The notes beneath the pieces are model-generated. The model searched no databases. It was given only the letters and a program-made list of their open reading frames with translations, and was not told the origin of the DNA. A stretch of 64,000 bases of DNA, taken from contig JBEWZL010000066.1 in assembly GCA_045837725.1 (NCBI GenBank), positions 372,001 to 436,000 of the forward strand, written 5' to 3'. The translations under genes were made by a program, and so were the position numbers. This stretch comes from Vermamoeba vermiformis. Its lineage: Eukaryota. Position 1 is the first letter of the stretch. Every line of letters starts with the position of its first letter. This document shows, in pieces, positions 1-64,000 of this stretch.

Positions 1-496
1 CAACTTCCGTTCCTGTAACTTTGCTGCATATTTTGCGTTGTGAATTTAACGATTTTTTTAAAAGATTAAAAAGTCGTTTAAGATATACTCTGGGAATTCA
101 CCAATATGACTTATAATCACTCAATCTGACGGAAATATCATTAAACAGGACTATTCTGATAACGCAAGACCTCAACTTTCGCCTTGACGCGCTGATCTGC
201 TGAGGCTTATCAGATCCGACCTTCGCACGATGGACCAAACCTGATTGTATTGAAAATACAATGACGAGCATGCTCTTGCTACTTACAATCATATTTGGTG
301 AAGAGATCGATTTGCTACTGGTAGATGAGTCATCGAAAGTTCACATGACGTCATTGTCACGCAGATAGAAAATTATCGCGAAAATGAGGAATTCGAGCGC
401 AAAATAAAAGTCGAATCAGTTTTGAGCTCATTCGTAATCAAATTACACCAATAGCAACAACACCAGATAACAGTCGAAGTATCAACAACAATCTAT

Positions 497-1658
497 ATGA
501 CTCGACGTACCGTACTTTCAATAAGCATACTAGTGCTTGGATGCATTCAAATCGTCCAATCAGCAAACTGCTACAACTACAACGGCGGCTTCTTCTACAC
601 GGCCACATCTCTTGGTCAAAGCTGCACAACGGTCTGCAGCGCCTACGGTGGATTCGACGCTATTGCTACACAGCGCACGGGCAATGCGGTAGGCAGACAC
701 TTCTACCCTTTGAAATCCGACGGCAGCAACTGGATGTCCATTGAGTGCTCATCTACCGATTCTAACATAAATTGGGGCTCTTCGGGCGTTGTTCCTGACC
801 CAAATTGGAGCCACCCTTACTGTTACGTGCACTGCGCTTGTAACTCACTTCCACCCAATGTCGAAAGCTGCGACGGAGACCCCTGTAATGGCGTCACTGA
901 GGGGGGCGAATGTCACTACCCACAAGCATCATGCGGCTCGGGACAGTGCCTACAAGGCGTCTGCAACTTCATCAACTCTACTAACGCCCCGTCCTGTGGT
1001 AATGACACTCAGTGCCGTGCTTACAGCTGCGTTGAAGGCGAATGCATGGCTACGTCAATCAACAACAACCAGCCCTGCACACCCGACTTCACTCCCATCA
1101 TTTCTCCTTGCCAAGAATATGTTTGCAGCCAGGGCGAATGCGTCTTAATGCCCGCTAACGAGGGCGGAAACTGCGACTATGACACTTGTACTGACGGTAT
1201 CTGTTCTGAAGGTGCTTGTATCAGTTACAGAGCGAAACCTGATGGAACTCGGTGCTCCACTAACAACGTCTGTTCTCTGAATGAGGTGTGCAGCTTTGGC
1301 ACATGTGTTAGCAACGGCACGAAGTGTGGTCAATGCAGCTCGTGCGATCCACTAACTGGATGTCACCCACTTTCAAATGTCACGTGCGATGATGGTGATG
1401 ACACGACGTGCGATGACACGTGTCAACAGGGAGTCTGTGTTGGCCAGAGCATGCCCTGCACCCGAAGCGTCCTTGTCGCCTCAAACAAGCCCGATTGATC
1501 CATCTCCGAATGCCAGTCCCAGCGCTCCGAATGCTAGTCCAATGAGCACTACACCCGGCTCTCATCCAACGAGTGCGACTCCTACGAACAGCGTTGTCTC
1601 TGGTGCATCACTCATGGTAATGCCACACTTGTTTCTCGCTCTGAGTGCTCTATTCTAA
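497..1658 (+). CDS. Secreted/GPI-anchored cysteine-rich repeat surface protein (Dictyostelium-type Cys repeats), with one apparent +1 frameshift near 1460
   Basis: ORF 497-1498 has a signal peptide and Cys repeats (CDDGDDTTCDDTC, CTDGICSEGAC). The S/P/T-rich stalk and hydrophobic GPI-like tail (…SGASLMVMPHLFLALSALF) lie in the +1 frame, ending at 1658. Intronless. Confidence 0.8.
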
Positions 1659-1737
1659 ACACACTTCCTAACGAATCTTAAAATATGTCAAAAAACCAAT
1701 AAAAATTGGATACCTGCTTGGTATTCATAAAAGCTCG

Positions 1738-1773
1738 TTTTTTTTTTTTTTTAGGGGGGTTTTTTTTTGGAGG

Positions 1774-1804
<31 letters not shown>
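1738..1804. repeat. Low-complexity T/G/A homopolymer tract, probable read or assembly artefact
   Basis: Successive runs of T, G, T and A between two convergent genes. Confidence 0.6.
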
Positions 1805-1868
1805 CGATACATCTATTTTTTAGTTTTTATTCGAGTGCGAATGAATTACTTCTAATGATAGTCACATA

Positions 1869-4800
1869 TTAGTTCTCTTCGAGTTGTCTCAAAAGTTGAT
1901 CTATTGAGGGTCGTTGTTCCGGATTCATATTCCAGCACTGCTTCATAATTGAGGCTAGTTTCGTTGGACATGACTCTGGAATGACAGGTGTCAAACCAGA
2001 GTCTCGAATGAGACGACCAACTTCAATCGGATCTCCTTCACTGTGTGGTTCTTGTTGTGCAATAATCTCGTACATTAGTATTCCGAATGACCATACGTCT
2101 AAAAAGAAGAGAGCATTAGGCTTCGTTATTATGATTTTTGAAGGTAGATCCGACGTACCCGACTTAGTAGAGTATTCTTTGCTTCGCAATGCTTCAGGTG
2201 CCATCCATCGAATAGGACCCAGCTCGGACTTTGTCGTTCCTCTCTGATTCTCATCATCGACTAATCTTGACATGCCAAAGTCCGTGATCTTGGGCTCGTT
2301 TTGGTGCAACAAAATGTTTCTCGCTGCAACGTCACGATGCACGATGTTATTCGAATGTAAGTGCAGTAGACCCTGGGCAGCACTGGCAATCCATTTAATC
2401 TTCTCGTCGATGCTGATTGGTCGGAGATTATCAAACAGAGTGTGGTCTAGTGAGCCTTGGTTGCAATATTCGATGATCAAAATGATGCTGTCTGTCTCGG
2501 GATGTACGCTGAATCCGAACAATTGCACGACATTGGGATGAGGTCGCATTTGCATCATGAGCTCGAGCTCACCAATGACAGCTGAATTTGCTTGTGCCAT
2601 GCTCACTTTGAGTGCGACAGTCGTGTTCTTCCATGTGCCTTTGAACACTTGTCCGTTGGCTCCTTGACCGATTGACTCGCCAAACTTGATTTGATCGAAC
2701 GGCGTGAACCATTGGCCGTACTTGGCTTCTAATCCTACAGCAGAGGATGCGTTCCCGTGCTTTCGTACCTTGTTGCGACGTACCAAGAAAAAGGTTAACA
2801 GACCACCTGCGATGACAACGACTCCAACAGGGACGACAATAGCAACAATGAGTGTCGTGTTGTCTTCAGGACTCGATGCAGGCAGAGTGCTTGGTTCATT
2901 GATAGGGCTTACGGGTACTACTGGCACTGTGCCGTCGTCGGTGAGAATCAACACCGTGTTCGAATAACGGCCGTCAACAAACGACACGGCACCACTGACA
3001 AAAGTAAGGCCACGAGAAGGTACTTGCACGACACTAGAGAACAGAAAAGTGTTGCCGATGTCTTCTTGGATCCAAAGGCCAGTAGGAATGTGCAACGAGT
3101 ACATGATGCCATCATCTGCAAATAGAGCCAAAAAGTCTCCAATCATGACAGCTGTAACCGAAGAGTACGATTTGTACAGCGTAATTTGCCAACTTTCTGA
3201 TGCAATGTCGTACCAGTAAACGTTGTTGAACGCATTCGCTGACAGGTCCTTGGCAATCATGTAGATCGTTTTGTTGTTATGGACAAACAGCTGTTTGGGT
3301 TCAATGACAGCTATCTCGGGGAACGGGGCTGTATTGCGCCAGCCTGTTTCGTCGTTGTAGACTAAGAGCCATTGTGAGTTGTTCTTACTCTTCATGTACG
3401 CGTCATTTCCGATGATCGCGGCAACTTGAGAATGCACCATATAATCAAATCGGTTGCCAATGACAGAGTAGCCGGCACTGTCAATCAATTCTTGTTGTAG
3501 CGATGAGTTGATTCGAAACACGGAGGTGTCAAAAAAGGCGAGAACTGTGTCATTGAGTGAGATCACTACGATGTTGTTTTCACCATCGAGCAATTGTGAG
3601 GGCATTGTGATTGGGTCCAGCCACGTGTCATTATTAGTCGTATTAAGAACTTCAATTATTCCGCTTAGTTTGATGTCAGGTGTCTGGTGCATGAGTATGA
3701 GCTGGTCTGCAGTTTGTACGACTAATAGATCCGCGGTATTATTCATCGGTGGTATTGCTGCCATCGGGATAAGAAAAGGCCATTTTGAGCTAACGAGTCC
3801 ATTCGTCAAATAAAAAAATCTGCTGTTGAAAATCAGATCTGGAATGCCGTAGCAGATAAAACTCGTCTTAGTGTAGTCAGCTATTGATTCTGTGATAGTA
3901 TAAAACGTGCAGCCTGATCCAGGGCCTTCAACAAAGAGATAAACGGTGTCATCGACGGGGAAAATCTTCTTGATCTGGCCGACTTTGAACGGCTGATTCA
4001 ACATTGAATCGAAGTTAATAACTAGCACGGTCTGGTTATCCGCAAAGACATATCTGTTTGAGCCCCAGTTGTATCCGGTGACATCGCCTCCCCAGTTAAT
4101 AGAGCTGCTTGTTCCAACTACGCGATCTATATTCAATGTCATCACCACTGAATTGACGGCAAGTTTCCAAACGTAGCCCACGACTTGGTCGGTTCCAAAT
4201 GCAAATAAAAAGGTGTCGTTGTATATTTTTTCGTAGCCAGCAGAAGTATTTGCCCATCGGAACAAGTAGACCGCAGTTTTGGATGCAGGGAACATGTACG
4301 TTAGATTCGGTTGAGATACTGCTAAGTAAAGTGGTTCAATATCCAAGTGATATAACTCGTCTAGAACCGCGTGATATAACACCGTTGTAGTGTTTTGACT
4401 CAACAAGAGCACGTTGTTTTTGAAATTATGCAAGATCTGACTCGGTTGAGTTGGATTCGAATATATTTGTAAGCTGATTGTCTTGTTTAGCAGTTGGTTC
4501 GTGTCTATGTTGTAAATGTAAAGTGTTTCCGAGATCTGATCCGTTGAGTTTCGACCGCCAATGATGAAAATGTATTCTTCGGATGTCAGCACCAGAGGTC
4601 CAACAAGCGACGCCATAATATTGTTCAAATCTTGGGATGAATTCCAAGTGCCGCTAGTGATGTCTAAGAAATCAATGTTCCATTTTCCAAGGACGGTCAA
4701 GGTAGAGGTAGTGTTGTGCAAGGAGAGCGCGCTGACTGTTCGTACGGAAGGGGGATCTGTTGGCAGTTGAGTGAAGCTAACGGCGCTTTCGTTATACACA

Positions 4801-5120
4801 TATGGTTTGTTAGTGTATTCGTGACCTCCAATGAAGTAGGTTAGTCCTCCTAAAACCGCCAGATTTAGATTTGCTCTTGGATTCTGCAGTGTCAAAGGGG
4901 GTTCCCAGGAATTCGTATCTAAATTATATACATCAATAACATTTGACGATATTTTGTCGTTGAGTTCGAAGCCTCCTGCGAAGAGGATTTTGTTGGATTG
5001 GATAGCGGAAGATCCCACAGATGAGCGTTCTGTTGATAATGTAGTCGAGTTAATCACTACTTTGGCATGTATTAATCCAATAAGTGCTAAATACGTGCAT
5101 ATCTCAGCCAAAGAACGCAT
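1869..5120 (-). CDS. Receptor protein kinase (TK/TKL type): signal peptide, Kelch-like beta-propeller ectodomain, one TM helix, kinase domain; copy 1
   Basis: Signal peptide MRSLAEICTYLALIGLIHA; Kelch-like FAGG/FIGG/IIGG repeats; TM LIVAIVVPVGVVVIAGGLLTFFLV; kinase motifs GQGANGQV, VALK, HRDVAARN, DFG, GPIRWMAPE, DVWSFG. One 60-nt intron at 2099-2158; probable 5'UTR intron about 5122-5177. Confidence 0.92.
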   Translation of the reverse strand: MRSLAEICTYLALIGLIHAKVVINSTTLSTERSSVGSSAIQSNKILFAGGFELNDKISSNVIDVYNLDTNSWEPPLTLQNPRANLNLAVLGGLTYFIGGHEYTNKPYVYNESAVSFTQLPTDPPSVRTVSALSLHNTTSTLTVLGKWNIDFLDITSGTWNSSQDLNNIMASLVGPLVLTSEEYIFIIGGRNSTDQISETLYIYNIDTNQLLNKTISLQIYSNPTQPSQILHNFKNNVLLLSQNTTTVLYHAVLDELYHLDIEPLYLAVSQPNLTYMFPASKTAVYLFRWANTSAGYEKIYNDTFLFAFGTDQVVGYVWKLAVNSVVMTLNIDRVVGTSSSINWGGDVTGYNWGSNRYVFADNQTVLVINFDSMLNQPFKVGQIKKIFPVDDTVYLFVEGPGSGCTFYTITESIADYTKTSFICYGIPDLIFNSRFFYLTNGLVSSKWPFLIPMAAIPPMNNTADLLVVQTADQLILMHQTPDIKLSGIIEVLNTTNNDTWLDPITMPSQLLDGENNIVVISLNDTVLAFFDTSVFRINSSLQQELIDSAGYSVIGNRFDYMVHSQVAAIIGNDAYMKSKNNSQWLLVYNDETGWRNTAPFPEIAVIEPKQLFVHNNKTIYMIAKDLSANAFNNVYWYDIASESWQITLYKSYSSVTAVMIGDFLALFADDGIMYSLHIPTGLWIQEDIGNTFLFSSVVQVPSRGLTFVSGAVSFVDGRYSNTVLILTDDGTVPVVPVSPINEPSTLPASSPEDNTTLIVAIVVPVGVVVIAGGLLTFFLVRRNKVRKHGNASSAVGLEAKYGQWFTPFDQIKFGESIGQGANGQVFKGTWKNTTVALKVSMAQANSAVIGELELMMQMRPHPNVVQLFGFSVHPETDSIILIIEYCNQGSLDHTLFDNLRPISIDEKIKWIASAAQGLLHLHSNNIVHRDVAARNILLHQNEPKITDFGMSRLVDDENQRGTTKSELGPIRWMAPEALRSKEYSTKSGTSDLPSKIIITKPNALFFLDVWSFGILMYEIIAQQEPHSEGDPIEVGRLIRDSGLTPVIPESCPTKLASIMKQCWNMNPEQRPSIDQLLRQLEEN

Positions 5121-5644
5121 CCTGAATCAAAAATTAAATCACTCGGACGCGTTACTAATGAAGGGATCTTAACTTACAGCAAGTTTCTTTTTAGTATACT
5201 ATTAATATTGCTGCAATAGACTTCTTCATCACATTGCGATTGCAAAATAACGAAAATTGTTTGTGTTTGTGGTTGGTGATGTGTGAGACAGCTGTCTCCT
5301 TGTGCTCAACTGTCCACTCAACGATAGTGCCTAATATTCTGGTTATAACCAGCCATAGGCTGTCATAATTGCAATTAGCGACAATTTTCGAGTTTTGCAG
5401 TAAATAACGGAAAATTGCTGGGATCCGTTTTTATTGAATCGCGTCAATAAATGGGGTACAGAATGAATGATATATACCTCGCAGAGTCGTACACAGAGCA
5501 CAATATTTGAATAAATGGAGTCCCATACGGTGTGGTTCAAGTGTCAAATGTCAAATCGTGTCTCATTATTTTCCCAGCCTTCTAAGATTGGCACTAAGAT
5601 GCGATCCTAGGATGTCTTTTTTTTTGTTAACGAAAATTTATTTA

Positions 5645-7185
5645 CTAGTCTCCTTTCTCGAGTGCGCCGTTGATTTTTGCGACGCTGAGCGACGGCATTT
5701 TAATCACGTCGAACATTTCAGACACCTTCAACAGTTTGCCTGAGACATCCAAGTACTTCAAGTTCGTTAGTCGAGATATCGCGTGACTAATACCCGCACT
5801 AGTAATACAATCTAACGAATACATCGATAGTGAAGTGAGCCGATCCAAGTTCGATAAATATCGCAGTTCTTCGTCTTGGACATTTTGATTTTTCCAAGTC
5901 CAAATATGCAAATTTTCCAGTTGCGTCATTTGTAGGAATAAATCCGAGACAAAAAATTCAACTGGCAGTGGGCCTGCTAAGCTTAGCTTCTTTAATGCGG
6001 TCATTTTGGTCAGGTGATCCAGCAAGTTCGGCGAGATCTGTTTTGAGCAACAATAATAATCAATATATAGGCTATTATTAATAGAATCATGGCATTATTA
6101 TCGGATACTATCAATTAGTGGCAGTAGAGAAGTTATTTTTTGAATTTTTTTTGGATCTGGATCCGTTCCACTTACATCGATTCTAAGAGCCTTCAGATTG
6201 GTCAATTCAGTCATCCGTAGGTAATGTCCTCGAAAGGTCAGCGAGTCTACTTCTAGGATGGTCAAATTGACCAATGGCAAGCAACTCTCGAATAAAGAAT
6301 TCGACTGGGGGTCGATGATTTGAAACACTCTTAATTGTTCTAAATTTGTCAATTTTTGAATGCCGTGACCAATTTTTCCACCCATTTGTCTTAATTTTAA
6401 TATCTTCAGATTAATTAATGCGTTGAAATCGCCGCGTGATAAATTGACGTTGAAATTTGGTCCGGATAATACTAAGTATGTCACATTTGTCAGTTGAGTC
6501 AGGCCGACCAGATCCACGAACGGAATATTTCGGGCAATTGTTAATTTTAGCTTTCTTAATTTGGTTAATTGTTGTATTGCTGTTATTTCATCAATTTTAT
6601 CGTTTCTTGCTGTTCTTAATATCAATTGCGTGAGCTGGGTACAGCTGTTTGCTATCAAATTGAAATTTCTCGGAAAATACGTCATATTCAGCGTTCGTAA
6701 TGAGGTAATTTTTTCTAGTACGTTGTATAATACTGGTCGTATTGTTGGACCACTTAATGTCAGATCTTGTAGTTTTTGCAATACTGTGAGTTTTTCGAAT
6801 TCGTCTGTATCGCCAACATGGCTTATTTCTATATTTGTAATATTCGGCAATGAGGCGAGTCTCTTGCCAAAATGTAACGAGTGTCCGGGGTTCAATTGAA
6901 CTGTATGTACAAATAATCGACACGCGTGACTGATTTTATTCACAATGGATGCCCTAAATAATGACAATTTAATGCAATACAATAATAAAATTATAATCTG
7001 CTGGTGCGTTGTGACAAATAAATTTTCGTCATTATGAAAAATATTTTAAAATTAGGGACAAACGATCAAGAGTAAATAGACGGTTGTACAATATTTTACC
7101 TTAGTATATCTCGCGTTCCTAAATGTTTCAAAATTAAGTTCCAGATTTCGGATGGCAAAGTAAGTTCTTCGACGCGCCAATCCAT
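5645..7185 (-). CDS. F-box + leucine-rich repeat protein
   Basis: Exon 1 (7185 to ~7100) reads MDWRVEELTLPSEIWNLILKHLGTRDIL (F-box LPxEI…I…L). Later exons carry many LTNLxxLxL repeats. Introns at about 6955-7099 and 6040-6107. Confidence 0.8.
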
Positions 7186-7510
7186 ACGTTCTTCTTCTGA
7201 TTTAATATGATTTCACGTAATTATTATCGTTATAGCATTGCTAATGGCAGTTAGCCATGTTGTGCTCGTTCACTGAATGAATGTAAAAATTGTTTCTTTG
7301 TCGTGCGCCTCAAACTCTTCGAAGGTCTAGAGTTCCTCGCTAGCTACAGAATCTGTCCGAACGATGGAATAAGGTAATCGGGATCACTCTTATAAGATAA
7401 ATCTGAACAGCCGCTGGATTAATTCGACGTTTTGTAAAAACTGATCGGCTTCGTTAATCTCTCGGACGGAAGGCCTTCTGCCTTTGCTAGCAAACGGCAA
7501 AGAAAAGAGT

Positions 7511-7575
7511 CTCCAGGCCGGGTTGAACCCGGGTCACCCGCGTGAGGCGGATATGATACCCTACACCACGCCGGA
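7511..7575 (-). tRNA. Degenerate tRNA, most like tRNA-Asp(GTC) (Glu not excluded); pseudogene or mis-sequenced
   Basis: Minus strand TCCGGCGTGGTGTAGGGTATCATATCCGCCTCACGCGGGTGACCCGGGTTCAACCCGGCCTGGAG has A-box-like and B-box (GGTTCAA) elements, T stem CCGGG/CCCGG, anticodon stem TCCGC/GCGGG and a downstream TTTT. The anticodon loop and T loop are each about 2 nt short. Confidence 0.7.
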
Positions 7576-7806
7576 CGAGTTGAAAGGTGAGCGGAGATTA
7601 AGGGGTCGTTCAAAAGAGAAGTCCCAAAAGAGATGATTGTAGGAAGGAATGTAGGCGAAATGAGTCGTGTTTATTTCCATTCACCGTTCTTAAAAAACTC
7701 TCAGAATTTGCAGCCGGATCGCTCCAACAAAGTTAGCTTTGCTCGAATTAGTATTTAATGGATAAAATACTATTGGAAGGCTCTTCCAAAGGCTTTGGTA
7801 CCTTGT

Positions 7807-10800
7807 TTAGTTCTCTTCGAGTTGTCGTAGAATTTGATCTATTGAGGGTCGTTGTTCCGGATTCATATTCCAACACTGCTTCATAATCGAGGCTAGCTTC
7901 GTTGGACAGGACTCTGGAATGACAGGTGTCAAACCAGTGTCTCGAATAAGACGACCAACTTCAATCGGATCTGCGTCGCTATGGGGTTCTTGTTGTGCGA
8001 TAATCTCGTACATTAGCACTGCAAAGGACCATACATCTAATAAGTAAATTGTATTAGATACGAAAAATGCGTTTGAAGACCAGATCTGTCATACCTGACT
8101 TCGTTGAATATTCTTTGCTTCGCAATGCTTCAGGTGCCATCCATCGAATAGGTCCAAGTTCAGACTTAGTGGTTCCTTTCTTATTATCTTCATCGACTAA
8201 TCTTGACATGCCAAAGTCAGTGATCTTGGGTTCGTTCTGGTGCAACAAAATGTTTCTCGCTGCAACGTCACGATGCACGATATTATTCGAATGTAAGTGC
8301 GAGTAGACCTTTGGCGACATTAGCGATCCATTTGACTTTCTCCTCGGCTGTGATTGGTCGGTTATGATCGAACAAGGTATTGTCCAGTGAGCCTTGGTTG
8401 CAATATTCGATGATCAAAATGATGCTGTCTGTCTCAGGATGTACGCTGAATCCGAACAGTTGCACGACATTGGGATGTGGTCGCATTTGCATCATGAGCT
8501 CGAGCTCGCCAATGACAGCTGAATTAGCTTGTGCCATGCTCACTTTGAGTGCGACAGTCGTGTTCTTCCATGTGCCTTTGAACACTTGTCCGTTGGCTCC
8601 TTGACCGATTGACTCACCAAACTTGATTTGATTGAACGGTGTGAACCATTGGCCATACTTGGCTTCTAAGCCAATGACAGAGGATGTATTGCCGTGCTTT
8701 CGTTTTTTGTTGCGACGTACCAAGAAAAAAATTAACAGACCACTTGCGATGGCAACAGCTCCAACAGGCACGACAATAGCAACGATTAGCGTCGTGTTGT
8801 CTCCATTAGAAGCAGCAGGTTGAGTGTTTGGATCAAGGACGTTTTGAGGAACTGTTGGGACTATACCGTCGTCAGTGAGAATCAGAACTGTGTCCGAAAA
8901 CGTGCCATCGAGAAATGACGTGGCACCACTGGCGAATGTCAGACCACGAGAAAGCATTTGAACAACGCTAGAGAACAAATAAGCGTTCGCAATGTCTTCT
9001 TCGATCCAAACGCCACTAGGAATGTGCAGCGAGTACATTTTGCCGTCATCGGCAAAAAGTGCCAAGAAATCTCCGACCATGATTGCTGTCGTTCTGCTTT
9101 GAGGCGTGTGTTGCGTGATTTGCCAAGTTTGCGAGTCAATGTAGTATAAATAGACTTGATTGAATACTTTTGTTTCGACGTTTTGAGCAATCATGTAGAT
9201 CACTTTGTCGTAAACGAAAAGCTGTTTGGGCTCAAGTATAGGCCCATCAGGGAACGGCGTCGTGGTGCGCCAGCCAGTCTCGCTGTTATAGACTAACAGA
9301 TGTTGCGAGTTGTTTTTGCTCTTCATGTACACGTCATTTCCGACGACCGCGGCGACTTGACTGTGAACGTGATAGCTGAACGAGTTGCCAAAAACAGAGT
9401 AGTCGGCGGTATCTAACAATTCATATTGTTCCAACGAATGAATTCTGAACTGAGACGTGTTGAAAAATGCCAAAACTGTGTCATTGAGCGAGGTTGCAAC
9501 GAGATTGTTTTCGCCATCTCCGATCAATTCTGATGGCATTGGTATCGGATCCAGCCACGTGCCATTAATGTGGTTGTATACTTCGACCATTTCGCTCAAT
9601 ACAACTTGAGGTGTCTTGTTCATCATAATCAATTGATCATCGGTTTGAGCTATCAGTAGATCCGTTGTCGTAATTGGTTCAAATGACATTATCGGATTGC
9701 CTGCTGGCCATGGTACGCTGTGTCCGGCGCTTAAATATAGAAAACTGTCGTAGGTGACTAGATCTGGTATATCCAAGCAAGGGTGAATTGCCATAACGAA
9801 AGCTGTAGGCGTTTCTGTGGTAACGTATATACAGCCTGGTGCTAATTGCTCGGCGAAGATTATTAAAGTGTCGTTTGTGGTGAATATCTTCCGGATCTTG
9901 CCAACGTTAAAGTTTTGTGACATTAATGTGGAAAAGTTGACAATTACAACACTGTCGGTGCCCGCAAAGACGTATCTATCAGGAGCCCAAACATAGCCGT
10001 CAACAGTGCCACTCCAATCGATGCTGTTGCTGGGAAGTGGACTTGACGTAGTCACGTAGCCCTGGAGGAAGATAATTTGGTTGGCAAATGGGCGAATGAA
10101 GCCAACGTAGTCGCCATATCCAAACGGGAACAGAAAATTCTTCTAGGATCGTATTGTAGTTGGTTGTAGTATTTTTCCAAATATAGGCAAAAATTTGGAC
10201 TCGTGTAACGGAGAACAAGAAAGTGATGTTCGTAGCTGTTGTTGCATAGACGATCGGGGTTGCCTCCAAGTGCTTAATTTGGTCGTCAGTCACGTGATAC
10301 AGCAGCGTTGTATTGTCTTGATTCACGACGAGCACGTCGTTGTTGAAATGAGTCAAGATCCGACTGCCTCTGGAAGCGAAAGGGTTCACAAAAATTTCCA
10401 ATGTAGTTGATTGGACTACTAATGTATTGGTTTCTATGTTGAATATGTAGAGCGAATCCGAGATCTGATCTGTTGAGTTTCGACCGCCAATGATGAAGAC
10501 GTATTTTTCGGCTGGAATTACTAGAGGTCCAACAAGCGATGCCATAATATTATGCAAGATTTCGGATGAATTCCAAGTGCCGCTAGTGATATCCAATAAA
10601 TCAATGCTCCTTTTGCCAACAACAGTCAAGATCGAGTTGTGCAAGGAGATGTCGCTGATTGTTCGCACGGAGGGAGGATCTGTTGCTGATCGCAAGAAGC
10701 TGCTGTTGCCAGCATTGTATATATACGGCTTGTTGGTATAGTCGCGGCCTCCAATTAAATACAGATGTTCCTTAAGAATCACTGGATTTAGATTTGCTCG

Positions 10801-11041
10801 TGGATGTTTCAGTGTCATTGGAGGCTCCCAAATATTTTCGTCTAAATTATATACATCGACTGACGTTAGACGAAATATAGTCATTGAGCTTAAATCCTCC
10901 AGTAAAGAAGATTTTGTTCTCGGATTGGATGGCCCCCACAGATGAGCGTACTACTGATAGGCTAGTTGAATTAATTACTACTTTGCATTGAATTAACCCA
11001 AGAAGAGCTAATAATATGCATACTTCGGCTAAACCACGCAT
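7807..11041 (-). CDS. Receptor protein kinase, tandem paralog (copy 2); three apparent +1 frameshifts (~10861, ~10140, ~8301), so error-disrupted or a pseudogene
   Basis: Collinear with 1869-5120 from the signal peptide (MRGLAEVCILLALLGLIQC) to the identical end (…RQLEEN). The kinase domain is nearly identical. Same intron position (8037-8094) and the same 5'UTR intron arrangement. Confidence 0.85.
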
Positions 11042-11537
11042 CCTAACCGCAACAAAATTAAATTAAATCAAAGTTACGTGATCCAAAGTGGGCAACTTAC
11101 ACTAGTATGCAAGGCTTTAATTATAGTGTTTTAGCGTACTGTTGAGCAGCAGCTGTTGTCATCAATGCATTGGAAACAGAAGCAACTTCTTTCCTTTTTG
11201 AAAAGCGCAAAAAAAAAACGTGTGTGTGATTTGTTGACAGCTGGCCACTGAAGTTGAATCGAACAACGAAGTCCATATGCCAGTAATTACCAAGTTGGGA
11301 CTATTTAATTCATTTATGCGTTCACATCGCAACTGCACAACGATTTTCAGCAGCTGCTGAACCCACATCCAGAAAATTTTTTGTCCGAACTTTTGTTGAG
11401 CTTAGAAATAGAATTAGCACCAACTTCAAGCTGCTACTAGGGGCACTGATATTGTTTGGAATCAATCACATGGTAGCCAATGTTTGAACGAGCTCTTCCT
11501 TTGCCAATCTACCACGGCACTTGCTCGGATCTGGTGT

Positions 11538-13875
11538 TCAACGTGCAGTCAAAGAGACCGAATTATTATTGACATAGCCAGAAGCGTCAGTAGTGCCACT
11601 TGATATTGAAGTACTATTGACCGATGACTTGGCGCCGTTAGCGGATCCGCTGTAAGATGTCTTGGGACTGGTAGAAATATTCTTAAACAACGTGATCTCC
11701 GCGGCTGCTGTCATCATGGAAAAGAATTGAATCATGCCGAGGACGAAGAATTGCCAGTCAGGAATGAAATAGAGCGGTGTTTGCGTCAACATGGACACGA
11801 TCACAAAGAGCACTAGTGACACGCCTGACACGATCAACATCTTCACTAACTTTAAGAAAATATTAGCAAAGTAAACAAATCGTAGCTGGATCTGGTCAAC
11901 ATCGATGAAATACTTCTCGAATAAAGTAATATTTGGCTATTAATAGTAAGACTTACTCGTTGTGGGTATCGTTTCTTGTTTGAAATAATGTTGATCTTGC
12001 GACTATTTTTGACGATTTTCGTAATCAGAATTCCTCCGATGATAATGAAGTACAGGCCTATTATCTGTTTATAAAAGTGATTTAAAATGATTATCTTATA
12101 TGAAATATTAAGGTACGTACCAATGCGATAACGATCACGATGATCAAAAGAATATCTTGCGACTCGCGTAAGAAAATACTGACGAAGATATTCAGCAAGA
12201 ACAATAACTAGGGAAAAATTAGTAAAAAAAGTAATTAAAAAATGAAATTTTGAGCTTACTCCGAGCAAGGCCACTACGGCACCGAACAAATATTTGTTCC
12301 AAAAGTGCTTTTGTTTACGATGGAAGATCAAGCCAGACCTGCACGAAGGGTTAATCATATGTCTAATTATATTAAGCCAGTGTACCAGTAAAGTGCCACG
12401 AGAATTGTTGCAATCATTACTAACAACGGACCTGACACGTAGATTGCAAAGTAGGTCGTGTCAGGAATCAAGCTGTAGTGGAAGTGACCAATGACCACGA
12501 TGTTAGCAACTACTGATGCTATTTTTAGAAAAAACGTCGTTAATAAAGATACTAACAAATTAATTAATGCGTAACTTTGACGCGTAAATTATTGAAAGTG
12601 ACTTTTTGACACTTTGACGCGTGTCAATTAAGATCAGATTAGATATCCCGCATCAGATCGATATCCAATTAGCTAAATATAGATATTTATGATTATACTA
12701 CTGACCTGCAACTGATATGCTCAACAAACAGAGGGTCACTTGCGCGATCGAAAACTGAGGTCCGTAGAACCGGATGTACATCGCCAACTTTAACGAGCCA
12801 TAGACACATATAGCGACAGATACGGCTGCTAATAATATATGCAAGACCCAAAAGGCTGGTGTGTCTGCTGTTGCCGTGTACACGTTGAAATCTGCACAAA
12901 ATGATAGGTTAAAAAAAATGTTCGTTATTATCTTAATGAGATCTCGCTCTATTATCTCGTACCTCCTGAAGTAATTCGAACGATAACCGGCTCGTTTGTG
13001 CTATTATACACTTCGTCAAGGCTCATCCATTGCTGTTTTCAAAAAGTAAATTAGGTCTTACTCAGGAAGAACCAAATTATCCGCGACTAAATTTTTACGA
13101 CAATTTAATGTTTTTTTTACGTACGTCAGTGTTTATAGAGACAGCTGCAATATTGATGGTCTCGCCCAATTCTAGCACGTCAGTTATGTAATACGTAATG
13201 AACGGATAATAGTCTCCAGCATTAATAATAACACCCTATGATAATCGGGTCAATATTAGTCTTAAGTCTGATGATTACGTTAGTCGGGGCTCGGATGTGG
13301 TGCGATTTGTGTACGAATTAAATAGTCTGGACTTACCAAAGCATTCGCAGCAATACTATTCTTCAGTATTATATCCGTTAAGCATGAGCCATATACAAAC
13401 ATGACTATTTTGTTCGTCACGTTGTTAGTTGGAATTTGACACCCATCGATCGGATCTGCCAGCACTAACTCAGCTGTGATATTGAATTCTGTTATTCCAA
13501 ATACTACATGAGGTGCTGGTGCTAATATTATCGGTTCCAATCCGTCAGTCGGAGAAATCACCGTTACAGAAGTACGGATTAACTGGATCTAGCACAAAAA
13601 AAAAGATTAATTAATGGCTATCTTAAACAAATATAATTATTATATTATGCTCGTATTATATAAAATTATTATTATGAATATGGTAGATTTTTAAGGTTAA
13701 GATTGTGAGCGAAATAAGACTCGACTCACAAGGGTCCCTTTTGATTTGAACAAATATTGTAATAGTCAACGAAGCTATTTAATATTACTTCGTTGTTTAA
13801 GTATTAATCATAATTATTACTTACAGATCCCAGTAAAATAAAAAAACAAATTAGTATTTTTTGGCAGCCTAACAT
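11538..13875 (-). CDS. Signal peptide + PA (protease-associated)-like domain + multi-pass (~7TM) membrane protein
   Basis: Exon 1 MLGCQKILICFFILLGS; ectodomain ITAELVLADPIDGC…NVTNKIVMFVYGSC…AANALGVII resembles a PA domain; about 7 hydrophobic helices over multiple exons; Ser-rich tail. Confidence 0.7.
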
Positions 13876-14199
13876 GCTTGACGACATCTACTTCCTCCAC
13901 GTTATTATATACAACAAGTACTATGCAATGTCGCGTTACTTTAATAAAAAAAGCAGCGAGTTGTTGCAGCTTGTACTGGTTCACAAAAATACTGGCGGTT
14001 TTCGTTCCGCCACCACTTTTCGTTTCACTTTCCGCTTATAAGATAGATACTTTGATATTAGAATTCAATATATTATGGCGTCATTCCATCAAGCAAATTG
14101 TTTCGTATTTTTACATCTGGATCTATTTACAAAATGTACAATTATTTGGTGCGCAGGCACTCATTTCAATTTATGCCTAATTATAGACATTATCTTCTC

Positions 14200-14977
14200 G
14201 AGCCTTGAAGGATTATTTACATTCACCTCGGTGCGATCTGCTGCAATCTTCTGTTGATGTCTGTCATTTTAGTTTTTGGGAGAGCCGGAGCCATATGAAA
14301 TCTTTTTTAGTCAGGGATTGCTTACGCACCGGGGAGAGCCAGTCACTGCGCGCCAACTGGATGAGACGCCCAAGCCTGGCGCGCGACCAACCACAAGGCA
14401 ATGCGTTTTGAGAATCCGCTTGATCCACTGCTCAGCTTCTGGAGATTTTTTTTAACTCCGATTCACGTCAAGAGGAGCGAATTAATTGTACGAGGTAATC
14501 AAATAAATGACCGGATCTTCTCCAAGAGCGAATCATTATTATATCGCTCAGCGTTTATTCTATTTATTTAATTTTGTTATCGCGCCATTCAGATCAACTC
14601 GTGAATCCACCACTGGTTGTTTTTGTGATAGCATGCCTGTATTCTCACGACGATCTGTACCATCCGTTTGAATATGTACACTCTAAATGGAAGAGAAAAC
14701 GGGGAGAGAGCAGTTATTCAATTATAAATACATTATATTATAGTTATATATTTTGTACCTAAATGAAAATAAGAAGGTAATTAAAAAGATCTTTTGCCGA
14801 AGAGAAAGAAAATTAATATTAATTTCAGATTTACCTCCGTGCCTTTTTCCATATTCTTCAAGATAAGCAAACACTGAGCTGGATGATTGAGATTTTCGTT
14901 CTTTCTTCTAATATTACAACGTCGTCATCATCGTCTTCCCTCTTTCGTTTCTTATTATTTACAGTAAAGGGAAGCAT
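14200..14977 (-). CDS. Possible small spliced hypothetical protein with an NLS-like start; structure unresolved
   Basis: MLPFTVNNKKRKREDDDDDVVILEER at 14977, a gtaaat donor near 14834, and GC-richer exon-like sequence at ~14330-14450. I could not fix a continuous frame. Confidence 0.25.
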
Positions 14978-15407
14978 TGCTGCTCTTGATTTCAAACGGA
15001 CAATAAAATGAAGCGGGATAATTCATTTATTTAAAACCTTCAAAAGATAACGACGAGGGGCAAGAATCGTCCAAATTCATACCAACCAACAACACGTTGG
15101 TGCACTTGAAGGTTGGCATCTCGTTGACACGTAACCAACGAGTCCCATTGGCGCGATCCAACTTCTTGCCATTGTGGACAATAATTTTTATTATTAGAAT
15201 TTAAACCCGCGAAAAGACTTCAATAGAGTTCAATCTGCATCTCTCTTCACCAAAAATTAAAAAAGACTTTAAAAAATAATTCGCACAATGGTCGCTTCGT
15301 ATGATGCTAATTACAAACTGTTTTGCTCAAAATTTAATAATTATCTTATTAGCCTCGCTAATTTGGACCTTCAGGCGTTAAGGCTGATCCATAGCAAAGT
15401 TATCACA

Positions 15408-16163
15408 ATGACTGATTCTCGCGAAGATAATGTCTTCATGGCCAAGCTATACGAGCAAGCAGAACGATACGAGGATATGGTTGACGCTATGAAGAAAGTG
15501 GCCGAGCTGGATGTTGAAATGACAGTTGAAGAGAGATCTCTGTTCTCTGTCGCTTATAAGAACGTTTTTGGTTCGCGTAGAGCAGCATGGAGAACTCTTT
15601 CAGCGATAGAATTCAAGGAAGCGCAAAACGGCCACGAGAATAATGTGCATCGGATCCGAACCTACAAACAAAAAATTGAAGACGAGTTGACCAAAATATG
15701 CCAAGAAATTACTGGTATATTGGACAACCATATAATGCCTATCTCGCACACATTCACCACTGAATCAAAGATCTTCTATTGCCAGATGAAAGGAGACTTT
15801 TGGCGCAACCTCGCTCAAATTAAAACTGGCGATGCTCGTACGGAGGCTGAAAAACGATCTAATGATGCTTATGCTACTTCTAGAGATATTGCGAACAAGG
15901 AATTGTCTCCCACGCACCCTATTCGTCTAGAGTTAGCTTTGAGATCTGCTACGTACCAATACGAATTCTTGAAAATGCCCGAAAAGGCTTGTGAAATCGC
16001 TCAAAAAGCATTTGATGACGCTATTGCCCAGATAGACTGCATAGGTGAAGAGGACTACCAGCAGTGCGTGCTTTTAATGCAATTGTTACGCGATAACATC
16101 GCTTTGTGGAAAACCAAGCCCAAGGACGACGAAAAAGACGAAAATGAAGAAGAAGAGCAATAA
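15408..16163 (+). CDS. 14-3-3 family protein, divergent and intronless
   Basis: MAKLYEQAERYEDM, EERSLFSVAYKNVFGSRRAAWR, PTHPIRL, AFDDAIA, MQLLRDN, acidic tail. Likely start is MTDSREDNVF at 15408, not the upstream ATG at 15288. Confidence 0.95.
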   Translation: MTDSREDNVFMAKLYEQAERYEDMVDAMKKVAELDVEMTVEERSLFSVAYKNVFGSRRAAWRTLSAIEFKEAQNGHENNVHRIRTYKQKIEDELTKICQEITGILDNHIMPISHTFTTESKIFYCQMKGDFWRNLAQIKTGDARTEAEKRSNDAYATSRDIANKELSPTHPIRLELALRSATYQYEFLKMPEKACEIAQKAFDDAIAQIDCIGEEDYQQCVLLMQLLRDNIALWKTKPKDDEKDENEEEEQ

Positions 16164-16356
16164 TAGTATTACTTGCATTGCTGTTGTGTATTTTGTACAA
16201 AATGTAAATCGGTAAACGACCAGTCAAAAGAAAATTAAACGTCAGTTTGTTTTAATTGAACAGTAATAAGAACATCTGACGCAGCGACGTCATCGTTGAT
16301 ATTGTTACACACGTACGAAAGAAGGATATAATAATGACCCGAGGAGATAATTAATA

Positions 16357-17771
16357 ATGGTAATTTTCATATTTAATTTAGTTGACATTTAATGCAAAAT
16401 CTTTCCTCGTAATTAATTATGAATTATACATTAGAATTGGCTATTATTTTTGCATAATTTAACGAATTAATCTAAATATTTCTAACGGCTAATATATATA
16501 ATTTCGAATCTTAGGCTGGTCGTTATAGTGTTGGAATCGTGATCTTTGTGATCGCAGGCACATTAATTGCGTCCAATTTTCAAACCATTTCGAAAAAAGC
16601 GCAAAATCAATCGTCTTCTGTGGGCATTGACGGAGTTAATCGACCGTTCGTGCATCCGTGGTTCCAAACACTCGCTATGTTCATAGGTACCGTAATCATA
16701 TTAATTGATAGTAATATAATATTTAAAGAATGCTATTTAGCAAATTTACTAAATTTTTGTCGAAGATTTTAGTGCCGAAAGTGGATGTCACAACTAATCT
16801 TTTTTCTAGGCGAGTTCCTATGCCTAGTAGTGTTCCATATACAACGATGTGCCGGAAATAAGGCAGCTAAGAGTGCTCCGGTTGATAAATCAGCATTCTT
16901 TTTTATTATTCCAGCAATGTGCGATCTGGGAGGAACTAGCCTCGCTGGAATTTCGTTGCTTTATTTAGACTCATCAATATGGCTCATGTTAAGAAGCTGC
17001 TTGATCGTATTCTCAGCCATTTTATCGAAGATCTTCTTAAAGAAGCGATTATACTTCTTCCATTGGCTAGGCATTTTTGTTATCGTGGCTGGATTGTCAG
17101 TGGTTGGACTTAGCGCACTATTGGACGATATTAGTGCAGGTGGATCATCACAGAAAGACAAGGACTTGGTATTTGGCATCATTTTTGCGATCGGATCGCA
17201 AGTTCTAAACGCGGTCCAATTTATCATCGAAGAAGCTTTCATAACAAGACGCGGATACGCACCTGTTCAGATTGTTGGATTAGAAGGCTTATTTGGCATG
17301 ATTTTAACGAGCGCTATTGCTTTGCCAATACTCCAGTACTTAAAACAAGAAAACACGCTGGATGCGCTCGTACAACTCAAGAACAACTGGCTGATTATGG
17401 TATTCATGGGCATTTACATTTTATGCTCTATGCTAGCAAACCTATTCTCAGTCAGCATCTCGCAAGTACTGAACACGATCCAGAGAATGATTATAACGTC
17501 CTCAGTACAAACATTGTTTCTCTGGGGAACGGATCTGTTCATTTACTATGTAGTCAGTACTACATATGGTGAGCCATGGACTAAATATAGTTGGGTAGAG
17601 ATCATCGGATTTGTCGTCGTGTCAGTCGGAATTATGATTTACAACTCTGTCTTCAAGATCCCGTGTCTTTATTACCCTAGCAAGCAAGAAGAGGAAGAAA
17701 AGAAGCCTCTGTTAACCCAGAATACTGTAATAACGACTAACACTGGTCATTCAGTAAATACTGAAGTGTAG
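16357..17771 (+). CDS. SLC35F6-like drug/metabolite (nucleotide-sugar) transporter
   Basis: PFVHPWFQTLAMFIGEFLCL, IPAMCDLGGTSL, SIWLMLRSCLIVFSAILS, VQFIIEE, VGLEGLFG; about 10 TMs. The first coding exon appears to be the ATG alone; introns 16360-16514 and 16688-16810. Confidence 0.88.
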
Positions 17772-17988
17772 ATTATAAAGCAAGCCGCGATCGGTTAGAG
17801 TTCAATTGTAATCTCTAGAGCTGCCTTGCTGTCTCATAAATAGCTTTATTTGACTTGTTATATATGACCTCATACGTGACCCACGTGGATTTCCCGCTTC
17901 GCAATTCGTTAAATTTCGCCGCGATCTAATTTTGGTCCCAAGTTCTTTTTTATTTTGTACGAGTGACCACATCTCAAGTTCATTTAAG

Positions 17989-20063
17989 ATGCAACAAGTA
18001 CAAGCTACTAGCCCTTATCCGTACTATTATTATATGCCCGTCCAAATGGAGGGTGATCAGCAACAAGGCGTTCCTATGGCCGCGTTTGCTGTTGAGACTC
18101 CTGAGCCCGAAGTAGTCCAACCTAAACAGGAGACTAAGCAAGAAGTCAAGGAATGTGATGCCGAAGACCAAAAGAAGAAGAGTAAGAATTTACTGGCTAA
18201 ATCCGAAAACACGAAAATATTAATAATAATTATTTTTAAATCTAGGAAAGCCCAAGTTTAAAAAGCTTTCTGGCTGCCAAAAATTCTTCGTTGTTATCGG
18301 AGTATTGTCACTTATTGGCTTCTTTGTGAAGCTCCTTGGTGTCGGAATTGGATTAGTACGAAATTGAAATAATAATTCATCACAATTGGATAATTAATCG
18401 GAATATTATAGACCATTCTTAGCCACATGTACCAATCATGCGAGAATCCTCCTCACCATTTGGATAGACAATGGTAGAGACAAAACAGATTTCAGTTCCA
18501 ACGAGATTTACTAATCATAATCTTAGGGCCACCAATCCCTCTATTGCTTCTAACATTAGAATCGATATTACTTCGGTACGTTAATACAATGACACGAAGA
18601 AATAATACTAATGCGCATTTATAGGCCATGGTTCACGTTCGCACCTGCCCTCACGCCAAATCCATCATGATTCATACTAGCTCGCGTTCAAAGAATCCTG
18701 AGGACTTGAATAGAATGATTCCTGTTTACTACGTTATGGATGGAACCATTTCTTTGAGTGCTAAGGTAAAGATTTGAAATTCAACGACAGATCCTCTCGT
18801 GACCGCAAGATTTTTAACTGATGCCTATTATACAGTTCCCTGCCTTTGATTTCGATAACTGCGCTTCCATCAAGGTTGACATCGTTGTTCCTGAGTCATT
18901 GGCCACCCCTGCTAATTTGTTTGTACATTCCGAGACTGGTGTTGTAAGTAGCTTATTGATTTTTGCTAAATATCGCCTGTAACTTATTTACCATACATGG
19001 TAGGTCTACGTTTTGCCTAACAAGCACCACGAGGAACGTCACGAGAAGCACCATCACGGTTTCAAGAACGAATCTCGTCCTGTGATCTTCAACAACATTG
19101 ATATCTCCACTAAGGCTGGCCACGTTGAGGTTGCTCACGTTTACACTCGCGGAACTATCAGTGCCTTCAGCAAGATCGGTGGTGTCACTTTGAAGGACAC
19201 TAACGCTGCCTTCTTGACTGGATCTACCGTCACTGGTTTCGTCAATGTTGAGTAAGTTCAATAATGTCAGAATATGCTATTATTGCCTATTAACATTGTA
19301 GCCGAGACCTATAATCTACTAAGCAGATACTAATGATTTTTGTATGGTAGGAATGTTCGTGTTGGTCAATTGACTGCTGTCGCCGACTCTGGATCCGTCA
19401 CCATTCGTGGTGTTGTTTTCGAAGAGAAGCCCGAGCTCGACACTTACTTCTTGCAAGCTTCGATTGATCTCGGCAATCTCGAGGTCAAGCGCATCTTCAA
19501 CAAGTTGAACGCTGACAGAACTGCTGTTGTTACCATCAACTCCGGATCTGGCCGTTCTGAAGTCAAGCTCTCCAAGGTATGTTTGTGCACCTTATGAAAA
19601 ATAGTTTTACACTCAAATTATGCACGAGAGGATACTTATCATATTGTACTTGTAGAAGGCCAACTTGAAGTTCGCCGTTAGCACCGTCAGCGGTGACATT
19701 GAACTCCACGGCAAAGATTTGCCCAAGTTGCTCGTTGACACTGAAGTCAGCAAAACTGGTCGCATTGAGGGTCACGGTGCTTTGACTGATGTCACTGTTA
19801 GCACGAGCTCTGGTCGCGCTCACCTTGCCTTCCGTGATTGCAAGAAGCACCACGACAAGAAGCACGATGACAAGAAGGACGACGATGAGAAGCACGAGGA
19901 CAAGCCCAACAAGGACGAGCCCACTGATGCTGACCAGTCTGAGACCACCACTGAGCACGACAAGCCTAAGATCCATCCTCATCACACTAAGCCCCACAAG
20001 ACCAACCAACCTGTTACTGGTGGCAAGCACAAGGAGGAGCGTCCTCACCGCACTCACGCTTAA
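17989..20063 (+). CDS. Type II membrane protein with an adhesin/DUF4097-like beta-rich ectodomain and a His/Lys/Asp-rich tail
   Basis: Multi-exon. TM FFVVIGVLSLIGFFVKLLGVGIGL; repeated beta motifs (ISTKAGHVEV, ADSGSVTI, STVSGDIEL, STSSGRAHL); tail KKHHDKKHDDKK…. Strong codon bias suggests high expression. Confidence 0.7.
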
Positions 20064-20504
20064 GGATCTGGAGACTGCTCTTGATCCACAACCTCGCGCT
20101 TTGATCTAGAAGCCGAGTCTAGCTGCGTCTTTGCGTAAAGTATTGTTATGATATTTACGTGAATTCGCTCTTGTAGTTAGAATTAATAAATAGATCTTAA
20201 ATAGCATTAGGGTGCATCTGATCGAGCCATGACGGCCCTGCATCTGGCTGCACTCGAGAACAATTAGCAACTAATCGCTAGACAATGTCCCATCCACGTG
20301 CTCGTTGAATTATCTTGACTGGAATTGATCAACCGTGTCAGTTCTACGTCGGAAATTACAGATGTCCTAACCACGTGCCGTTCTTCACTCTTTCGCAGCG
20401 AAAAATTGAAAAGCATTCGTCCCATCCACGTGCCCTGCAAGACCATAAATACGGCTCGCTTGCTATTGGTATTAGTATTAAAGTTAGTAGAAGGAAGAAC
20501 AAGG

Positions 20505-20618
20505 ATGAGCAAGTGGAGTGAGAAAGACGGTTTACTTTACGACGAACAAGGAGCCGTTGTTTCAGTTGTATATAATTCTTCGTAAGTACATTCTATATTT
20601 ACACGATCGCCAAGCTGA

Positions 20619-20699
<81 letters not shown>

Positions 20700-22102
20700 G
20701 TGGCCCCGAAACGATTCAAAATTCAAATTTAATTTTATTTTTACAATAAATCTTCTGGGCTAACCTTGCGATCGTTACGTAAAATGAATTCGGATTAATT
20801 AATCCTAAAATTTAGTGAGCATGAAAAGCTCAAGAGTGTCATTGCCAACGAGAAAGAAGAAGATTATAGACTTTCTCCTTCGGATGTCGAGTACTTGAGC
20901 AAATACCCACACGCGCTTGACTACAAATTATCCGAAGAGCAATTGCAATTTTTGGAAGACAATGGTTATTTAGTCATTCCAGTACGTGCCCACATCCAAA
21001 AAAGATCCGATTTTACCCGTCTTAATTCTAATATTTTCTTCTAAAAGAATTTTTTCTCTGAAGAGATGATGGACAAAATGATCAATCAAATCTTCTCCCG
21101 AGCAAACGAGTTGACCGGCCTCGTTCGAGATGATATTAGCACCTGGGAGCCTAGCGGTGTAAGTGCATATTAATTTAACTATACAAGGACTCATTCATAT
21201 TCTCTATAGCGATTTAAAGTTGGATATATCGATTTGTGGCATTTGCCTGCGTATTACGAGTTGCGCCAAGATCCGCGTGCCTACAGCATTTTCGCTCAAA
21301 TTTTGAAGGACCCAAAGTTGACTGTTTCGTTGGATCGTGTTTCATTCAAGACTCCCGCATGGGTAGAAGTTGAAAAGGATGGCAAGGTGGAGGTAAGTTC
21401 ATTCAGATCCGTGAGCAAATGGTCCAAAGTAGTGATCTCTGAAATTCTCAGAAATTGGACTTTTCGAAACACCAACGCAGTTTAGCCGTGCACACTGATA
21501 TGAACATTTGGTACATGCAATATCCTTTGTACCAAGGCAGTATTTGTCTCGAGGACTGTCCTGTTGGCAACGGAGGCTTCACCGTGATGCCAGGTAACTT
21601 TTTTCCTTTTATGGTAATATTTTCGGTCGATAACATTATTGACGTTGTAGGTTACCACAAGTTGAACAAGATTAGACCTTATCGTGTCAACTTTGAGAAG
21701 GGCCTTTACCACGACAACGAGCCGAGACAGCCTCCAGTTCAAAAAGACGTGTTTTTGTTCTACAAAGATCAAGAGGCGATTGACCGCGATTTGATCGAAG
21801 TTCCAATGAAGAAGGGCGATTTCCTTATTTGGTCATCGCGTTTGCCCCACGGCAATGCCGTGAACACTTCGAACAAGTGGCGAATTCAGTGCTTCGTGCG
21901 TTACATCTCGTGCGCCGAAGATCACACCAACATGTACAGATCTGACGTGCGCAAGTCCGTTGAGACTGGTCTGAAGCCTAACATCTTCTCTACGGGCAAC
22001 AACGTCCCGCAACAAAACAAGGACTGGGAAGTGCCGTATCACAAGGACATTCAAATGACTGACTTGGGCAAGAAGTTGTTCGGTTTCGAGGCTTGGTTGT
22101 AA
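20505..22102 (+). CDS. PhyH-like (phytanoyl-CoA dioxygenase family) Fe(II)/2-oxoglutarate oxygenase
   Basis: EEQLQFLEDNGYLVIP, RQDPRAYSIFAQIL…VSLDRVSFK, HTD (HxD), QGSICLEDC…GGFTVMPGYH, KGDFLIWSSRLPHGN…R. Multi-exon. Confidence 0.88.
20624..20698. repeat. About 75-nt poly(T) tract in intron 1 of the PhyH-like gene
   Basis: Seen directly; the length may be inflated by sequencing. Confidence 0.7.
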
Positions 22103-22384
22103 GGACTGCGCTCTAAGTAGTTACTCCGGTACATTGACAATGAAAAAGCGTGTCTGTAACAAAACCGGACGCTTTTTGTAAATAGTTGTTTTTTTTTTTT
22201 GAAATAAATGGACAGATTTATACTAAATACGTATCAGTATATTACTTTGTAGTAGGCGGACAGCTACCTGTGTTCAATCTGCACTCAGCCAAAATTACTT
22301 TATCGACCAATGGTGTTCGTTTTATTTTTAAATGATGATTCGTTAACTCAAAAATAGCCATTTTTAAATTGTGATATCATTGCC

Positions 22385-24957
22385 ATGGAGAAGAACAACG
22401 AAAGAAGCACGAGAATATCGGTTGATGCCTCAACGGCGCACTGGAAATGGAGACAAATTCCTCAGTCGTCAAACAGTCCTTCTCCTCGGCACTTGCACTC
22501 GTTAGTGCATCATAATAATAATCTATATTTATTTGGAGGATTTGGCGATGGGGAGAAGCATTTTGATGACTTTTGGCAATATTCGTTAGGTAAAAATTAA
22601 TTTAATTTTAAAATTAGCGGGTTAACTGAAAAAAGTAACGCTTTTGTAAATAAGCGCAATTGATCGAATTATTTAATTAAATATGCTAATAGTTAAACGA
22701 CGTTGGAAGAAAATAAAATCAAAAGTTCGTCCCTCGCCTCGTCATTCTCACCAAGCGGTGGTATGGAAGGTATCCGTGTTTTATTTTCTTTATTATTGCA
22801 ATGCAAGCTTAAGTTTTTTGTACTCAACTAGGACAGAATGATTTTGTTTGGCGGGATCTCGGCAGGCCAAACGATGAACGACTTGTGGTCCTTCGATTTT
22901 GGTAAATAAGTTATATCTTATCGTAAAATCGTAATTAATATGACGTTAGCTACTGAAAGCTGGAAGCAAGAACGAATACTACACGGAGTTTGGGGTCATT
23001 CAATGGTCGTGTTCGCTGATAAAATTGTCATATTTGGTGGTGCGGACGAGAATGCCAAAGTAACGAACAAATTGGCTGTATTGGACGCAAGTACGTTGCA
23101 AACCACTTAAGTCAAATTTACGCCTTGTCATGTAATTTTAAATGCCGGGCCTAAAATTCTTCTTTACAGATACGCTCGAAGCCGTTGAAGTTGACATCAA
23201 CAATGTGCCTCCGGCAAGACAATACGCATCAATGGTGGCTGAAGACAACGCGGTCTATTTGTTTGGAGGACTCAGCAACAACAAGTCTTTAAACGACTTC
23301 TACAAGATGACAATCACCGAGACCAATCAAATCATTACTGAATCAATTGACGTGCCGTCTTTCGTACCAGAACTGCGTGGAGCATCGTTATCAGTGCTTC
23401 CTTATCAATCTCAACTCATCTTGTTTGGTGGTCGAACAAACGAAACAATGAGTGATTACACTTATTCGTTCGCTCTCGGTAAGTTAAACATCGAATTATA
23501 GAGCACAATAGGATGATTGTTATCACTTTGTATGATTATTAGTCTTATACCTACCGTGTTTTAGGATCGTCAAAGTGGCGTGTGTGCTCGTCTATTGGAC
23601 CATCGCCACGGTACTATCATCAAACTTGCACGGCTAACAGACGAGTTATTTTGTTCGGAGGTCTCGGTCTGAGTGATGGAAAAGAAAAAGCGATCAATCT
23701 AAATGACATGTGGTGGTTCACAGGTCCGTCAAAGTCACGTGGTCGAAATGTTAGCTAAACTAATATTTTTTCTTTAAACTACAGATGAAGTTGTACAAGA
23801 CAGTCCTGAAGAAAATGTCAATGACAAATTCAACTACTCTCCTATTCCTACCGAGATATGGGGCTTGATTTTGAGCTTCGTGGACTCGGGCAATAATGTC
23901 GCAGGAGCATGTGTCGTCTCAAAGCAATTCTATAATATTATTAAGTAAGACTGATCGTAGTAATATATATATTAAGGCAATGATTTTAATAGATCATGTT
24001 TAGGGCTAATGAAGGTCTTCAAAAGAAGCTGCGAAGTTACAAATCAAGTCTTCACGTTAATCTGCCACCGATTTCCTACCACAAATCTGGCAGTAATAAA
24101 ACTGCCTTAATCAAGTTTGTACGTAACTCTACTATTAGTTTAAGAAAGTACTAACAAATACAGGTTGTTACTGGCTTAGGCGGATCTGGAAAGTCAGCTT
24201 CAGTCATTCAGTTCATCCAAAATCATTTCGTTGAAGAATATGGTAAGATCATAGTAAAGCCTTGAACCGGACTCCTTTGGCATTAATATCTTTTGTCAGA
24301 TCCAACCATTGAAGACTCTTATCGAAAACAGTACATTCTTGACGGTACAATTTATTTGCTTGAAATTTTGGACACAGCTGGGCCTGAAGAATACGTAAGA
24401 ATTGATTATTGGAAATGCTAAAAGCTGGATCTGGAACTTATTAACGCTTTTGCTGTCAGGCAACGCTGTTGGAAACATGGTACAGCATGGCGCACGGCAT
24501 TTACGCGGTGTATTCGATCACGCACAAACAATCTTTTGACGACCTTGATTTTTATGTGAATATCGCGAAACGTGCCAAAAAAGGCAAAAACTTTCCGCTG
24601 ATCATTGTTGGGTACGTACTGTCGATCACGTGATTTTCGTTATTAATGCTTCGGTCCACAGAAACAAGTATGATTTGGAATCAGACCGGCAAGTGACACA
24701 AGAAGAAGGTCAAGAATTTGCTAAAAAATACGATGCAATGTGGATCGAGACGAGGTAAGTCGATTGGTCACGCGAATTTTTTTTTGAAATTTCCTGTTAA
24801 TTAATTTTTTGATCTTTTATCGTTCAGTGCCAAAACAAGACATAATATCGAAGAGGCATTTGTGATGCTAACCAAAGCCGTCGTTGAAGCAGATAATGCC
24901 CGAAAAAAAACCACCGGTAATCGCTCCAAGAAAGAAAGACGTTGTAGTTTAATGTAA
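22385..24957 (+). CDS. Kelch (x6) - F-box - Ras GTPase - CaaX fusion protein
   Basis: Six repeats ending LFGG/IFGG; F-box [14 protein letters not shown]…[11 protein letters not shown] (23840-23944); Ras motifs [41 protein letters not shown]-terminus KKERRCSLM. The junctions from the last Kelch repeat through the F-box to the Ras stop are in phase with canonical GT-AG introns. Confidence 0.9.
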
Positions 24958-25253
24958 TAATGCTGCTAATAAATTGACTTATTATAATTAGGAATTTACG
25001 CGAATTTACGAACGTTCTTATTATATTCTAAGTGTCAAAAACATTACACGGCATCCGTTTCTAGAATTCTTGGATTTGATTTCGTTCTACCTAAAGACCT
25101 TACTGATGACCTTTCTTCCTTCTTATTAATATATAGAATTCGGATTTGGTACTAAGTCATATCCCAGCGCACAACATGTCTTAATGACGTTGAATTCAAA
25201 AATCAAAATTTTCATGTTTTTAAGTTAACAAGCAGCAACACAAATACAACAAA

Positions 25254-25703
25254 ATGATATTAAACGATGACGATTATCAAGGTTTCATAGGAAGAATCAA
25301 AAAGAAGATAATGATAGGGTTGTATTTGTCTATGTGCTTCGTGGGAGTTATAGTTTCACCTTTTGCGGCCTTACTCAACTTTAGAAGCGTTATAGACAAT
25401 GTAATAATTATTAATAGAATACAAATCGATCAAAAACAAGAAAGAGTTGTTGCTGGAACGCGAAAGGTTCGTGACAAATCTAGATCTCTACGCCTCAAAG
25501 TTCAATTAATCGAAGAACCGATCTACAAAATTAGACAAATTACTACATATAGAATAGAAGCGAGATTAAATACTGCGGCTATGAATAACCCTCAAGTGTC
25601 CGGATTTAAAAAATTGGTAGCTAGAATTTACGTTTTATTTAAAAACGGCAGAACTGAAACACATATCTATGAAAGAAGAGAAGATAATTATGTTGTAGAA
25701 TAA
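25254..25703 (+). CDS. Hypothetical 149-aa intronless protein with one N-terminal hydrophobic segment
   Basis: Open 450-nt ORF in AT-rich DNA, with an A-rich leader (caaatacaacaaaATG) and tandem stops. No family recognised. Confidence 0.5.
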   Translation: MILNDDDYQGFIGRIKKKIMIGLYLSMCFVGVIVSPFAALLNFRSVIDNVIIINRIQIDQKQERVVAGTRKVRDKSRSLRLKVQLIEEPIYKIRQITTYRIEARLNTAAMNNPQVSGFKKLVARIYVLFKNGRTETHIYERREDNYVVE

Positions 25704-25772
25704 TAATAATAATGTTTATATAAAAATGCGCAAGATTTACAAAGAAAAAAACGGATTCGTTACAAAGCGGAT

Positions 25773-28700
25773 TTAGTATAGTTCAGCCATCATGCAACGA
25801 ATGCTGCCACCACCGATCTCTTCAATAGTAGGAATATCGCAGTGCACAAGCTTATCTACATGTTCTAGCATCTCTTTCTTTTGCTCCTCGGTGAAAGCAT
25901 TGTATGCGGATCCAGACATGACCAGCAATTTTCTGTCGTCGCTGCCTTTGACTTCCAAAACATTGCCGCAGAAATGGGCCATTTGTTCGTGCGTGATTGA
26001 AATGACTTTATGATGCTAAATAGGGATTATAAGTAAGCTTTTATAAATTTTTGGATCGGAATCCAATTTTGTTTTTACCTTTTCGAGGCTCTCACGGACC
26101 ATCTTAGCCTCATCAGGGTCATATATAGCATCGAAAGTTGCAGATTGCAATCGAAGTACCCACAGCCATTAAGACATTGGTGTGGTAGATCGGTCGTTTT
26201 TCATCGTCACGTGCTTTAAATGCCACCAGGGAGTATCCCAAGCTAAAATATTTAAATTAATAAGAATTTCCTTTTTAGGAAATAAATTACCATTTCGCCC
26301 AGTTCTCTGCGACCTTGTAATTTGCACGTTGTGAAAGAGCGCAATAGGCGACTTTGTGGATGCGATCGATGACTAACGCGCCAGTGCCTTCCAAGTACAT
26401 GCCAAATGGCACGTGTTCGTAGTGCGTGAACGACAAGAACTTGTCGTGCATTGTCAGTAATAACGAGACAATACTAAATAAGGAAAAAAGATTAGCTTAA
26501 ACTTTGCAACAATTTTTTTTCATGAATCAAATTCTCTTACTGTTCGCGACGTTCAGCACGCCTAGCTTCAGCCTTCATAGGATACAATACTAGCGTCGAT
26601 TCTAAGAAAAAAAGTTAAGAATATTACCTTTTAAGGCAAGCTAAAAATAGATCTACCTCCGCCAGTCTCAGCAGGTGCGTGCGATGAGAACCAATTGTTC
26701 GGGAAACACGAGTCAGGCGCGTTGTAAAATCGTTCGTTGCTCGCGACCACGAGTTTCACGCCTTCGCTGGTCAAAGTACGATGGAACGCAGAAAACTCGA
26801 GCAGGGCCATTTGTTCGACGTCTTTGAAGGACCTTGCGGAGGCTTTCATGAAATAATTGTCCTGAAGCGTTTGCAAATTTGAACAGAAGCCGATAGGAGC
26901 AACGATTAGGATCGTGTTTGAGGTCTGTGTCTTGACCGTTTTGTCGCTTATTTGGTGCCAGTATCTGACGATCGGCGTGTGGCTCACGGCTGCGGCAGCA
27001 GTCACGTGATTTTGACCGTTCCATTTGCGCAAGACCTATCGAGATACATCAGTTAGGAGGACGATCAAGTTTGACATTTTTGACATGTTGACACGTACCA
27101 AGAAAGTTTGGTTCAGTGAAGCGTTGTAGTTGAAGTAAGTGTTCATTGAAAAGATTTGCTTTTTCACGTGACTAGCGCCAATTTCTTCGTGCAAAGATTT
27201 GCTGCCCAAGACCAAACCTAAAAATGTCAAGTTAAATGTCAGCCGTGAAAAATTTGACTTTGACACGTGTCATCCTGTCACAAAAGGTACCTTTGTCAGA
27301 AAGATTGAAGATGGTTTGACCACCAAAAAGTCGTTCAGGCACCACGACGACATTGTAGCCCTCGTTCTCTAAATACTCGGACAACTCCACGTCCAGCTTG
27401 GACAACTTGAACTCGCCGTTGAAGAAGACATATTCGTTGACTAATCTACGACGCAAATTATCGCGGCCGTGAATAGTATCGACCATCAACATGGTCTTCT
27501 CATCCACGAGCGCCAGTACATCGGTCTGTCCAAATATGGTAATTAGTCACCCGTAGAAACTTCTGCACAAAAGCACTCCTCGCACGAATTTTTTTTTTCG
27601 CTATTTTTGGATCTGGACTTACGAGATGAGCACGTGCTTCTTCTCTGTCGAAAATATCACGAACGAGTGCCACTCTAGTAGTGCCGAACAAATTGTTCTT
27701 GTCGGGCTTTTCAATGCGCGGACTGAACTGTTTGATAATGTCGCGGATGCACTCTTCGGTAGTGACCTCACCGCTCTAAATACGAATAATAGTCAACATA
27801 CTAGTGCTACTTATGTATATTAAATTGACTTACGCCGATAAAGTACAAAGATTGACCGGCCGGAATGACATCCGCTTGACTGATCAAAAGAGGTTCGGAA
27901 GGCCGGAAAATGATCTAAATATAGCAACAATGAGTTACATGGTTCAATTAAGATTCTGAGAATATAATATGAGGAAATTTACCGGGTAATTAAGCTTGCT
28001 GAAAATGAACTCTAAGAGTTTCATTTCGTGGGATCCGTTGTCAAGCAAAATGACGCCAGCAGGAGTGATTATGAATCCAGTGCCAAATAAGTCAAGAATA
28101 GGCTCACTACGGCAATATTACCAAATTAGGAACGATTCAGACCCGAATTTAAAAACGGATTTAAAAATCCGGATGTGGATCTTACACGTCGTAGCCAGTG
28201 GCGACTAACTGATTAGCGACAGGGTCCATCTTGCACTTGTATGTCACTTTGTTCATAATAACGGTTTTAATGTCGGACAATCGCTCAATAGTTTTGTCTT
28301 TCAGATCGTCCATCATTTGCGCATTCAAGACGAGCGTCTGTTTGCTGTCATTGATGATTTGCACATTAATGAAATCATGCGCTAACTCTTTGAGCTCGGT
28401 AAGCTCGATAGTATCCTAGTTATTATATTAGTATCTGTTGTGATGTCTTGGCAAAAAAGTGTTGCAGATCGCGATCCCGACAATAGATGCGAAAAGTTAA
28501 AAATTTAGTCTTTCATAATATTACTATGATCATCTTATATACGTACTAATAATTGAGACAAGGATTGAGTCTTAATATTCAATCCTTTTTGAGATAAAGT
28601 TCTGACGAGTGCCTGTCCATCCTCTCGAATGTTTTCGACGTCAAAAATTCCAGGAGACAGCAACCCAGCAGCTGGATCATGATACTATTCAAAATAACAT

Positions 28701-29010
28701 ATAAGGTTAGGATACTGAAATGCGGCCATCGTAAACTTAAAAATATTTCAAAAAATTATGATAAATACAATAAAAAATCAGGCCTTAACAGAAGTGCTCT
28801 GAAATCACTATATTTAGTGACTATATTGATATCTTTCTATTATAAAAATATAACTACGACAATAAATTGCAGGCTATGAAAAAAAATTTCCGGATCCGCA
28901 ATGGCATACCAGGACTCGCTCCACAGGATCGTTTTCGCAATACCAAGTAGTAGTCATTTAATGCAATAGGTGTGGTGCTTCGTTGCAATAAATAGTTTTT
29001 GGAAGAGGTG
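25773..29010 (-). CDS. Degenerate arginine deiminase-like domain fused to a CtlX-like amidinotransferase/amidinohydrolase domain; 5' end uncertain
   Basis: The N-half resembles eukaryotic ADI (LFGTTRVALVRDIFDREEARAHL, RRRLVNEYV, EYLENEGYNVV). The C-half has FPNNW, YPMKAEARRAERRE, LEGTGALVIDR, IYHTNVLM and GGGSIRCMMAEL. The halves join in phase across intron 27036-27098. One apparent +1 frameshift at ~26135. Confidence 0.8.
27244..27272. promoter_or_regulatory. Intronic palindromic motif TGACACGTGTCA with adjacent CGTGAAAAA
   Basis: Exact 12-mer at 27261-27272 in an intron of the ADI-like gene. Function unknown. Confidence 0.5.
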
Positions 29011-29198
29011 CTAAAGCAAATCAAAATAAAAAGTACCACGCGAAATTTAACATGGATCTTCTTCGGTTTTGAATAATTAAACTAAGCAAGGCACAATATA
29101 TATATTATTACGTGTAATACAGTATAACCAACTGATTTCATAGTATGACTGCGCAGAAGAAGCCTTAAATAAGTTTATTTGTTGATCGCAGTTGGATT

Positions 29199-29806
29199 TC
29201 AACAATTTCGTTGTTCAATCACTTGAGTCAAATTAAATACAGCACTAAATTCAGTAATTTGATAAAATTCGTTAAATACGAACCAATTAACGACGAAATA
29301 ATTCAGTGGGCATTGTTTATCTTTTGTAATGCCTTTGATGACCTTTCCGAATGCAACTGTGTTGCCAGAGGCATTAATTTCGGTGGTAATAAACTCGTCT
29401 AATGTAAGCATGCCTTAAAATAAAATATTAGAATTAATTAATAACGAGATCCAGCTCTCACCGTTAAAGAATTTTTTCCAATTGGCTTCAATTTGAGATC
29501 TACCCTTCGTAACAGTACCAACAGGAATATTAGTGATACCATCTTCTGTAAATAAGCTTGCTGCACCCTTGGAAAACGTCAAAAACAATTCAACATCCGT
29601 AGAAAATTATTAGTAATTTACCGTTGCGTTCATTTTAATTTGCAAATCCTGGAATAGGAGTGCTTGATTAATCATCACATCTTGGTCCAAGTCTTGCGCT
29701 GATACACTTTAAAAAAAAAGGATCGTCAGATCAGAACGCTTCGTTCTTTCCGTTGTTTGACTTACTAAATCGCCGCCAACAGTAAAAAGAATAATATGAA
29801 CTTCAT
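29199..29806 (-). CDS. Small secreted SnoaL/NTF2-like fold protein
   Basis: Signal peptide MKFILFFLLLAAI, then GAASLFTEDGITNIPVGTVTKGRSQIEANW…ASGNTVAF…FVFNEFYQITEF, a pattern typical of SnoaL-like domains. Four exons. Confidence 0.65.
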
Positions 29807-29901
29807 TTGCTCTTGTACCGCCTCGAATAATATCTTTTCGCAATTGTCGGCTATGAAAAAAGTTTTGACCGCCAAAAAAATCAACTCGTTATTTGAACAC
29901 A

Positions 29902-31522
29902 ATGGATGCACTTAATGAAGGATTGCTGGCTTCTTTGCCATCCGAATTATTAAGACTTATATTGAATTATTCTGACGCCTATGATATCGTTAAGTAAGTC
30001 TGTAATGTCAATAAATACTCATCTGATCCGTTTTCACAACAGAAATTCGTTAAAATTATTCAAAAATATGTTTACGTATGTAATATCGATACCCTATTAA
30101 CCCACATATTATGGCCTAGTTTATCGATGACAACCAAAATATTTGTGTCGCAGATCTGGCAATTAGTCCCAAAGTTCTACTTACCATACACCTCAAGCTC
30201 GAAAATAGGCTTACTATTTAATAAGCCATTTATCGCCCTAGAAGATTTCGAAATTCATTATAAAGAGCACCTCAACCGTCCAGTTTCTTTTGATTGTTTC
30301 AACGGATGCAAAAGTTTGACCCGGATGTGGGTCTCAAACAAACTCCCCGTTGAACACCCTATCAAATTGATATCAAATATTACAACATTGCGAGAATTAA
30401 CGTTAGAAAATCTCAACGTATTTGGAGACACTTTAGATTTTTCAAAGCATCTGACACAACACACTCGATTGACTTCTTTAGCCGTACAATCTGATACTAT
30501 CCTACATAGTAAGTACATATAATATATAATCCATTATATTCGGCCTCAAATCTTCGAAGGGTTGAGATCTAGATCGTATTTTTTCACCCGGATCGGTGGA
30601 TCCGCTCATTTTTAACTTATCTTATTCTAATAATAGAATATTCTAATAATTATAATAGTTGAAAACACATCATATATGACGCGTTTAAGATCGTTGTCGC
30701 TTAATATTTCACAGCTGCAAACAATGCCTGACAAAGTTTTGGCACCTTTGACCAACCTGACGTACCTCAAGGTAAACTTATTTAAACTTTTAATATTAAC
30801 TAATACTTATATATAATTAGATGTATAGTATGTTTTCGTCTACATTCTTCGCAGCCCTAACAAACTTGCGTGACTTGATCTGGTTGGATGTACCTCAAAC
30901 TATTCCAGATTGCTACTCGAGCGATCCAATGCAATTGGCTCATTTTAAGTCCTATATACTAAATAAGGAAAATCGCAATATCGAAACAGAAGATTACGAC
31001 AGTATCTCAAGATTGACAAATTTGCGAAGTTTCTCGACCATAATGCCCTTCGATATTAGTGCATTGCCAAATTTGGAAAAACTCGAGATCGGAAGCGATC
31101 TATTTAAAGAATTACTTCCAATGTCAAAAGTCGTGGATCTGACAGTTCATGACACGTTCATAACGCCAGATGCGTCAAACATATTCAACTTGACACAATT
31201 AACTAGACTGGCTATTATACGCCCTATTTGGCACGATACCAATGCAAGTCAATTTTTCAGCGAAATTTCAAAGTTATCAAATTTAGTCCAATTCGAGTAC
31301 GACGGCGAAGTGTCATCAGCGGATCTGATCCAAAATTTGCAAGGCATTACAACGCTACAGAAACTAACTGTTCCTATTGAACACGTCATTAATAGTGACT
31401 CTATGACCATATTAACTCAACTACGCACGGTCAATTTGATTTCAGAGTCGCGTAAGAAATTCAACGGATGTGCCCAGAAACATTGGCCGTTTGACTTTGT
31501 ATTCGTGTTGCGACAAATATAA
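29902..31522 (+). CDS. F-box + leucine-rich repeat protein
   Basis: Exon 1 MDALNEGLLASLPSELLRLILNYSDAYDIV (F-box); LTNLxxL repeats in later exons. Confidence 0.8.
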
Positions 31523-31681
31523 GTCCAATGCATTAAAGCTCTTTATAACATTCTTGTACCCATTGACTTAAAAATTTTGCAGTAGTAGCGTACTACCTAT
31601 ATTTTAAATAATTTTAATAAAGGTTCTAAACTTGTTTAAAAAAATAGGGAATCCTTGGTTACGAGGAAAAAATTCAATACT

Positions 31682-33189
31682 TTATAATTTAGGCGTTCTA
31701 ATGTGACTAGTTAACAATTTAGCTACGACATCAGCCACCTCGCGAGATCCATTCGGATACTTTTCGTCGTCCACAGCAGATCCCGAATTATTATCTCGGT
31801 CATATATAGCTCTCTTATATCCTTTTTCTTCGCTTTGTTTCTTAAATGCTACGCCTTCAGGACTATGACGAGCAATGCCGTCAAAAAGAACCGCTAAAGT
31901 CTGACAGGAAAAAATGGGGTTAACCAGGTATTTCCTTTTTAGGAAATTTTCAGTGAACGTACTTGCGCAGTTGACAATCCCATGTTCTCGTATGCAGAAT
32001 TGATCATTAACTTCTGCATCATCAGTTGATTTTTCGGTACACTTGCCATGCGTTCGGCCAACTTTTGAACCGTTTGATCGAGTTCGCCTAATTAGGAAAT
32101 CAACAAAGATACGCCAAATAATAACTAGCCAGCGGCTACTATAATTTGGTATAATATGGGTAGTATTGATGATATTAGAAGCGTAAATTATGGTGTCAAA
32201 GTGACAGCTTGACACGTGTCAAAAACAGTGACACTTACTGGCAGGCACAGCGTACGACACGAGGCCCATTTGCAGCGCTGTTTTTCCGTCGATCAAATCA
32301 CCGGTCAACAACATTCTTTTGGCTCGTTCAGCACCGAGCTTGAAGACCCACATGCCTGTTGTCGGACAGCCCCAGACTCGTGCTGGCGGGTACCTACAAA
32401 AGTCAGTTGTTAATTAAACTAATATTTCCTTTTTAGGCAATTACTTGGATCGGTAATTTAGCGCCAAAAATGTCACTGGTTTCGTATGAGATCTCACCCT
32501 ATTTTTGCATCTTCTTGCATAACAAGGACGTCGCAGCATAGAGCGATATCAGAACCTCTTATAATATTAATTGTAAGTCATTTAGTATAATTTTGGAGTT
32601 TTTAAGAGTAAATTCGTGAGCGGATCTGACCTGCAACAGCGAAGCCTTGAATTTTACAAATGACTGGCTTCAAACTATGCCACAAGCTAGTAAAACACTT
32701 GGTGAATGTGCCCATCATTTGATAATCGACTAATGGGTCCCACGGCATGTCCTGTGTGCCTGAAGAAGGTCCCTAAAGAAAATTGAAATGTCAAATCTAA
32801 CTTGCCGAACGATTTTGTCGTGGTTACCTTCGTTTCTGCGAATAATTTTAGATCATAGCCCGCACAAAATGCTTTGCCGGCGCCAGACAGGATAATTACC
32901 TGAGATAATAATAAAATCAATTCAATTATTTCGTGATCTCGCCTTAAATTAATTCAATCGGACCATTTATGAGCATTTCTATTCACAATTATGGATATAT
33001 ATCATAATGAATTATTTTTGAAGCTAAACTTACGTGGATATTAGTGTCGGCATTCGCCTTTTCAACAAAATCCCGAATCAAGAAAGGAGTATCAAAAGTA
33101 AAGGCATTTAAGTGCTCGGGCCTATTTAATATGATGTGCGCGATCTTTCCTTCAGTTTTGTAAAGCACTGGTTGCTCTGGTTGCGACAT
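31682..33189 (-). CDS. Enoyl-CoA hydratase/isomerase (crotonase) family protein
   Basis: IAHIILNRPEHLNAF, VIILSGAGKAFCAGYDL, KPVICKIQGFAVAGGSDIALCCD, GYPPARVWGCPTTGMW, AKRMLLTGD, FDGIARHSPEG. Multi-exon. Confidence 0.92.
32209..32222. promoter_or_regulatory. Intronic palindromic motif TTGACACGTGTCAA
   Basis: Perfect 14-bp palindrome in a crotonase intron, flanked by extra TGAC/GTCA half-sites. Confidence 0.5.
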
Positions 33190-33774
33190 TTTGTTTCGAC
33201 AAAAATGAAAATCTTCGTAACCTCAAAAGGCGATTGAATTGAGCAGCTTGAGCAACGCTTATCAACAAATGAAAGTGCTTGGATAATATGTTGATCCATA
33301 ATAAGCACTTTTATTTAATGTGGAGAATAACACAGGATTAATCCGGATCTTGGCGCAGCGAGGATGATTTAAACGCTTAAATTATGGTAATACGCGTTAA
33401 AATAATACGGTATGTATTTATATAAAAGTGATTCCGCCATTTCCCGGGCATATTTCGCTCATTTTCAAACTTTAACAAAAATTTTGTGATCTGCTGGCCT
33501 TATTTGCGAGAGGTAACGGCGTCAATATATATCCATATAAATTTATCATTACTTTATTGTGTTTAATGGAATTATAATAACATATCGAAGGCCCCACGCA
33601 AATAAAATTTTTAGCCAATCTGGCACGTGCTTGGAAATTCGACAGATAACCAACAAATAACGCTACGGGAATAACAATTAATTTATTAGCTTTACGAGCA
33701 CCATATGAGCCGTATTTGATACTCATTTAGCTCGACCAATACAAATCCGTTACAACAAGAACGATCCGTTATCA

Positions 33775-36579
33775 ATGGCTCGCTTAACATGGTCGCTAAG
33801 TGGATCGCATATAGTACCAACAGCTCTATTATGTAAGTCATTATCTGTACTGAATTATGGGTGCCACTTTACGTCAAGTAGAAGTGGAAAATCACATCCC
33901 GATAATAGAACGAGAAGGATCCACATTAAACCCTCGCTTATATCACTAAAAACGTACTAAATATACATAAGTAATATATATTTATAATAAGAAATTAATA
34001 TTTGCAACAATTTTTATGCGTTGAGAATACCAATTCTTCGAGTTGCAAAGTTACAGTCGGAGTGGATCCGATAAATTGATTACGAAGTTGAAATATACTC
34101 GTGTACTTACTCTATATCATCTATAATTTACGTATATTATTATTTCTTATTGAAATTCAACTGTTCTATGACGAGGTCATACGAAAAAATTGCCTAAAAT
34201 TAGACAAATAATCCGCCCGAAGATTTTGTACCTCGTATTAACAATTATTGAACGGACAATATGCAAAAAGATATATATAATGCGATAGTAAATACATTTA
34301 TATAGGCGGTTGTTCTTAAATATCTGAGATTATTTTGTACAGACGAGGTTGGATCCAACAAACACAATACGCAATTTACTAATTTCCTTTTATAGGCATA
34401 ATCCTTGTTTCGGTGCCAGGTGTTCATACGAGTGGCGCGCTAATAATATGGGAGCCTAAATTGCTTCAGAATAATACACTACCGATTGAGCAGATCTTGT
34501 TTGGTAAGTTGAAAAAAAAAACAAAAATAATTGCTAAAAATAGACAATACGGCGAAATCGATCGCTAAAAGACACAATTTCATAATATAAGAAATCCGCA
34601 ACGATCACACAAAGAACTATTTTTACGAAATTGTAACGAGATCTGCTAAATTTATTGACATTTTGACACGTGTCACTGTCGTGCTCCGTGACGTGGCATA
34701 CGCGTGTGGCCGGATTAGTTTCATGAACGAGCTTCTTATTAATGAATTACTGAAGCAGATCCAAATCTCTGAAATTGAATTTTAACTATTTTAACTTACT
34801 CCGGTCTTATTTTAGTTTGCTGCACAATTACGCCACAGTTAAATGGCACGCTAGTATTATCAACGTCGTCGAATATAAAAGGAAATATCGTGCTAGCACC
34901 GCTCAGTAATCCGCCTAATCAAGCTGTGATGGATCTACAACAACAAGGCGCGATTGCTGTGGTCATGGAGGGCTTCCCAGACGCATGTAAGTCCGTTGGC
35001 TAATCTTTGCGAACATTTATTCGCTTATATTGCATCTATTTCCTTAATTAACGCTACAAATAGCTATTATAAGTTAAATTTTGAAAAGTTCTGTCGGATC
35101 CAGCGTTGATTAGTTTTTTTTTTCACGCCAAACGTGGCAATGATATTTTATTACGATCAATTATTATAACGCATATTATTAACTCTATTGCTATTCTTAT
35201 CAGTCGGCGTTGGAGAATTACAATCGATTCTCGCGATGAGCCCGACACCAACAATTCCGTTCTACAATCTTGGCGAATCAAATTACTTCGCGCTGTTTTC
35301 CGCGCTATCAAAAAACAGCTCGGAAGGTGTCAAAGTCACGTTAGTTGTCAAGGGTAAGTCTCGGAGGTACCTCCGATCTGCAAATAGAATTATTGCAAAG
35401 TTTCAATCAATCTTTTTTCTCTAAGCTTTACTTTATTAATGAGACTTCTATTTATAGATTTAAATCGATGGATCAACGATAGTGTTCTGCAAATGACACT
35501 TGCGCTGTTCATTTTTGACGGCGCAGGTTGTGTGGCAGTAGTCATTTTAGCGATAATTCAACTCGTCAAGTCGTGCAGGAAATTAGGGTTCATATTCAAT
35601 ATCCCACAAGCATCTTTTATTATTTTGATGGTCGCTGCTGTCGGTAAGTCATTGCAATCGTTTTTTTTTTGAATCAAAAAATAATTCGATTACTTTTTAG
35701 GCAATTTTTTCGTCACGCCGATGTTCTATGGCCCAATTAATCTGATGAATAGCAATGCTGTCACTTTTATGTCGACATTTGGCATACCTTTTGTTTTGAC
35801 AACAGCTCTTTTGATTGGATTTTTTTGGTGAGTCTGCATCCGAAACGAAATGTCAAAACTTGGACTAAGTCTTGCAATTTTGATATTAGGCATGAATCAT
35901 ATAGAGAACTTACTATCAACTTGAATATGAAGTTGCACCGAATGAAGCTTTTGGCGATCCTGCTCTCGGTCACTTGTTTCATTGTTCTTTTTGGCCTTGC
36001 TTTTACTCGAATGGCACTTAGAGCGACTATGCCCGATATATATTATTGGTTATTAGTGGCTAGCATTATATTTACTGCCGCTATTTGTCTACCTATCGCA
36101 GCTTTTTACCTCGCATCCGGAATCCGTATCAACAAGCTGATTTCTGCCAATATTAACACGGGCACCGATGGAAATCTCCCAAAAAGGTACGAGATTATAT
36201 TTAGATCGCGAAAGCGCTTGACTTTGCACATTTAATTTTTCCTTATTTGGAAAAATCGCTTAAAAATCGTTCGCTATTCGTTATTAATTAATTTTATTTA
36301 TTTTAGGCAACAGCTATAATGTTTACCTCTGCAGTGCTTCTATTAGTATTCGCTATTGTCATTCTTATCGGTCTTCATATCAACTTCATTCGGCCAGTTG
36401 GACTCGTTCTTTATATCTTCCTGATAGTTCTGTTCCAAAATGCATTATCTATAACATTCATATTCGGATTTAGCTATACTAAGCTGACTAGCAAATCTAA
36501 ACCAACGCATTACCAAATGGAATTAGCGGATCCTGGCAGTGTTGACCAAAGGCGATTAGGCGATGAAGCTACTGCCTAA
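33775..36579 (+). CDS. Signal peptide + PA-like domain + ~7TM membrane protein; distant paralog of 11538-13875
   Basis: In-phase exons 33775-33832, 34396-34503 and 34816-34986 give MARLTW…LLCIILVSVPGVHTSG…LNGTLVLS…IKGNIVL…LQQQGAIAVV. TM1/2 reads …KLGFIFNIPQASFIILMVAAVG versus …FYGPQFSIAQVTLCLLSISVAG in the paralog. Confidence 0.7.
34664..34675. promoter_or_regulatory. Intronic palindromic motif TGACACGTGTCA
   Basis: Exact 12-mer in intron 34504-34815. Confidence 0.5.
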
Positions 36580-36726
36580 AATGGGCAAAACGAAAGAATA
36601 TAATGTAATTTAAACGCGAATGTAAATAAATTAATTTATTAATAAACGTTGATAAATCAAAATATGAATAAACTTTTTCGCTACAAAATTGTCAAAGACT
36701 TATATAAGCACTATACTGCCATATAA

Positions 36727-37909
36727 TTAGGCACTAGCACTGAAAAATTTACCAGCAGCCACCTTCGACACAGAATTCACTGAAATTTTAACGGGGGTGA
36801 CTAGATCTTGTTGATCTCCATCACCGCATTGACCAGTAGCGTTTCCTCCAAAAGCCCAAACATTACCATCAGTATCCGCTATAAGTGAGTGCAATAGACC
36901 TCCAGAAACGTCCTTTGCAGTTTTGAAATTCGGCAATGCAAGCATGGTCGGGCAAAATTCGTCGAGTCTATCGCCGAGTGCCTAATTGACCGAATGTATT
37001 TGCACCCCAAACAAAGATATTGCCGTTGCTCATAATGGCCAATGAATGAGCCGCCCCTCCCGTGATTTTTACAATAGTGCCGAAGTTGTTCATGTTCGTG
37101 ATGTTGGCGCGCACAGGCAAATAAGTTGGCTGATCGGAGGCAGATCCGGTGCCTAACTGACCCACAGCGTTGTCTCCCCAAGCAAATAGCATCACACCCG
37201 AGCTAGGGGTGGGGACTGCGAATGAATGGTCCTCGCCGGTGCCTATTAAAGCAATAGCAGGTAAACCGTGGATTGGATTTGGTACGTTCGAGAAAGGTTC
37301 CTCGAAATTTCTTCCAGTGCCTAATTGACCCATAGAATTATCACCCCATGTGTATACTGTACCGTCATTAGTTAATGCCATTGAGTGTTGGTACCCTGCT
37401 ACGACTTGTACGATCACAAAGTTTTGATCGAAAAACGCGATCTTCTTCGGAGTAGGGATTATATTCTGATCCATATTATCTGCTACTTGACCGCGATAAT
37501 TCCAACCCCAAGCAAGCACTTTACCAGCATTAGTTTTAGCCAAAACATGACCTTGACCGCAGCTGATCGACGTGATTTTTTCTTTGGTCTTTACGAGCAC
37601 AGGTGATGCTTGATTAATACCAGAACCATCGCCTAATTGTCCAACTGTATTATCTCCCCAAGAGTACGCAGATCCAGATGTACCAACTGCAACACAAAAA
37701 TTCTCGCCACAACAAATATCTTGAATTTTTTCGTTCTTCATAATAGTGGCATTAATAGGGGAAGGCGTGGTAATTATTTTGCCAATTGTTGAACTTCCTG
37801 AGCCAAGTTCACCTGCCGAGTTGAATCCCCAAGTATGAACGCTGGCAGATGCGACAGAAATAATCGCAAGAAAAGCAAATAAAAATGCTAGCTTAAATTG
37901 TGCGTGCAT
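36727..37909 (-). CDS. Secreted RCC1/BLIP-II-type beta-propeller protein; one apparent +1 frameshift at ~36976
   Basis: Signal peptide MHAQFKLAFLFAFLAIISVASA; seven WGxNxxGQLG-type repeats, the last in the shifted frame ending at 36727. Intronless. Confidence 0.85.
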
Positions 37910-38388
37910 GGCTGTTGTGCTATTACGGTTAGACAAATCTGACAAAAACAACAAATTTTGTTCGCGAACACTATTTAGGGAGGAATATTTAGGCCAATAT
38001 TTAGTACCCGCGTTAACTAAAGGCATCACTATTAATATAGTTTGACGTAGTCTTGCTTTTGGTAGCAATTTCAGACTCAGATCAGATCGCGTGTTGAAAC
38101 AGGCAAATGGCACCATGTACAATAATGAAAAGGGTTTATTTACAATGCAGAACTCAATTTAAAGCATGGAATTCGTTCACATTTGCCGAGTGTTCCTATG
38201 ACTACCAGTACAAATGAACGAATCTGCTTGCAAGTTGAATAATCTGCGTGAGCTGCAACAGGGAAGGATAAATAATATTAACAAAATAAAAACGTGGATA
38301 TCTTGCTTAAAAGATACCTTACACGTTCAAAATTTGGATTCGGAAGCAAATCCGTTACGCGAGATCCGCTTTCAATAAGCAAGCTAGC

Positions 38389-40072
38389 TTATTGGAGTTC
38401 AGGCATAAGAGCCACACGCTCATATTCGCTTCTTGAGAACTTGGTCTTCAAAGCGTTCAACGGAGCTTTGTGGTACTTGACAATACTGGCGTGCAACTCG
38501 ACGGCAATAGGCTTGACTTCGTGCTCTTCCAGCTTAGTGTGGTGAGCAAGAGTAGGAGTCTGCATATAAGGCATTAATACTCAGCTTAAATAGAAGAAAA
38601 TTTTGGCCTGAAGGCAGATTCGCTACGAATTAAAAAAACTCGGGATTAATAAATTGAGTGCTTACCCATGCCAAAGACTCCTTCGTGATTATACGAGCAA
38701 GATAGAACGCAGCAGCGGCAATTTGAGAAGGAGTGAACTTGTGCATCTGAACGTCGAACAAAGAGAGCTCGAGAATGTAACGGCAGAGGCAGTAGGTCTT
38801 AAATTCAGTGCCAGAAGCCTTGTTGTATCGTCGCAAGAAGTGGATAGGCAAGGGCACGCTGATATTGAACTGCAAAGTGTTCAAGATCACGCCTTCCATT
38901 TCGAGCAGATCTTCCTTGGTGTAGGTACCGTCGCTCATATAGACAAAGTCATCGCAGCAAGGCGGGTACATCTCTTCGTACTTAGCGGCAATGAAAAGAG
39001 CGCCCTAAGATTGAAGTCAGTCATCATGTTTTCGTATTCTTCGGAATCCCAAATCCGGATTTCGGATTTGCTTCAAAAAGTTACTTACCATGCCAACGAG
39101 TTGCAAGTTGTTTCTAGATACTTGCTTCAGAGAAAGATATCGGTCGAGAATGTTAGCAGCAATGAAGAGCGTTTCAGTAAGCAATTGGAACTTGTGGTGA
39201 ACTTCAACGAACCAATCCAAGAGAACCAAACGCATCTTTTCTTTGATATCAATTTGTGCGCTCAAGAAGTTGGGCTGAACTCGGAATTGCAACTAAAGGG
39301 AAAGAGAGAATTAGATGAGAAATCTTGATCAGGTTAAAAATGAATCTCAACGACTTAGAATATCAAATAAACAAATTAACTATCGTGCATGTTGATTATG
39401 ATGTCAGTGTACGATGAAATTTAGAGTGGAATAATTTGTCGTAAATTGTTAAAACGGCTAGATGGACTTACCTCGCGCTTTCTCAGATAGTCGTAAATGT
39501 CTTCAACATATTCGGAGACTGCTCGTGGGTCATCAGCATCCCAGTAATCAATATCTACAACGTCCTCAGTTGAGCTTTCTTCAGAGCCGCTTTCTGAGCC
39601 ACTGTCGGATCGAAGATCTTCATCAATTGTCATTGGAGAGAAGTCAGAATAGCTGTTGCTAGTTGAGATACTTAATTGTCCAATATTTGGTAGAGGAAGA
39701 TCAGGCAATTTAGCAGCAGGCGCGACAGATTGAGTTACTCGGGATGTAACAAAAGTCATTTTTGGAAGCTGTTGTTGTTGAACGGGTGCGGGACCAATAA
39801 TTTGGTTGGGCTTGTTTACAGGCTGCTGCTTCAAGGCAGGTTTCTATAAATTATTAGTTAGAATTTCGAACGCTAATTAATTGCAAAGTCAAATCTACCT
39901 GCTGGCCAGCGTTCTGAGTGTTTGTAATGTTAGCCAAGGGTACTCCTGCTCTGCTAGTGGTGCCATTGACGGCCTTCTTAGCCTCTTGCTGCTTTTTAGC
40001 TGCCTCCAAGAAGTTCTCGTTGTGATGCAACGAGGAGAGCATGAAACTTTGAGATCTGGCTTGCAAAGTCAT
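38389..40072 (-). CDS. cycB: Mitotic cyclin (cyclin B type)
   Basis: DADDPRAVSEYVEDIYDYLR, MRLVLLDWFVEVHHKFQLLTETLF, LQLVGM…ALFIAAKYEEMYPP, PLPIHFLRR, PSQIAAAA; D-box-like PLANITN near the N-terminus. Confidence 0.93.
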
Positions 40073-40280
40073 ATTGGCTTATGAAATGAATTATTTGTGG
40101 TTAGCTCTTCGACATCGATCGCATAAAATGACGCTGGAGTAAATTTTGGCGTCGAACTGGTAATTTGTAACGGCTAGTCAGATTTTGAATACGAAAACAA
40201 AAAAGCGCGCGAAAGTTAAAAACGCATTTTTACATCTCTATTTTACAAAATTTACAAGCACTTACAATAATACATACGAA

Positions 40281-42578
40281 CTATGATAGTGACGTCGTGT
40301 TTTGAAGGTATTGATCGTTGTAGTACTGCGGATTCGGAGTTTGGGGATCGAGGAAGGATGAGTAATCCACATTAGGGTCTTCAAAAGCATTATAGGCGCC
40401 ATTATCGGCAGGGAGCTGCTGCTGTGTTACGTAGCCGTTGGGCGTCGGGGTCTGTTGCTGCTGGACGTAGTACTGGTTGGGAGCGGATTCGTACGCATAC
40501 TGCATCGAGCTGTCGTTCAGCGCCATATTGTTGAACTGTTCTAGCGGAGCCTCGGGTTCTTGTGCAGGTAGCTCTTGGATGGGACTGTCGTAAGGCTCAA
40601 TTTTGACAGCTGCAGGCTTGGCACGTGCAGGCATTGACTGCAATCTGATGATCTGCATGACGTAATGCGTCACTTGCGGGCAGTTAGGATGTTGCTTGTT
40701 TGCACCAAATATGGGCGTGCACGTCACAAGCACCGAGATTTCGCCACCGTCAGGACGTTTGAAGACCATTTCGTGCGCGTTTTCAGCGGGGATCATTGAG
40801 GAGTCAGGCGCAGAGATCTCGCTGATCAAGCTCGTGTAACATTCGTTGGCGTAGGGCAAGAAATACGTCGGGAACAAATCGAAGCAAGAGAACTTGCCGC
40901 TGTGCAGGAAGTCCTTGTACCGCACGATAGAGTTCTGATCCAGTTTGCAGTGATCGACGATCAAGTTTTCAAAGGCCGGGTTGCAATCCACTAACAAACG
41001 CGTGTTGAACGTCCAAATGGCTGTCGGGTATCCCGAATTCTTGTAGCTCTCGAAGATAGGCATGCGGTGAGGAAAGATGCCAGTGCGCGGCGAAGGGTTG
41101 TAGTAATTGCCGTTGTTGTTGTTGTACTGTCGCACTTGATCCGGTGAGCTGACGCGCATCAACTGGCCGTTCTGTTCATTAGCTTGTTGCTGTTCTTCCT
41201 CGCCTCTCCATGGTGGAGTAGTAGATCGAGGATAATAGCATTGGTTTTGTTGGGCTTGTTGAGGTGCGTATTTGATCTGCGTTTGAGGCTGGATGTAGCT
41301 GCCGTTGGTATACTCAGCTGAAGGCGAGTATTGCGTTGAGTAAGAACTTGATGCGTACTGTGAACCGTTTTCCATCGGCATCATGTTAATACTCGGAATA
41401 TTATTCGTAGGCGCGACCATCGTATCAGCCATTAACTGTTGTGTACCAGATGTGCTCACTAAATCGTTAAATTATTAGTTTGTCGTATTTAGTAGGCGAT
41501 ATTGAATAGGTGCGATATTTTCGGTTACCAACCAAGGATGAATAATCCCGACAAGTAACGAAGTTTTTCCGCAACGCAATGGTTCGATCTGCCAGTACTT
41601 ACTCGTAGGGTAAATATCTTGACTCGTGGGTTGTGGTTGGATAAAGCCAGCATCGTCAGTCCATCCTGCGTCGCCTGTAAACGAAATTAATAACTGGATT
41701 TTGGTTCAGTGAAATGGAAATGCGATCGGGCATTTGCTACGGCCGTTGAATTCACGTTAAAGTGAGTGAACTCATGGGCTAGTCAATACTTAGGTCATCC
41801 GACTATTTGTTTTGGATGGCGTTGGTATCGATGGAGCCGAATAAAGTAATTTCCAAAATGAATTTAATTTCTATTTTTCCGATGCTCGTGCGACTAAATG
41901 GACAGTAAATAATAGATAAAATATAATCACTCATGGTAGTTTCTTAGTATTGGCTAACACGCCGAAAATTATGGATGTCGCAACGCGAATCCAGGTTAAA
42001 TTTGGTAATAATTCTTGCGTATTGGCCACCGTAAGAACCGTAAATCTGAGATGTATGTATTTAATTCTGCTACTTATTGATGATAAGCAGATTTTTTCTG
42101 GCAGAAATTTGATTCTGGAATGATCCAAAATTAATTAATAAAAATTATTACCTTCTTCATCGTCTGAAGATGAATATCGTTTCTTTTTTCTGCTGCTAGT
42201 GCTAGAACTTATGTCTTCATGTTCATCGCTCTTTTTTGAACCAGCCGTTCTTCTTCGTCTGGGCAGATCTATACAAGATGCACCTAGATTGTTTTTAACG
42301 CATCGTTTGCATGGTCTAGTATCATCGCAGCACGCTATAAATTTTAATTAGTTAATCTGAACGTATTAAAGGAGATATTAAGGTTTCTTAATGGTTTGAT
42401 AAATTTCAGAACCTCGATAGAACGAGGTTAAATATGATGGTAATCCAATATGCGTGTTAATATTACCATGTGCTTTTCGACAATTAGTGCAAGCTAATCT
42501 GACTTGCGCTCGCTTTTTTTGCTTGGGTTTGCCTGGATGTGCATGCTGCAATCTATTATCTTTATGTTCGCTGGACAT
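40281..42578 (-). CDS. Zn(II)2Cys6 transcription factor with a C-terminal PAS-like domain (Ert1/Rds2/AcuK/AcuM-like architecture)
   Basis: Spliced ACTNCRKAHACCDDTRPCKRCVKNNLGASC; basic NLS; Q/N-rich region; PAS-like GYPTAIWTFNTRLLVDCNPAFENL…VFKRPDGGEISVLVTCTPIF. Confidence 0.85.
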
Positions 42579-42882
42579 TGTTACTGATTTGTGTTACTCA
42601 GCATGAGAGTGTGTTGGAAAAACAAAACACAACAAAAATTCATTTTTTGATTTGGCACGTTCATGAAAAAATGGCCCAAAAAATTTCCTAATTTATCCAT
42701 ACATCGCCTTTTATGGTAAAGTTTTTGTTGTCACGCCTCTCAACTACTTGATAACAATTAGGTTAATGTTGGAACACGACGTGAACGAACTAGCGGCTAC
42801 ATCCATTGGCATAGCCGATCTTTCTTAATTAGTTAGTTTTATCAAATATTAACACTAATAGACATTATAGAACGACAGTATA

Positions 42883-44296
42883 TTATAGTTCGTCCTTTTC
42901 TTTTGATTTGGCGTTATCAGCCGGTCCTTTATCGAAGGTTTTCGTGGTCCATTTCTTCTTTTTACCTAAAAATAGGCGCAGGTCAGCTCGCGAGCGTCAT
43001 ATTGGATATACGATCTATATTAGTATTGCTCATGTCGAGATACGCCTTATTAAGGAATTTAAACCAGAAATAAAGATTCGAAAACTGGCAAAAGTTCGGT
43101 ACACGATGGATTTGCTCCGTTTAACCGAAAAGAAAGAAGACGTTTAAGACGCACCTTTGGACTTGTCGCCGGTAGAAATACCCAAATCGAATTGAGGCAC
43201 GTGGCATTGATGGTCAGGACATTTACAGTTCTCATCTGGAGGCAATTTGGTCATAGTACCCCTGAAGCAGAATCCCTCTTCGGCTGTTTTGTCCTTGCAG
43301 AACTGCTCGGCAGTCAAGGTCTTATGGTCGTTCAAATAGAACGCCTTACCTATTTTAAGAACAGTCGTTAACAAATTTTTTAGCCGTGGATGTGGAGCGA
43401 ACTCCACAAAGTGCCAATAACTAAATTAAATGGATTCTTTCATGGATTTGTATATTGATGCTATAATTACCGAAATAATCGAATGGAATGTCCTTGCACG
43501 TCTCGAAAATTTGGCGACAGTAATCCTCGCAGAATCTGATACTAGCGTGCTTTCCAACGTAAAAATCGCCTATAATATTAACATATCAATATATTAATTA
43601 CGAGTCATGTCATTAATAGCTCGACGAAACGTTTGAGAAGCTTGGATTAGATCTCGTTACGTGGATCCAAACCAATTTGCTCGTGCATATTCAGAAGGTA
43701 TACATGATTATAAACATAAACTCTATTCTTACCTCCTTTAGGATGGCATTCAGCACACTTCCATTCCTGCACTAATTTATAGCAGCTTGGACATTCACCA
43801 CGCATCAGTTCTTTGACTGACTTGTCAATCTTCTTAACGGTGCTTACGTCGCAGCAACTGAGTGACTGGTACTCTTTGCACGTAGGAAATGTCTCCAGCG
43901 GCTACAAGATAAGAATATTAGGCCATTGCAATCCGTTGCTTCGATCGAAATTTCTCTTGGTGACGTCATTATTGAACCATTGAAAATTAAATTATATTAC
44001 GCAGTATTAATATTGCCGTTATAAATATGGCCACTAATATTTAAATAAAAATTTGCGAGCGCTTAACGAGATCGCCCGTATCTTTTTAACGACAAGCTTC
44101 AATTAATCTTGAATATTGTAACAATATTTAAATATACTATTTGACTTACAATTGTGGGTTCAGGATTCTTTGAGTCCTCAGGACAAGAAGGTTTTGGTTT
44201 CCACTCATAATCCGGTTGCTTTTGATCTGTGGCTCGCACGGAAAGCAAAACCCAGCAGCAAATATATAATACAATAATACGCGATATATATGACAT
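42883..44296 (-). CDS. Folate-receptor-family (Cys-rich) protein with signal peptide and C-terminal KDEL
   Basis: CKEYQSLSCC, CPSCYKLVQEWKCAECHP, FCEDYCRQIFETCKD, AEQFC…CF. The last exon (~42966-42883) ends KEKDEL-stop. Confidence 0.75.
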
Positions 44297-44414
44297 TATG
44301 GGTCACGTTGTACTTCGTGCAGAGAATGAAAAAAATGGCGTAAAACAGAGCGAGCAAATTTTTGTTATTCAAGAAACGTTTTACTTGCAGTATAACACAT
44401 GTATTGATATAAAT

Positions 44415-47260
44415 ATGGCGGAGGAGAAAAAGTAAGGCAATATATTTACGGTTAATTGCGTAATAGAGCGGATCCAAATCCGTGCTTAAATATCTTTTCG
44501 TTTGTCAGATTGTAATAATTTATTTAAATTTATTTTAAACGGCACTATGATATATACTACAATGTCATGTATTTGCTAAGTGGAGGCAGTTTTATCTAAT
44601 TTATTTTATTTAAAGGAATCCGTCCTTCGCGTTGCCAATTTTCATTGCAGGCCTCGCAATTGTAATATATGCCTTTTATTCTTCGAATATCGAACAAGGA
44701 CTAGACACCATTTCTAATACACGCACAACAAATATTGGGTAAGCTCAAAACGAATAAGATTCTGTTTGGCAATTTCAAATCGCGACGTACTTGTTTACTG
44801 TATCGTATTCTAATAGCATTAATATCATATTTATTTAGTTTGGATCAAAATTCATGGTCCATGAAACACATCCCAATGCGCGAAGTCAAACGAGTTGAAT
44901 GGGAAGTTGACGAAGAATTTGCTGCTGAGGTACGCGTTATTTTTCGGTATTACGTATACAATATATCATTCATAGAGCATAATAATATAATATTATTTGG
45001 CAATTTATTCATGAAATTGAATTTTAATTTTTTTCGCGCGGAATAATGACGTCATTTTGTTTGCCGCTGCTTTAAACGTAATTATAATATTGGCATATAT
45101 TAATACTACTACTATTGTACAGTTGGCTCAAAGTCGAGAGCCAGTCATTTTGACAAATACAATGGTCACGACGTGGAAGGCTATGAAGGAGTGGATCAAG
45201 CCCGATTATTTGCCCAATCATCCTGTAAGTACAATATATTTATAGTGCCATTCCTATATAATACAAATAAGCTCAACTCTGAAAGAAAAAAATGCTTCTC
45301 GATAATGATAACTGATCTTGGTACGTTTTGATAGAGTCTGGCCAAGATGAGTGGTTGTCGCGTCGGCCAATCAGCTACATTTGCATATGCCGATAAGAAG
45401 ACTGCTATGGCTAAGTCACCTGCATTGCAAGGCAAAATTAAGACCGAATCCAACTACGTGGAGTATAACTCGACTGGTCCTGAATTCTTTTCGAAGTTAA
45501 TGAACCCTGATAACGGTAAGCTGGCGTATATTAACATATTTAATTCTATTTATTAATTTTAGCACCTTAATTTTCATTTTAATGTTGGATGCGATTTTGT
45601 AACGGCTTGGAGCAAGGTATCAATTTCGTTAATTATGTTTTGTATTTTATAGAGAACTTCTATTACTGGTATGGAAAAGTAGAAGGAGATTTGCGCAACG
45701 ATCTCAACCCAACCAAGAATTTGTGGGCGGATCCAGACTCACAGCGCGCTTACGGCTTGTACATGTGGCTTAGTGAAGGCGAAGTAGGACCTAATTTGCA
45801 TTACGATCAAGACCACAACTTCTTTGTTCAAATTAACGGAACGTAAGTACAAATTCTAAACCCAAAATTAGAAAATATTTCCTTTTATGGATCACGAATT
45901 TTGTCCAACTGGATCCTGCTTTAGTCATCGCTCTTATTACTAATGAAGATAACGCATTAATATATTTATCATTATATAGTAAGAGGTTCGTATTGTTCCC
46001 TCCTTGGGAGTGGCGAGCGCTCTATCCTTACCCGCGAACACATCCAGCGTGGCACAAGTCGCAGGTTGAATTTGACGAGCCTAATTTGGAATCGATGCCT
46101 AACTACGCTACTACTCGCGCTTATCTCGTAAGTAACGCCTATTGTATTGAGTATCTAAATAATTCCACTTCGTAAAAACATCGATCGGATGTGTTGCTAC
46201 CGGATCGAGCTTGTGTAGAAAATTTTAGTTAAACTTTTATTATATTAGGCTAAATTACAGCCGGGCGATGTATTGTACGTACCTCCTTATTGGTGGCATC
46301 ATGTTCGATCAAAAGGACTATCAGGTACGTGAGAATAAGAGACAATGCTTTTGTTTTGTAACGTTACAAAGCAAATTTATTAATTTTATTATCATTTTCA
46401 CTGAAAACAGTGTCCTTGGCGTCGTGGTCCAATAGCAAAGTGTTTCAACGGCTCAAAGAAGTGTACGAGAACGAACTTCAAATTGACACGTACAGCGATC
46501 CTGAAGAGCGAAAAGCTGCTGTTGCCCTATTCATAGGTAAGCCCTATAAAATTATTTCCATATTAGGATATATAATGGCTTTGCGTTAATATTTTTATTA
46601 GAAAAATTGTTTTCTGAAGCCTTCAGCGTGAGTGCGAGACGAGTGTTAAAGAGCGGACTTGCAGCACGATTTGGACCCTTAGAGAATGTATTTAAAGTAA
46701 GTTATTTTATCCAAACGCTCTTTTGACACCGATCTCTAAATGACACGTGTCACTTTATATTTTTCACGCGTGTCAACTGAAAGTCGAATTTTTTTGGTGA
46801 ATGTCCACAAGTTTTTAATTTCTCTTCTTGGATTTCCAAGAGTTAATGTCACGATGTTGTGCTAATAATATTACCATAAAAGGAATTCGAGTCATGGGAG
46901 GACCCAGAATTCTGCTCGTTCAGAAAAAAGTACCCAGCAAAGCACTTCGGCAATGTGTTCAAAGAAGACCTTGAAAATACTTTGCAAGCATTTACAACTT
47001 GCCAAGGTGACGGTATGAACTCATTTTACCAAATAAGGAAATTCAGATATTTTAAATATTTTCTGTTTTGTTTTCGATCGACAATTTTAACCATATTTTT
47101 GCTTATAGATGTTTCTATTGAACGAAAGGATATGAAAGCTATCCGCGAGATTGAAATTTTTGAGTTTATAGAGACTGTTGTAGCGGATGCAGTTGGCGCG
47201 GAAAATTCGTACGCGTTCATGAAAAAATGTTTGTTCAAGACAAAGAACGATGATGAATAA
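44415..47260 (+). CDS. JmjC/cupin-8 Fe(II)/2OG oxygenase (FIH/JMJD8-like) with an N-terminal membrane anchor
   Basis: EPVILTN…WKAMKEW, MWLS…LHYDQDHNFFVQINGTKRFVLFPP, LQPGDVLYVPPYWWHHV (HxD…H); TM FALPIFIAGLAIVIYAFY. Confidence 0.88.
46741..46776. promoter_or_regulatory. Intronic palindromic motif TGACACGTGTCA followed by TTTTTCACG
   Basis: Exact 12-mer at 46741-46752 in a JmjC-gene intron. Confidence 0.5.
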
Positions 47261-47413
47261 ACAAGCGATGGAATAAACAGATTCTATTTTACATATTTTC
47301 GGTTGTCTCTATATACAAGTACCGTTAAAACCGTTAAATTACAAAATTTTCTTATTTCGGATCCAATCCAAAAAAACGCCAAAATTGATTGTTTGCTATT
47401 TTTGTCGAATTCC

Positions 47414-49263
47414 TTATGCAGGAATATCTCTATTAACGTTTTCTTCTAACGCCAGGTTATTTCTGCGGCTCTTTTTAGCTTTAAACGGCTTCTTCAGAAC
47501 GCATAGGAAATTGTAAGGCGTAGAATTCGTTCCAAAAGCGAATAAATGCAAAAATCCGGTTAAACTCGCACTAATTAATAGCGTAACTGACGCTGCAAAG
47601 TCGAGGACTTCAGTAATGCCTAAATTCCTCAAAATAATTTGCCGGATTCGAACGATCGCGCCTGCCAAAATAATGACCAAGAATAGCGCCAAGAAGATTA
47701 CTAAACGAGTTTGCATGCTGCATAGAAATATTAATTAATATAGGTATATTAAAAATAGTGAACGGAGCAAAACTGGGGTAATTTTCCGAGTAGTACGATG
47801 AATAGTCGGAGTAATTTGCCATAAAAGGGAAATAAGTTGATCGCGATGAAGCCACATTAAGAAAGCTTCGAATTAACGGAAAATGTCTTATCTGAGTAGT
47901 CGTTAGATATATCTTATGCCTACCTTGTTATTCGATTTCTTGCCCGAATGTCAGCTTGATCCGGATTCTGCTGTCCACGTCGATTCGTCTAAGGTCAAAA
48001 AATCAGTTAAAATACTCTTCTACATTCATTATATCGTTAATTCTATATGAATTAATGGCCAATTTCGCTTGGCTTACCTTGGCGATTTTATATATCGTTA
48101 TGCCGAGAACAACGGAACAGCCCAATGCGTTCAATGTGACCCAAAAATAATGCGTGGCTAATACCCAAATACCATAGTCTTCGGCGGATATAAAGCACCT
48201 AACAGATACGTTAATCCAAGTCGGTTAAGTTTTCGCTTTACGGATCTATTCTTAGCCCTGCAAAATTAAAATTGATTGCAATTCGCTTTTGCAGGCTAAC
48301 GGTTATTTATATATGATTGGTATTAGTATAGTAATATAAACGAATCTTGATAAGATTAACCGATTAACATGGTAAAATTTCAGTTTACTAACCATATAAA
48401 TCAAATTTCAATTGCCTCGCTCCAGAAATATCAATAAATTTACATATTGAATCGTCAGTTTAAGACTTACCAAGTACTGCCAGGTGCATATTTGCCAGCT
48501 GCTAGGTTGGCTATGACTGGAATTAACGGGACGCCAAATCCAATAACCAGAAACTTGATCACCGTTCGTCTAGGATTTAACGAGACTCTGGATAGTACAA
48601 CCAATATATAGAGCTTAATAAAAATCACATTAGACAAGTCCTAAAGTCAAATCTACTTCAAATTTATCGGGATGAAATTATCGCAATGCTTGTCAAAATA
48701 AAATTATAGTGGCTTCAATACAGCATTATAATATTGATTCGTATAATAGCTGAATCCCGATCAAATATCGATCAAGATCTAGCGACAATACCGAACACAA
48801 ATTTCACAAACGGTGTTTACCTGAACCGTCATTAAGCAGACCCATACGTTCCACGAAAAGAAGCCATAATGTATAATTACACCTTAATAATATCAGTGTT
48901 AATTTTAAACAAGTTACTTTGCACGAATTTCTCGGATGCGAATAATTAATTTACCTTGGACTGTACATAATGGAGAAGGGTACGGAGATAGTGCAGGACG
49001 TCCAGCCATAGTCCCGAATGGTACCCCAAAGCTCTGAATCACGACTGGAATTATTGAAAATAAAAAAATATTTGAGGGGTATTTTCTGGATGCTGGATCG
49101 AGGCTAAAAACAAGAATAATGCGTTAGAATAATACGCCATGGCACACAGGCACAAATTTGCCTACCTATATCCGATCAAAATAAACGCGTTTAACAAAAA
49201 CGAAATCCATCCCAAAGTGTCGCTGACAATGAACAAAGTAATTCTTTCTTCTGCACTCACCAT
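47414..49263 (-). CDS. Seven-TM receptor, cAMP-receptor/Frizzled-like GPCR superfamily
   Basis: TM1 LGWISFLLNAFILIGY, SRKYPQIFFLF, LCTVQG…IHYGFFSWNVWVCLM, extracellular CFIS, QTRLVIFLALFLVII, SLTGFLHLFAFGT. Multi-exon; boundaries approximate. Confidence 0.65.
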
Positions 49264-50751
49264 AGCCTCATTTATAAACTATACGCAAGTACTACGACAA
49301 TTTAGACAAATAAGGCGTTGTTCTCCAGGCAGAACAACAATAAAATTACCAAAATAATTTTGCCGTCTGGAGATCGTTCACTGAACCGAAAAAAACCACA
49401 GAGTGACAACAAATCTCATCATTTCGATAATACCAACGACTGGTGAAGATATTTTCATGACCAGGTACGCATTTGGACTCGCTGCAAAACTTGTCTCGAG
49501 TCAGATTCAATTCAAGAAAATCTTTTTTGATTTTCGGTGGAAAGATCTGCGCGCACAAACCTAATTTCAATTGAATTATTATAAATTTATCATTATTAGA
49601 CATTTGCACTGGAAAAGTAGGTCGACCAAGCCTTACCAAATCGTTATTTTTAATTAAATATTTCTTCTCGATCGAGCGAACGATGAAGAACATCAAATAT
49701 TTGCTTAAATATGGCTTATCTGTACATACACATTTTATAAATTAATATCCAACAAAGATTTGTGGCTTTATGTCACCTGAAATTATTATTACGTTCGTAA
49801 CAATTACTTTTACACAAGATTTTGTAACGTCTAGCGGCCCGCTTATGATTCACATTGCTCGCTATTAACTGACAATTATACTCGGCTAAGCTATCTTCGG
49901 TCTACGACCCTTACGGAGTCAAATTGAGTCGTAGGGTCTCATGTAAAGTTTCGAAATTGAACTGAGACTTGGATCGGGCGCCAATAGCGAAAAAACTCTT
50001 CATCTAAGGCTCGATAAGTTGTATTTTTAAATCGTCATCTATATAGATGCGAAGTAGTTGTTTAGCTAGATTGGAATTGAGTACCGGGCCTCCACATCCT
50101 GGTCTGAGCCATCAAAATGACCTTAGATGAGAAAGAATTGTGATTACGAATCGGATGTGAGCATTACCTTACTTTTCAAACACTTAAATAGATGGCACTA
50201 ACGCATTGGTTTCGATTGTCAGCTTTAACGATTTGAAATCATGTCTTTAGTCGCAAATCGATACAATTGCTGATAGTGCATCAATATCATAAACAAAGAT
50301 ATCTTTGTACTTTAGATACGATTGATTGGCAGATTCTCGTAGTGCACCGGGATCTATCGCCATCCCGAAATTTAAGCTGGCGTAACAATGTTATTTCGTT
50401 GTTGTGTTGATTCTCGAAATCAGCTATTTTTAGATATCATGTAATTCATCACCAAATTGATGCAATTTCTTTAGATCAGCTCAAAACGAGCCTCGATGGT
50501 CCGATCAGACTTACGCTAGCTTGATCTCCCTGAAATAGCATTGATCCCGTTTTGGAATTCGAATAATACTACGGGCTGTAATTACAATGCGTACTTTTAC
50601 GAAAATCATCTGATCCACTAACGCCGAAAGCCCAAAAAAACGATTTTTCATGAAATTTCGTTGAAAGTCACGTGCTCGGCCAATAATTTAAAGCTTCAAC
50701 CGATGTTACTCGTTATTCACTCAATCAATTCGACACCACACATCTAATAAC

Positions 50752-52352
50752 ATGACTAAGTTGGCTGTAGTCGTCGCACTTTTTGCTTTGATCGGCATTG
50801 CTGCTCCGCATCTGCTTCATTCTCCTTCTCTGGAAACGTTACTTTGGCTGATAGCCAAAGCTTCAACTACAGAGCAGTCAGTAAGTATCGTCCCTCGATA
50901 TCTTGACGCAAGTTATAACGTTTATACATCCGGATTTGAAGTGGTTGCTAACGAATTTTTAATCTAGACATGGGTGTTTGGAGTGTCCTCAATCTTTGGT
51001 CTGGTGCTTGGTACGCCTCCGTTGAGGCTAAAGCCTCTGGCAACTCTGGCAGCCTCGATAGCTTGTGGGGTTGTAAGTATCTTCTTTTATTCCGTTAAAA
51101 TTTTCGATCAAATCCATGCGCCACCAAAAAATTAATTAACTAACGCATGCCCTTTGCAGCTGCTTACACCGGTCTCGGTAACTTCCCTGTCACCACCTTG
51201 GCTTACTTCAATGTCGACGCTCAACTCGGCAACACCCAAAACTGGGCTCAATTGGATGTTTCTGGCTGTAAGTATTTATTATCATTTACGACCGATACTC
51301 GATGCAGAATCTTTAAACTCGTAAAGATTTACATTAATTCAATTTTAATAATTGTGAATTCCACCAGTAATTGAATTTAATATCGTTTATTTATTACTTT
51401 GATACGCCGCGGTAATTTACTTGCAAATTTGATTTGATTCAATTCGTACCACGACGGTATGTTCGTCATTATGACCATTATTTTCGAGGTTGAAATTATG
51501 TTTGTGAATTGTTTCGGCCCGCTCAAGTCTGAATCTGACACTTTCCGTGCTTAGCTGCTGGTTTCATTGCCAACTCCTACGTCGCCCTCACCGAGAAGGA
51601 CTCTAACGGCAACGTCGTCAATGTCTACGGCTTGAACTCCGTCGTCTGGGGCCTCGTTGATTCTGGCAGCAACAACGGATTGCACTGGGCTACCTTCCAA
51701 GCCACCCAAGCCAACAAGTTCACCGTGACTTTGACTTACTTCGCCTCTGAAGTCGTCGGTACTGTCGATATTGCTGGTACTACCGTCGTTACTCCTCGGT
51801 AAGTTTTCATTTGAGTTTTCCGGATTTGATCGCGCGGCCGGATGTCGCAAATTGACTCGTTCTTATATGATGCCGAATAGACTTACTAACGTTAATAATG
51901 ATAGTACCCTCGAGTCTGTCTTCGCCGTTAAGGACTACCAATACGCCAACAGCGCCAACACCGTGACTTTGACCCTCGGAGTTGCCTCTGGATCTGCTTC
52001 CGCTTCTGCCTCCGGTCAAATCACCGTTGGTACTGGTAACGAGCAAATGTACCTCGTCCTCGCCAGCGATGCCTTGGTTGGTGCTCAACTCAAGCCCGTC
52101 TCGATCTCTGCTTTCGCCAGCGCTTCTTTGTCTGCTAACTTCAACAACGACGTTGTGGCTCAAGTTACTGGCAAGTTTGGCGGATCTGCTTCTGCTCAAA
52201 TTGTCAACGTTACCTTCCCTGCTGGTGCTACTTCCTTCGAGTACGACCCTACCATTGGTAACGGCCCCGTTCCTCAAGTTGCTGGTGGAATCCAATCCGC
52301 TCCTGCTTTGATCTTGATGGCTGCCGTTATGGCCATTAAGTTGTTCTTCTAA
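50752..52352 (+). CDS. Highly expressed secreted/GPI-anchored surface protein of unknown family; one base apparently missing at ~50806
   Basis: Signal peptide MTKLAVVVALFALIGIAA; only the shifted frame ASASFSFSGNVTLADSQSFNYRAV joins exon 2 in phase. A/S/G/V-rich with strong codon bias; ends YDPTIGNG…APALILMAAVMAIKLFF. Confidence 0.8.
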
Positions 52353-52582
52353 ATTACTAGTTAGTAGTAATTTATCTATTACTTTGGTATAAATAGTAGT
52401 AGTTTTATTTATTTAAGATGTTGCATGGATCTTGTTGTAACTCTCTAGTTAATATTGATAAATAATTAAAAATCAAATAGCTCAATTACTGATGACAATA
52501 CCGCGAGCTGCCGATAATTAATCTTCCTCTGTCTACTTATCACAACTAACTTTATTTCTAAAATTTCCTAAAACGGAAACTC

Positions 52583-55500
52583 TCAAATCAATCGTTCTCG
52601 TGAGTTAGCCGACGATTCAGTGATAGCGGAGTAACTCGACTCCTCGTCTAAGAAAATATGAACCTCATCCTTCGAAAGGACTTGCTTGACTTCCTCGACA
52701 ATGGTCGCATCTTGCAACTGAGCCTTGATCTTCTCAAAGTTTCGTTCGATGTGCGTGTACAAGCTGATAAGGCCTTGGTCTTTGGCGGCACGAGGAATAT
52801 CGACGTCAACTGGATCGTTCATGACAACCTAGATAGAGCTAATCAGTATATGACGATAAAGTGTGATTTCTGAGGCAAAATGGATTCCATCCATGACTTA
52901 CGGTAATGGTGTCATAATATCTGTGGAGCTTGGGCAAGTTTCTAGTTAAGAATTCGTTCATGAACAAGAAGTCCTTTTCGTGCGGCATGAACTGGACTTC
53001 ATTCGCAAGCTTGGTCAACACGCGTGCAATCAACATTAGCGCACGTGGTGTAGCGGTTAGATTGCGTGCGCTGACGATGCCGTTTGTGGTGGACAACAAG
53101 ACTGACGGGGAGATGAAGCGCAAGAACAAAAATGCACCGATGGACTTGTAGGCACTGTTCGGGAACTTGTTCTCGACGTTGGTCCGCAACATTTGACAGA
53201 GCTGTTGGATCTGCTGAGGCATGCGTTGTGGTTGGTCAATGATAGCATTGAACACTTGTTCGCATAGGGCTTGCAAGTTGATACGATTGGCTTCAACATT
53301 ATCTTCGGCATCCAACTTCAAAGTTTCCACCTGTTACATTTTCACGTTAGATCTACATCCATTATCCTTTCAAAAAAGAGCTACTTTCAATTTTTTTTTG
53401 TAGGCGATATTGTGGTGATTAAAATAGCATGTTTTAGTAAAGAGTCGAAAAAGTTGAGGTGTTTGGATCCGGTACGTTACCTCGCAGCGAATGTTATGAC
53501 GAATAATAGGCTCCAATACGGGCTCGAGAATAGCCTTCAAATAACTAGCGCCAATGATGTTAGCGTAGCTGCCCATAATCTTGCTAGCCATGCTGTCTTG
53601 TCGGAACAACGTTGTCTCTTGATGAGTCTTTTGGACCTAAAAAAGATACGCAGCTGTAATTAGCACCTTATTTGAAAGTTAAAAATAGGATTTTAAAATG
53701 AATACGTGCCTCAATGGAAACGAGCTTCTCAAGTAGATCTAAGCAGCATCGTTGAGACTGGAAAATAAAGCTGAGTGCTTTAGCAGTGTGGTCCATTTCA
53801 GCGGCATTGGCTGCGCGACAAACAGCCACTGCTAAGGCGTAGTCGTTTGACGCATCCGTCAGGATCTGAAATTGAAAATAATCAGTCCCGAACCAAAACT
53901 TCCATGAAAATGTCATAATAAAGCTACATTATACTCATTAAAAATTTCTTTGTATTTTGCTACTTACTCGTTCCAATCTTGCCAATCGTTCCGGATGTAC
54001 GTCACCGTTAGGCACCAAAGCATTAGGACCGCGGAAAGGCATGTACTTGACTTGGTCTTGTCGTTGTTTTCTATTGTAGTATAGTATTAAGAAGGTAATA
54101 GCACCTGCTGTAACTGCGGCAATGACGACGACAGTCGGGGCAATGATGCGCGGATCTGCACTGGCCAGGATCTCGCCCACCGTACGGTTCATAGAATCTA
54201 CCAAAATAGCATCATATTAGTATCATCGTATAGTAGGTGCCTAGCTCTACGATATATATGCCGTAGTATTTAAATAGAGTGTTGTCTTACCTCTAATCCA
54301 CGTGCAGTTTGCGGTGCAAGCCGTGCCGCCCAAAGGACCTTGATCGCATTCCTCGCCACTCTGAACAACCAAATCACCGCAAAAAGCTATATAATAACAT
54401 ATTAGTTAACATTATACGCTTGAGATTGCGAACTGAAGTGTTTTTGAACGTTTAAGTTCTCATCCGGTTGGAAGGCTTACCCATAGCTAAAGTCGGAGCA
54501 CCAACGCCAGATTCTCGCGAGTAGAATGATACAGTATCAGTTTGAGAAATAGCGCGCTTGCCTGGGTTCATCATGCTCACACGCAGAGTTAAATAACGAG
54601 AAGTTAAGGCGCGGTCCATCATTGCGAGAGAATTGTCTAAGCTAATAGCAAGACCTTCTTCGTCAATAGTGCACATGGTTAAGCGATCTTGTTCGGTCTT
54701 GTGGAAAGTCAGACCCTCTGTTAAATTAAAAAAGATTATCAGATCGCGCCTTTAAAATTAAAACGGATATTATGCCCCCATAAATATTCAAATACGTAGA
54801 ATATATTAGTGTGATAATATTGGTGTTGTCTAGGAGGCTAAAAAAGAGTTACTTACGTCTGTTAGTGCTGGATACGGTAGTCTCGTCCCAATTATCCACT
54901 TGTTCGATGTAAACAGCGCATTCGTACGTAGTAGGAGATACAACTCTTTGAGCAATACGTTCCAAGAACAAGCTACATGGTAGTAGTGTTGTTAGACGGA
55001 TGATTTGTAACGGATTTACCAAACGAAATCTTTTGAATGAATAAGAGCACTTACGTAAGAGAGTTCATGCTATTAACGTTATCAGGGATATTCCACTTCA
55101 AGTAGATATCGATGTAGTAGCTCAGCACAAGCTCGTCGCTGCTGCCGTTAACCGGAGAGGTGACCGAGTTGTCGTTCTGGCGAAAAAAAAGTAAGCTACT
55201 GCTCTTAAATATTTAAATTTAATATGTCGTCATATGATCTTTAGCGTTAAATTCAAAATTTGAAATTGTTTAAGGCGGATCTAACAGCAGATTTGGCGGT
55301 ACAATATGCCTGATTTCGCTATTCTCGAGCAATAGCTATAAAAACGATATTATTAGTACTTACGCTAAGCGAAGTATCGCCGCCAGCCCAGAACAAGGTC
55401 GGTTGTTCTTGATCCTCTCCATCCACCACAACAGGCGTAGCAACAGGACCACTCACTGGAGATCCAGCAGTAGGTGAATAGCCTGTAGGGGATTGAGTAG

Positions 55501-56474
55501 GTGGAATCGATGGCGCTAATGGATTTGACGAGGGGATGTAGCTCGGGATAGGTGGGATCGATGGCGCTAATGGATTTGACGGCGGCGGGATGTAGTAGGT
55601 CGGAGTAATGGGCGCGATAGACGGCGCCATGGGATTGCCGTATGGAGTATCAATAGGAGAGCTCGATGGTGGTATTGAAGGGGCAATAGGATTGTCTATT
55701 GGGGGACTCACGTATGTAGGAACAGAGACAACTGCAGGCGCATCTAAATAAAGTCAATTAATATTGTAGAATGCATCTATATAATAATGATAGGTCCGAG
55801 TATATTAAATTATACTAGCAGAGGTATTAAGTGTAATCGAACGCTTAGGAGATGGTTTGGTTCGCATTGCGAATCTGATCTCGTTCTAAAAATAGCTCCC
55901 AAATTGATTATGACTTGGGAAGTGGCATAATAAGAGTATCGATATCGAATTTAATCATTATCTCGATGGCTCAAGTGTTGGCGGGCACATCCGATGTTTA
56001 ATTCAATTGCTATTTGGATTATTAGAACACTTACTTGTCATATTGATTGCTTGCTCGAGTAAAGCTGCGTCGATATCATTCTAAATAAGAAACTACATTA
56101 GGAAATGACTCATAAGCATAACTGTTACGTAATGGAATGAATTTTTGTCGTTGAATCGCAATCGCCCGTAACAAGGTTTAATTTGTAAATGGCGTCATTG
56201 CTCAAATATTAAGTATATTTAAGCGAATAGTATTATAAGTGGTCGCTTCACTGAAGTATATCATCGTTAGATAATTTCAAAAAGTTGGAAATTCAAAATA
56301 ATGATCTACTCTTTTGTTTAATTAAATTGCTTACTGATTCATTTTCTGCGCATAATACTCCACTAAGTGACGCTATTATATACAGATTATTACTACATTG
56401 TTACGATTTTGTTTCAGGATGTGATTGATCTTACCAACCGCAATTACGCACACAAATAATGACAACCACTTCAT
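52583..56474 (-). CDS. Single-pass transmembrane receptor with a cytoplasmic RasGAP domain
   Basis: Signal peptide MKWLSLFVCVIAV; Pro-rich stalk; globular beta domain; CGDLVVQSGEECD…CTANC disulfide repeat; TM IIAPTVVVIAAVTAGAITFLILYY; GAP motifs TTLFRQDSMASK, YLKAILEP, GAFLFLRFISP, LIARVLTKLAN. Confidence 0.85.
55490..55700 (-). repeat. Coding Pro-rich tandem repeat (NP[L/M/I]APSI[P/A]P x4)
   Basis: Near-identical 31-nt blocks at 55500-55530 and 55551-55581, plus two diverged copies. Confidence 0.8.
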
Positions 56475-57021
56475 ATTTAATGCTGTCAATATTGTGGCAC
56501 TATGTACAAATAAATAACATAAATTAAGTGCACAAAAAGCGCAACGAGTCTCATTTTTGGTTGACGTTTTGGATGACACTTTTAACGACGTGACAGGTCA
56601 AGTAGGAATTCAGCTAAAAGGACATTAGGCACTCGAATAAGAAGTAGACTCTACCGATCTATTCTTTTTTGAGGATCCGTACTGAATAATCAAAGAAATA
56701 TTGACTGTAATGAAAATAGGTGACATTCGTCACGTGATTGTCAGTATTTGTGACGTTACAAGTCGTCATTATTTGGGACCTTCCTACAAAAAAACCAATT
56801 TTGCCATGGCTACTCGCCATGACTTTCCAGAATAGCTACTAGGTAACATTCGTTTATAGAGATATTAGCTCAAGGTTTTTTACAAGGTTTTTAACGAGCT
56901 TGTGTGCAGATACGTAGTCGTAGTACAAAGACCGTAAGTGTCGCGGAGATCTGATCCTTAGACATGCGTACAAGCAGTTACTAAACGACCCTTTATTCAA
57001 TGAGCAAGTGTAATGTACTAT

Positions 57022-58100
57022 TTATGCTAGTACAGAAAGGGTTGCCGCGAGTAAAATAACGAAGAAAGCTGTCGGACCATGACTGGATGTGCCCGATGTT
57101 GTCGTTGCCTTTGGTGTTGCTGTAGGAGTTGCCGTAGGACTTAGAGAGCTGGGTTGATTGCTCGTAGGGGCTACACCTACAGTGCAGATCTTGCCGTCAC
57201 CAGTGTAGCCTTCATTGCACGTGCATTCGTAACTCCACGACTTCATCGCGCATGATGCGTTTGGATCGCAGTCGTGCAGATCCGTTGCGCACTGGTCTTG
57301 CGGAATAATCCAGAGGTCGTTGAAAATATTCCCCGAAAGAGTCGGATAACTTTCTCCGCCAAAGATAAGCAAGTTGCCCTTAGCATTGAGACCGTGTTCG
57401 ATTGCGTAGCTGTGTCTGGATCCCAGCTGAGATCCTGCGCCGCGGTACTGGCCGTACACGTGATTGACGTTAGTATCGTTGTTTGGATTGCCAAAAACGA
57501 CTTTCCAAAGTTTGCTAGTCTTGTCGAATATCCAAATGTCGTTCAAAGCCGTGTTTTTGGATGCAATTCTTCCGCCGTACATCATGATAGTGCCATCCCG
57601 CCTGTCAACCATACTCGCCAGATCACGTTGACACGGGAAATTTCCGATGTCAAAAGTGTCAAATGAGACAACATTGCCCTGGAACAACGTGCTGTTCGTC
57701 TCTCGCTCAACGCGCCACGTGACATTTTTGGTGTCAAATGACCACATGTCATTCCAGTTCGTAGGACTCGTTTCTGCGTACCCGCCAAACAGCCACACGC
57801 GATCATCCGTGTCAATCGTGCAGCCTGGGGCCCATCGACCAGGCCAGAAGAGATTGGCGTAGTCCGGATCTTGAACGGCGGATGTCGGATCTCCATGCTG
57901 CAGACTCCACATGTGCGATGTCGTGTTGTAGTGCCACACGCCACTGAAAGCTCTGTTATAATAGCCGCCAAACATCCAAAGATTGTTCTTCGAGTCAACG
58001 ACCATGCATGCGCCTTGAAGTCGACCAGGCCAGTACTGTGCGGATGCAACTCCGGGTGCAATTTTTTTTTTTTTTTTGGGTCCCGTTTGTGTTTGTGGTG

Positions 58101-58131
<31 letters not shown>

Positions 58132-58475
58132 TTTTTGTGGGGGGGTTTTTTTTTTTTTTTAAAAAAAAACCCCCCCCCCCCCCCCCCCTCGGAAAGTATT
58201 CAGGGACTACGAGAGTTGTTAATATTTAAACTGAAGAAACGGAATCATATAAGCAAGCAAGATTTGCTTAATGTGGAATTCCAAAAATGATTTAATTTAA
58301 CGTCTGGTCCCAACTTTTTGATACTAAACTGATTGGTGAATAATCAATGTAATTGGTTCTTACCAAAATAGTCGGAGGTTGCATTTAAAGGAGAGATCCA
58401 GAACATTTCAGGTGCTGTTGCAATGACACCCGTTGACAGAACAACGGCATACATAAATAAATGCAACGCCCGCAT
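57022..58475 (-). CDS. Secreted/GPI-anchored Kelch-repeat + EGF-like surface protein
   Basis: Signal peptide MRALHLFMYAVVLSTGVIATA; WMFGG/WLFGG/MYGG/IFGG repeats; EGF CDPNASC…YECTCNEGYTGDGKIC; S/T/P stalk and hydrophobic tail. Confidence 0.85.
58062..58188. repeat. Garbled T/G/A/C homopolymer tract, probable sequencing artefact obscuring a splice acceptor
   Basis: Consecutive homopolymer runs of all four bases directly abutting coding sequence. Confidence 0.65.
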
Positions 58476-58782
58476 TCTTTGAACCGAACAAGTGAAAAAA
58501 CACAGTTGGCCGTTCGTTGTGCTTGTTATGGGGTTTAAACTGGATTTTGTCTGACAGTTTGCAACTGATTTTTGTTGGCTGTCGCATTTTTTTTCCGCTC
58601 GCACTTTTTCATGAACTTTTTTCCTGTACACCTAAAAAGCCGAGGACATTAAAAATTAGGTATTATAATGAATTGGGCTAACAAGCATGTGAGTGACTCC
58701 AACGAGGCTCACAATCATAACGTTTTAAACGTGTAAAAAATGATGAAATTTATTTACAATATTGTTAGTTCTAGATTGAATT

Positions 58783-61161
58783 TTACAAGCAGAACGTCAG
58801 TACGACCAAAGCGAGAATAATTTGAGGAGCAAATTTCATAGCGTGTGAAGTCGTAGGTTCGTTTTTGTTTGGATTATCGATCGGAGTTTGAGGCGTAGTG
58901 TTAGGACTGTTTGGTGAGTTCGAGGAAGGGATCGGAGTTGGTTCGAACGGATAAGGATTCTCAATCACAGTGTAGACTGCACTGACTGAATACGAATCGA
59001 TCGGTTGGATTTCTGCGTGAAAAAATTAGTCAAAAGTGTCAAAGTGTGATTTTAAGTGTCAATGTTTTGGATAGTTATTTGACTCAGAGTCGTATCATAT
59101 TGCATTAATTTAATATTAACTTTTCATTACTACGCGGCTATTATATAATAACAATGTACGAGACATACCTGATTGATAAGAAGCGAATTGGATCTTGTCC
59201 AAGTACGCGGTTCGAATGGGTACGGGCTCGTTGATTTTGATCGAAATGCTTCCAACTAAAGTACCAGCGGGAATATTAAAGTCAGCTAATGGAATGTTGA
59301 ACGTGGACCAATCTGAGTTAGAAATCGGTTGTTTCAAGCCGTAGCGAGGGTGTGAAGTGTGAGCCCAATAAATCGTATCAGGGGCCGCTGCTGACGCCAA
59401 ACCGACCATAAGACTCTTGTAGCTGTCAAGAGGTCCGAATTGTGCCTATTTTGGAAAGTGGATAAATATTTGCAAAGTTAAAATTTTCGTCGAAACATGA
59501 TGCTTCGCAATAATACTTACGCTAAGACTGAAGTGCGAGAAGTTATCAATATTGACTGCTTGAGCCCCGTCAGTGATAGCCATAACAAACATTTGATTGA
59601 CTTCGGCAGAGAACTTCAATTCTTGCGTGCCTTCAAACGGGGTGACTTCATTCGATGCTGACCATGAATTACCACTATTATTGCAATTAAGATTAATATC
59701 ATTGACCCAATTGAATTTTGCGGCAACTTACACGGCATTCCAAGTGTTTTCGAACTGATCCAAGAACACATTATGAACTAAAAAAATCATTGAGTGAATT
59801 TTGTGCAAGTGAAGGTTTGACAGTTGATTTACCTTGACCATTCTCAACGGTAGTCAGTTTGACTTGCCCGTTCAATGGATAAGGACCACTATTCTCGCAA
59901 TAACTCACTGGAGTGGGCGCAGGAAGTTGAGGCATAGTGGGCAAGTTGTTCGAAGTGAGTGCTGGAACTGCACAGTTATCTGCGCAGGAGGCTGTTACGA
60001 GCACGCTGTATTCGCCTGAAGGGAACGACAAGCCCCAGTACCAAGCGAACTGACTCGTAGGTGCCGAGACGATCAGCCACAACAAGTTTTGGGTCGTGTC
60101 AAAGTAGTACGAGGTGCGTGTCAATGTCTCAAGTGTCATCGCTTGGGTGAATGTCACTCCCGTAGAATCACTGCAAAATAATCAATATGATATTACCATA
60201 TTAGGCAATATATTATTTCTAGACTTACGTAACAGTGAAGGTAGTTCCAGCTGGATAAGGAATTGCAACGCGGATCCACTCCGAAGCAAGACTTCCAAAT
60301 AAGGAAACTCTCACGGTTGCAGGAGTTTTACCACCACCAAATCCCAACAAATAATTCGAGCCAATTTTCAAGTTCGCTGAATACGAGAGTTGTTGGTTGA
60401 ACGGTGTTGTGCTGCTAGCTGTGTCTTGAGTCAGATCCGTCAAAGGCTTAGCTCGGGCATCGTGAGCAGCTAATTTGATAACCGCCTACACATTGATATT
60501 AGTAATTGTATAAATAGTAGTGACAAATAATAAAATTTTGGTTGGATGTGGATGCCGTTCAAAACTTTTTTCCGTCAGACTTACTTTGCTAGCGATATCA
60601 ATTATAGTGCCCATGAGATTGTTAACTGATTGTTGCAAGATATTTCCGGCCTCGTCTTTGAACTGAACTTGTCTCAAAATATCTTGATTTTTACAAACTG
60701 AAGCGTTCCATGCAGTACTGAAAAGCGGTTAGCTATCGAATTATAATTACCATAAAAGGAAACTTACTTGACGTTACATCCATCAGCCATGACAGAATTC
60801 TTCTCGCTGATCACGAGGTTACCGCAAGTACCAGTAATTGATCCGTCGTTGTCAACGATGACACCTGTCAAAAAGCCGTTCGCAGTTGCAGGCGAGTACA
60901 AATTGGACTGCAAATAGACCTTGTTGGCAACACTGTTGAATTCGAGATTGAAGAATTTGTTCGTTGGTGACGCCACGGCATTACCTGCAAATAGGAACAT
61001 AAGAAATTTAATTGGTAACGGTAAAAAAAGAAATTTCAAAATTGCCAGTAAAAAGCATTTGCGTTTGAATTTAGGGTCATTTTTCATTGTAGAGTTTGAC
61101 ACGTGAAAAAATTTCCTGACACGTGTCGCTTTTCTATTTCATCTTGCGTGTTATTTTTATT

Positions 61162-61197
<36 letters not shown>

Positions 61198-63926
61198 TTT
61201 TCACGTGTCAAAAAGTTTAAATGAAGAATGAACTTACCGTCTTGAATCGTAATTGCGCCAGAAGGACGAGTAACAGATTGAATTTGTTCGTTTTGATAAT
61301 TATAGAAGGTAATCTTGTTGAACAAATTGGCCTTTGAGTCCTCGTTGATTTCTACGCCAAAGATGCCAAGCGACAATTTGCTGCTGTCAATGCGACTGCG
61401 CCCTTGTTCTGCATCACTTGATGGTGTTCCTACATTGTCTGTTTCACCCACAATTAACATGCCTTGAACTACGCATCCGGATCTGGTAGTGCTTGTTAGA
61501 ATTTTTTTCTGCTCAAATAAGTATTAAATGATATTAGTATCGTACCCTGATAATCCAATGCCAATGCCGTTGTCTGCAAGTTGACCTTGGTGAATAACAA
61601 GTGAATCGGATCGTGCGTAAATCGCATAACGGCGGCACTAAAAAAATAACAAAATTAGTCGTTAGATCCGTTTTGACGAGAATTTCTTTTCTCGTACCTT
61701 ATAAGCAGTAAAACCATCGACCACAGCAGGAACATTATTAGCGTACAACATGGCTGTATTAATGTCGGTCAATGCGAGTTGGTCAGCGCCAGTCAAGACG
61801 GAGTTGAGCACAAAGTACGTGTCACGTGGCGCGTACAATGTTTTTTCTTCCAAATGGCCGCCGTTGTCTAACAATCCTCGGTCAAATTCGAGACCGTTTT
61901 CAATGTTACTATGCGCCAAATTGTTAATGAAAAGGCCGAGTTCGGTGTATTGCGGCCACTCTTCCCATGCCCTAAAAAGGAAATTAGACTTATGCCCGTA
62001 GGAAAGCCCGCCGTCTACTTACATATTAGGATTGGCTAAGCCTCGAGGATGCTGTGGTAATGCGAACCAAAAGCCAACAGAACCACCAACAGCAACATTA
62101 CCGACAAAGTTGTTCGAGGGATTGGTAATCCAGAACATCGAGGGCCTTTTTATAAATGACACGTTAGTTTGACATTTTAGACATCCAACAGGATTATTTC
62201 GAAAAAGAAACGAAGTGTACGCGTGAAAAATTTCAAATTTGACACGTGTCACTTCGTGACATGTTTGTACAAGATGGACTTACCGAACATCGTGAGCTAA
62301 TAAAGTATGAGGACGAGCGTGAATAGCCAAGTTGTAGATCAACGTGTTTTGCAGCTCATTGCCGTCTTCAATGAAGAAACAATGACCGGCACTGTTGTAC
62401 GCGACGTTCCAGCTAACCATCACGTAGTTCACGCCGTGCAAAGTAATGCAGCGCTGAAAAGTGTCGTGAACACTGTTGTCTTTCACATAACTCTTCGAAT
62501 GATTTCCGGCCACGTGGAAGTGGATCGGGTATCGTGCCAAAGTACCGTTTTGTCCCATATGAATGAACTCTGCACCACGAATACGAGCTTCAGTTTGCGG
62601 CATAATCATTAGATGGCCTCCCCTATAGTACAAGACAAAATATTTTTAGCCGATTAGATTTCATAGGCTCAATAAAAAGTTGTTCGGAAGTATCGACTTG
62701 AAAAGGAAAATTATTTTGAAATGTGTTCAAGGTGGAATATTAGCGTACCAGCCAATAGAACCCGAGTTTCCAGAAATGTCACCAATGACTTTGACATTTC
62801 GTGTCAAAAGCCCGACTTCAGCACGCATTTCAATGACGCGATCGTTGACTTGCCAAGTTTGGCCCCAATGCATGTATTGAAGTGTTTCATTTAACACCAC
62901 AACATTACTATATCAATATACAAAACGATTAGTATAATCAAATATCATTATTGAAAGAGAATTCGGTAAAGTTTTGAAATCACTTTCGGTCGCGGGATCC
63001 AATTGCCGCGGAGGCAATATATTCACATCAAAACCGTTCACAGAAGTAAAATACCGTTTGAAAAGTCATAAAAATTATATAACAAGCTTATCAAGTTTAA
63101 GTCAAATTACCTCGCAGGTTTTTCAACGATGGTCCTTCGCTCGTGTTGGTGTCTGTCTGAGTACTCGAAGTCAGTGCTGGCAATAACAATTTCATCGCCT
63201 ATTTGCCACTTCACAGCTTCTAACAGCGTAAGTCGGTCGCTGCCTTTGACAGCAGTTTCACCGAGTCGCGTCCAAGTGGGCTTGTGAACGGATCCGTGAA
63301 TGTCCAACTGAGTGCCAGGATAGACTCCAAGAACTTAAAAAAATAATTTTTAATACATAGTTGTATATTAAGGAAACGTATATATAGTTATTTGGAGGTT
63401 TCTCAAGATCAAGAAGAAAATTGAATTCCGAATCTGCTTTACCTTTTGAGCCCATGCCTTCGAACGGCAAGTTACTCCAGTCTCCATGAAGGGTTATGAT
63501 AGCAGTGCTAGTATAATCGCAATCTTCGCTGCCTAAAGGTAGAATGTATGAGTAATTCGTTCATGAATCTGGATCCGCACTGTGTACTGCAAGGAATTTC
63601 TAGTGTTGAGTAAAAATAAGTAAAATTAATACTATACCTATCCATAAGTGACCTCCATTCATAAGATAGATGAAGTGTGCGTCGAGAGTCAGATTTCGTT
63701 CGTCAAAAATCAGCTCTCCTTCAATTTTCAAGTAGTGCATTAAAGGCGGGCTAACATCGAGTAAAATTGATGTGCCACTAGGGATAGTAATGTTTTGCAT
63801 CGTTTGTGTCGGTTTTTGATTCCATGCGGACCATTTTTGCAGTCCTGCACGTTGGTGAGGACAATCCGCATAGATCTTGAGAACAAAAACCGATAAAAAT
63901 ATAATAAAATATGCTTTGTGTTGCAT
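58783..63926 (-). CDS. G8-domain / PbH1 beta-helix surface protein (TMEM2/CEMIP/fibrocystin-like)
   Basis: Signal peptide; G8 (ITIPSGTSILLD…LKIEGELIF…GGHLWIG); WQIGDEIVIASTD, AEVGLLTRNVKVIG, GTLARYPIHFH, HDTFQRCITLHG, GHCFFIEDGNE, FWITNPSN. P/T/N stalk and hydrophobic C-terminus; many introns. Confidence 0.9.
62222..62251. promoter_or_regulatory. Intronic palindromic motif TGACACGTGTCA with adjacent CGTGAAAAA
   Basis: Exact 12-mer at 62240-62251 in a G8-gene intron; near-copies at 61097-61127 and 61202-61210 in another intron. Confidence 0.5.
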
Positions 63927-64000
63927 GATTATTTACAAAAACTGGTACTAACTACTTTTTGCGAGTTGAAATACTGGAGCGAATAGAAAAGATAATTTTA

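What the first reader, a model, noticed from the sequence alone, without database searches (positions are those of the whole stretch)
52583..56474. Receptor-type RasGAP: ectodomain + one TM helix + NF1/p120-like GAP domain
Seen: signal peptide, Pro-rich stalk, a ~170-aa beta domain (loosely DNRLRE/CBM96-like; my inference), a CGDxVVQxGEECD disulfide repeat, one TM helix, then a contiguous RasGAP domain. It retains the arginine finger (TLFRQDS, cf. TLFRGNS) and the FLR motif, but the KxLQxLAN motif reads RVLTKLAN. Known: RasGAPs are normally cytosolic, and plexins are the classic receptor GAPs (split GAP, Sema ectodomain). Inference: an independently evolved plexin analogue that couples an extracellular, possibly glycan, ligand directly to Ras/Rap shut-off, e.g. 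in phagocytosis or contact sensing.
Basis: partly seen in the sequence, partly recalled or inferred. Interest (0 to 1): 0.75.

Follow-up and report, generated by a model that had tools for sequence, protein, structure and literature searches.

The report
Amoeba surface receptor carrying RasGAP domain
This amoeba gene makes one protein that crosses the cell membrane and joins an outside, sugar-binding-like domain to an inside off-switch for Ras signalling; it is one of many such undescribed receptors in amoebae, some built like the animal nerve-guidance receptors called plexins.

Summary
Confirmed. Window 56474-52583 (-) is one 13-exon gene (763 aa) of a Vermamoeba-type amoeba: signal peptide, Pro-rich stalk, CBM96/DNRLRE-like beta domain, small disulfide repeat, one TM helix, and an unsplit neurofibromin-like RasGAP. 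All 12 introns are seen spliced in public runs, and one 2053-nt contig runs from stalk to tail. It is not a plexin, and not unique. About 19 of 45 RasGAP-like loci in this genome have a TM directly before the GAP (CBM96-like, LRR, beta-helix-like or PSI/IPT ectodomains). So do 31 of the 150 best database relatives, among them proteins from all three amoebozoan branches and Thecamonas. Some have a plexin-like PSI-IPT stalk, so 'independently evolved' is not established. The GAP keeps both catalytic arginines but changes five nearly invariant Ras-contact residues, so its substrate or strength is probably non-standard. Ligand, regulation and activity are inferred, not shown. Ten literature searches found no description of such receptors (two key papers were not held); five look-ups in the scan's earlier notes found none on other DNA.

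The parts
52583..56474 (-). Whole gene, 13 coding exons, 763 aa. Exons: 56474-56435, 56372-56335, 56080-56035, 55743-55364, 55176-55055, 54972-54857, 54717-54481, 54386-54291, 54197-53968, 53865-53710, 53636-53481, 53330-52902, 52828-52583
   Evidence: Model open throughout; orthologues colinear at all 12 junctions; splice joints in public runs
56347..56474 (-). Predicted signal peptide, aa 1-22 (spans intron 1)
   Evidence: Hydropathy peak 2.47; 20 of 22 and 19 of 22 residues identical in P0001 and P0002; no SignalP run
55418..55741 (-). Pro/Ser/Thr-rich stalk, aa 43-150; lies N-terminal to the beta domain; absent from the paralogue
   Evidence: 32 Pro of 108 aa, four NPxAPSIxP units; only 36-38% identical in orthologues; pLDDT under 50; paralogue model
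54385..55402 (-). CBM96/DNRLRE-like beta domain, aa ~156-327 (exons 4-8), acidic
   Evidence: ESM Atlas features 0.94 to CBM96 clusters for P0002 134-308, only 0.79-0.82 for a longer P0001 piece; Pfam CBM96 E=0.0014, 18.9 bits, under the cut-off of 26, on the paralogue-type protein P0166; own-genome CBM96 profile 6-7 bits against shuffles; 76-77% identical in orthologues
54298..54384 (-). Four-cysteine repeat (CGD...EECD...C...C), aa 328-356, Myxococcus-disulfide-repeat/DUF4215-like; its own exon
   Evidence: TIGR02232 11.7-17.8 bits (cut-off 20.8) and DUF4215 12.9-16 bits (cut-off 27), all sub-threshold; same exon in the paralogue
54076..54144 (-). Single transmembrane helix, aa ~377-399, followed by basic residues
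   Evidence: Only hydrophobic segment after the N-terminus; helix with pLDDT ~72-74
53992..54075 (-). Juxtamembrane linker aa 400-427 with a conserved YxxF motif (54045-54034) that lines up with a D[YF]xxx[AI][YF] motif in other TM-RasGAPs
   Evidence: Alignments; coordinates; role as sorting or regulatory motif is inference
52664..53991 (-). Contiguous RasGAP domain, aa ~428-737, neurofibromin-like, no RBD insert
   Evidence: phmmer to NF1 GRD E=2e-33 over P0001 403-692; model pLDDT mostly above 90; VIA-align Z 31.0 to NF1 6v6f_B, 30.7 to p120GAP, 24.9 to plexin B1
53601..53603 (-). Arginine finger R499 (= NF1 R1276)
   Evidence: Alignment; R in 134 of 134 other GAP domains
53118..53120 (-). 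FLR arginine R610 (= NF1 R1391)
   Evidence: R in 134 of 134 other GAP domains
52980..53024 (-). Altered Ras-contact surface: R642 (NF1 K1423), T645 (Q1426), K646, H656 (K1436); also D501 in the finger loop (N1278)
   Evidence: Other GAPs: K 131 of 134, Q 126 of 134, N 109 of 134, K 125 of 134, N 116 of 134; same changes in P0001 and P0002
53637..53709 (-). 73-nt GC-AG intron
   Evidence: Model; joint in contigs of X1 and X2 and in 1 and 9 raw reads of X10 and X12
52586..52663 (-). Short acidic/Ser-rich tail, aa 738-763; no Sec14/PH domains follow

Best explanation
It is a single-pass (type I) membrane receptor with a built-in GAP for a Ras-subfamily GTPase, one member of a modular family of amoebozoan 'receptor RasGAPs'. 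Shown: one spliced mRNA encodes ectodomain, TM helix and an intact-fold GAP with both catalytic arginines. Inferred: the CBM96-like domain binds an outside ligand (a surface polymer of prey, substrate or another cell; probably not a polyanion such as alginate, as the domain is acidic). Binding gathers or re-orients the receptors, and the GAP, held about 30 residues under the membrane next to lipid-anchored GTPases, switches off its target at the point of contact. This limits Ras-driven actin patches (cups, pseudopods, adhesion). Because five near-invariant Ras-contact residues are changed and conserved as changed, the target is probably a particular divergent Ras/Rap paralogue, or the GAP is weak until clustered.
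For: One transcript and type I layout. GAP core 90-94% identical among orthologues against 76-77% for the beta domain and 36-38% for the stalk; among listed variant sites in aa 436-682, 9 of 11 are silent (only 38 of 195 sites were classified). R499, R610, R635, N649, E657 kept. Fold closest to NF1/p120GAP. A 612-aa paralogue with the same layout has a normal RSNS finger and keeps the K1423-equivalent lysine. The same TM-GAP chassis carries swapped ectodomains (PSI/IPT and LRR types share a 99-support clade in this genome), the pattern of a receptor family. Known biology: NF1 limits macropinocytic and phagocytic cup size in Dictyostelium (PMC4374526, PMC12871552, passages); plexin GAPs are switched on by ligand-induced dimerisation through the juxtamembrane segment (PMC3787391, passages).
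Against: No activity, ligand or localisation data. NF1 K1423 is described as essential for GAP activity (PMC4374526, passage) and is Arg here; Q1426 and K1436 equivalents are also lost. The CBM96 assignment is below Pfam's cut-off, absent for P0001 itself, weak by profile-profile comparison (probability 4-18%) and was not recovered by fold search of a low-confidence model. The basic residues that bind alginate in CBM96 (PMC9971899, passages) are not matched by this acidic domain (12 K/R against 21 D/E). Nothing shows that ligand binding changes GAP activity rather than only placing it.
Confidence: 0.55

Rival explanations
1. Pseudo-GAP or scaffold receptor: the GAP fold no longer drives hydrolysis but binds a GTPase or another partner (as the IQGAP GRD does), or dampens an active partner such as the paralogue.
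For: Five changes at near-invariant substrate-contact sites, all kept in three orthologues; long branch of this subfamily; K1423 reported essential in NF1.
Against: Both catalytic arginines, and R635, N649, E657, are kept. The K-to-R change is conservative and the paralogue keeps K. Plexins also diverge here and are active RapGAPs.
Confidence: 0.2
2. Tethered, constitutive GAP: the TM and ectodomain only anchor the enzyme to a membrane domain, an adhesion site or an endomembrane (the juxtamembrane YxxF could be a sorting signal); no signal crosses the membrane.
For: Conserved YxxF about 10 residues below the TM in both paralogues; short linker; no autoinhibitory module is evident.
Against: The ectodomain is conserved at 76-77%, and ectodomains of many ligand-binding types are exchanged across the family, which is more than an anchor needs. 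This does not exclude positioning by ligand without allostery.
Confidence: 0.22
3. Artefact: two neighbouring genes (a surface protein and a cytosolic RasGAP) joined by the reader.
For: None left; only the general risk of hand-built models.
Against: One spliced contig from stalk to tail; complete ORFs of the same layout from independent transcript assemblies; a paralogue with the same layout.
Confidence: 0.01

Closest known systems
Neurofibromin GAP-related domain (NF1 GRD; PDB 1nf1, 6v65/6v6f, 6ob2), p120RasGAP (1wer, 1wq1), SynGAP (3bxj)
   Same: Unsplit RasGAP fold, arginine finger, FLR arginine; best sequence (E=2e-33) and structure (Z 31.0, rmsd 2.5, 292 aligned) matches
   Different: These are cytosolic. 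Here the GAP hangs from its own TM helix, has no Sec14/PH, C2, PH or SH2 domains, and has changed residues at NF1 N1278, K1423, Q1426 and K1436
Plexins (Sema-PSI-IPT ectodomain, split GAP with RBD insert; choanoflagellates and animals per PMC6374515 and PMC8011033)
   Same: Type I receptor with a RasGAP-fold domain right under the membrane; structural match Z 24.9 to plexin B1 3hm6
   Different: No Sema, PSI or IPT domain in this protein; GAP unsplit and far closer to NF1 (25% identity against 15%). Sister genes in the same genome do have PSI/IPT stalks with an unsplit GAP
Dictyostelium RasGAPs of macroendocytosis (NF1/AxeB, RGBARG, IqgC, C2GAP2, NfaA)
   Same: Amoebozoan RasGAPs that shape Ras patches at cups (PMC4374526, PMC12871552, passages)
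   Different: None is described as a membrane-spanning protein in the passages read; they are recruited from the cytosol
CBM96 / DNRLRE domain (Pfam PF24517; alginate-binding TM6-N4, PDB 7VBO per PMC9971899)
   Same: Similar size, predicted all-beta, language-model features 0.94, weak Pfam match in the paralogue type; clear CBM96 genes exist in this genome
   Different: Below family cut-off; acidic rather than basic; on a eukaryotic signalling receptor rather than a bacterial enzyme or S-layer protein
Amoebozoan single-pass receptor kinases and cyclases (PMC4053784, PMC4758236, PMC5804921, passages)
   Same: Expanded families of ectodomain + one TM + enzyme domain, with protein- or polysaccharide-binding ectodomains
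   Different: The output domain is a GAP, an off-switch, rather than a kinase or cyclase

Membership tests
RasGAP domain (PF00616) | Profile score above the curated cut-off | tested here: met
   99 bits against 28.3 for P0001; 73.2 and 30.7 bits for single window exons
RasGAP domain (PF00616) | Arginine finger and FLR arginine | tested here: met
   R499 and R610 align to NF1 R1276 and R1391
RasGAP domain (PF00616) | Conserved Ras-contact residues (NF1 N1278, K1423, Q1426, K1436) | tested here: not met
   D501, R642, T645, H656 against N 116, K 131, Q 126, K 125 of 134
RasGAP domain (PF00616) | Accelerates GTP hydrolysis on Ras | not testable with these tools
   Needs an assay
Plexin | Type I transmembrane protein with RasGAP-fold cytoplasmic domain | tested here: met
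Plexin | N-terminal Sema propeller followed by PSI and IPT repeats | tested here: not met
   The folded ectodomain is only about 200 aa; no Sema, PSI or TIG match at E up to 5
Plexin | GAP split by a Rho-binding (RBD) insert | tested here: not met
   Continuous alignment with NF1 over 290 aa, gaps of at most 4 residues
Plexin | Rap-specific GAP switched on by dimerisation | not testable with these tools
   Needs assays
Neurofibromin / MNF | CRAL-TRIO (Sec14) and PH-like domains after the GAP | tested here: not met
   Protein ends about 26 aa after the helical domain; no such Pfam match; true NF1-like rows form a separate clade
CBM96 / DNRLRE | Pfam PF24517 above cut-off (26 bits) | tested here: not met
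   No match for P0001/P0002; 18.9 bits for P0166; 17.7 bits for the paralogue exon
CBM96 / DNRLRE | Remote similarity over the domain | tested here: inconclusive
   ESM features 0.94 with a named-cluster filter, 156 of 256 shared, 0.82 or less without; own profile beats 197, 199 and 200 of 200 shuffles for window, P0001, P0002 and 194 of 200 for the paralogue; hhalign probability 4-18%
CBM96 / DNRLRE | Beta-sandwich fold like 7VBO | tested here: inconclusive
   Model of the domain at pLDDT 34-66; matches to assorted beta-sandwiches at Z 4-5, including pro-activin 5hly (Z 4.0), a reported structural neighbour of CBM96; 7VBO not among the 50 rows shown
CBM96 / DNRLRE | Basic groove that binds alginate | tested here: inconclusive
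   No residue-level alignment to TM6-N4 was made; composition argues against it (first 60 aa: 2 K/R, 7 D/E)
Myxococcus disulfide repeat (TIGR02232 / DUF4215) | Score above cut-off | tested here: inconclusive
   Motif matches model positions 4-30 but scores 11.7-17.8 bits against 20.8
Main clade of amoebozoan/apusozoan TM-RasGAPs (defined here) | GAP domain groups with the other TM-RasGAPs | tested here: inconclusive
   Free quick trees leave the trio P0001/P0002/P0166 outside the 25-row clade; trees forcing it in score 10.9-17.2 log-likelihood units better, p-AU 0.69-0.75: not rejected, not shown

The most novel reading that the evidence does not exclude
Receptor RasGAPs are an old, undescribed class of single-pass receptors, already present in the common ancestor of amoebae and animals, that swap ectodomains on one TM-GAP chassis. 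This gene is its glycan-sensor version, with a re-tuned GTPase specificity. Plexins descend from the propeller-PSI-IPT version by gaining the RBD insert and a semaphorin partner, which would move the origin of plexin-type signalling back beyond choanoflagellates.
Probability: 0.3. Interest if true: 0.9.

Novelty: new variant of a known kind. Interest (0 to 1): 0.76.

Why it matters
Plexins are the textbook receptors with a built-in RasGAP fold, and the two plexin-evolution papers read place their origin in the ancestor of choanoflagellates and animals; neither mentions amoebae (0 occurrences of 'amoeb' in each). A family of receptors with an unsplit, NF1-like GAP in all three amoebozoan branches and an apusomonad gives a concrete, testable candidate for what plexins came from, or else a striking parallel. 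It also suggests how amoebae could let outside cues shut Ras off directly at feeding cups and contacts, where only cytosolic GAPs are known. This small 763-aa member and its 612-aa paralogue are practical models for assays and structure.

Tried and rejected
AlphaFold with 3 sequences failed (mean pLDDT 29.6). A second run with 34 rows gave a confident GAP but a weak beta domain, so the fold searches could not place the ectodomain; CBM96 7VBO was not listed. A homodimer prediction for P0001 350-712 gave no verdict. Searches of the own genome with Plexin_cytopl and Sema found nothing, but nothing rang in the controls either, so they show no absence. A profile of 27 TM-RasGAPs found NF1, p120GAP, SynGAP and IQGAP but no plexin cytoplasmic domain among the 60 of 100 rows shown; plexin kinship could not be tested by phylogeny because no plexin sequence was on hand. 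The N-terminal ~330 aa of P0022 and P0062 gave one weak WD40 match (E=0.0055) and no Sema match: a propeller is suspected, not shown. A search for shorter proteins with the beta domain found only two fragments of the same gene type. No listed holder was on record as RNA. The careful tree did not finish. PspB, MAPEG, BimA and similar weak hits were rejected as TM or Pro-rich noise. Hydrophobic candidates upstream of the GAPs in L023 and L068 were treated as chance (46 of 600 random windows pass the same filter) and L077 as doubtful. The two-gene reading was rejected. van Dam 2011 and Scheffzek 2019 were not held. Earlier scan notes on other RasGAP genes did not concern membrane-spanning ones.
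Full report
THE GENE. The region is eukaryotic and intron-rich. Thirteen exons from 56474 to 52583 on the minus strand join in frame to 763 aa with no internal stop; 11 introns are GT-AG and one is GC-AG. A search with the largest GAP exon returned 2 proteins among 262 candidates: P0001 (739 aa, a complete Trinity ORF labelled Vermamoeba vermiformis) and P0002 (746 aa, JGI/Logan; cluster member P0004 lies on a 2273-nt contig). Both align with the model across all 12 junctions, so the organism is Vermamoeba or a near relative (Tubulinea). Laying four public runs on the region showed joints for all 12 introns in contigs of X1 and X2 (RNA by guess). One 2053-nt contig of X2 runs from the stalk exon (55639) to the last exon (52594). 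Raw RNA reads of a related strain (X10, X12; mostly 85-95% alike) show three joints, the GC-AG one among them.

ANATOMY. Hydropathy shows two hydrophobic segments only, aa 1-24 and about 377-399, the second followed by basic residues: a type I layout, inferred without SignalP or DeepTMHMM. Identity to P0001/P0002 is 38/36% in the Pro-rich stalk, 76/77% in the beta domain, 87/84% in the cysteine repeat and 94/90% in the GAP core. The GAP is unsplit and closest to neurofibromin by sequence (E=2e-33) and by predicted structure (VIA Z 31.0 NF1, 30.7 p120GAP, 29.5 SynGAP, 24.9 plexin B1; Foldseek also puts NF1 first and plexins far lower). R499 and R610 match NF1 R1276 and R1391 and are invariant in 134 of 134 other domains. 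But D501, R642, T645, K646 and H656 replace residues that are N in 116, K in 131, Q in 126, N in 109 and K in 125 of those 134; both orthologues share the changes. NF1 K1423, the R642 site, is described as essential for activity (PMC4374526, passage). So the fold and the catalytic arginines are kept under strong constraint while the substrate-facing surface is rebuilt.

ECTODOMAIN. P0001 and P0002 give no CBM96 match in Pfam. Support comes from three weaker lines. ESM Atlas features for P0002 134-308 score 0.94 against CBM96 clusters (named-cluster filter, 156 of 256 features shared), although a longer P0001 piece scored only 0.79-0.82. The paralogue-type protein P0166 matches CBM96 at E=0.0014, under the cut-off. 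A profile from six CBM96 domains of this genome scores the window, P0001 and P0002 domains at 6-7 bits, reached by 3, 1 and 0 of 200 shuffles and by none of 76 tiles from other ectodomains; hhalign stays at 4-18%. The model of this domain is low-confidence and matched only generic beta-sandwiches. I rate a CBM96-like fold as likely but unproven. CBM96 binds alginate through Lys/Arg residues mostly near its N-terminus (PMC9971899, passages); this domain is acidic, so a polyanion ligand is doubtful. The cysteine repeat resembles TIGR02232/DUF4215 below cut-off.

NOT A ONE-OFF. A paralogue on contig C263 models to 612 aa in 14 exons, 35% identical over 607 aligned positions, with the same beta domain, repeat, TM and GAP but no stalk; P0166 is its full-length database relative. 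Scanning the genome with PF00616 and reading the fetched stretches gave 45 RasGAP-like loci counting the window gene. Fourteen of the other 44 have a TM plus basic tail 177-292 nt before the GAP (one, L077, doubtful; 46 of 600 random windows pass the filter), and five more were found with a linker profile. That makes 19 of 45 without L077. This is an exon-level count, and some copies may be alternative haplotypes (C35, C221, C203 share one TM sequence). Ectodomains: CBM96-like (2), PSI/IPT repeats (11, four in tandem on C282), LRR (4), beta-helix-like (2). Pfam confirmed PSI/TIG on L024 and L040 and LRR on L034; the rest were read by eye, and L081 and L082 were assigned from their likeness to L080.

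DISTRIBUTION. Of 3469 representatives matching P0001 at E up to 0.001, the best 150 were examined; 31 have a TM and basic tail 39-83 aa before the GAP, and P0063 was added by eye. The ranking favours such proteins, as the query holds a TM. Their ectodomains include bacterial-type Ig/cadherin repeats, PSI+TIG, EGF, laminin-G, L-type lectin and disintegrin+TIG (30 proteins scanned, 26 of them TM candidates). Of 20 looked up, 7 carried an organism name: Gocevia, Balamuthia, Cavostelium, Clastostelium (2), Soliformovum and Thecamonas trahens. With Vermamoeba this covers Tubulinea, Discosea, Evosea and Apusozoa. Many share a juxtamembrane D[YF]xxx[AI][YF] motif. In quick trees the TM label is strongly clustered (2 changes against a shuffled mean of 23.7), a 25-row TM clade has support 95, and this genome's PSI/IPT and LRR receptors share a clade of support 99, which implies ectodomain exchange. 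The window's subfamily sits on a long branch outside that clade in free trees. Forcing it in, or forcing all TM rows together, gives better likelihoods and is not rejected (p-AU 0.75, 0.69, 0.75). One origin is allowed, not shown; a separate fusion is also possible.

RELATION TO PLEXINS. This protein fails two defining plexin tests (no Sema/PSI/IPT; no RBD split), so it is not a plexin, though it may work like one. P0062 and the Gocevia protein P0022 have a signal peptide, an unplaced ~330-aa N-terminal domain, PSI-IPT repeats, a TM and an unsplit NF1-like GAP; their best ectodomain matches in the PDB are plexins A4, A1 and A2 (E=7e-17 and 7e-10). PSI and IPT are mobile domains, so this fits either shared ancestry or convergence. 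The N-terminal domains gave no Sema match, and the TM-RasGAP profile listed no plexin GAP. 'Independently evolved' is therefore neither shown nor excluded.

MECHANISM. Most likely (0.55) a receptor that places, and probably gates, a GAP at sites where its ectodomain is engaged, turning off a particular Ras-subfamily GTPase there. The genome has many candidates (143 PF00071 exon matches among 150 scored of 484 candidates, Rab and Rho types included). The precedent for the output is NF1 limiting cup size in Dictyostelium; the precedent for gating is plexin dimerisation. Rivals are a tethered constitutive GAP (0.22) and a pseudo-GAP (0.2). Only the architecture, expression and conservation are shown.

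LITERATURE. Ten full-text searches found no description of non-plexin membrane-spanning RasGAPs; six phrasings such as 'transmembrane RasGAP' had 0 hits. I read term-matched passages, not whole texts, of PMC12871552, PMC6374515, PMC4374526, PMC8011033, PMC4053784, PMC4758236, PMC5804921, PMC9971899, PMC3787391 and bioRxiv 10.1101/2020.04.29.069435. No supplements were read; those of the amoebozoan genome papers, and van Dam 2011, a RasGAP phylogeny that was not held, could mention such proteins. Databases hold members under automatic names ('ira2', 'disintegrin'). Five look-ups in the scan's notes found nothing on this architecture.

VERDICT. A real, expressed gene; a new variant of the receptor-GAP idea, and the entry point to an apparently undescribed family with a testable bearing on plexin origins. 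Interest 0.76.

Noticed in passing
G000:C282:156000-186000 (L024, L025, L040): Four tandem genes with PSI/IPT repeats, TM and an unsplit RasGAP, a plexin-like layout; seven more of this type on C298, C77 (2), C101, C35, C221, C203.
   Followed up: partly
G000:C30, C306, C84, C302:488k (L033, L034, L039, L075): LRR-receptor-type ectodomains (single exons of 627-688 aa) joined to TM-RasGAPs closely related to the PSI/IPT type.
   Followed up: partly
G000:C12 (L028, L035); P0036, P0048: TM-RasGAPs with long Gly/Ser/Thr-rich, beta-helix-like ectodomains and a PSI-like unit before the TM; fold read by eye.
   Followed up: partly
P0007, P0008, P0009, P0010, P0012, P0014: Receptors of up to 4200 aa with bacterial-type Ig/cadherin repeats and apparently two RasGAP domains in tandem after the TM (two stretches; RasGAP 197-248 bits); none of the five looked up carried an organism name.
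   Followed up: partly
P0053 (Thecamonas trahens XP_013755410.1): Annotated 'disintegrin' but has TIG and six disintegrin-like repeats, a TM and a RasGAP: an apusomonad receptor RasGAP.
   Followed up: partly
G000:C113, C63, C121, C171, C219 (L041-L055): Eukaryotic genes with clear CBM96 domains, some in tandem or on Thr/Pro-rich surface proteins; the family's Atlas clusters are mostly bacterial.
   Followed up: partly
window 56486-56554 (-): A 22-codon hydrophobic ORF ends 11 nt upstream of the start codon; possible upstream ORF, read by eye.
   Followed up: no
window 57022-58200 (-): Upstream neighbour: Kelch repeats, EGF domain, Ser/Thr stretch and hydrophobic end (GPI-anchor-like). Its 5' part near 58100-58200 is a run of homopolymers that looks like an assembly error.
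   Followed up: partly
window 1869-5126 and 8283-10950 (-): Two Kelch-repeat proteins with Tyr/Ser-Thr kinase domains, probably receptor kinases; LRR genes at 6098-7045 and 30821-31522; 14-3-3 at 15273; RCC1 repeats at 36968-38158.
   Followed up: no
window 51735-52352 (+): Convergent neighbour with a hydrophobic C-terminus and no Pfam match; its 3' end is covered by reads of X10 and X12.
   Followed up: no
G000:C282:197k (L077): RasGAP with a hydrophobic segment just upstream and no evident ectodomain; groups near the TM-RasGAPs on a long branch.
   Followed up: partly
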